Source: Candidatus Hodarchaeum mangrovi (lineage in GTDB: Archaea; Asgardarchaeota; Heimdallarchaeia; Hodarchaeales; Hodarchaeaceae). Taken from it: a stretch of 40,457 nt of DNA. A model generated the notes under the pieces. That model was not told where the DNA came from and ran no database searches. It was given only the letters and a program-made list of their open reading frames with translations. The stretch lies in assembly GCA_016839515.1 (NCBI GenBank), contig JAEOUE010000056.1, forward strand, positions 1 through 40,457, given 5' to 3'. The translations under genes were made by a program, and so were the position numbers. The first letter of the stretch is position 1. Each line of letters begins with the position of its first letter. This document shows positions 1-40,457 of this stretch, piece after piece.

Positions 1-2
1 TA

Positions 3-617
3 GCAGATAGAACAGTAGAAACATATTCTTCAGGACAGAAAATGAAAATGGTTTTTGCCCGAGCTTTAATTAATGATGCTCCAATCTTAATGTTAGATGA
101 ACCTACTAATACTTTAGATGTAAAGGAAGCCCGTCGACTCCGAAAGATTGTTAAAGAACAAAATGAAGACTATAATAAAACTATCATATTTTGCACACAT
201 CTTATGCATGAAGCTGAGGAATTATGCCATAGAGTTGGCATTATCGATCATGGCCAAATTATTGCACTTGATCAACCTAGTAAATTGATAAATAGTTTAG
301 AAGAAAATGATATTCTTAGGATTGAAGGACAAATCCCTGATATAGCCATACAAATAATTCAGGATCTACCAGGCATATTATCAGCAAATATTCTAACCAA
401 ACGAGTAAACAATGGGTCAACTGAAGAAAAACCTTACCTTAACGTAGTTTGTAAAGACAGTCGCCAAGCCCTACCTGAAATTATTACTGCATTAAACAAT
501 CATGGAGCAATAATAAGGAATATTGATAAGAAAGATACAACTCTTGAAGATGTTTTTGTTAATATCACTGGCCGATCTTTAATGGATGACACAAGACTAG
601 AAAAATCGGTAAATTAA
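3..617 (+). CDS. ABC transporter ATP-binding protein (DrrA/NodI-like), 5' truncated by window edge
   Basis: The frame is open upstream of the track start at 42 (ADRTVETYSSGQKMKMVFARAL, containing the signature motif YSSGQ). Walker B ILMLDEPT, H-loop CTH, C-terminal TLEDVF typical of ABC-2 exporter ATPases. Confidence 0.93.
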   Translation, partial: ADRTVETYSSGQKMKMVFARALINDAPILMLDEPTNTLDVKEARRLRKIVKEQNEDYNKTIIFCTHLMHEAEELCHRVGIIDHGQIIALDQPSKLINSLEENDILRIEGQIPDIAIQIIQDLPGILSANILTKRVNNGSTEEKPYLNVVCKDSRQALPEIITALNNHGAIIRNIDKKDTTLEDVFVNITGRSLMDDTRLEKSVN

Positions 618-633
618 GAAGGTAGGTTTCAAA

Positions 634-1500
634 TTGTCTCTCTTATCGTCAAAAGTAGGTCTCAGAGAACATCTAGGGGTTGTATGGGGTACATTTATTG
701 TCCGAATTAAGACTATTTCCCGATATAAAGGAATGCTTTTCATGGACATCCTGATGCCCATTCTTTTTGCAGCTATGCCTATTTTACTCGGCCAGGCTCT
801 TGCAGGATCTATATCTGCTGCTTCAGATAATTTTGAACAAAATACAGGATTAATTGGGGCAAATTATGTTGCTTTTATTATTATAGGAGCGAATGTCTTC
901 TCGACAGTGACTACTTCTCTTTGGTTGTTTGGATTTTTCATCCGAAGAGAACAGACACTAGGAACTCTAGAATCTTTATTTATGACTCCTGCTCATCAAA
1001 TCACTATTTTGGCAGGATTAACTTTGTATGTAGAAGTTAGATCAATTATTACCTTCATAGCTGGTTATTTTTTTGGCTGTTTACTTTTTAACATAAACCC
1101 TCTACAAGGTCAAGCAGGATTAGCATTTGGTATTTTGCTTATTGGACTAATCCCTATATATGGCCTTTCTTTCTTATTAGGAGCACTTATATTAAAGATA
1201 AAGCAGGCCAATTCTTTATTAAATACCTTTCAATGGTTTCTAGGGATAATTATGGGTGTATTCTTTCCCATAACAGTCCTCCCTGTTTTTTTTCAAATCT
1301 TTGCTTATATTTTTCCAGGTTTTTGGTTGAATTATAGCATTCAAGCTGCTTTAATGGATTTAAAATGGTTTTTCTTCAATATATATGGTCATCTTGCCAT
1401 TATTTTTGCTTTTGCTTTAATTTGCCCATTAATTGGTTACTGGATTTTTGCTAAGGCAGAGGCAAGAAGTAAAAGCGGAGAAGGTATAGGACAGTTCTAG
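634..1500 (+). CDS. ABC-2 type transporter permease
   Basis: About 6 hydrophobic segments, RREQTLGTLESLFMTP motif, GVFFPITVLP; TTG start; follows the ATPase. Confidence 0.9.
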   Translation: MSLLSSKVGLREHLGVVWGTFIVRIKTISRYKGMLFMDILMPILFAAMPILLGQALAGSISAASDNFEQNTGLIGANYVAFIIIGANVFSTVTTSLWLFGFFIRREQTLGTLESLFMTPAHQITILAGLTLYVEVRSIITFIAGYFFGCLLFNINPLQGQAGLAFGILLIGLIPIYGLSFLLGALILKIKQANSLLNTFQWFLGIIMGVFFPITVLPVFFQIFAYIFPGFWLNYSIQAALMDLKWFFFNIYGHLAIIFAFALICPLIGYWIFAKAEARSKSGEGIGQF

Positions 1501-1511
1501 GAGGAAAAGAA

Positions 1512-2351
1512 ATGGTATTGTCAATAGAGGAACAATCAAAACTTCATGGGGTTAAAGCATGGTGGTATCAGTTTCTAGCAATGACCAAGAAGGAATTTAT
1601 TGTCTTAACTCGCTATAAATTCTCATTTATTATGAGCTTTTTACAGGTAATGGTCATTATGTTTATTTTTACATTTGCAGCGATAATATTGACTCCACCA
1701 GATAAAGCATCATATGGAGTGGGATTAATGTTTTATTCTTTTGTACTTTTCATGTTTTTTTCGACTGCGTTATGGGATATTGGTAATTCTCTCCGTGAAG
1801 AACAATACCAAGGAACTCTAGAGTCCCTTTTTATGGCTCCAATCAATTATTTCTCTAGCCTAATCTCCCGAATATTATCAAATGTGTTATGGACAATTCT
1901 GAACATATTAGTCAGTTTTATATTTATAGCTCTTGTTTTTGGCCGATTACCTATCGGAAATCTATTAATGGGAATGATTATTTTACTTTTGAGTCTTTTT
2001 GTTTGTTTTGGATTCGCTTTTGGCTTTGCGGGGTTAGCTCTAAGATATAAAGAATCAATGAATACTTTAACGAATTTTCTGCAGTTTATGGTCATGATTG
2101 TTTGTGCTATGTTTTTCCCTTTCTCAGCTCTACCAGAAGTGATTCAATGGATAGCCCGAATTATACCACTATCCTACTGTGTTGATTTATTTAGGACCAC
2201 AATGATAGGAATTTCACCTGAACTTTTACCCTTTGAATGGGAATTTGGAATAATATTCCTCTCTGCAATCTTATTACCAATTTTGGGAGTAATTTTTTTT
2301 CAAAAAACTGTGAAAACTGCAAAAAAAGAAGGAACCATTGCTGAGTATTAG
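1512..2351 (+). CDS. ABC-2 type transporter permease (paralog of the preceding gene)
   Basis: REEQYQGTLESLFMAP, FFPFSALP, IIPLSY motifs; GAGGA RBS upstream. Confidence 0.9.
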   Translation: MVLSIEEQSKLHGVKAWWYQFLAMTKKEFIVLTRYKFSFIMSFLQVMVIMFIFTFAAIILTPPDKASYGVGLMFYSFVLFMFFSTALWDIGNSLREEQYQGTLESLFMAPINYFSSLISRILSNVLWTILNILVSFIFIALVFGRLPIGNLLMGMIILLLSLFVCFGFAFGFAGLALRYKESMNTLTNFLQFMVMIVCAMFFPFSALPEVIQWIARIIPLSYCVDLFRTTMIGISPELLPFEWEFGIIFLSAILLPILGVIFFQKTVKTAKKEGTIAEY

Positions 2352-2612
2352 AATAGAGAGCTAGGGAAAAGGAGTTAAATAACGCTTACAAAAGATTTGT
2401 GAACCTCCCAAAAAAAAGCAATTAAAGGAATAAAAAAATCCTACTGATTGTGATAAAAATCCAATTCAAAATCCTATAAGAAAAAAGAATAAGTTAACAA
2501 AAGTACTTTTTAGTTGAGAAAAAAAAATGCTAGGAAAAAAATAGCTCAAGATCTCCTTAAATCCCTTAGTATGAATAAAAATATAATATTAATTCGGAAA
2601 ATAGAATAGTGT

Positions 2613-2783
2613 TTAATCAATATGCATTCCAATATAGTGATTTAGCCAAGGACATCCAATAGGATTGAATTCAGCACCTACATTACATTGTTCAAGGTAA
2701 TCACAAATTAGACAGGGAGAATCCCAAGGTTTAGTAAGAATAGGATAGTTTTCAAGTAGTAAGATTTCATCCATAGACAACAT
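2613..2783 (-). CDS. 56-aa small protein, stand-alone RPC34/RPC39/TFE-beta-like 4-Cys (putative 4Fe-4S) domain; missed by the ORF track
   Basis: Manual translation MLSMDEILLLENYPILTKPWDSPCLICDYLEQCNVGAEFNPIGCPWLNHYIGMHID*. Pattern PC-x2-C-x5-C-x7-P-x2-C-x2-L; GAGG RBS 5 nt before ATG; GC-richer than the flanks; followed by T-rich tracts on the coding strand. Confidence 0.8.
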   Translation of the reverse strand: MLSMDEILLLENYPILTKPWDSPCLICDYLEQCNVGAEFNPIGCPWLNHYIGMHID

Positions 2784-3008
2784 TTCTTCCTCAAGATAAA
2801 CCTAAATCAGTTATTGAATCGTTTACTTATGAGAATATTTCTTTTTCTCAAAAAATTACTTAAACCAAAAAATAAGAAATTCTTTTTAATAATTTTAAGA
2901 ACGATCAAAAGAAAAAACACATTTAGAACAGGAAAATCTGCTCTCTAAAATAATAGAAGAACCCTTGAACTTCACATATAATAAAATTTGCCACATTAGG
3001 TGAAAAAA

Positions 3009-3836
3009 ATGGTACTTTCAGGTGTATTTATTTTCCCACACGGAAGTTTGATCTTGAATCCCACAAAAAAGGGAGTAAGTAAATCAGTAAAAACTCTCAA
3101 CCATAAAATGATAGAAATAGCAGGAAATATAAAAAATTTAGATCCTAATTTATGCATTTTAATCACTCCACATGGGATAAGTCTCTCTCATGATTATGGG
3201 TTCTATGTTAATGAAACTGCCAAAGGAACAGCGGAATGGGAAGGGGATTATGCAGAATACAAGACCCAAATTAGTCTAGATATAAAAAGAACAAATGAAT
3301 TATATCAAAAGCTTCAAGAAAAAAAGCTTCCTTTAAGTACAATTACAGCCTTTACAAGTAGTGTTAATGCACCCCTAAGATGGGGTGAGGTCGTTCCATT
3401 ATATTTTTTAGAAAAAATAAGCATGAAATATATTATTTTCTCACTTCCAACAAGACGATATTCTCAAATTAAAAATATGACCTTTGAATTACTTCAAATA
3501 GGCGATTCGTTGCGAGATTTTGCGAAAAAAAGTTCTGAAAAAGTTATTATAATTATTAGTGCAGATCTAGCCCACACTCATGATAAAAATGGTCCATATG
3601 GTTTTTCAGAGAAAGCAGAAGAGTTTGATCAAATAATTGAAAAATGGGTTAAAGAGGGAGGACAAGAAGACATATTACTAGATCAAGCAAGTAGTATTCT
3701 TGATGAAGCACTGGTTTGCGGATTCGCAGGGTTTATAATAGTCCAAGGAATACTGAAAAAAACACAATTAAGGTCAAACTTTTATTTAAGAGCACACCCC
3801 ACATATTATGGAATGATGATCGCTAGTTTTATGTGA
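3009..3836 (+). CDS. LigB/class III extradiol dioxygenase subunit B (MEMO-like fold) family protein
   Basis: FPHG, ITPHG, ISADLAH, FD, CG and PTYYGM motifs. ATG at 3009 preferred because the GTG at 3000 lies within the GGTGA RBS. Confidence 0.8.
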   Translation: MVLSGVFIFPHGSLILNPTKKGVSKSVKTLNHKMIEIAGNIKNLDPNLCILITPHGISLSHDYGFYVNETAKGTAEWEGDYAEYKTQISLDIKRTNELYQKLQEKKLPLSTITAFTSSVNAPLRWGEVVPLYFLEKISMKYIIFSLPTRRYSQIKNMTFELLQIGDSLRDFAKKSSEKVIIIISADLAHTHDKNGPYGFSEKAEEFDQIIEKWVKEGGQEDILLDQASSILDEALVCGFAGFIIVQGILKKTQLRSNFYLRAHPTYYGMMIASFM

Positions 3837-3847
3837 AAAGGCAGAAG

Positions 3848-5461
3848 TTACCCATTCCTAGTTAAATTGATTGTATCACTAAGAACAGATTTCCGAATAA
3901 GAGTATCTTTGGGAGTTCGTCGTTTTCGTGGATAATCTACTGTATAATGAGCCCCACGACTTTCTTTTCGATGGAAAGCAGATTCAATAATCATTTGAGC
4001 AACATCAGCAAGATCTCTCAACTCGATTAAATCAGAAGTAATCTTAAAATCCCAATAATATTGATTAATTTCATCCTGTAATAATCGAATGCGATTCATG
4101 GCACGACGAAGCCGTTTATCAGATCGAACAATACCAACATAATTAGTCATCATTAGGCGGAGTTCCATCCAGTTCTGACTCACAACCACAGATTCCTCAC
4201 TATCAACTGCATTACCTGTATCATGCCATGGAGAGAATAACCTAATAGGGCGATCCTTCTGAAGAAGTTGATTACATTCTTTTGCTGCAAAATGAGCCAT
4301 AACTGCTGCCTCGAGAAGAGAATTAGAAGCTAAACGGTTAGCTCCATGAAATCCAGTACACGCACATTCGCCAATGGCAAAAAGATTTGGAATATCAGTT
4401 ATACCAGAATGAGTAGCTTTTATTCCCCCAATAATGTAGTGGGCTGCGGGTACAATGGGAATAGGTTCTGATGTAATATCAATCCCCAAGGAATAACATT
4501 TTTGATAAATACCAGGAAATCGATCTATTATTTGTTTAGAATCTTTGAATGAAATATCGAGAAAAAGATGATCAACGCCTGTACGTTTTAACTCAAAGTC
4601 AATAGCACGAGCAACGATATCACGAGGAGCAAGCTCCAAACGCGAATCATATTTCTCCATAAAACGAACTCCATTTTGATCTACTAAAATAGCGCCTTCT
4701 CCACGTAATGCTTCTGAGATTAGAAATGCCTTTGCATAAGGATGATACAGAAGAGTAGGATGAAATTGAACAAATTCCATGTTCATAACAGTGGCTCCAG
4801 CACGATAGGCCATAGCAATTCCATCTCCACTTGCATTATCAGGATTGCTAGTATAAAGAAATACTTTCCCTAATCCTCCAGTAGCTAATACAGTAACTTT
4901 TGCAGCTATATTCTTAACTAAATCATGGTCCTTGTCGAATATATATGCTCCTAAACACTTACCAGCACGTATTTTAAGATTTATTGCAATGTGATTCTCT
5001 AAAATAGTAATATTGGCCTCTTTTTTTGTTTTTTGAGCTAAAGCACGGTGAATTTCAATTCCAGTTAAATCAGAAGCATGAACTACACGTCGATGTGAAT
5101 GACCAGCTTCAAGGCCTAAATCAAAATCATTGGTTTTATTTTTAGAAAAATTAACCCCCCAAGAGGATAATTCGCGAATTCTTTCAGGAGCGGATTTAAC
5201 CATCGTATCAACGATGGACATGTGACATAAACCATCACCTGCTATTATTGTATCCTGAATATGCTGATCAAATCCATCTCCTGGTGATAAAACTGCTGCA
5301 ATACCAGCTTGAGCAAGCGTAGTTGCACAATCAGCTAATTTTGTTTTCGTAATTAACAATACTTTTGCAAATTTTGCTATTTTTAGACAAAACGAGAGCC
5401 CTGCAAGGCCAGATCCTATGACTAAAACATCACATGTTAATTCAGATGAATCAGAGTCCAT
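3848..5461 (-). CDS. nadB: L-aspartate oxidase
   Basis: GSGLAG FAD motif, AQAGIAA, EAGHSHRRVVH, MEFVQFHPT, LISEALRGEG, ELAPRDIVARAI, HGANRLASNSLLEA, ESRGAHY. Confidence 0.95.
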   Translation of the reverse strand: MDSDSSELTCDVLVIGSGLAGLSFCLKIAKFAKVLLITKTKLADCATTLAQAGIAAVLSPGDGFDQHIQDTIIAGDGLCHMSIVDTMVKSAPERIRELSSWGVNFSKNKTNDFDLGLEAGHSHRRVVHASDLTGIEIHRALAQKTKKEANITILENHIAINLKIRAGKCLGAYIFDKDHDLVKNIAAKVTVLATGGLGKVFLYTSNPDNASGDGIAMAYRAGATVMNMEFVQFHPTLLYHPYAKAFLISEALRGEGAILVDQNGVRFMEKYDSRLELAPRDIVARAIDFELKRTGVDHLFLDISFKDSKQIIDRFPGIYQKCYSLGIDITSEPIPIVPAAHYIIGGIKATHSGITDIPNLFAIGECACTGFHGANRLASNSLLEAAVMAHFAAKECNQLLQKDRPIRLFSPWHDTGNAVDSEESVVVSQNWMELRLMMTNYVGIVRSDKRLRRAMNRIRLLQDEINQYYWDFKITSDLIELRDLADVAQMIIESAFHRKESRGAHYTVDYPRKRRTPKDTLIRKSVLSDTINLTRNG

Positions 5462-5616
5462 AAACGCAGCCCTTTTCTTAAAAAATACTTGTTTTCTTCC
5501 CTTTAAATTTGTTTAATACTAAAAAATAATCAATATGAGCCTTTTCCCCTCGCAGACGGACATGTATATAAGATCAGATCATAAAAAGATCTTAGAATAA
5601 AAATAGATGACTAGAT

Positions 5617-6300
5617 TTGCTTCAAAAAAAGTTATTTCTAGCAGTGAATTTGATTATTGTCCTTTGTTTGGCTGGATGCACGAGCTTTGAAACTACTGTA
5701 ATGATATCTGAAGCACGATATTGGACTAACGCATCTGGAGAAATAATTTTAATCCAAGTAGAAGAAACTAATTTCTCAGCTCTTCTCAAATATAATGAAC
5801 TGAATCTTTCCGATCTTGGTTTAATTTTCACACTTCCATATCAGAATAATTCTATATATGTCCCATATGCACCCCTTTCTCATTCAAAGTGGCTTACTTA
5901 TTATTTAAATGCAGCAGAAAATAAAACATACCCTTGGAATACATCTTATAGCCCACAGGGATCAAAATTTACTTATTCATACACTGCAAATGTTACTATT
6001 TTTGAGAATATTACTGGTGAAGAGTTATTATATGCTTATGAGATCCATGGAGATTATTATTTCGAATATAATGATACATATAACGCCTTTTGGCTAGATC
6101 GCTTTAAAATTCCTTACGAAAACCTCTCAAATTATTTAGATCAATTTAGTCAAGGAGGATATTATGTTTCTCAAAAATATCGTGTTTTATATGGGTTCTT
6201 AGTGTTAGATTCAATCCACTATACTCAGTTCTTTTTGTTTAATACCACAGGATTCTTAAAAGTAGGTTTCTTTGAATTTTACTGGGCAACAACGAATTAA
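5617..6300 (+). CDS. Hypothetical secreted protein, probable lipoprotein
   Basis: Basic N-terminus, hydrophobic stretch and LAGC lipobox; Tyr/Asn-rich beta-type body; no recognised domain. Confidence 0.65.
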   Translation: MLQKKLFLAVNLIIVLCLAGCTSFETTVMISEARYWTNASGEIILIQVEETNFSALLKYNELNLSDLGLIFTLPYQNNSIYVPYAPLSHSKWLTYYLNAAENKTYPWNTSYSPQGSKFTYSYTANVTIFENITGEELLYAYEIHGDYYFEYNDTYNAFWLDRFKIPYENLSNYLDQFSQGGYYVSQKYRVLYGFLVLDSIHYTQFFLFNTTGFLKVGFFEFYWATTN

Positions 6301-6362
6301 TATCTGGCATATCATCTCTGATTCCACATTGATTCATAAATTCAAAGCATTCTAATAGTAAA

Positions 6363-6777
6363 TTATTTTAGAGTTGGACAATTGGAACTTGTTTTAGCTA
6401 TAATTCCCCTTCCTCATTTATTAGATCCCATTCCATATATCTCAATTGTTTACTTCGTTCAGTAATTTTTTATAGAACAATTATTTTATCCAAAGAATTG
6501 TTCGAAGAAATTTGATTCAAATAGCAACGGTAGAGTAACATTCATCTTTAGCAAAAAATACGAAAAATAATGTTCTCATAGAAGCAGCTAATAAATCATA
6601 AAAGGTACCTATGTGAACAGTCTGTATTGGATTCCAATGCACTTTAATAATGAGCATTTTAAGAGTAGTACAAATATCACTATAATCAAGGAGTCTAAAT
6701 GCCAGTAATTCAGTAATAGGTTGAGATAGAATCTTTCCTACTATCAAATCTTTTACTAACTGTTGGTTTTTATTCAT
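6363..6777 (-). pseudogene. PaaI-family hotdog thioesterase pseudogene
   Basis: Pieces across frames: QPITELLAFRL...HWNPIQTVHIG..DLLAASM...ECYSTVAI*IKFLRT / KITERSKQLRYMEWDLINEEGE / IAKTSSNCPTLK*. These are colinear with the PaaI pattern (H.NP.GTVHGG..D..D.AM; TVELKINFLRP; ECD..DEEG.L.AKASSTC). Contains stops and at least two frameshifts. Confidence 0.72.
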
Positions 6778-6894
6778 TGATGACCTCTTTATTTATAATA
6801 AAAGAAAATGGAGAAAAAATTAATATTCATTCTAATTAACCTCGTACTGGAAAGACTCATTGATTATGCAAAAAAATTTGTATTAAAGGTTGGA

Positions 6895-8382
6895 ATGGAA
6901 AACTTGAATCAAAAACCAATTCTAGTTCTTGGAGCTACAGGCTATATTGGGGCAAGATTAGTTCCTTTGCTTCTTCAACACGGAAATCAGGTTAGGGTTG
7001 GATATAGGTCATTAAATAAACTGAAAAATAGAATTTGGAGTAATCATCCAAATGTTAAACCATTTAAATTAGATGTCTTTGACAGAGAATCATTAGAAGA
7101 TGCAATGAAAGGATGTTCAGCCGTTTATTATTTAGTACACTCAATGGAAGGCTCAGAAAAAGACTTTGTCAAAAAAGATAGAATTGCTGCCCAAAATACT
7201 GTTATTGCAGCTGATAAAACTAAAATTGAACGCATAATTTATCTTGGAGGACTTGGAGAAACTCAAAGTGGAATAAAACTAAGCAAGCATCTCCAATCAC
7301 GAATAGAAGTAGCAAATATCCTACAATCCTGTTCCATACCTGTCACAACTTTAAGAGCAGCTATCATTATTGGAACTGGAAGTGCTGCATTTGAAATAAT
7401 GAGATATTTAACAGATCGTTTACCTGTGATGATTACACCCAGATGGTTACGAACTAAAAATCAACCAATTGCTGTTGAAAATGTCTTAATCTATCTTTTA
7501 CAAGTATTAAATATTCCTGAAACAATAGGCCAAACATATGATATTGGTGGGCCAGATATTCTTACATATAAACAATTTATGGAATCCTATGTTGAAATTG
7601 CCAAGCTGCCAAAGAGGATTATTCTTCCAATCCCGATTTTTTCTCCAAATATAAGTTCTTATTGGATTAAGTTCATTACAGGAATCCCTTCATCCTTAGC
7701 ACGTCCTCTTATTGATGGTATGAAAAATGAAGTTATTGTTAAAGACACACGAATTCAAAAACTTATTCCTCAACGCCTTTTTGGTCATAAAGAAGCCATT
7801 TCTATGGCAGTAAATCCTAATCAATTTAAGGAAGCATTCGTTTATAATCAAAAAAGTATAATTCCTTCAGAATGGTACCATCCTGGTGATATTGAGTGGT
7901 CAGGAGGAACAGTTTTTCAAAATTATAAGTCCGTTATTATAGATTCCCCTAGCCATACCGATTATTCTCCCATTTTAGAAATAATACTCAGGATAAGAAA
8001 TATAAATTTTTTTAATTTATATTATAAATTTGGATCGTTTCTAGATAATCTGTTTCGTGGCAAGTTTATTATTCCATCACACCCTTGGTGTATTAATGAA
8101 AAACGCAATGATGATTATATCCAATTAATAACTAGTAATAATTTGCCTGGAAAGACATTTTTAACATATAGAATAACAAAGATTGAAAAACAAACCATTC
8201 AAGTACATCAAATATTCAGAATCATTCCTAAAGGAATTTTGGGGACATTGTATTGGATCATGATTGAACCATTCTTCAATAAATTTTCCCATAGATTATT
8301 ATCAAATATTGCTGAACGCTTTGAAGGAACAGAAAACAAAAGCATTGAAAATATTATAACCATCCCAAAACCTTATATTTGA
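6895..8382 (+). CDS. YbjT-like atypical SDR (NAD(P)-binding) with degenerate C-terminal DUF2867-like region
   Basis: GATGYIG Rossmann motif, YYLVHSM, IIYLGGLG, SKHLQSR, LRAAIIIG, LPVMITPRW, PKGILGTLYW. Start M30 (6895) preferred over 6808. Confidence 0.88.
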   Translation: MENLNQKPILVLGATGYIGARLVPLLLQHGNQVRVGYRSLNKLKNRIWSNHPNVKPFKLDVFDRESLEDAMKGCSAVYYLVHSMEGSEKDFVKKDRIAAQNTVIAADKTKIERIIYLGGLGETQSGIKLSKHLQSRIEVANILQSCSIPVTTLRAAIIIGTGSAAFEIMRYLTDRLPVMITPRWLRTKNQPIAVENVLIYLLQVLNIPETIGQTYDIGGPDILTYKQFMESYVEIAKLPKRIILPIPIFSPNISSYWIKFITGIPSSLARPLIDGMKNEVIVKDTRIQKLIPQRLFGHKEAISMAVNPNQFKEAFVYNQKSIIPSEWYHPGDIEWSGGTVFQNYKSVIIDSPSHTDYSPILEIILRIRNINFFNLYYKFGSFLDNLFRGKFIIPSHPWCINEKRNDDYIQLITSNNLPGKTFLTYRITKIEKQTIQVHQIFRIIPKGILGTLYWIMIEPFFNKFSHRLLSNIAERFEGTENKSIENIITIPKPYI

Positions 8383-8394
8383 TATTTAAAAATT

Positions 8395-8886
8395 CTAGCT
8401 CTTTTGTTTACATTTATACGAACTAAAAAAGGGTCCTTTCCAATAAACGATTTTAAGAGGGCGAGCCTGAATTTTAATATAATTTTTATCAATATCAATA
8501 CCTAAGATCTTTGTAACGATATTATCACCATACTTCTCAAGAAGCATTTCGAAACATTCTTGAATATGCTGACTTGAGGTACTTAATTTAACAATTGCTT
8601 CAATCATAATTCCTGTATTTGAAAAAGGGTTCTCGAGATCTGTATTATCTATCGTTAAAGCTAGATATGGATGTTGTTGTAGATTTTTAGCGACATCAGA
8701 ATGAATATTTTGGATAAACGATAGTAAGCACTTACCTGGTTCATTAACAAACAATAAAGGATGAATTTGAGGATTGTTTGTTTCATTGATTGTTGCACAA
8801 TATATGAATGATGCGCTTAGAACGAATTGTGAAATATGATCAGGTAAAAGACACAGCTGTCCATTAATTTCACATTCCACTTTCAT
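8395..8886 (-). CDS. Pyridoxamine 5'-phosphate oxidase-like (split beta-barrel) protein
   Basis: CATINETNNPQIHPLLF, NLQQHPYLALTID, GIMIEA and IQARPLKIVYW match the FMN/F420-binding split-barrel layout. Confidence 0.72.
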   Translation of the reverse strand: MKVECEINGQLCLLPDHISQFVLSASFIYCATINETNNPQIHPLLFVNEPGKCLLSFIQNIHSDVAKNLQQHPYLALTIDNTDLENPFSNTGIMIEAIVKLSTSSQHIQECFEMLLEKYGDNIVTKILGIDIDKNYIKIQARPLKIVYWKGPFFSSYKCKQKS

Positions 8887-8902
8887 TGTTTATCAACCAT
8901 AA

Positions 8903-10201
8903 TTAGAATCTTACCTGATTTGTCCTTGATGCTTTCCAATAGAAAAATTGTTTAGGGACAATTTTAATGATTGTTCTACTTACAATTGGTAATGCTTGCC
9001 AAGCACGAGGGATTTTTTCATGATATCTCCGATAATAATTAATATAATTAGGGTATTTTCGTAGAAAAAGCATAAAAACTCGAATTAGAATAGGGGAAAA
9101 TAATAAACCGAAAAAAAGTCCAGTTTTCGAATCATGACCATATATTTTGGACCGTCCCATTATTTGAACTCCAAAACTTTGTGTTATATCCTTCTTCTCC
9201 TTTGAATCAATGAAAAGAGTAATTTTATTCCTTTTATGAAGATTCCTAACTTTCTTACTGCTAAGAGATGTCGAAATGAAAAAATCTCTACCATCAAATA
9301 TAAAAAGAGTAGGAGTTACATGTGGTATTTTATTCGATGAACTCAGAGAGATTGTTCCTATTTGTGCAAAGTTAGAATTCCGAATGAGGGTTAATAAGCC
9401 GTCAGGAATGGCCCGAACATAGAGAATACGGAGGTAAATTATATTCATTATGGATAACAAGAAAGAAAAAAGGACATAAGCTAGTAACATAAACAATAGA
9501 AAAGGATCTAAAAAGCCTAAAGGTATTAGAGTAAAACCACTAGCAATTGCTAAAAAATGAACTATATCTGAGTTTTCCAAACTTCTAATATCAGTTGCAG
9601 AAAAATGAGGTTTTAATAAAGGATTTTTCAAATAACGGGCAAGAATAAAATCACGACGAAGTTGAATGAAAATTATAAAAATCGAGAGACCTAGTCTGTA
9701 GCAAACATCAAATGTCATCAAGAAAATAAAAAAAATTAGCAAAGGAGGAAGAGAATTAAGGGATAATTCGTTTTGAATATAGGAAAGAATGTTATTCAGT
9801 CCAAAGGAAGTTGAAGAAAAAAAATATGTTAATACAACCAGAAAAACGAAAATACTAATGACGATAGATGAGGGATGGAATAAATATTCCAAAAATTCCA
9901 CATGAAATTTTTTTGTCACACTATTAAGGCGTTCAATTTCGACATTTCTTAATTTTTTCGCATATTTAAAGATACTAATAGTCCATAAAAAGAGACCAAA
10001 GGCACCACATACACCCGCGAATAAATAGATAAAGGGAATTTTATAAACAAAATATAGGGTTAGGCCCAATATGAAGTAAATTAATAGTAAAAGGAAAACA
10101 TTAAAAGGAGGTTTTAACCGACTAAATGGCCAAGTTCCCTCAAAAACATGCTCTTGTAAAAATTTATACTTTTTGGGGGGCTGCATTAACCCTAATTTCA
10201 C
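8903..10201 (-). CDS. Multi-pass membrane protein fused to a C-terminal PNPOx-like split-barrel domain
   Basis: About 5-6 TM helices in the first ~260 aa, then AQIGTI...PHVTPTLFIFDG...SKKVRNL...ITLFID...GVQIMG...IIKIVPKQFFYW. Confidence 0.78.
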   Translation of the reverse strand: MKLGLMQPPKKYKFLQEHVFEGTWPFSRLKPPFNVFLLLLIYFILGLTLYFVYKIPFIYLFAGVCGAFGLFLWTISIFKYAKKLRNVEIERLNSVTKKFHVEFLEYLFHPSSIVISIFVFLVVLTYFFSSTSFGLNNILSYIQNELSLNSLPPLLIFFIFLMTFDVCYRLGLSIFIIFIQLRRDFILARYLKNPLLKPHFSATDIRSLENSDIVHFLAIASGFTLIPLGFLDPFLLFMLLAYVLFSFLLSIMNIIYLRILYVRAIPDGLLTLIRNSNFAQIGTISLSSSNKIPHVTPTLFIFDGRDFFISTSLSSKKVRNLHKRNKITLFIDSKEKKDITQSFGVQIMGRSKIYGHDSKTGLFFGLLFSPILIRVFMLFLRKYPNYINYYRRYHEKIPRAWQALPIVSRTIIKIVPKQFFYWKASRTNQVRF

Positions 10202-10343
10202 AGGTTATTTGTCTCCTTACAATTGAATCCTATTGCTTATTTTTTATTTTTATTATTAAAAAATCCTACTTGAAAGGTTTTCGATGTTTTTTATTAACCT
10301 TGGTTTTTATTTAAATAATCTAAAATTGATACTTATTAAAAGA

Positions 10344-11171
10344 TCAATGGATTTCAGGTTCTTCAAGTGGAAATCCGATCATTTCCTTGATAATTTCTTG
10401 CTCATTATTAAAATGCCCAGCACCAACTTTTAAGGCATAAAAAGCTTCAGCCATTTCAATTTTTCCATTAGAAAGAGATCCCTGAGCTTGAGCAACCATA
10501 TTTAACAATGATTCTAATCCTTCACGTAATTTTTTCTTTATCTCATCACTTAAATGCGTTGGGTCAGCTCCTTCAACGAATAGGTCGGCTAACATCTCTA
10601 CTTGAGATCTATGACAAAGAATGGCTTCTATCTTTTTATTAAAGGTCTTTGAGATATCAACAAGACGATTGGGTTTATGTTCCATAGGTGTCATAAACCA
10701 AATTTCTTTAGGTTGGTGAGGTTCCAATCCTTCTTTTAGATGGTCAGGGTATAGTAATGGAAAACATGAAAAAACAGCTGCTTCTGACGCTATTTTTCCT
10801 ATCGAAATATGATCTGGATGAGGTTCATATGTTTTCCATGGATCAAGAGTGACAATCCTATTAGGTTTTAGCTTTCTAAACCAATACACCAATTGTTCTT
10901 TTAGTTCATCAGGATGTTTTTGAATTAAACCATCTGGAAAATTAAGAAAAATGGGCTCATTTGCTCCAAAAACTTTCATTGCTTCTTTTAACTCGTTTTT
11001 ACGCATATTCGCAAGGTTTTGGGACGTGATGAATTTATCTCGTGTCCCTAGGTCTCCATTAGTTGCACAAATTGCATAAACATCATGACCATCTTCGACC
11101 CATTTAGCTAAAGAGCCTCCAGCAAGAAATTCAGCATCATCAGGATGTGCATAAGTAAAAACTATAATCAT
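10344..11171 (-). CDS. PIG-L/LmbE family deacetylase
   Basis: AHPDDAE, TNGD.G, R..E...A, FPDG, HPDH and HRSQ motifs. Confidence 0.92.
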   Translation of the reverse strand: MIIVFTYAHPDDAEFLAGGSLAKWVEDGHDVYAICATNGDLGTRDKFITSQNLANMRKNELKEAMKVFGANEPIFLNFPDGLIQKHPDELKEQLVYWFRKLKPNRIVTLDPWKTYEPHPDHISIGKIASEAAVFSCFPLLYPDHLKEGLEPHQPKEIWFMTPMEHKPNRLVDISKTFNKKIEAILCHRSQVEMLADLFVEGADPTHLSDEIKKKLREGLESLLNMVAQAQGSLSNGKIEMAEAFYALKVGAGHFNNEQEIIKEMIGFPLEEPEIH

Positions 11172-11305
11172 TAAATTCTTCTCCTATCCAGTGTATTTCT
11201 TGTTTATTTCAAAAAGAATTTTCTAAGATAAATTTTTAATCTATTCTTTGTATCATCTTAAAATAAGGGGAAGAGTAAAATGACCGCGATAGGAAATTTC
11301 TTTAC

Positions 11306-12682
11306 TCAGAGTGCATCAATTACGTTTCTATTAACTCGATTGATGATTAAATATAGAAAAGAGACAGTAATGAAGCTAATAAGGGAAAAAGCAACAAATA
11401 GATTAACAAAACCCCATTGTTCTAAGATTGTACCAACAGAAAAATATGCAAGCATCATAATAAATGAGTTAATCGATCCTCGCATTGACTGCTGACTTGC
11501 TCGTTTTTGCGGATCAGTATAATCATATACAAGATTAAAGAAGGCAGAATATAATAAAACCATTATAAGAATTCTTAAGATATAGATACAGAAAAAAAAG
11601 GTCACTTTAAGATCAATGGCTAAATCTAATTCTAAAATAATGGAGATCAAAAGCCATGAAAGTGGGTATGTAATAAACATCGATAATACATATATCTTTG
11701 AGGGATTCTTGAATAATTCCATAACTCTTTTAGACAATCGTGTGGTAAACATTGATACTAAATTCCCTGTAGATCGCATGCTTGTTAAAACAAGTAAAGT
11801 AACACCTAGTTCAAAATTTAAAAGAGGTGAAAATAACATAGAGTTAAAAATATAAGACATAGAATCCGTTATAGTCACTAAAACGATTATAACTATGAAA
11901 ATTAGCATCCGTTCATCAAAGTATTCATTTAGAAAGGACTTTATTCTGCTAGATATTTTTTTCATACCTTTTAATTCAGAACGGGCTTGTTCCTCATTAC
12001 TTTGTGTCATCTTTTCATCTGTTATCCAAAAGAATCCAAATAAAATGCCAAATACTTGAAAAATAATCTGAATAACAAAAATGGAAAAAGCAATATCTTG
12101 ATCTATAAATTTAGTATCCCCTAATGCCACCCCAGACAAAAAGATAAATAAAACAACTAATGCTGAATAAATAAATAAGGCATTAGACATAATACCTCCA
12201 ATTTTAGGGATTTTTTGTTTTCGATTTTCTTCTGTCTCTAATCCTTGCCAAGTATCCATGTACCATGCATCAAATGAACCAGTCCCAAACGCATTACCAA
12301 TCCCTGAAATGATTTCAAGTAATAAAAACCCAGAAAAGGAATTAATAACCAATAATAATAGAAAATACAGACAATACATAAGTTGGGAAAGAATATATGA
12401 TAATCTTCGTCCAAAAATATCTGCAAAAAGGCCTAAAGGAAAATCAAGAAGAAAAGCTACCAATAAACCTGCAGAATAGACTATACCAAATTCATAATAA
12501 TTAATAAAATTTAGATACCATAAGGAGAGCCAGGCTTTACTTAAACTAAACCCACTTAATACAATAAGAAAAACTAAATATTTTAATGATAACTTTCTTA
12601 ACATAGAGGTCAGTTCATTGAATCCTAGGATTCGAAAAAAAATTCTGCTTATGAACCTCTCTCTCTTATTATTTTGATCCAC
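11306..12682 (-). CDS. MFS transporter
   Basis: About 12 TM helices; motif A-like PLGLFADIFGRR; SGIGNAFGTGSFDAW; GTG start after GGGAG. Confidence 0.88.
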   Translation of the reverse strand: MDQNNKRERFISRIFFRILGFNELTSMLRKLSLKYLVFLIVLSGFSLSKAWLSLWYLNFINYYEFGIVYSAGLLVAFLLDFPLGLFADIFGRRLSYILSQLMYCLYFLLLLVINSFSGFLLLEIISGIGNAFGTGSFDAWYMDTWQGLETEENRKQKIPKIGGIMSNALFIYSALVVLFIFLSGVALGDTKFIDQDIAFSIFVIQIIFQVFGILFGFFWITDEKMTQSNEEQARSELKGMKKISSRIKSFLNEYFDERMLIFIVIIVLVTITDSMSYIFNSMLFSPLLNFELGVTLLVLTSMRSTGNLVSMFTTRLSKRVMELFKNPSKIYVLSMFITYPLSWLLISIILELDLAIDLKVTFFFCIYILRILIMVLLYSAFFNLVYDYTDPQKRASQQSMRGSINSFIMMLAYFSVGTILEQWGFVNLFVAFSLISFITVSFLYLIINRVNRNVIDAL

Positions 12683-13478
12683 TTTTACTCCCTTGAAAGC
12701 AATGATTCATTAGATAACTTAAGATAATTTCATCAGGATAGTTTATAACACTCTTGGTCGATTTTGATCCGATTTACTTGTCATATCAAGCTATTTTTGG
12801 ATTATTTTTTCCTGTAACACCTTATTGACAATATCCGAAGAATGTTTTTTTGAGATCAAACTTTTCAACAGATTGGAAATATATCATATTAAGTTTACTT
12901 TGAAAAACAAATTCAGTCAGATAATCATAATATTGGTTTGAATTCATGTTAATGAATTTATCAAGAAATCACTTAATGTATCTCCTATGTAGTACGCATT
13001 AGCTAACGTTCATATGAACATTATGAACCGTTCACTAGAGAAATTGTACGCAAGTCTTATCTAAAAACCCTTTAAAATGGATTAAATCAAAAATATCAAA
13101 CAATAAAGCGTTTAAATACTGTTTAACTTACTCATAAAATATATTTTTAAATATGATTTATAGAAATAAAAATAACTGAATAATAAAAAGCTTAATAATC
13201 ATAATATCATTAAACATAATCTATTTGATTTTATGTTAAATTTTAAGAAGAGATTCATCTTTTAAAAACCTTTTAGTGCCTTAATTTGAACAAAATAATC
13301 TAAAAACTTTTATAAGTATGTTATTTCTATATTTGAAGATAGTTTATTAGTTATAATTTCGATTCTTCTTTAAATGATTAAAAATTAGCTTTATTCTTAT
13401 GAATTTCACCATAAAATTCTTTAAAACTCTTAAGTGTAACTGTATAATCAATTTATTAATTATTTATTTGATGAACAT

Positions 13479-14144
13479 TCAAATAACATATCGAAACTGA
13501 GTATCTCGGATGAAGATGGATATTTCTGCGGAAAGTTCTTTTAAAAGGGCATGAGCCTGAGCAGTTAATCCCAATCTGAGTATCATATTAAGAGCAAGGC
13601 TATTCAATAGGTCAACTATGAAGAATTCATTAAGAATAGTTTCCAGCCAATGTAGAAAAAAAAGCTGGAAAGGAGGGTGCTTATTTGAGGTAAAACAAAC
13701 TAAGTTTCTTTGTCCCAATCGATCCAATTGTTTCATCATCTGTAAACGAAGAAGACGGTTTTTTCCAAAATGAACGTGATAATCTTGTGCATTTTCTAAA
13801 TGTCTTTGTTGTAAATTAGAAAGCTCAATATTCAATTCACCTGAAATCCCTCTTATTACTTCTGAAATATTAAAATGAATTGTATAGGCTTGTTCAATTG
13901 AATCAAGAAGGCTTTGGAAAAGTTTTTTTAAGTCATAGACCACTTCACTTGTTGTATCGTCAGTATTTTGGAAACGACATCCCCCAAACAAAATAAGAGG
14001 CTCACGATTAGGAAAATCATTTTGATAATATAAAAAAGTTCTAGGTTCCTCAATAATAGCCATCGTGCTTGATTTATACTTGTGTGCATTCTTTTTGAAA
14101 GTATCTGAAAAATCTATCAGCATTTCTCCATGAATAATATTCAA
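13479..14144 (-). CDS. Hypothetical protein (no recognised domain)
   Basis: 221-codon ORF in AT-rich DNA with protein-like composition; start uncertain. Confidence 0.6.
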   Translation of the reverse strand: MNIIHGEMLIDFSDTFKKNAHKYKSSTMAIIEEPRTFLYYQNDFPNREPLILFGGCRFQNTDDTTSEVVYDLKKLFQSLLDSIEQAYTIHFNISEVIRGISGELNIELSNLQQRHLENAQDYHVHFGKNRLLRLQMMKQLDRLGQRNLVCFTSNKHPPFQLFFLHWLETILNEFFIVDLLNSLALNMILRLGLTAQAHALLKELSAEISIFIRDTQFRYVI

Positions 14145-14165
14145 CTTTTCAAATCTACATCAATA

Positions 14166-14215
14166 TTTTGAATTTTCAAAAATAATTGTACAAATTTGAA
14201 AGGATTGAATCCTTT
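14166..14215. promoter_or_regulatory. Cluster of palindromes in a divergent promoter region (candidate operator)
   Basis: TTTTGAA-TT-TTCAAAA (14166-14181), TTGTACAA and AAAGGATT-G-AATCCTTT (14199-14215) lie between divergent genes. Confidence 0.35.
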
Positions 14216-14262
14216 TATTCAATCCAGAACTTTTATCTATTAGTGAATAAAAAAATTCAATC

Positions 14263-15165
14263 ATGTTAACTGGTATTCATTTCTTATTAACTATGACCTG
14301 CAATTTTGAATGTAATCATTGTTTCTTGTATTGTAGTCCAAATTTTGAGGGAACTTTTACCCTAAGTCAGTTGAGAGCTGTTCATGAAGAAATGAGCAAA
14401 ATTGGGACAATTGAGATGGTTTATTATGAAGGAGGGGAGCCATTCCTTTATTATCCTGTGATGCTCGAAGGAATTAAAATGTCTCATGAGAGGGGATTTA
14501 AGACCGGTATTGTCTCTAACTCGTACTGGGCAACTTCTGAGGAAGATGCAGAGCTATGGTTGAAACCTCTCCTTGATCTAGGAATATCAGATGTAAGTAT
14601 AAGTAATGATGTCTTTCATCATGGAGAAGCTGTGGTGAATCCAGCTACTAGAGCTTTAACTGCATTAAAGCGTCTGAATATCACTAGTGGGGATATATGT
14701 ATCCAAGCACCATCATTAGACTTAGAAAAAACCCAAGAAAAAGGTGAACCAGTGATTGGAGGCGGGGCAATGTTCAGGGGAAGAGCTGTTGAGAAACTAA
14801 TTACAGATGAATTGCCACGAAAGCATTGGGAAGTGTTCACAGAGTGTCCTTATGAAGAATTAGAAGCTCCTGCAAGAGTTCATCTTGATCCTCTTGGAAA
14901 TATTCATCTTTGTCAAGGACTAAGTATGGGAAATATGTGGGAAGTTCCTCTTGCAGAACTAGTAAAAATTTATGATGCAATGGCACATCCTATCTGTGGA
15001 CCTCTCGTAAAGGGGGGCCCTGCAGAATTAGCAAGAAAATATAATCTTGAGCATGAGGAACAATATGTTGATGCTTGTCACTTTTGTTACTTGATGCGAA
15101 AAGCTCTAATTGATAAATTCCCTGAATACTTAGCTCCTAGACAAGTGTACGGATTTAATGAGTAA
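14263..15165 (+). CDS. Radical SAM protein with C-terminal Cys-rich (SPASM/twitch-like) region
   Basis: CNFECNHC cluster motif, EGGEPFL, SNSYWA, GRA, plus further Cys in ECPY, HLCQG, PICG and ACHFC. Confidence 0.92.
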   Translation: MLTGIHFLLTMTCNFECNHCFLYCSPNFEGTFTLSQLRAVHEEMSKIGTIEMVYYEGGEPFLYYPVMLEGIKMSHERGFKTGIVSNSYWATSEEDAELWLKPLLDLGISDVSISNDVFHHGEAVVNPATRALTALKRLNITSGDICIQAPSLDLEKTQEKGEPVIGGGAMFRGRAVEKLITDELPRKHWEVFTECPYEELEAPARVHLDPLGNIHLCQGLSMGNMWEVPLAELVKIYDAMAHPICGPLVKGGPAELARKYNLEHEEQYVDACHFCYLMRKALIDKFPEYLAPRQVYGFNE

Positions 15166-15518
15166 CCATTCCCAAGTAATAATGTATATCTTTGCAGGTT
15201 TCTCCTATATTTAATCAGTTCTTTCTTGATCTTGAACTTAGAAATTAGTCTACTTTTCAATTCTTCTTTTCAACCACAGAATAAATATTTTCTTTCTTCC
15301 TTCAACAATTATCATAAACTGAGTTCATATTTTTCTTCGACATGAAGGATTCTTTTCTACCAACCTAAGAATTAATCATGATCTATTCCTTTCATATGAT
15401 AGGTCAATAAATACATTTTTTTAATTAAATATAAAAAAAAATTTTAAAAAATAAATTAATAAAATAATTATTTCAGCCATACAAATCAGATATTTAACTG
15501 TAATTAGTTGGAAGTAGT

Positions 15519-16751
15519 ATGTTTTTCAGGATTTTGAGAAAATCTTTTCTAAAAAGAAAAGGTAAAGTAATTATTGCAATAATAGCTGTTATAATGGGAG
15601 CAAGTATACCTTCAGCTATGTCAACAGTATCACTAGACATCAATGAGAAGATAGGTGCTGAATTTCGAAAATTTGGAGCTAATTTATTAATTGTTCCAAA
15701 ATCAGACACAATAGATGTCGGAATTGGAGATATCAGCCTTTCAAGTATTACAAACCAACGTTATATCAATGAATCTGATATATATAAAATAAAAGAAATC
15801 AATTGGTCTAGGAATGTACTAGGATACTCCCCTTTTCTATACCAAGTGATAACAGCAAGTGCTAATGGACAAGAGCAACAAGTTGTGCTAACAGGAACAT
15901 GGTTTGATAAAAACATAACATTAAAGGGAGGTGAAACATTCACCACAGGTGTAAAGCGAATCAATAGTTGGTGGTGGAACATTAAAGGGGATTGGATTAA
16001 CGATCTTGATTCGCTAGGTTCTGAGTATTTTGAATGCATGATTGGTAGAACCGTTGCTGAAAAAATGAATTTAAAACTAGAGGATACATTTACAATAACA
16101 TATAACCAAGAAAATACAATTATGCTTGAAGTAAAAGGGATAATTACAACAGGGGGAACAGAAGATAATCATATTTTTTTACCTTTATTTATAGTCCAAA
16201 ATCTTAGTCTTCATCAAAACAAAATTCATACAGTTCAGGTAAGCGCTTTATGCACTGGTTGTCCAATTGAAACTATAGCTTCCGAAATTGAAGCTGAAAT
16301 TAGCTATATTGAAGCTAAAACGATTTTACAGATGATAAATACTGAAATGAATATGCTAAGTAAGATTGAAATGATGATGGGGATTGTTACAATCATAGCA
16401 TTATTAGCTACAATTCTTGGAGTTAGTACAACTCTTACTACCTCTGTATTGGAACGAAGAACTGAAATAGGATTAATGAAAAGCATTGGTGCCGAAAATC
16501 GGAAAATTGCAATATTATTTTTCTCTGAATCGTTAATTATCGGAATTCTGGGAGGTTTCTTGGGTTTTATTTTTGGGATAATTGGTGCTCAATTTGTTGG
16601 AATGATTGTTTTCCAATCATTAGTATCTCCTCAACTTATAGTACTTCCAATAATTGTTGGAATCTCGAGTAGTGTATCATTAATTGCTTCTTTACTACCC
16701 GTTAGAAGAGCAATGCAAATTGAACCTGTTACAATTCTAAGAGGAGATTGA
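15519..16751 (+). CDS. FtsX/MacB-type ABC permease (Fet-like iron-associated)
   Basis: N-terminal TM, FGANLLIVPK, large extracellular domain, ERRTEIGLMKSIGA, three C-terminal TMs, P...LRG end. Confidence 0.9.
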   Translation: MFFRILRKSFLKRKGKVIIAIIAVIMGASIPSAMSTVSLDINEKIGAEFRKFGANLLIVPKSDTIDVGIGDISLSSITNQRYINESDIYKIKEINWSRNVLGYSPFLYQVITASANGQEQQVVLTGTWFDKNITLKGGETFTTGVKRINSWWWNIKGDWINDLDSLGSEYFECMIGRTVAEKMNLKLEDTFTITYNQENTIMLEVKGIITTGGTEDNHIFLPLFIVQNLSLHQNKIHTVQVSALCTGCPIETIASEIEAEISYIEAKTILQMINTEMNMLSKIEMMMGIVTIIALLATILGVSTTLTTSVLERRTEIGLMKSIGAENRKIAILFFSESLIIGILGGFLGFIFGIIGAQFVGMIVFQSLVSPQLIVLPIIVGISSSVSLIASLLPVRRAMQIEPVTILRGD

Positions 16752-17428
16752 AGAAAATCGGATTCATTGAAACTCAAAATTTAACAAAGATTTATGATAG
16801 AAATACGCAGGCATTAAGTAATGTAAGTATTTCTTTGGAAAAGGGAGACTGGACATCTATCATAGGCCCTTCTGGATCGGGAAAAACCACTTTATTAAAT
16901 TTAATTAGTTGTTTAGATAAACCAACAAAGGGCGAAATAATGATTGATGGAATTATTGTCTCAAACCTTGATCTATCACGTCTCACTAAGTTTAGACGAG
17001 AAAATTTCGGTTTAATCTTTCAACACCACTATTTGGTCCCTTATTTAAGTGCTGTAGAAAATGTAATGTTAGCAATGTATTATCATAGCACTGTAGATGA
17101 AAATAAGGCAGTTAAAGCTTTAGAAAAGGTTGGTCTTAATCATCGATTAAACCATAAGCCATCAAAATTGTCTGGGGGTGAACAACAACGGGTATGTATT
17201 GCTCGAGCACTTATCAATAATCCTCAAATCTTAATGGCAGATGAACCTACTGGGAATTTAGATCAAAAAAATGGATGTAAAGTTTTAGATTTAATAAAAC
17301 AGTTACACGAGGAAGGACATACTATTCTTCTTGTGACTCATAATATGGAAATCGCAAGACTAGGTAATCGTATTTTACAAATTATTGATGGAAAAGTAAC
17401 GAATAATCATCAAACATATGGAGAATAA
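16748..17428 (+). CDS. ABC ATP-binding protein (LolD/MacB-like)
   Basis: GPSGSGKT, LSGGEQQRV, ILMADEPTGNLD, VTH; TTGA start/stop overlap with the permease. Confidence 0.95.
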   Translation: MKKIGFIETQNLTKIYDRNTQALSNVSISLEKGDWTSIIGPSGSGKTTLLNLISCLDKPTKGEIMIDGIIVSNLDLSRLTKFRRENFGLIFQHHYLVPYLSAVENVMLAMYYHSTVDENKAVKALEKVGLNHRLNHKPSKLSGGEQQRVCIARALINNPQILMADEPTGNLDQKNGCKVLDLIKQLHEEGHTILLVTHNMEIARLGNRILQIIDGKVTNNHQTYGE

Positions 17429-17951
17429 AAAATTGACTGAAAAAACAAAATTACCACAATCAGAATCTCATTCGCAACAAAATGGACAAAAATTTAGCAA
17501 TAAACAGTTTTTCTTTACAATAATTATAATTACAATTTTAAGCACCGTTTTTATCCTTTCCATGCAAAGAAACAATGCAACATCACTCAAAGCTCCTATT
17601 TCAGGCGAAAATATTAAAATAAAGGTCTCTTCTATAAGTGAACAGGCTAAATATTATTATTATGATAAAGATAGTGTACGGATTAAGTTTTTTGTGGTAA
17701 TAGGATATGATAATAAAATTCATGTCGCGTTTGATGCCTGTGATGTCTGTTATGCAGAGAAAAAAGGTTATAAACAAATGGATGCCATCATGGTATGCAA
17801 TAATTGTGGGAAACAATTTAACATTGTTGGAATAGGCACAGACAATCTTACAGGAGGCTGTTGGCCCTCTTATCTTCCACTTACTATTTCAACAGATGCT
17901 ATTTACATCAAGATTACTGATATTATCGATAAAAAATATCTGTTTGTATAA
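17418..17951 (+). CDS. DUF2318 / FtrD-like membrane-anchored Cys-rich (Fe-S-like) protein
   Basis: Single TM, then FDACDVC...GYKQ...VCNNCG...GGCWP; overlaps the ATPase stop. Confidence 0.85.
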   Translation: MENKKLTEKTKLPQSESHSQQNGQKFSNKQFFFTIIIITILSTVFILSMQRNNATSLKAPISGENIKIKVSSISEQAKYYYYDKDSVRIKFFVVIGYDNKIHVAFDACDVCYAEKKGYKQMDAIMVCNNCGKQFNIVGIGTDNLTGGCWPSYLPLTISTDAIYIKITDIIDKKYLFV

Positions 17952-18495
17952 TTTAATCAGGAAGTTTTTTGATGCTTACATTTCTACTCCTTTTGTTATC
18001 ATCTGAGATATTTTGTTCAATAAGATATTCTTTCAACGTAAAGATATAGTATGAAAAGAAATATTGCAGTTTAATGCCCTGATAATAAGTAGTGTATCAA
18101 ATAGAGATTCTTTTCTTGTTATTTCAGAGTCTTTATAAACTCCAAGGAAATTTTTTGTAGATAATAATTCCCCTGAGTTATAATCAAATCCAATACACTG
18201 TTATCGCTTTGATCTCTTTTGGTTTCATAATTATTAGTTTTTATTTACATTCAAAATGACTAAATTTTGGATGTATTTTATGTTTTACTTTCTATTTTCT
18301 TTTAAAAATGAAACTGTTGGTCAAAAAACCTCCAGAATTCTATTATAGCAAGTTAGAATTCTTAAATATTTATTATAAAATTTTAACTTTTCTATTTCTC
18401 TGCCTAGATAGAAAATTATAAATTCAAGGGAAGGGTCTTTAATTATCACTATACGACTGAAAGAAAGATATTAAGAAGAAATTGAGACTATTAGT

Positions 18496-20379
18496 ATGAA
18501 AAAGGAAGGAACTTTCCTATCTGGGATCATTCTGATCTTATGTCTATTTTTTCTATTAATCACTGTTAAATATCTCCATATCAATAGTATTAATAATCAT
18601 GATAGCAATGATGAGTATTTAACAAGACAAGGTATAGAATCTTTATTAGGAGAAGAAAAGTCCTTTCAAGACGGTTTATCAAATTATTCACTTGATTTAG
18701 AATTAAATACTCAATATCATTATATTAGTGGAACAATGACCTTTGATTTTAAAAATACAGAAGAAATTAGTCTTGATAAATTATATTTCCATTTATTTCC
18801 GAATGCATCAGAATATGAGGAAGAACCAGGTTATATCATTATCAAATCAGTAAAAACCAGTGATAAACTTCAGGATCTTTCATATGATCTAGGTTACCAA
18901 TTACTGAATGTCACACTTCCTCAACCAGTCACTTCTCAAGAATCCTATTCACTTTGGATAGAATTCGAAACTTATATAACAAATAATCAATCGTATCGCC
19001 TAACCTATGGAAATGAGCCCGAAAAAGGTCTTGTCTATGCGCTTTGTACTTATTACCCAATCCTAGCAGTTTATGATATTACTGGTTGGAATCTTGAGCC
19101 ACAGTATTTCATAGGGGACCCATATTATTCTGATATAGCTAACTATTTTGTCAATCTAACCGTTCCAACTGGGTATAAAGTGGCCTCTTCAGGTCAACTA
19201 ACAGCACAGATAGATCTTAATACTCAACAAAAATATCAGTTTCAACTATTAAAAGCAAGAGACTTTAGTTTCGCGGTAAGCCCTGATTTTATATTTGAAT
19301 CAGGATCTCATGGGACAACAGACATATTTATCTATTATCTTCCATTTGTTTCTGAAAATTGGACCGTTAGTGCATTAGATTACGCTCAATACTCATTAGA
19401 GCTCTTTACGAATTTATATGGTCCGTACCCTTATCCTACACTCACTGTTGCTTCAACATATGGATTTTATGGAGGAATGGAATGGCCGGGTTTAGTATAT
19501 ATCCAAGCAGGTTATCCATGGGTCGAAACAACAATTGCACATGAAATCTGCCATCAATGGTTTTATGCAATAGTAGGAAATGATCAATTAGATGAAGGAT
19601 TTTTAGATGAAGGTATTGTATGTTACAATCATTGGTATTACACTGAAGAGCGATATAACTGGAAAGGCTTTTTTGATGAACATCTATGGAGAACAGCCGA
19701 AACAAGTAATACTACAAGCTTTCCAGAAGGATTAGTCATAAATCGCTCAATCAATGAGATTATTGAGCGAGGATTAGATCCCCAATATTATTGGGAGACC
19801 GCTTATCACAAAGCTCCGGCAGTATATCACCTTCTTCGGACTTATATTGGCGATCAATTTTTTTTTAATGCTCTACAACGCTATTACTCCCTTTATAGTT
19901 TTGAAATAGCTACTTTCCAAGATCTTATTGATTGTTTCAATTATTATACCAATATCAACTGGTTTCTTCCATGGTTTAATGAAGGTTTTATACCTGAAAT
20001 TGAAATACACTCGTTTGGTTTGCGTGAATCAATTGATGGTAACAATTATTGTCTTTCAATTACACTCAAACAAAATGGTTCCTCTATTTATCCAACAATA
20101 ATCCCTTTTCTTGTCTCTTTTTCTGATAAACCAAATATTCTAATCTGGATTTGGTGTAATGATTCTTCACCAATTACTTTTCATAAAACATTTCCTGAAA
20201 AGCCAGTGAGTATCTCAATAGATCCAAATAGTGGTTATTTGTACTCTTTAACACTCCTCCTGATGAATCCATTAATCTTAGAACCTACCACTACTTCTAG
20301 TAGAACCACTGGATTTATCTTCTCAATGTCTATTCTAGTATTAGTAGTAGTTTTTCTAATGAGAAAAAGGACAAAATGA
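18496..20379 (+). CDS. M1 family zinc aminopeptidase, secreted and membrane-anchored
   Basis: GGMEWPG exopeptidase motif, HEICH-x18-E, Y.K catalytic region; N-terminal signal/TM and C-terminal Thr/Ser linker-TGF-TM-RKRTK tail. Confidence 0.92.
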   Translation: MKKEGTFLSGIILILCLFFLLITVKYLHINSINNHDSNDEYLTRQGIESLLGEEKSFQDGLSNYSLDLELNTQYHYISGTMTFDFKNTEEISLDKLYFHLFPNASEYEEEPGYIIIKSVKTSDKLQDLSYDLGYQLLNVTLPQPVTSQESYSLWIEFETYITNNQSYRLTYGNEPEKGLVYALCTYYPILAVYDITGWNLEPQYFIGDPYYSDIANYFVNLTVPTGYKVASSGQLTAQIDLNTQQKYQFQLLKARDFSFAVSPDFIFESGSHGTTDIFIYYLPFVSENWTVSALDYAQYSLELFTNLYGPYPYPTLTVASTYGFYGGMEWPGLVYIQAGYPWVETTIAHEICHQWFYAIVGNDQLDEGFLDEGIVCYNHWYYTEERYNWKGFFDEHLWRTAETSNTTSFPEGLVINRSINEIIERGLDPQYYWETAYHKAPAVYHLLRTYIGDQFFFNALQRYYSLYSFEIATFQDLIDCFNYYTNINWFLPWFNEGFIPEIEIHSFGLRESIDGNNYCLSITLKQNGSSIYPTIIPFLVSFSDKPNILIWIWCNDSSPITFHKTFPEKPVSISIDPNSGYLYSLTLLLMNPLILEPTTTSSRTTGFIFSMSILVLVVVFLMRKRTK

Positions 20380-20543
20380 AACTAAAAAAATTAAGGACTT
20401 CAATTTCTGTTAACCATAATTAATTCTATCAAATCAAATTCTAATTTATCAATGGGATAAATTTATCCTACATGACTGCAAGGAGAAGAGACCTAGAAAA
20501 TCTAATAATTGATTAGCATTTAATAAATTCTTTTGAAAAGATC

Positions 20544-20789
20544 TTACTCAATCAATTGGGGAATAATTACATATTTACTTGCTGAGATATCTTTCCTTGT
20601 TAGCTCTTTTAGAAATTTATAATACTCTTTTTCTGCTTTGGCAATTCTTAAAAGAATTTCAGATTTATGAGTATCCTTTACAATGGAGGCTAGCTTCTTA
20701 TAAATATAATAGCTTGTGATTTCATCCTTTTGAGCACTGATTAAAGCTTTTTTTGTGGTTTTGTCAATAATTGTCATATAATTCGCCAT
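20544..20789 (-). pseudogene. Truncated N-terminal ferritin-like domain of a rubrerythrin/VIT1-CCC1-type protein
   Basis: AQKDEITSYYIYKKLA...ILLRIAKAEKEYYKFLKELTRKD resembles the Q..EITE..IY.KLA...L..IA.DE..H...W pattern. The metal-binding E and H positions are degenerate and the rest of the protein is missing. Confidence 0.55.
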
Positions 20790-20873
20790 AAATTTAATTT
20801 TAAGATTTAATTTAATCCTTCTGTAGTCATCTGATTATAAATCTGAGCTATAATTCCTCATGTTTAAGTTCTT

Positions 20874-20948
20874 CAACACCCTGTTTAAAAGTTGGTACAG
20901 GTTGTATTAAGTTTGAAACAGGCTGTTCGACAGTCTAGGTTTTTATAA
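20874..20948 (+). promoter_or_regulatory. Imperfect inverted repeat plus TATA-like box upstream of the DUF3160 gene
   Basis: CAACACCCTGTTTAAA ... TTTGAAACAGGCTGTTCG (20874-20929), near-palindrome CTGTTCGACAG, then TTTTATAA at 20941-20948. Confidence 0.45.
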
Positions 20949-21004
20949 TTAAATTTCTTGATATTAAGTGTCCTAAAAACACTTTTACGGAGTGTAATAA
21001 TATT

Positions 21005-23188
21005 ATGAATAAAAATATACTGCTTGCAACATTGAGTGGGGCGTTTTTAGCCATAGTTCTATTTACCGTCGCTTTTAGTTTATTGGATCCTAGGTTTATT
21101 AATCCGAATTATCCTGAATACAACTCTCCTCCAACTATTGATGGAACAGCAGCCAAATTCAAGATAACAGCACCCGTTTCTACTAGTTTTAGTCAATATA
21201 TTCCATATGACCTCTCCTATAAGCCAAGTGTCCCCTATACTCAAATAAAATCAGATTTATCCAATGTAGATCTACAGGGATTGTCTATTAGTCAGACAAC
21301 TAAAACTCAGTTAGCTACTTATGGATTCTCCTTAGTAGATGAGGAAATTGATGACATTTATAAGTTATATATTTCGCAGGAAGAAACACCCAAATTTATT
21401 ACTACAGATTTATGTCTACATGCATATCATGTGTTATATGATATTAGTCTTCGCGTTCTAGAAGGAACTTATCTTAGTCCTGATTTTGAGATCATGCTTA
21501 ATGCTTTACGAGATGATCAAATTTCTCAACGATCTTCAGCAACAGATTTAACTGTATTAGATGCCTTGGATCGCAATATTGCCTATCTTTCTGTTATGCT
21601 TTTTCTTTTAGATAACACAAGTTATCCTGTTCCAAGTTCAGTAGCTTCTCTAGTGAATGCGGAATTGCAGAATATAGAAGCAGGAAATTTCGCTACTTCA
21701 GCCATTTTTGGTTATAATGAGGATTATTCTCAATATAAAGTCCGTGGGCATTATACTCGGAATGATCTCCTCGCCAAGTACTTCAAAGCCATGATGTATG
21801 CTGGCCGAATGGGTTTCCTACTTCAAAGCCCAACGGGTGAGATTGAGATGGGAATTGAGCATACACGAATGAGTATGCTATTAATTTCTTCATTTAATGT
21901 TTCAATTGGTCTGGATAATGTGTGGGATTATTGGGATCGAATTTATGAACCAACTGTATTTTATGTAGGTGCAAGTGACGATTTAACGCCTGCTGAATAT
22001 TATCAGGTGTGGAAACAATATGGATCCCTCATGGGTGACGAGTTATCTGATGAATTAATGATATTAAATATTATCTCAACTTTAAAGGCTTCTCGAAATC
22101 CCCAAATTAATTCAATGCTAATTAATGAGATGTTTGAAATATCAAATGTAACTCAAGGATTTCGCTTAATGGGGCAACGGTTCATCCCTGACTCCTATAT
22201 CTTTCAAAACTTAGTTCATACCGCAGTTCCAGGAAGATTTATGCCAAATGGTTTAGATATTTTGTCCGTGTTTGGAAGTTCACGAGCAGAAAAACATCTA
22301 GAAACTGAAAATAGCACTTATTCAGACTATAATGAACAAATTTTAAACCTTCGAGCTGAATTTGGTAATTTAACAGCTTATGATTGGACTCAGAACCTTT
22401 ATTGGTTATGGCTTTATACACTATTTCCATTGCTTGAACCAGCAACTGAAGGATATCCTAGTTTTATGCTAAGTGACGCATGGACAGATAAAGCACTCAT
22501 GACTACTCTAGGTTCTTGGGCTGAATTACGACACGATACTATCCTGTATGCAAAACAGTCATATACACAGTTCACTTCTATCCCAGAATTATTAAAGGGG
22601 TATGTCGAACCTTATCCCGAGGTTTATGCACGTTTAAGCAGTCTAGTCCAGATGATGAATGATGGCTTGGATACTAGAGGATTACTGGTTGATGCCTTTA
22701 AGAATAAATTAACTCAAATAGAAGCTATTTTTGATCACCTTGTTGAAATTAGTATAAAAGAATTGGAAAATCAACCTTTAAGTGAGAGTGATTATTTCTT
22801 CATTAATCGAGCTGGTGAAGACATTGGTATGCTCGCTAGCTACAGTGATCCCGAGACTTCAAATTATACTTCAGAGGCTGACGATCGGATGGCTATCATC
22901 GCGGATGTACATACTGATCCGAATCTTGGCGAAGTCTTAGAAGTAGGCACAGGAAATGCATTTTCAATCTATGTGGTGGTTTCTGACTCCAATGGTCATC
23001 TTCGACTAACACGAGGAGGAACTTTCTCATACTATGAATTCAAAAATCCTTTAACTAATCGTTTAACAGATGAAGAATGGCACATTATGTTAGATACTAA
23101 CCCTCCAGCTCTTCCAGCTTGGATTGTTGATAATCTCCCTCTCAGTTCAGACTCAGATTTCATTGCTGCCGTTATAAAAGAAGAGTAG
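21005..23188 (+). CDS. DUF3160 domain-containing membrane-anchored extracellular protein
   Basis: FITTD..LH.YH, EDYSQYKVRGHYT, YFKAMM, FRLMGQRFIPDS, SWAELRHDTILYAKQ, GYVEP, IADVHT, SYYEF, RLTDEEW; N-terminal TM. Confidence 0.9.
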   Translation: MNKNILLATLSGAFLAIVLFTVAFSLLDPRFINPNYPEYNSPPTIDGTAAKFKITAPVSTSFSQYIPYDLSYKPSVPYTQIKSDLSNVDLQGLSISQTTKTQLATYGFSLVDEEIDDIYKLYISQEETPKFITTDLCLHAYHVLYDISLRVLEGTYLSPDFEIMLNALRDDQISQRSSATDLTVLDALDRNIAYLSVMLFLLDNTSYPVPSSVASLVNAELQNIEAGNFATSAIFGYNEDYSQYKVRGHYTRNDLLAKYFKAMMYAGRMGFLLQSPTGEIEMGIEHTRMSMLLISSFNVSIGLDNVWDYWDRIYEPTVFYVGASDDLTPAEYYQVWKQYGSLMGDELSDELMILNIISTLKASRNPQINSMLINEMFEISNVTQGFRLMGQRFIPDSYIFQNLVHTAVPGRFMPNGLDILSVFGSSRAEKHLETENSTYSDYNEQILNLRAEFGNLTAYDWTQNLYWLWLYTLFPLLEPATEGYPSFMLSDAWTDKALMTTLGSWAELRHDTILYAKQSYTQFTSIPELLKGYVEPYPEVYARLSSLVQMMNDGLDTRGLLVDAFKNKLTQIEAIFDHLVEISIKELENQPLSESDYFFINRAGEDIGMLASYSDPETSNYTSEADDRMAIIADVHTDPNLGEVLEVGTGNAFSIYVVVSDSNGHLRLTRGGTFSYYEFKNPLTNRLTDEEWHIMLDTNPPALPAWIVDNLPLSSDSDFIAAVIKEE

Positions 23189-23292
23189 GTATTAATAATC
23201 TTCTAATTTTTTCTTCCCCCTATTCTTTATTTATACCTGCATAGAAAACTAGAAATATAAAATTCAGTAACTTTGAATTAGGGGTTTTTTTC

Positions 23293-23733
23293 GTGGCTGA
23301 AATATCCGAAGAGCTCTTACAAGGAAAGACACTACGGATCTATTGGTTTTTACTTGAACATCCAAATACTGGTATTCGAGAGATTGATCGTCAATTAGCA
23401 TTCAATTCCCCCTCGACAGTTCTTTATCATATCAATAAATTATTTGATGTAGGATTAATAAAAAAAACAGTTCAAGATAAATATTATGTCGTGGAACCCA
23501 TCAATAAAGGCATATTCAGTTTATTTTTAAAAATTGGTTCTCACATGATTCCTCGTATTATTTTTTATTTGTCATTCCTTATTATGGCTTGTATCCTGTA
23601 TCTTCTTATTATAATAACCAGATCTCCCTCTATGATTTATTTTGAGGATCTTTTTATAATTTTAATAATAGTGCTTTGCATTTTCTTTTTTTCATTCGAA
23701 GCTTTCTGTATATGGAAGATGAAACCCACTTAG
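23293..23733 (+). CDS. Membrane-anchored winged-helix transcriptional regulator (wHTH + 2 TM)
   Basis: LQGKTLRIYWFLL...GIREIDRQLAFNSPSTVLYHINKL...GLI, followed by IPR and two TM helices; a common archaeal architecture. Confidence 0.85.
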   Translation: MAEISEELLQGKTLRIYWFLLEHPNTGIREIDRQLAFNSPSTVLYHINKLFDVGLIKKTVQDKYYVVEPINKGIFSLFLKIGSHMIPRIIFYLSFLIMACILYLLIIITRSPSMIYFEDLFIILIIVLCIFFFSFEAFCIWKMKPT

Positions 23734-23824
23734 TGTTTCACATGTTAAATTAATAGTTTTTATCTCGAATTTTCTATCAAATCTTTAGGTGAATTTATTA
23801 GTTGTTACAAATTTGGTGCAATTC

Positions 23825-24997
23825 ATGTCTAATTATGCAGTACTCGGATTAGGAATGATGGGGTCGGCAATTTGCTACGATTTGTTGCATGATGATAATT
23901 CGTATGTATATGCTTTTGATGCTGATGAAAATCGTTTATCTCAGGCAAGTTCATTATTTTCCAGATCTAATAGGTTTTATTCTTTCCCCCTACAATTAAA
24001 CGTAACCGATCCTCTCAATAATCATCCTTTAATTCAATTCATTCAAGAGAAAAATATTTCTCTTGTGTTTGGTGCGATTGATTATCGATATAACTACTAT
24101 CTTTCACAGCTTTGTATTGCAGCAGGAGCACATTTTGTAGATTTGGGTGGAAATCCAGCAATCGTAAAAAAACAACGTACATTAGATCAATTAGCAAAAG
24201 ATCACGAGATAACAATAATCCCAGATCTTGGTCTTGCCCCAGGTATGATTAATATCATTGCAGCTTATGCTATGACTAAATTTGACCTACTGTCGGATTG
24301 CCATCTTAGAGTAGGTGGTCTCCCTCAAAATCCTAAGACTTCACTTAATTACCAGCAAGTATTTTCTATTCGAGGTTTAACAAATGAATATCTTGAAGAT
24401 GCAGTTATTATTCGAGATCGTGTAATTAAAACCATTCCTTCTCTTACTGAAGTTGAAATATTGACTTTTCCTGATCCATGGGGAGAGTTAGAGGCATTTC
24501 ATACAGCAGGAGGATCCTCTTCTCTTCCAGAACTTTACGTCGGAAAAATCAATCATTTAACGTATAAAACAATTCGCTTCCCTGGACACTGTCGATATTT
24601 CCAATTTTTAAAAGAATTTGGTCTGCTTTCATCAGAACCTCTTCCCTTCAATCCAATTTTCACACCAAGAGAAGTAATTGAATACTTTTTGAAGCAAAAT
24701 CTTCCTCATAATGAACCTGATGTTATTCTTGCACGAATTGCAGTCTCAGGAAGCTTTCAAGGAAATAAGAAAGTACATATCTATGAATTAATAGATTATA
24801 TGGATAAAGAAACAGGTTATTCTGCAATGGCGCGGACAACATCTTTTCCCACAAGTATTATAGGTCAATTTATTGTTAAAGGAGTAATAAGCCCATTTGG
24901 AGTCCTTTATGCAGAACAATCAGTTCCTTATGAATTATTTTTAGATGAATTAGCTAAACGTAACATCAAATTCTTTTTTCGTGAGGAATCCATTTAG
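23825..24997 (+). CDS. Saccharopine dehydrogenase / lysine 6-dehydrogenase family protein
   Basis: GLGMMG Rossmann motif, DLGG, GLAPG, VGGLPQ.P, GLTNEY, YKTIRFPGH, AMARTT. ATG at 23825 preferred over the GTG at 23789. Confidence 0.9.
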   Translation: MSNYAVLGLGMMGSAICYDLLHDDNSYVYAFDADENRLSQASSLFSRSNRFYSFPLQLNVTDPLNNHPLIQFIQEKNISLVFGAIDYRYNYYLSQLCIAAGAHFVDLGGNPAIVKKQRTLDQLAKDHEITIIPDLGLAPGMINIIAAYAMTKFDLLSDCHLRVGGLPQNPKTSLNYQQVFSIRGLTNEYLEDAVIIRDRVIKTIPSLTEVEILTFPDPWGELEAFHTAGGSSSLPELYVGKINHLTYKTIRFPGHCRYFQFLKEFGLLSSEPLPFNPIFTPREVIEYFLKQNLPHNEPDVILARIAVSGSFQGNKKVHIYELIDYMDKETGYSAMARTTSFPTSIIGQFIVKGVISPFGVLYAEQSVPYELFLDELAKRNIKFFFREESI

Positions 24998-25059
24998 TAT
25001 CCTTAATTCATTCCTTTCCCCTTTCCTTCAGAACTAAGGAATTTTCCTCATAGTCTGAA

Positions 25060-26232
25060 TCATGAAATAGGAAGAAGCCTCTCATTAATAAAAATTTCTA
25101 AGTCTTGAATTTTGCCTTTTAATTCCGTTAATTGATCTTTTTTCAACTCACGATAAAGACTCCAAACAATGTCATAATTATCTTTAGTTCCTTCAAGTTC
25201 CCAGCGTCCAATTATCTCATGACCTAACCAGATTGATGGTCGAAGTTCGCCAGAAACATTCATTCCTTTGACCTTTGGATCCTCTGGAACTGGATCTGAG
25301 GGCCAGTAAAACCGTCTGTTTCGTGGAAATAAGCGTATTTTCATTTCTTCACTAAGATACCATGAACGACTGATATAGGCTTTAGGAAAATGGTCTTCAT
25401 ATGGAAGTAAGAAAATTTCAGGGTTGTAATCTTCATCCAATTCAAAAAATCGGTTATAATCTTGTTTGGTCATAATAGATTGTTCTTCTCCAATATTGAA
25501 GACTTCAAGATCAGATGAAATATTTTCAATAGTCTCTCGTACAAGTGTTTTAGTAAAATTAAAACACCATGCTATATCTTCAACTGTTACTGGACCAAAG
25601 ATGCTAATATATTTTTTTGTTAGGTTTTGGATAGCTTCTGTTTCTGAATATTGTTTAAGATTAACCAAAGGCATCCATTGCTTGAATAAAGCATATGAAG
25701 TTAAATTACTTCTCGCATGACTCGCTGATGCCCTTATTACTAGACCACGAGCCATTGCTAGGAATAATACTGGTCTAAAAATGGATTTCAAAGAGGGGAG
25801 GTGTTTATTTATTTCAGTTGTCTTTAAAGGACCTTCAGTCTCTAGTAAAGAACACAGCTGTTCAACACCCTCTTCTATTTTCTCAGGTCCAAGAGTTTTG
25901 ATATATGAGTCGTTCTGAGTTCTTCGAATATAATTACCTTCTAATGCTTTTAATATCAGTGCAAGGTTATCTGAATGAACCACAAAATTAGTCGAACGAA
26001 ATGCGTTTATTCTAGCAAGACCTTTACCTGTATTAATGGCTTCAAAGATTGTTTTTGGATCATAATCACCGATTCGACTAAATAATGAAAGATATGGTGT
26101 CCAATAATCGGTTGAATGAAGTCCTAAAAGGTTATAAATTACATCAAAAATATTTGGAGCAGATTGGGTGACCAAGTACTGCTTGTAAAGTTTATTGTAT
26201 CTGAACTTCTTGAAATTTATCCCTTTTTCCAT
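25060..26232 (-). CDS. AlkZ/YcaQ-like (HTH_42) DNA glycosylase family protein
   Basis: GLHSTD..PYLSLFSR, YISIFGPVT.EDIAW, FLLPYED and G.IIGRW match the family layout. Confidence 0.82.
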   Translation of the reverse strand: MEKGINFKKFRYNKLYKQYLVTQSAPNIFDVIYNLLGLHSTDYWTPYLSLFSRIGDYDPKTIFEAINTGKGLARINAFRSTNFVVHSDNLALILKALEGNYIRRTQNDSYIKTLGPEKIEEGVEQLCSLLETEGPLKTTEINKHLPSLKSIFRPVLFLAMARGLVIRASASHARSNLTSYALFKQWMPLVNLKQYSETEAIQNLTKKYISIFGPVTVEDIAWCFNFTKTLVRETIENISSDLEVFNIGEEQSIMTKQDYNRFFELDEDYNPEIFLLPYEDHFPKAYISRSWYLSEEMKIRLFPRNRRFYWPSDPVPEDPKVKGMNVSGELRPSIWLGHEIIGRWELEGTKDNYDIVWSLYRELKKDQLTELKGKIQDLEIFINERLLPIS

Positions 26233-26296
26233 CGATTAATCCTTCTTAATGTTTAACCATTCGGATTCTCCCCAATATGACCACTATTTCTATATT

Positions 26297-27514
26297 CTAT
26301 CTTTCCTTCCCAATAGTAAACTTGAGAAAATCTTGTAATTCTTCTGCATGATGTCCAAGAACAACACAATGATGATTAGCAATTGATCTTTCAAAAAAAT
26401 AATCAACAGGATCCTCTAGCTCAATCTCAATTTGAGTTCGACATGCTGACTCATTTGTCACATTCCTAACAACTCGTCCTTCTGAGACCCACCACTTGGA
26501 TAAGTCAGAACCTCCAATTTTTACAACCGTTACCTCCTGTTGAGGAGAGAAGAATCCTTGAATGGCAACGCTTTTATCTGTTTCAAAATGTGTTTTAATG
26601 TTATAATTTTCTATCATTGTTCTAGGGACTGTACAATGAGCAAGATTTACGTGGTTTGTTTTTATATCCACATCTACAACATTACTCATAAAAACAGGTT
26701 TTTGGATTATTTTATTTACCAAAAACATTGTAAAGGTCGTTGGGATATCACCTTCACATCCTGCAATTAATCCTTGATCATTTAGATAGGAAAGAGCAAA
26801 GCAAGATGTAATCTCTGTTTTAACAACAAGAGTGAAGCATTCAATAGAGACAATGTCTAGCTGATATTTCTTAACTATAGTCTCTATAGTTTTTAATGCT
26901 AATTCCGCTTTCCTTACCTCTTCTTCTCCCACTTCACACTCTGAAGCTTGATCAAGAAAATTCTTCCCATTTTTACTTAATTCTCCTTGATTAACATTAA
27001 TCCCATCAATTAATTCCTCAATAGGAATGTGAATGATTTCTATCCCCCAATATTTTTTTATCTTTTCTTCGTCGACTTGTGAAGCAATAAGCCATTCAGA
27101 TGACTTTCCTATTAAACCCATTCTTGAATTCTTAATTTTATCTAAAACAATATCGAAATATTTAATATTTTCAAGAAAATTACTAAGACCATGCGCTATT
27201 CTAACTTTTCTTCCCTGATCTTGAAGATACTCACGAACCTCCATTGCAGCAGGAAGAGAATTATTCAAGTCATAACTCAACAGAGAGATTGGTGAAATTA
27301 GATTAAGTTGATTTACAAAAGACACAATATCCTTCTCGGTTCCACCCGTTCCTACAAATAAGTACAATAAATGATCCTGTAGTTCCAATTGCTGATTTAA
27401 ATAATCTAAAGGATGTTTAATTTGAATATTTTTAATTTCAAACTGTTTAAGGACAATTTTTTGCATTTCTTTAGAAGAGAGCGGAGAGAAAAAAGGCACA
27501 ATAAAAATTCCCAA
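26297..27514 (-). CDS. L-fucose/L-arabinose isomerase family protein
   Basis: TGGTE, NSLPAAME, SEWLIAS, ECF, GCEGD, LAHCTVP, THFE, CRTQ and NHH motifs. Confidence 0.85.
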   Translation of the reverse strand: MGIFIVPFFSPLSSKEMQKIVLKQFEIKNIQIKHPLDYLNQQLELQDHLLYLFVGTGGTEKDIVSFVNQLNLISPISLLSYDLNNSLPAAMEVREYLQDQGRKVRIAHGLSNFLENIKYFDIVLDKIKNSRMGLIGKSSEWLIASQVDEEKIKKYWGIEIIHIPIEELIDGINVNQGELSKNGKNFLDQASECEVGEEEVRKAELALKTIETIVKKYQLDIVSIECFTLVVKTEITSCFALSYLNDQGLIAGCEGDIPTTFTMFLVNKIIQKPVFMSNVVDVDIKTNHVNLAHCTVPRTMIENYNIKTHFETDKSVAIQGFFSPQQEVTVVKIGGSDLSKWWVSEGRVVRNVTNESACRTQIEIELEDPVDYFFERSIANHHCVVLGHHAEELQDFLKFTIGKER

Positions 27515-27774
27515 ATAATATACTTCCTGTGTTTAAAAAAATATTTTCAACATGCTATTTTTAATTCATCCGCTCAATTCACTGAGGTTATTTTTTGGAA
27601 TTTTATTCAAATATTGGAATAACATACCGAAAAGGAGAAGCTAAGAAGAATAGAAGATAACTATCTAAATCTAAGTTATCTAGAGTTAGATCTTCTTCTT
27701 TACCAAAATCAAAATTTTCTAAAAACCTTCCAGATTGCTATCTCACAAATAAGAAATGGAGCTGAATAATTGAC

Positions 27775-29625
27775 ATGAATGAAATAGAAACATCAATTTC
27801 AAAACCTGCAGTGATTTTTGGAGTTATCATTGGTATAGCCGTGAATTGGCTTGCATTATATTTAAATATCATTTTAGGATTAATTTCTATTGGTATCTCG
27901 AGTTTTGTAGTTTTACTTCTTACACGTACTTTTTTCCGTCGCAAAGCTACTGCTGAAAATTTAGCTTTAGTCTCCATCGCTTATGGGGCTACTAGTGCCG
28001 CGGAAGCCAGTATTGGCCTTTTATTCATCATATGGCTCTATCAAAATGCTGCCTCATTCGGTTTAGGTTTTTCTGCGCCAACTTGGCTGCTACCAAGCGA
28101 TCTAATTTTAACTGATCGAGTAATTTTTAGTTTAGAATGGATAGTACCATTATTAACTCATTATTTTTTGATGTTTATTCCAGGAATTACAGGTTTAATT
28201 TTAGGGATTTATTTAGCTCCACGCTTTATTCATCGAGACAAAGAATATCCTTTTCCAGGTACAATCCAAGCAATTAAATCTGTTGAAGTCCTTGTTACCA
28301 ATGAAAGATCAAAAGTTCAACTTTTCATTCGTTTCCTTTTCATTGGATTTCTTATTGCAGTAATCACACTAATTTTCTTACCTTCACTTGATGTTTCTAA
28401 TTCTAACACTGGAATGATTTTTGGATTATATTTAGGTACTATTGGAGTAACCATGTTCGCTGTAGGGCTTATTATCAATCAACCAAAAATAACTATTCCC
28501 ATAGGAATATCATCCGTTATTCTATATACCTTAATTAGTCCTCTTGTATTAGATTTTCCAGATTTTCAGAATAAAGTAGCTCTGGGACAATATCAACCTG
28601 ATTTTTTTGGTTTATACTCATATTTACTTCAAAACACATTTTTATCTTTCCTAATTGGATTTATACTCTCTGCAGCTTTATTATCCCCCATTGTATGGAA
28701 CTTAATTAAAAAAATCATAAAAAAGAACAATAAAAAAGTAGGTACTACCATTCAATCAGAAAAGTATGAAAATAATTCAATGGTATCAACACAACCTGAG
28801 CCAACAATTGAAATCCAGAAAAAAAAGAACTTTTTCTTAATAAGAAAACGAGACATCATAATCTCATCTATTTATCTCCTAGCACTTTTACTTTCTACTG
28901 GTTTTGTCATTCTGTTTGATATTTTACCAGGAACAGATCTCTTAATCATTCTTCTTTTACTTTTCTGGATTCTTTTACTGGGATCATTTATTCAAGGCAT
29001 TTTAACTGTTTCAACTGTAGCTAAAAGCTCAACAGCAGTTGTTCCACCCTTTATTTTTGATAATATCCCCATTTTTTTAACTGGAGCACGTGGATTTCTT
29101 CCATACATCGCAACTCCTAAAGCAGAAGTTGGAGAAACTATTGGGGTGGTTTCTGCCTTAAAATTTGGCCAAAAAATGAAACTGTCTCAAAAGCATGTTT
29201 TAATAGCATACTTTGCAGGTTATTTAGTAGCAGCTCTTTCTACTCCCTTTTTTGCACTTTTTCTTTGGAGCGCATTAGGAATTGGAACAGCTGCCTTACC
29301 TGCTCCAGCGTTTCCAATTTACATCTCAATGATTGGTCCATTTGCTGCAGGTTCAATCGAACTATTTGTTAACATAGCTGAAGTTCTTATCGGTGCAATT
29401 TCTGCTTTATTTTTACCAGGAATCGGTATTAGCCTAGCAATTGGTATGTTTTTTCCTCCTCATATGGCTTTATGCTTATCTTTAGGAGGAATAACAGCAC
29501 TACTTCTTGAACGACATAGAGGAAAAGAATGGATAAAATCAAGAGGAGCAATTGCTGCAACTGCACTTTCTGTTGGAGCAACCTTAACTGTTCCTATCTT
29601 AATCCTATTAAATCTTCTTGCTTAA
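27775..29625 (+). CDS. OPT (oligopeptide transporter) superfamily-like membrane protein
   Basis: Roughly 15 TM segments; early YL...LG, EN motif, YPFPGT and LPAP patterns recall OPT/YSL proteins; divergent. Confidence 0.65.
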   Translation: MNEIETSISKPAVIFGVIIGIAVNWLALYLNIILGLISIGISSFVVLLLTRTFFRRKATAENLALVSIAYGATSAAEASIGLLFIIWLYQNAASFGLGFSAPTWLLPSDLILTDRVIFSLEWIVPLLTHYFLMFIPGITGLILGIYLAPRFIHRDKEYPFPGTIQAIKSVEVLVTNERSKVQLFIRFLFIGFLIAVITLIFLPSLDVSNSNTGMIFGLYLGTIGVTMFAVGLIINQPKITIPIGISSVILYTLISPLVLDFPDFQNKVALGQYQPDFFGLYSYLLQNTFLSFLIGFILSAALLSPIVWNLIKKIIKKNNKKVGTTIQSEKYENNSMVSTQPEPTIEIQKKKNFFLIRKRDIIISSIYLLALLLSTGFVILFDILPGTDLLIILLLLFWILLLGSFIQGILTVSTVAKSSTAVVPPFIFDNIPIFLTGARGFLPYIATPKAEVGETIGVVSALKFGQKMKLSQKHVLIAYFAGYLVAALSTPFFALFLWSALGIGTAALPAPAFPIYISMIGPFAAGSIELFVNIAEVLIGAISALFLPGIGISLAIGMFFPPHMALCLSLGGITALLLERHRGKEWIKSRGAIAATALSVGATLTVPILILLNLLA

Positions 29626-29707
29626 TTTTTCCTCAAAGAATTTAAATCAAAACTCAATAAAAAAGGAATTTCTCTCCCCACAATTTCATTTATACAAATT
29701 TATGCTA

Positions 29708-30550
29708 TTATCGGTTAGCCAATTGCCTTAATCTTAATATTCTCTCTTCGATAGGTGGATGAGTGGAAAATAATCCTGCAAAACTCTTCGCAGAAAGAGG
29801 ATTTGTGATATACAAATGGCTTAAACTTGGATTTGGTGCAGGACTTCTTTGATTATAATAAGCTCGAGAGTAGGATCCAAGTTTTCCAAGAGCATTTGCC
29901 AATCCTATTGGATTTCTAGTAATTTTTGCTGCTTCCTTATCAGCAGCATACTCTCGATTTCGTGAAATTGCTAATTGAATTAAAATTGCAGCAATAGGAG
30001 CAACAATCCAAGTGACAAGTAAAGCTAAAGGATTGATGTTATCACGATCTGAATAACTGAACCAGATTGCCATTCGTGAGATAAACATGATTGCTGAAGC
30101 AAACATAGCTGCTGTGGTTTGAATAAGAGTATCCCAATGTTTGACATGGCTCAATTCATGTGCAATGACTCCATCCAGTTCTTCTGAGGACATAATATTT
30201 AGAAGACCAGTATGCACTGCAATAACTGCTTTCTTAGGAGATCTTCCTGTAGCAAATGCATTTGGTGTAGGATTTTGTACAAGTGCTACTCGAGGCATTG
30301 GAACATTGGCTGCATGAGCTAAACGTTCTACTCTTACATATAACTGGGGAGCTTGATTTTCATTAATGATTTGAGCTCCAGTCATAGCTAGAACGAGAGA
30401 GTCAGAAAACCAATATGATAGAAATACAAAAACTCCAGAGAATATAAGAAATACTAGAGGATGAACATTGAAAATTATCGAGATAACGTATAATATCCCG
30501 ATTAAAATTGTGAATAATAATCCTGTTTTAAATAAATTACCAATATCCAT
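29708..30550 (-). CDS. htpX: Zinc metalloprotease HtpX (M48)
   Basis: PNAFATGR, HELSH, ISRNREYAAD, LANALGKL, FSTHPP.EERI. Confidence 0.95.
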   Translation of the reverse strand: MDIGNLFKTGLLFTILIGILYVISIIFNVHPLVFLIFSGVFVFLSYWFSDSLVLAMTGAQIINENQAPQLYVRVERLAHAANVPMPRVALVQNPTPNAFATGRSPKKAVIAVHTGLLNIMSSEELDGVIAHELSHVKHWDTLIQTTAAMFASAIMFISRMAIWFSYSDRDNINPLALLVTWIVAPIAAILIQLAISRNREYAADKEAAKITRNPIGLANALGKLGSYSRAYYNQRSPAPNPSLSHLYITNPLSAKSFAGLFSTHPPIEERILRLRQLANR

Positions 30551-30685
30551 GAAAACACCTCAATTTTGGGTAAATAAACTTGAATTTCTTTCACACTACA
30601 TATCTGTAAGCCACTTTATTATGACTAGGTTAGCAGAAAAGAGATTGATAAAACTTGCATACTTCTGCTAGAAGATTTTTACACA

Positions 30686-32173
30686 TTAACCTTGCTTAGT
30701 TCTAATTCCTGTAGCTTTTTGGGCTAATGTATTACTTTTATATTCGTAAAAAAGCTCAGAGAGCATTTGAATCTTTTGTAAGACATCAGATATATCAATA
30801 TGAATGAATTTATAATTATAAATAAGAATTTCACCATTTGAAATGACGTATTGAACCTCATTCCCATTTGAGGCCCATATTATATTTTCCACAAGATTAT
30901 CCTCCCTCGTAGGGGTTAAATTAGGTACAGTTAAATCGATTATAGCTATATCTGCTAATTTTCCTTGTTCTAGTGATCCTGTATTAAACCTTAGAAACTG
31001 AGATGGAATTATTGTGATTCTCTCTAAAACATCTTGAGCAGTCATTAATTTAGCATTATGATGAAATGCTTTTTGATATTGCGCAGCAACTCTTGCTGCA
31101 TTAATGATATTTTGATTATCTGCACTACCAGATCCATCTGTAGATATTGCGAATTCTATTCCTCTTTCCTTAAACTTTTGTAATGGTGGCATACCAGAAC
31201 CTAAAATAGTATTCGCCAAAGGATTATGAACAACTTTAGTCCCTGTTTTTGTTAGTATTTCCAAGTCGTGTTCAGTACAATGGACTTGATGACCTACAAA
31301 TGTGTTTTGATCCAAAAATCCAATCGACTCTCCATATTCAATAGGAGTCATACCATATTCACCTTTGAACCACTCTGTTGTGGCAAATTCCTCACTGGAA
31401 TGAATGTGAATAAGGGTTTTATGTTCAACTGACCATTTTTTTAAGGCTTTAAGAAGTTCTGGCCCATTAGAGAAGAATTGATCTGGACCAGGAATAATTT
31501 GGACATTCCTTTCATTACGATATTTTTGATAATAGGTCTCCATTCGTTCTACTGCAATAGAAGCAGGTTTGTCTAAAATTCGAGGGTCATAATGTCTATC
31601 TTGTGCTCCTACTGCAATCATGATTTTTGTTCCAGCCTTTTTATTAGCTCTAACTAATTCGTCTACATGGTATTTATTAAAATTACAGTGGTGTACAAGA
31701 GCAGTTGTGATACCATGCTGAATATCATCGATTCTCGCTTTTAAATAGGATAATTCATATGGAGAAACACCAAGTAGCTTTGTTAATTTTTCTTCTTCTG
31801 AATGTAAGAACCCAGTATAGAGATTAACAGCCTCATCTAACCATGTTGTCAAGGGCTCATCCTTTGCTATACCAATGATAGCTGATTCATGATCATGTCC
31901 ATGTGCTTTGACAAATCCTGGAAGAGCGACGCCATATATTTGTTTTAGCTCATTGGTTGGAGATAAATACGTCTCTTTCTCCCCAATGATCTCTATTTCT
32001 GAACCATATTTCTTCACAAATGATTTCATAATTTCTTGGTCATATTTCCCCACTTCTTTAATTTTATCTCCTTCTATCAAAATATAACCATCACTGATCC
32101 GTGCATTTCGTCCTAGTTGATCGGATATTGGTAATATAAACCGAGACCTTAGAATTTTATATTTCATGACCAT
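30686..32173 (-). CDS. Metal-dependent amidohydrolase (MTA/SAH deaminase - guanine deaminase - SsnA-like group)
   Basis: PGFVKAHGH, HIHSSE, HQVH, HNPLAN..LGSG, STDGSGS, GSLEQGKLAD. Confidence 0.88.
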   Translation of the reverse strand: MVMKYKILRSRFILPISDQLGRNARISDGYILIEGDKIKEVGKYDQEIMKSFVKKYGSEIEIIGEKETYLSPTNELKQIYGVALPGFVKAHGHDHESAIIGIAKDEPLTTWLDEAVNLYTGFLHSEEEKLTKLLGVSPYELSYLKARIDDIQHGITTALVHHCNFNKYHVDELVRANKKAGTKIMIAVGAQDRHYDPRILDKPASIAVERMETYYQKYRNERNVQIIPGPDQFFSNGPELLKALKKWSVEHKTLIHIHSSEEFATTEWFKGEYGMTPIEYGESIGFLDQNTFVGHQVHCTEHDLEILTKTGTKVVHNPLANTILGSGMPPLQKFKERGIEFAISTDGSGSADNQNIINAARVAAQYQKAFHHNAKLMTAQDVLERITIIPSQFLRFNTGSLEQGKLADIAIIDLTVPNLTPTREDNLVENIIWASNGNEVQYVISNGEILIYNYKFIHIDISDVLQKIQMLSELFYEYKSNTLAQKATGIRTKQG

Positions 32174-32327
32174 ACCTACCTAATGACTAAACTCCTTATA
32201 TTCATTCAAAAGGTTTCAATATAGATTTTATTCTTCCTTTCAAGCGAGCTCCGTAATACGTATAAAGATGTAAGATCAATAATTTTTTTGCTAGCTAGAT
32301 ACTAACAAATCTTAAGGTGTTTTATAT

Positions 32328-33701
32328 TTGGATTTATTAATTAAAGAAGGAACACTCGTTGATAGTACAAGAAGCTATCAAGCTAACATATGTATTGACC
32401 AGGGGAAGATCCATTCAATATTTGAAGGATCAAAACAGATTCAAGCTGATAAAGTGATCAATGCTAAAGATTTATTAATTTTTCCAGGAGTAATTGATTC
32501 ACATGTTCATTTTCAACTACAAGATCTGGGAAAAATTATTTCCTCTGATACTTTTGCCTCTGGAACTCATGCTGCAGCATTTGGAGGAGTAACAACTGTA
32601 ATTGATTTTGCGGATCAAACACGAGGTGAATCTCCTTACAAAGGGTTTTTGGACAGAAAAAAGAATGCAGATAAACAGGTAGCTATTGATTATAGTCTAC
32701 ATGTATCTTTAACCGACACTGATTTTCTTGACGAAATCCCTCTTTTAATAAAGGAAGGAGTTACAAGTTTTAAATTTTTTACTAGCTACAGTTGGAGGAA
32801 TTTGTCCTTAGATGATTTCGACTTAATAAAACTTTTTCAGGAAATGCAAAAGAATCGTTGTTTGTTAATGGGGCATTGTGAAAATGATATTTTGGTACTT
32901 AAGGGACGTCAATCTTTAGTTAAGAGAGGTAAGACTGACCCAATATATCATGCTTATTCACGGCCGCATATTGTAGAAGAAGAGGCTATCCAACGGGTCA
33001 TCCTCTTTGCTAAAAAAACCGGAATTAAACTTCATATTGCTCATATTACGACTAAGGAAGGAGGAGAGTTATTAGCAAATGCAAAACTTCAGGGATTAAA
33101 AGTCACTGGCGAAACATGCCCCCATTACCTTCTCTTAAATGAAGGAGCCTATAACGGTCCAAAAGGTTATTTGAATATTATGTCTCCTCCTCTACGACAT
33201 ACAAAGGATCAACAAGGATTACTTGACTACATAAAAGATAAAATTATCGATCAAATTGTCACAGATCATTGTGAATTTTCCCGAGAAAGCAAGGGAAGTG
33301 GAAATCTTCCTTTTGAGAAAATAGTAAATGGTATCCCAGGGATAGAGACTTCTCTTCCCCTTATGCATGATTTATTAATAAACAAACTGAATTTATCCTA
33401 TTCTCAACTTGTGAACCTAATGTCAACTCAACCTGCTAAATTGTTTGGTCTCTACCCTAAAAAAGGCAGTTTGGAGATTGGTGCAGATGCTGATCTTATT
33501 ATTTTTGACCCAACGCTGAAGAGACTGATTTCTCCAGAGATTCTTCATTATAATATTGATTGGAATCCATTTGAGGGCATTAAAGTAGTGGGATGGCCAA
33601 TCGTGACTATTCTTAGGGGGAAAATTTTGGTTGAAAATGGAGAATTCATTGGACCTTCGAACTATGGTCAATTTCAAAAACGGAATCTTGTTGGAAAATG
33701 A
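32328..33701 (+). CDS. hydA: Dihydropyrimidinase / D-hydantoinase
   Basis: PGVIDSHVH, AAAFGGVTTVIDF, GVTSFK (carboxylated Lys), HCEN, ETCPHYL, MSPPLR, TDHC, NGIPGIET, GADAD. Confidence 0.9.
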   Translation: MDLLIKEGTLVDSTRSYQANICIDQGKIHSIFEGSKQIQADKVINAKDLLIFPGVIDSHVHFQLQDLGKIISSDTFASGTHAAAFGGVTTVIDFADQTRGESPYKGFLDRKKNADKQVAIDYSLHVSLTDTDFLDEIPLLIKEGVTSFKFFTSYSWRNLSLDDFDLIKLFQEMQKNRCLLMGHCENDILVLKGRQSLVKRGKTDPIYHAYSRPHIVEEEAIQRVILFAKKTGIKLHIAHITTKEGGELLANAKLQGLKVTGETCPHYLLLNEGAYNGPKGYLNIMSPPLRHTKDQQGLLDYIKDKIIDQIVTDHCEFSRESKGSGNLPFEKIVNGIPGIETSLPLMHDLLINKLNLSYSQLVNLMSTQPAKLFGLYPKKGSLEIGADADLIIFDPTLKRLISPEILHYNIDWNPFEGIKVVGWPIVTILRGKILVENGEFIGPSNYGQFQKRNLVGK

Positions 33702-33711
33702 GGATGTGATT

Positions 33712-34116
33712 TTGACTCTATTAATCTATACTGATGGTGCTTCAAGAGGTAACCCAGGAATCGCAGCTGCTGCCTTTATCTTGGTCAAAGATGGAAAAAA
33801 AATTTTTGAACAATGCAAATACCTTGGAAAACAAACTAATAATCAAGCGGAGTACCAAGCTATAATTCTAGCTCTTATTAAGGCATTAGAATTTTCCGAA
33901 AAGGATCTTATTTTATATTCTGATAGTGAATTGGTAATAAAACAATTAAATGGCGATTATCGCGTTAGACAACCTCATCTAAAGCTATTAAAGAGAAAAA
34001 TCATGAACTTAAAAGAAGAATTCGCATCAGTAACCTTTTCACACATTTCTCGTGATAATATTTGGATTAAAAATGCTGATATTCTATGTAATCGGTGTAT
34101 AGATGAAAATGAATGA
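33712..34116 (+). CDS. rnhA: Ribonuclease HI (archaeal/actinobacterial type)
   Basis: YTDGASRGNPG, TNNQAEY, SDSELV..Q..G.Y.V, HISRD.....AD. TTG at 33712, 7 nt after GAGGA, preferred over the track start. Confidence 0.92.
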   Translation: MTLLIYTDGASRGNPGIAAAAFILVKDGKKIFEQCKYLGKQTNNQAEYQAIILALIKALEFSEKDLILYSDSELVIKQLNGDYRVRQPHLKLLKRKIMNLKEEFASVTFSHISRDNIWIKNADILCNRCIDENE

Positions 34117-34185
34117 GATTCACACATTTTACGAATTTTTTGATCTAGGAAGAATGAATTAAGATAATTAGCTAAAATTAGGTAA

Positions 34186-35016
34186 TTAATCAGAATTTAC
34201 TTTAATAAAATCTGGAGTTTTCCTAATCCACTCAAAATTAACCTGTGTTTTATTAGTAAAACTAATAGAATAATCCGCAAGATTGGAATGAAACTCCTCA
34301 ATCTTTAAGATAACATAGTTATCTGTATGCTTTCCAATATTTAATAATGCTAGATCAATTGTTATCCAACCAATGATAGGAGAGTAGATTTCAGCCCATG
34401 CATGAGGAATAGGGGTAGGAGGGGTGTTCTGAACATGATAACCTGTTAATCTTCTAGATGGGATTCCTCTTCTTCGTGCTAATGTTAAAAAAAGATCTGT
34501 AAATTCATCACAATCTCCAATTCCTTCATTTAAAGCACGGAAGACCCCAACACGTTCTTCTAGTTTTTCAGGATTCTTAATTTTTGACCTAATATATGGA
34601 ATAGAAGCCATTATCCAATCTTTCAAATGGTCCTCTTCAAACCATTCTATTAATGATGGATCTTGAAATAATGACGAAAATTGGGGCCAAAATTCTGTAC
34701 TTGTTTGATATTTTTTCATAAATTTTTTAGAAATATTAGAAATTTTCCCCCAGTCATCTTGAAGCGACACATCTCTTTTATGTGGTAAAACTTGAATAAT
34801 TCGATCAAAAGAAATTAAACCACTAGTTCGAACCTTACGATGGAAAAGAAAATAAGAATTTAACCCTTTTTTCTTCAGTTTAGTATAATTTGGTTGTTGA
34901 ATAATCTTTATTTGTTGGAGATAGTCTGGGTAGTTGAAAAATTTGATAATTAAAACTGGAGAACCACTTTTGGCACGATATAATAATCTTTCTTGGTGTT
35001 CAATCTGCCATCCCAT
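34186..35016 (-). CDS. Transglutaminase-like domain protein
   Basis: GDCDEF...LAR..GIPSR, HAWAEIY and GWITID give a Cys-His-Asp triad. Confidence 0.88.
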   Translation of the reverse strand: MGWQIEHQERLLYRAKSGSPVLIIKFFNYPDYLQQIKIIQQPNYTKLKKKGLNSYFLFHRKVRTSGLISFDRIIQVLPHKRDVSLQDDWGKISNISKKFMKKYQTSTEFWPQFSSLFQDPSLIEWFEEDHLKDWIMASIPYIRSKIKNPEKLEERVGVFRALNEGIGDCDEFTDLFLTLARRRGIPSRRLTGYHVQNTPPTPIPHAWAEIYSPIIGWITIDLALLNIGKHTDNYVILKIEEFHSNLADYSISFTNKTQVNFEWIRKTPDFIKVNSD

Positions 35017-35157
35017 TTTTTTACTATTTCCTTACTAAAATTCATTAATTAGATAAAATTAATTATTGTTTGCATCAAGATTATTATGTACTCTAAATCG
35101 AATTCAGGAATATTTATTCACATGGTCATTTAGAAAATTACCCAAGAGGTTTTCTAG

Positions 35158-36033
35158 TTGGCATTTGAAACCCTAGAATTAAATGATAATGAAAGAAGTC
35201 GTCTTCCAGGTAGCTTTATTGAGATCTCGGAGGGTTATGTCCACTATGAATTAACAGGATCAGAAAACGGTGATCTAGTAGTCCTAATCCATGGGTTTTC
35301 ATCCCCCTATTTAGTTTGGGATTACATTTTTGAAGAATTAGGGCAATCTGAATTTCAGGTTTTACGTTATGACCTTTTCGGACGGGGTTTCTCTGATCGT
35401 CCTATTGCTAATTATAATTTTGCATTTTTTGTTCAACAGCTCCATGAATTACTCCAAAAATTAAATTTAAGTAATAAAAAATTCAATCTTGTTGGGTTAT
35501 CAATGGGAGGTGGAATAACTATGACTTTTGCTGATCAATATCCTGATTTGATAAAAAAAATAACTCTTTTTGACCCAATTGGATTTTCAAGTGGGATTAA
35601 TATCCAATATTTAGCTTTAAAAATTCCCTTTCTTAATCGATTATTTCTAAAATTTTTAATTAATCATCAAATGTTGATTAATAGTCAAAAACCAGATTTT
35701 TACATGTATAAAGAAGTTGATCAATATTTAGAACAATTTAAAGCTCAGCTAAAGTATAAAGGTTATCTTAAAGCAATCCATTCAACTATCCTCAATAGTC
35801 CATTCAATAGTCTAAAGAATGTTTATCAACGTGTAGGAAAACTTAATATACCAATTCAGCTTTTTTGGGGGGAAAAGGATAAAACAATTCCTTTTAAAAC
35901 AAACGAAAAAGTACGAGCAGCCATCCCACACATTATTTTTCATCCAATTCCTAATTGTGGACATATGCCTCAATATACCCATCCTCAGGCCGTAATTCCA
36001 CTTCTATTGGAATTCTTAAGAAGTAATTTGTAG
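35158..36033 (+). CDS. Alpha/beta hydrolase
   Basis: LIHGFS, YDLFGRGFSD, GLSMGG nucleophile elbow, WGEKD, GH. Confidence 0.93.
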   Translation: MAFETLELNDNERSRLPGSFIEISEGYVHYELTGSENGDLVVLIHGFSSPYLVWDYIFEELGQSEFQVLRYDLFGRGFSDRPIANYNFAFFVQQLHELLQKLNLSNKKFNLVGLSMGGGITMTFADQYPDLIKKITLFDPIGFSSGINIQYLALKIPFLNRLFLKFLINHQMLINSQKPDFYMYKEVDQYLEQFKAQLKYKGYLKAIHSTILNSPFNSLKNVYQRVGKLNIPIQLFWGEKDKTIPFKTNEKVRAAIPHIIFHPIPNCGHMPQYTHPQAVIPLLLEFLRSNL

Positions 36034-36199
36034 AATTTTTTTAAAAAATCTATTCCTTCATTTCACATTTCTAAAATTTTTGTATAAAAATAATTTATTA
36101 AAATTGTATCAGAATAATTAATAATAAGCCATGTAAACATTCTAGCAAATAACTTCATGTATAAAAATTATTAGTAACTCGTAAGTAAGAGGTATTAAA

Positions 36200-37051
36200 A
36201 TGCCTTTTGGGCCTTTCAAGAAAAAGAAAAAGAAGGATTTACCTAATCCACCCTCATTTAAGACGGAAAATGAATTCCAGAGTCCAGCTGTTGAGCTTAA
36301 GACTCCTGAACCACCAAAAATGAAAGATTTTCAAAAATTTTCTTCAAGTACTGAGGACTATACATCAGAAAAACAAGGAGAACTGCAAGGACCTCCAAGA
36401 TTAGAAGGACCCCCAAAAGATGTTTCAGGAGATTTCTATCTAGGCCCCCCGAAAGAAGGTATAACGAGTCATCCTCATTTACCAACTCCTCCAGCTTTCG
36501 GAAGTACTATACCTTCTTCACCTTCAAGTTTTAATAGATCAACAGAAAAACAAACTAGTCCTCTATTTGAAGATGAAAAGGTAACTGAAGATATTTTAAG
36601 AGAACTAAAGCAAACAAGTTTTGGTTCAGATTTAGAAAAGGCCCCTATTGAAAAAAATCAACGAATGTTGGTCGATGAATTTAATAAAAGACGTTTACAA
36701 GAGACAAAACGAAATTATATAGCTGCTGGTGATAAACAATTAGAATTAAAGTTTTACGATAATGCAGCAACAAATTTTGCCTGTGCTATCCTGCTAGATT
36801 TAATTTCTGAGGGTTACGAAGCAGCAAACCAAACAAAAACAGATTTAAGCAGACGGAAACCATCAGCAATACTTGATAATCCAGTATTTGATAGTGTAAG
36901 GTTGATTATCGAAGCTGTTAAAACAAGAAATTATACATTTTTTTCTCGCGCTGAGAAAAATTTAACAAAGCGAAAAGAGAGTATGTATCCAGAGGACGCT
37001 GCAATTATTGAAAATGGCATTAAAGCAGCTAGAACTCTTCTTGAATTATGA
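36200..37051 (+). CDS. Hypothetical protein: polybasic/Pro-rich disordered N-terminus plus helical-repeat C-terminal domain
   Basis: GAGGT RBS; MPFGPFKKKKKK start; repeated GPP and PxPP; amphipathic helices in the last ~125 aa. Confidence 0.8.
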   Translation: MPFGPFKKKKKKDLPNPPSFKTENEFQSPAVELKTPEPPKMKDFQKFSSSTEDYTSEKQGELQGPPRLEGPPKDVSGDFYLGPPKEGITSHPHLPTPPAFGSTIPSSPSSFNRSTEKQTSPLFEDEKVTEDILRELKQTSFGSDLEKAPIEKNQRMLVDEFNKRRLQETKRNYIAAGDKQLELKFYDNAATNFACAILLDLISEGYEAANQTKTDLSRRKPSAILDNPVFDSVRLIIEAVKTRNYTFFSRAEKNLTKRKESMYPEDAAIIENGIKAARTLLEL

Positions 37052-37140
37052 TGAGAGGAGAAAAAAATCCTTAATTGAGGATATTATTTTATCCTCTATA
37101 TATCATCGAGGAAAAGTATTTAATCTAAGACTTTAATTTA

Positions 37141-37163
37141 AAAAGAGAAAAAGAAGAGAAAAA
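37141..37163 (-). terminator. Oligo-pyrimidine (archaeal-type) terminator after the carbamoyltransferase gene
   Basis: TTTTTCTCTTCTTTTTCTCTTTT immediately after the stop codon on the minus strand. Confidence 0.5.
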
Positions 37164-38213
37164 TCAAATTCCTGCCATAGTTAGTGCCATAATAGCTTTT
37201 TGGACATGTAACCGATTCTCTGCAACGTCATAAATACAAGATCTAGGCCCTGATGCTACCTCATCAGTAACCTCATGACCCCGATCAATAGGCATAGGGT
37301 GAGTAAAAATCGCATTATCAGTTAACGCCATTTTTTGAGTATCACAAATCCAATCTGGATATTTTAAGGCTTTTTCAATTTCTTTCTGTTTAAGAAATTC
37401 CCCATCTTGATAAGCTTCAGGGCTCATCCAGTGGCGAGAATAGACAACATGAGCTCCCTTATATCCATTAGAAACATGATTAGTTGTTTCAAAATTACTA
37501 TTGTTTTTATTACAGTTTTTTTCAGTCCATTTAATAACTTGAGGATCAAGGTCAAAACCCTCAGGAAAAGCAACAGTTACATCCATACAATATCGTGATC
37601 CAATAAGCATTGCCTCTTGTACAGAACACCAAGACCGTGCTAAAGCACCATGACCCCATGTAACAAGTAATTTCTTCCCTTTTAAAGTTCTCCAATCAGG
37701 AGGATAATTAGTCCCTTTATTAAACCATTCTGACCAACCCATGACATCTGCAAGACCTTGACAAGGGTGATACTTATCATGAGCCATAGAGATTATTGGA
37801 ATAGTGGACCAACGAGCATATTCTCGAAGGAGATCTTCGCCTTCTCCATAAGTACCTACTTTATCTTCCAGGATTCTTATTCCTAAGCCATGACCGTATC
37901 TTGCCATTACTTGAGCTGCATCTTCTACAGTCTCTCCAGCTGTCTTTTCGGTTTTCAATCGCATGGCTTTAGGTTCAAGAAATTGAGCGTGACCACCCAA
38001 TTCAGTGGCAGCTACCTCAAAGCTTTGTCTTGTTCTAACAGAGGGATTATAGAAAAACATAAAGAATGTCTTATTTGCTAAAACACTACTATATCCAGAT
38101 GAGTATCGCTCACGTTTCATTCTACCAGCCAGATCTAGAACTAGATCCAACTCATGTTTTGCCCAATCTTGGGTACAGATTAAGTCTCTTCCATATAAAT
38201 CTGAAAATTCCAT
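37164..38213 (-). CDS. Carbamoyltransferase, OTCase superfamily (probably knotted AOTCase/YgeW-like branch)
   Basis: SVRT carbamoyl-phosphate site, GETVED, HPCQGLAD, LLVTWG, HPMP (in place of HCLP), AENRLH. Confidence 0.88.
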   Translation of the reverse strand: MEFSDLYGRDLICTQDWAKHELDLVLDLAGRMKRERYSSGYSSVLANKTFFMFFYNPSVRTRQSFEVAATELGGHAQFLEPKAMRLKTEKTAGETVEDAAQVMARYGHGLGIRILEDKVGTYGEGEDLLREYARWSTIPIISMAHDKYHPCQGLADVMGWSEWFNKGTNYPPDWRTLKGKKLLVTWGHGALARSWCSVQEAMLIGSRYCMDVTVAFPEGFDLDPQVIKWTEKNCNKNNSNFETTNHVSNGYKGAHVVYSRHWMSPEAYQDGEFLKQKEIEKALKYPDWICDTQKMALTDNAIFTHPMPIDRGHEVTDEVASGPRSCIYDVAENRLHVQKAIMALTMAGI

Positions 38214-38231
38214 AGTTCTATCTCCATATCA

Positions 38232-39218
38232 TTAAGGAACTATTGTGGTTCCTGCTTTTCCTTCAAGTGCTGCAGCAGCCAATTCAGGTCTAGTAATAAT
38301 AACTTTCTTACCACCATCTTTGATAAACCTGATAGCTGCTTCTAGTTTTGGACCCATAGATCCCTTTAATTTAGACCCAAAAACTCCTTTTTCTAAATGA
38401 TTCTCTAATTCAGTAACAGTCATTTTGTCAATACCCCTTGCTTGGGGAGTATTAAAGTCTAAATAAACTTTATCAGTATCAGTCAGAATTGCAAAGTTTT
38501 CTGCACTAATATCAACAGCTAATCGTTCACCAGCTAAGTCTTTATCAATAACAGCTTCCACTCCCTTAACAGTTCCATCTAAATTTTTAATTACAGGAAT
38601 TCCACCACCACCACTAGCAATCACAATAAATCCTGCTTCTAAAAGAGAATTAATTTGATCCTTCTCATGAATTGCAATAGGATCGGGGGAAGGAACCACC
38701 CGACGATAACCCCGACCAGCATCTTCAATAATTACAAAATCAGGATGCTCAGAAGTAATTTTATCTGCCTGTTCTCTTGTATAAAACGGTCCTACTGGCT
38801 TAGATGGATTTTTAAACGCAGGATCATCTTTCGAAACAATGACCTGGGTAATAATAGTTACAACTTTAATTTTTTCTTTAGGATCAAGACGACTAGGTGG
38901 ACCTTCAGTATATAATAGATTGCCTAGAATATTCTGAATTAAGTAACCTATCTGAGCCTGTGTCATGGCCCCACAGATATCCATTGAAAGAACAGGTCTA
39001 TTATGAGGAGGATAGGATCCTGCTTCCATTTGTAGCATAAGATTACCTACTTGCGGACCGTTTCCATGGGTGATCACCACCCGATAATTTGGAATAATCT
39101 TCATGATTTGTTTCGCTGTTTCAGTGATATTCTCGATTTGTTCTTCCTGTGTTCCCCTTTGTTTTCCTTTGATCATAGCATTTCCGCCGAGTGCAATCAC
39201 AACTAGTGGTTTTAGCAT
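38232..39218 (-). CDS. arcC: Carbamate kinase
   Basis: ALGGNA, THGNGPQVG, DPAF.NPSKPVGPFY, GRGYRRVVPSP, GGGGIPV, EAVIDKD, GSMGPK. Confidence 0.96.
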   Translation of the reverse strand: MLKPLVVIALGGNAMIKGKQRGTQEEQIENITETAKQIMKIIPNYRVVITHGNGPQVGNLMLQMEAGSYPPHNRPVLSMDICGAMTQAQIGYLIQNILGNLLYTEGPPSRLDPKEKIKVVTIITQVIVSKDDPAFKNPSKPVGPFYTREQADKITSEHPDFVIIEDAGRGYRRVVPSPDPIAIHEKDQINSLLEAGFIVIASGGGGIPVIKNLDGTVKGVEAVIDKDLAGERLAVDISAENFAILTDTDKVYLDFNTPQARGIDKMTVTELENHLEKGVFGSKLKGSMGPKLEAAIRFIKDGGKKVIITRPELAAAALEGKAGTTIVP

Positions 39219-39710
39219 TTTTATTCCTCAATCTGACGTATAATAATCAACACTTAATTTGATTGAAAAAGATGTCATATTCTCTATCCCTAAATTGCTT
39301 TTACAAAAAATAGGTAAAATCATCTAGATAACCCCTATTTTGCCCATAATCTTCAAGGAATTTATGTAAATTCCTTCTTAGAAGAATCTTAAATTAATTT
39401 TTACTATTTAGTATTTTAAACGGCTATTAACTCATGAATTTTTAAGATCACAGTTACTTACTTCAAACTAGGCTTTTTAACTCAATTTTTATTTCCATTC
39501 TAATTTTTTTATTGAAATTCACAATCTATTTTAGTAAAAAATCATTGAATTTTCCTCTAAGAAAATCACAAAGAATTTAATCATGTATAAATTGTTAATA
39601 GTATTACAAAAATCTAAAGACCAGAGGCCATGAACTGATTCAGAGGTCTAAGAGGTCCTCATGAGGATTTTCTGTAAAATGGTAGTATGACTCCAATGGA
39701 AGGAGTAAAA

Positions 39711-40457
39711 ATGAACCTAACAGAAGCTGAAAAACAATTTTTAATGGCTATTCGATCAATCGATCGTCATCCTAATGATTGGAATACGGGGGAAAATTTA
39801 AACCCAAATCTTGAGGCATTACGGAACCGAGCGAAACTGATATTCCTAGCCAAGCTCAATGAAGCAAGTTTTGAGAAAATAACCATTGAAAAGCTTATTG
39901 AAAAGGATTTGGTGAAAGAAAACGATGGATTATTTTCTTTAACTAGCTCTGGTCTGACTTTAACACGGCAAGTAGCTAAGGAATTTATCGCAGAGACTTA
40001 TAGTAATACATTGGTAAGGTTAACGGAAAGTAAAATTGCTTCAAACGAACGTAAGCGGATTTATGGTAAAGACCTATACCAATTTAACATGTTGACCATG
40101 AACCAGCTTGCCAAACTACTTGAAGTTCTGAATTTATCCCCTGCTAGTTCTCTTCTAGATCTTGGTTGTGGACTTGGTAAGATTGCAGAATACATCTCTG
40201 ATCAGACCCAAACGTCTGTCCTTGGGATAGATATTGCATATGGAGCTATTGATGTTGCTTTAAAACGTACCCAAAAAAAAAGAAACCGCATTAATTTTCG
40301 TGTTGAGGATATGGACGAGCTTTCTCTTCCTCAATTAAGATTTGACTGCATTATCGCTATTGATACTCTTTACTATGTTGAAGATCTTGAAACTACTGTA
40401 GATAGAATGAAGCGAATACTGAAACCTAAAGGTCAAATGGGGATATTTTATAGCCAA
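39711..40457 (+). CDS. Class I SAM-dependent methyltransferase with N-terminal wHTH-like domain; 3' truncated and absent from the ORF track
   Basis: AGGAG RBS; 249 open codons: MNLTEAEKQFLMAI...KLIEKDLVKENDGLFSLTSSG...LLDLGCGLG...GIDIA...FDCIIAIDTLYY...LKPKG. Confidence 0.9.
   Translation, partial: MNLTEAEKQFLMAIRSIDRHPNDWNTGENLNPNLEALRNRAKLIFLAKLNEASFEKITIEKLIEKDLVKENDGLFSLTSSGLTLTRQVAKEFIAETYSNTLVRLTESKIASNERKRIYGKDLYQFNMLTMNQLAKLLEVLNLSPASSLLDLGCGLGKIAEYISDQTQTSVLGIDIAYGAIDVALKRTQKKRNRINFRVEDMDELSLPQLRFDCIIAIDTLYYVEDLETTVDRMKRILKPKGQMGIFYSQ

What the first reader, a model, noticed from the sequence alone, without database searches (positions are those of the whole stretch)
2613..2783. Hidden stand-alone RPC34/TFE-beta-type Fe-S mini-protein
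Seen: an unannotated 56-aa ORF with its own RBS, containing SPCLICDYLEQCNVGAEFNPIGCPWLNHY. The Cys spacing C-x2-C-x5-C-x10-C has a Pro before C1, P-x2 before C4 and L/aromatic residues after it. Established: this is the signature of the C-terminal 4Fe-4S domain of RNA polymerase III subunit RPC34/RPC39 and of archaeal TFE-beta. In those proteins the domain is fused to winged-helix domain(s) and mediates partner and RNAP binding. Seen: here there is an in-frame TAG 7 codons upstream and only about 225 nt to the divergent gene, so no winged helix is attached. Inference: a free Fe-S module could act as a redox/iron-sensing modulator or competitor of TFE-alpha/beta, or as half of a split TFE-beta. 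That would be a small transcription-regulatory system that size-filtered annotation would miss, relevant to Pol III origins if the host is Asgard.
Basis: partly seen in the sequence, partly recalled or inferred. Interest (0 to 1): 0.85.

Follow-up and report, generated by a model that had tools for sequence, protein, structure and literature searches.

The report
Winged-helix-less TFE-beta iron-sulfur mini-protein
This 56-residue gene is real and conserved, and appears to be the Hodarchaeales version of the transcription initiation factor subunit TFE-beta, cut down to its iron-sulfur cluster domain alone.

Summary
The 56-aa ORF at 2613-2783(-) exists as described: C-x2-C-x5-C-x10-C, a GAGG ribosome-binding site, and an in-frame TAG seven codons upstream.

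**It is a real gene.**
- 20 of 24 genomes of its order (Hodarchaeales, Asgard archaea) carry one copy.
- Synonymous sites are saturated and median dN/dS is 0.065.

**It is a TFE-beta/RPC34-type Fe-S domain, shown only through family profiles.**
- Alone it matches nothing significantly. Human RPC6 scores E=0.75, and Pfam gives no hit.
- A family profile hits the Fe-S domain of human RPC6 at E=2.2e-4.
- The same profile finds one match in 370 of 400 Asgard genomes.
- Outside Hodarchaeales that match is, in all but two of the loci read, the C-terminus of a 126-329-aa winged-helix + Fe-S protein. These long forms match RPC6 at E=7.5e-13.
- hhalign of mini versus long forms gives 98.3% probability.

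**Hodarchaeales have only the mini form.**
- No winged-helix half was found in 0 of 5 genomes, with a positive control of 5 of 5.
- The ancestral TFE-beta locus (SRP19-FtsJ-Trm1) is empty.

**Likely role.** A co-fold with the genome's own TFE-alpha passed (0.81 against best control 0.04). Best reading: a natural minimal TFE-beta, not a competitor and not a split half. Cluster binding and expression are untested.

The parts
2613..2783 (-). Coding sequence of the 56-aa Fe-S mini-protein (stop TAA at 2613-2615)
   Evidence: - ORF listing.
- Single-copy orthologs in 20 of 24 genomes of the order.
- Median dN/dS 0.065.
2631..2720 (-). Residues 22-51: four-Cys domain (C24, C27, C33, C44) homologous to the [4Fe-4S] domain of TFE-beta/RPC34 (human RPC6)
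   Evidence: - Gapless alignment to human RPC6 residues 284-315.
- hhalign to Asgard long forms, probability 98.3%.
- The four Cys are invariant in 49 of 49 rows.
2721..2783 (-). Residues 1-21: short conserved N-terminal helix and linker (M-S-M-E-E-L-L-T-x-E-N-Y-P-x-L-x-x-P-W-D). The W-D before the first Cys corresponds to the W-x-T-L linker that follows the winged helix in long forms
   Evidence: - Alignments.
- AF2 model has a helix at residues 4-12.
2789..2792 (-). Shine-Dalgarno-like GAGG, 5 nt upstream of the ATG
   Evidence: A GAGG or AAGGA element sits at the same place in all 18 congeneric orthologs inspected.
2802..2804 (-). In-frame TAG that closes the frame upstream, so no N-terminal domain can be attached
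   Evidence: - Read.
- The stop-to-stop frame is 62 codons.

Best explanation
The ORF encodes the Hodarchaeales form of transcription factor E subunit beta (TFE-beta, the archaeal relative of eukaryotic RPC34/RPC6 and TFIIE-beta), reduced to its C-terminal cubane [4Fe-4S] domain plus about 20 residues of linker.

**Shown here:**
- It is a conserved gene under purifying selection.
- It is homologous to the Fe-S domain of the WH+Fe-S proteins that almost all other Asgard archaea encode in one copy.
- Those long proteins are RPC34/TFE-beta homologs.
- Hodarchaeales genomes hold only the short form.
- The chromosomal place where other Asgard archaea keep TFE-beta is empty in this genome.

**Inferred:**
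- The four Cys hold a [4Fe-4S] cluster.
- The folded module docks on TFE-alpha. The model places the contacts on the N-terminal helix of the TFE-alpha winged helix, the helix after it, and its C-terminal tail.
- The heterodimer sits on the RNA polymerase clamp and helps promoter opening.
- It lacks the extra pre-initiation-complex stabilisation that the beta winged helix gives in Saccharolobus.
- Because the cluster is needed for dimerisation in characterised TFE, the factor would also make initiation sensitive to oxidative or iron stress.
For: **1. Real gene**
- One match in 20 of 24 genomes of the order.
- A conserved GAGG ribosome-binding site.
- pS 0.77 against pN 0.14, and median dN/dS 0.065.

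**2. Homology**
- Profile A2 against PDB sequences has human RPC6 (7a6h_P, residues 284-315) as best hit, E=2.2e-4.
- 5 of 16 members hit PF05158, best E=7.3e-5.
- A2 finds a match in 370 of 400 Asgard genomes, almost always exactly one.
- Of the 130 listed non-Hodarchaeales matches, all but two (frames of 60 and 69 aa, apparently fragments) lie in open frames of 100-330 aa.
- 27 of 29 such loci read hold a long form. All those long forms except L060 (G397) show a WH-like region before the Fe-S domain.
- The long-form profile A3 hits human RPC6 at E=7.5e-13, over both WH2 and the Fe-S domain.
- hhalign of A1 (minis) against A3 (long forms) gives probability 98.3%, E=2.3e-14.

**3. Only the mini form in Hodarchaeales**
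- All 20 Hodarchaeales matches lie in frames of 56-107 aa.
- PF05158 is over its cut-off in 0 of 6 genomes.
- PF02186 (TFIIE_beta) is not over its cut-off in the own genome.
- The WH-half profile A4 hits 0 of 5 Hodarchaeales genomes even at E<=10. It hits 5 of 5 other genomes of the same class that were not used to build it, at E 9e-5 to 4.5e-28.

**4. Empty ancestral locus**
- In 18 of the 21 long-form loci compared, the gene neighbours an FtsJ-like gene, and in 16 also a Trm1-like gene (gene names are my reading).
- In G000 that locus reads SRP19, a 24-nt gap, FtsJ, Trm1, with no TFE-beta.

**5. Partner**
- TFE-alpha is present in G000 (PF02002, E=1.5e-10) and in 23 of 24 genomes of the order.
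- Co-fold of TFE-alpha, the mini-protein and a 4Fe-4S cluster: median score 0.81, best of 3 controls 0.04. That mark was reached by 58 of 80 solved complexes and 2 of 110 mismatched pairs. The runs agree in at least 95% of contacts, and the partner's pLDDT is at least 82.
- The modelled interface uses TFE-alpha residues 7-16, 116-130 and 172-187.

**6. Literature (PMC4495717, passages read)**
- In S. solfataricus the TFE-beta WH is not required for dimerisation or clamp binding, while the Fe-S domain is vital.
- The core of alpha-WH plus beta-FeS 'can trigger DNA melting'.
Against: - **No significant match on its own.** Pfam's best is E=2.1 to an unrelated family, NCBIfam gives nothing, and RPC6 scores E=0.75. 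With the narrow profile A1 the RPC6 hit was lost. No family member reaches Pfam's gathering score.
- **No structural support.** Foldseek's best hit is 8ity_P (RPC6) at E=7.4, which is not significant. VIA-align found nothing at Z>=2.
- **Different genomic place.** The gene is not at the ancestral TFE-beta locus. It sits between NadB and a ~465-aa gene.
- **Possible paralog.** In a poorly resolved tree (60 columns, many open forks) the minis do not nest inside the long-form clade of their own class. Family f2 joins the Fe-S-only paralog of G033 on a very long branch. Descent from an older Fe-S-only paralog, rather than by truncation, is therefore possible.
- **Missing in some genomes.** 4 of 22 genomes of the genus (71%, 91%, 93% and 94% complete) show no copy. 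That is odd for a general factor unless it reflects assembly gaps.
- **Co-fold caveats.** It may pass from memory of solved Pol III or TFIIE complexes. My own alignments and a riding ligand also differ from the tool's calibration.
- **Untested.** Whether the metal is a [4Fe-4S] cluster or Zn, and whether the gene is expressed.
Confidence: 0.7

Rival explanations
1. It is an old Fe-S-only paralog of TFE-beta, not its truncated ortholog. It co-existed with the long form in the ancestor and has a distinct role, such as a redox- or iron-sensing regulator that binds TFE-alpha or RNA polymerase. Hodarchaeales later lost the canonical TFE-beta.
For: - G033, in another family of the same class, has a 181-aa long form and directly downstream an 87-aa Fe-S-only copy.
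- The gene is not in the ancestral locus.
- In the tree the short forms fall outside the long-form clade of their class, and f2 joins the G033 mini-paralog with support 89/76.
Against: - The tree has 60 columns, 20 of 46 inner branches are open, and the G033 mini sits on a branch of length 5.4, so its placement is unreliable.
- Only 3 genomes in the rows listed for the 400-genome survey show two matches, and one of those is a fragment.
- With no long form left, the mini would in any case be the only possible beta-type partner of TFE-alpha.
Confidence: 0.17
2. It is the C-terminal half of a split TFE-beta. A separate winged-helix protein elsewhere in the genome, too diverged to recognise, supplies the N-terminal half.
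For: - Winged-helix domains diverge fast.
- Weak WH hits exist in these genomes.
Against: - The WH-half profile finds nothing in 5 Hodarchaeales genomes at E<=10, but finds 5 of 5 controls.
- The weak hits look like Lrp/AsnC-type, PadR-like or membrane-anchored double-WH proteins by my reading of their sequences, without a family search.
- No WH gene adjoins the mini gene in any of 18 Hodarchaeales loci.
- None remains at the ancestral locus.
Confidence: 0.08
3. It is an unrelated small Cys-rich metal-binding protein, for example a Zn-binding one, and its motif resembles RPC34 by convergence.
For: - The single sequence scores as well against LIM-type Zn proteins as against RPC6.
- Structure searches gave nothing.
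Against: - Intermediate sequences link it continuously to the Fe-S domain of WH+Fe-S proteins.
- Those proteins match RPC6 over two domains at E=7.5e-13.
Confidence: 0.04

Closest known systems
Archaeal TFE-beta (Saccharolobus solfataricus TFE-beta; Blombach et al. 2015, PMC4495717)
   Same: - Same four-Cys [4Fe-4S]-type domain.
[quoted passage not shown]
- It corresponds to the engineered deletion of residues 1-73 (delta-WH), which still dimerises and binds the clamp.
   Different: - It has no N-terminal winged helix at all (56 aa, against roughly 125 aa judged from the residue numbers in the passages read).
- It is encoded at a different genomic place from the Asgard long forms.
- Its biochemistry is untested.
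Human RNA polymerase III subunit RPC6/RPC39 (POLR3F; PDB 7a6h chain P), yeast Rpc34, Pfam PF05158
   Same: The C-terminal Fe-S domain aligns without gaps (RPC6 residues 284-315). All four Cys, the Pro before C1, the Pro before C4 and the aromatic residue after C4 are conserved.
   Different: - RPC6 carries three winged helices upstream (recalled; tandem WH domains are stated in the PMC4495717 passages) and is a stable polymerase subunit.
- The mini-protein does not reach the Pfam cut-off.
Haloarchaeal TFE-beta (Haloferax volcanii; PMC5861453 abstract seen in the listing; PMC7289017 passage read)
   Same: A lineage-specific reduced TFE-beta that keeps only one of the two domains.
   Different: It is the mirror image. 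Haloarchaea keep the WH and lack the [4Fe-4S] cluster, whereas Hodarchaeales keep the Fe-S domain and lack the WH.
Asgard long-form TFE-beta-like proteins
   Same: Homologous Fe-S domain (hhalign probability 98.3%), with typically a single copy per genome.
   Different: - They have a WH. Family f20 also has an N-terminal C2HC-like Zn knuckle, and f19 has a long Lys/Ser/Thr-rich tail.
- 18 of the 21 loci compared lie next to an FtsJ-like gene, and 16 also next to a Trm1-like gene.

Membership tests
TFE-beta / RPC34 (RPC6) family, Fe-S domain | Four conserved Cys spaced C-x2-C-x5-C-x(10-12)-C, with Pro before C1 and Pro-x2 before C4 | tested here: met
   Read in the sequence. The four Cys are invariant in 49 of 49 aligned rows, and P23 and P41 are conserved in at least 90%.
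TFE-beta / RPC34 (RPC6) family, Fe-S domain | Statistically significant sequence relationship to characterised members | tested here: met
   - Single sequence: E=0.75, not significant.
- Family profile A2 against human RPC6: E=2.2e-4.
- hhalign to Asgard long forms: 98.3%.
- Long forms against RPC6: E=7.5e-13.
- The feature is met only transitively, through profiles.
Pfam PF05158 RNA_pol_Rpc34 | Score over the curated gathering cut-off (28.4 bits) | tested here: not met
   - No hit for the window protein.
- 5 of 16 family members hit below the cut-off, best E=7.3e-5.
- The genome-wide best is 8.2 bits, on an unrelated WH protein.
Canonical TFE-beta architecture | N-terminal winged-helix domain fused to the Fe-S domain | tested here: not met
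   - An in-frame TAG lies 7 codons upstream.
- Frames are 56-107 aa in all 20 Hodarchaeales copies.
- No WH half was found elsewhere.
Canonical TFE-beta function | Heterodimer with TFE-alpha through the Fe-S domain | tested here: inconclusive
   The prediction supports binding (0.81 against best control 0.04). This is a model that may draw on solved relatives, and there is no experiment.
Canonical TFE-beta function | Binds a cubane [4Fe-4S] cluster | not testable with these tools
   This needs anaerobic purification with UV-vis, EPR and Fe/S analysis.
Asgard TFE-beta ortholog group (by position) | Gene lies next to the FtsJ/RlmE-like and Trm1-like genes | tested here: not met
   - 18 of 21 long-form loci have the FtsJ-like neighbour.
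- The mini gene lies between NadB and other genes.
- The FtsJ/Trm1 locus of G000 has no TFE-beta.

The most novel reading that the evidence does not exclude
In Hodarchaeales, an Asgard order, the general initiation factor TFE has been rebuilt as TFE-alpha plus a free 56-aa [4Fe-4S] module. That module descends from an ancient Fe-S-only paralog (still seen beside the long form in G033) and acts mainly as a detachable redox or iron switch. When the cluster is intact it licenses TFE-alpha for promoter opening. When it is oxidised it falls off and globally retunes transcription. This would show that the Fe-S domain is an autonomous, exchangeable module of the TFIIE/RPC62-39 system.
Probability: 0.15. 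Interest if true: 0.8.

Novelty: new variant of a known kind. Interest (0 to 1): 0.62.

Why it matters
**Known background.** TFE-beta/RPC34 is the link between the archaeal initiation factor TFE, eukaryotic TFIIE and the Pol III subcomplex RPC62/39. Two natural forms are described:
- WH+Fe-S in Crenarchaeota and many other archaea.
- WH-only in haloarchaea, with cluster-less variants in yeast C34 and TFIIE-beta.

**What is new.**
- A natural Fe-S-only form is the missing third case.
- It would be a natural counterpart of the delta-WH construct that still dimerises and binds the clamp in vitro.

**Why the lineage matters.**
- It occurs in Hodarchaeales, which I recall as the order placed closest to eukaryotes. 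No call here confirmed that placement.
- Reconstructions of the transcription machinery of the eukaryotic ancestor should therefore not count TFE-beta as simply present or simply absent there.

**Practical points.**
- It is an example of a general-transcription-factor subunit that automated annotation labels 'hypothetical protein'. No family library recognised the window's copy.
- It gives a 56-residue system for studying how the cluster controls TFE-alpha binding.

**Prior description.** My literature searches found none (TFEbeta+Asgard; Hodarchaeales+TFE; Asgard/RPC34/iron-sulfur; TFEbeta with Loki-/Heimdall- names).

Tried and rejected
**Searches that gave nothing useful**
- Pfam and NCBIfam on the single protein gave nothing.
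- The narrow profile A1 against PDB sequences returned only chance LIM/Zn hits.
- A word-index search for longer homologs found none. This was a false negative, because the whole-genome profile search found the long forms.
- Foldseek (pdb) and VIA-align (pdb_via_wide) on the AF2 model (pLDDT 82.6) gave no significant match. The fold is built around a cluster that the model lacks.
- Pfam on the Loki-type long forms recognised only weak Zn-finger hits.

**Candidates examined and rejected**
- The 228-aa protein on C59, which gave the best PF05158 hit in the own genome, is a Cys-less double-WH protein and not TFE-beta.
- The apparent upstream extension of the match in G010 is the end of the NadB-like gene read through three stops.
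- Weak WH hits of A3 and PF05158 are Lrp/AsnC-like, PadR-like and membrane double-WH proteins by my reading of their sequences. I ran no family search on them.
- P0009 (560 aa, repeat protein) is a spurious hit.
- P0012 (89 aa) is probably a fragment of a Loki-type long form. It groups with f20.

**Limits of what was done**
- Expression: no RNA holder is listed. 20 rows in 7 studies hold the DNA, all kept as contigs.
- The tree of the Fe-S domain is too poorly resolved to decide between truncated ortholog and retained paralog.
- In alignment A3 two rows were mis-trimmed by me. L059 lost the end of its Fe-S domain and L061 lost some terminal residues. The result stands on the other rows as well.

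Full report
**Observation**

- The minus-strand ORF 2613-2783 encodes 56 residues with the Cys pattern C24-x2-C27-x5-C33-x10-C44.
- A GAGG lies 5 nt before the ATG, and an in-frame TAG is the seventh codon upstream. No N-terminal domain can therefore be attached.
- The divergent LigB-family gene starts 216 nt away.

**Is it a gene?**

- A word-index search found five short proteins of 45-59 aa at 63-98% identity. The named ones are labelled Candidatus Hodarchaeales or Hodarchaeum.
- The window lies on contig C258 of a 4.0-Mb, 348-contig genome that is 91% complete.
- A profile of these proteins (A1) finds exactly one copy in 20 of 24 genomes of the order. That is 18 of 22 in the genus (counting G000) and 2 of 2 in a second family.
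- All copies lie in stop-to-stop frames of 56-107 codons. In all 18 congeners inspected they are preceded by a GAGG- or AAGGA-type element.
- Selection was measured over 48 gapless codons in 17 congeners. L021 (an indel) and the two f2 sequences were left out.
  - 45 of 48 third positions vary, against 14 of 48 second positions.
  - Mean pS is 0.77 (saturated) and mean pN is 0.14.
  - Median dN/dS is 0.065 (maximum 0.24) in the 59 of 136 pairs with a finite dS.
- This is a protein-coding gene under strong purifying selection.

**What is it related to?**

- On its own the protein matches nothing significantly.
  - Pfam and NCBIfam give nothing.
  - phmmer against PDB sequences gives LIM-type proteins and, at E=0.75, a gapless alignment to residues 285-314 of human RPC6 with all four Cys in register.
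  - The narrow profile A1 lost that hit.
- The exhaustive HMMER search with A1 returned 10 proteins at E<=1e-3. All were 45-93 aa except one spurious 560-aa repeat protein.
- A broader alignment of 16 short members (A2) changed the picture.
  - Its best PDB-sequence hit is human RPC6 residues 284-315 at E=2.2e-4.
  - 5 of its 16 members give sub-threshold hits to Pfam RNA_pol_Rpc34, best E=7.3e-5.

**The wider family**

- A2 searched over 400 Asgard genomes finds a match in 370, and in 86 of the 90 high-quality ones. The match is nearly always single.
- The 20 Hodarchaeales matches lie in short frames.
- Of the other 130 listed matches, all but two (60 and 69 aa, apparent fragments) lie in frames of 100-330 aa.
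- I read 29 such loci. Two hold no long form: L044 is a 69-aa fragment, and L072 covers the same place as L070.
- The long forms I read are proteins of 126-329 aa. They have a winged-helix-like region, a linker ending in W-x-T-L, and then the four-Cys domain.
  - Family f20 adds an N-terminal C2HC-like knuckle.
  - Family f19 adds a long Lys/Ser/Thr-rich tail.
- Two exceptions:
  - L060 (G397) has 128 aa with a Lys-rich N-terminus and no recognisable WH.
  - G033 has a 181-aa long form followed directly by an 87-aa Fe-S-only copy.
- A profile of 13 long forms (A3; two rows were mis-trimmed by me) hits human RPC6 at E=7.5e-13. Two stretches cover WH2 and the Fe-S domain, and the isolated RPC39 WH2 structures are also hit.
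- The long forms are thus TFE-beta/RPC34 homologs. This agrees with the statement in a review that TFE-beta is present in the Asgard superphylum (PMC7289017, passage read).
- hhalign of the Hodarchaeales minis (A1) against the long forms (A3) gives probability 98.3% and E=2.3e-14 over residues 12-56.

**Is there a full-length copy or a separate WH half in Hodarchaeales?**

- PF05158 is over its cut-off in none of 6 genomes. The tool's control rings for Sulfolobus.
- PF02186 (TFIIE_beta) is not over its cut-off in the own genome.
- A profile of the WH halves of eight long forms from the same class (A4) hits 0 of 5 Hodarchaeales genomes even at E<=10. These include a single-contig 4.9-Mb genome and a 99%-complete one.
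- The same profile hits 5 of 5 other genomes of the class that were not used to build it, at E 9e-5 to 4.5e-28.
- Weak WH hits of A3 and PF05158 in Hodarchaeales look like Lrp/AsnC-type, PadR-like or membrane double-WH proteins. This is my reading of the sequences, without a family search.

**Synteny**

- In 18 of the 21 long-form loci compared, the gene neighbours a ~205-aa FtsJ/RlmE-like gene. In 16 of these it also neighbours a ~390-aa Trm1-like gene. In four it neighbours TFB. The names are my reading of the sequences.
- In Hodarchaeales the mini gene lies beside the NadB-like gene and a ~465-aa gene.
  - ABC-2 permeases and a LigB-family gene are variably inserted, as in this window.
- The FtsJ/Trm1 locus of G000 reads SRP19, a 24-nt gap, FtsJ, Trm1, so TFE-beta is gone from there.

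**Origin**

- A tree of 49 Fe-S domains (60 columns; 20 of 46 inner branches open) does not nest the minis within the long forms of their own class.
- It joins family f2 with the G033 mini-paralog on a very long branch.
- Truncation with relocation, and retention of an older Fe-S-only paralog, both remain possible.

**Mechanism**

- TFE-alpha is present in G000 as a 206-aa protein matching PF02002. It is present in 23 of 24 genomes of the order.
- The co-fold of TFE-alpha (alignment A6), the mini-protein (alignment A5) and a 4Fe-4S cluster scored a median of 0.81, against 0.04 for the best of three controls.
  - That mark was reached by 58 of 80 solved complexes and 2 of 110 mismatched pairs.
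  - The runs agree in at least 95% of contacts, and the partner's pLDDT is at least 82.
  - The tool warns that such a pass may come from likeness to solved complexes, and that my alignments and the ligand differ from its calibration.
- The modelled contacts are TFE-alpha 7-16, 116-130 and 172-187 with mini residues 14-55.
- This fits the biochemical map for S. solfataricus (PMC4495717, passages read):
  - The beta WH is dispensable for dimerisation and for clamp binding.
  - The Fe-S domain is vital.
  - The interface includes the alpha WH and tail.
  - Alpha-WH plus beta-FeS form a core that can trigger DNA melting, while the beta WH adds stability to the pre-initiation complex.
- I therefore read the gene as a natural minimal TFE-beta.
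- Still inferred and untested: cluster binding, binding to RNA polymerase, and expression.

**Comparison and novelty**

- The protein fails two membership criteria of the canonical family: the Pfam cut-off and the WH domain.
- It meets the Cys motif, and profile-level homology for the Fe-S domain.
- It is the mirror image of haloarchaeal TFE-beta, which keeps the WH and lacks the cluster (PMC7289017 passage; PMC5861453 abstract in the listing).
- Named database entries of the short family are all 'hypothetical protein', mostly from Hodarchaeales.
- Four literature searches found no description. One 2026 paper that mentions both Hodarchaeales and TFE does not treat TFE-beta in the passages read.
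- I rate it a new variant of a known kind, of moderate to high interest for archaeal and eukaryotic transcription evolution.

- Supplementary files of papers were not consulted.

Noticed in passing
L070 (G033:C138), 1246-1788 and 1967-2227, + strand: One genome of another family in the same class carries a 181-aa WH+Fe-S TFE-beta-like gene. About 180 nt downstream, before the FtsJ-like gene, it also carries an 87-aa Fe-S-only paralog. This is a possible living example of the state from which the Hodarchaeales mini gene arose.
   Followed up: partly
Loci L043-L071 (Asgard long-form loci): The Asgard TFE-beta-like gene is syntenic with an FtsJ/RlmE-like methyltransferase gene (18 of 21 loci) and a Trm1-like gene (16 of 21). 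In four loci it lies next to a TFB-like gene. In family f4 the order is S8e-like, SRP19-like, a ~104-aa gene, TFE-beta, FtsJ, Trm1 (the names are my reading of the sequences).
   Followed up: partly
L043, L045-L052 (family f20 genomes): The ~200-aa long forms of family f20 carry an extra N-terminal C-x2-C-x9-H-x-C knuckle and a charged linker before the WH. Pfam sees only weak zf-CHCC and zf-C2HC hits.
   Followed up: no
L062 (329 aa) and L063 (249 aa), family f19: These long forms have 100-170-residue Lys/Ser/Thr/Ala-rich low-complexity N-terminal extensions, reminiscent of basic tails, in front of the WH+Fe-S core.
   Followed up: no
L060 (G397:C20), 1857-2240, + strand: This is a second, distant Asgard lineage with a form that lacks a recognisable WH. 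It has 128 aa, a Lys-rich N-terminus, the Fe-S domain and a C-terminal tail. Pfam finds nothing.
   Followed up: no
L103 (G000:C153:48095-51688): In the window's own genome the SRP19-like and FtsJ-like genes are only 24 nt apart. The TFE-beta gene and the ~104-aa gene that sit between them in family f4 are both absent.
   Followed up: yes
window 3-2351 (+) and 3000-3836 (+): An ABC-2-type transporter set (ATPase fragment and two permeases) and a LigB-family dioxygenase-like gene flank the mini gene here. They are present only in some congeners. In others the mini gene lies directly between the NadB-like gene and a ~465-aa gene, so the neighbourhood is being reshuffled.
   Followed up: partly
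L078:1345-1962 (G000:C86), TFE-alpha: By my reading of the sequence, the Hodarchaeales TFE-alpha (206 aa) has an acidic insertion of about 20 residues early in its winged helix, and a long C-terminal helical tail that the co-fold places against the mini-protein. Whether these features compensate for the missing beta WH was not examined.
   Followed up: no
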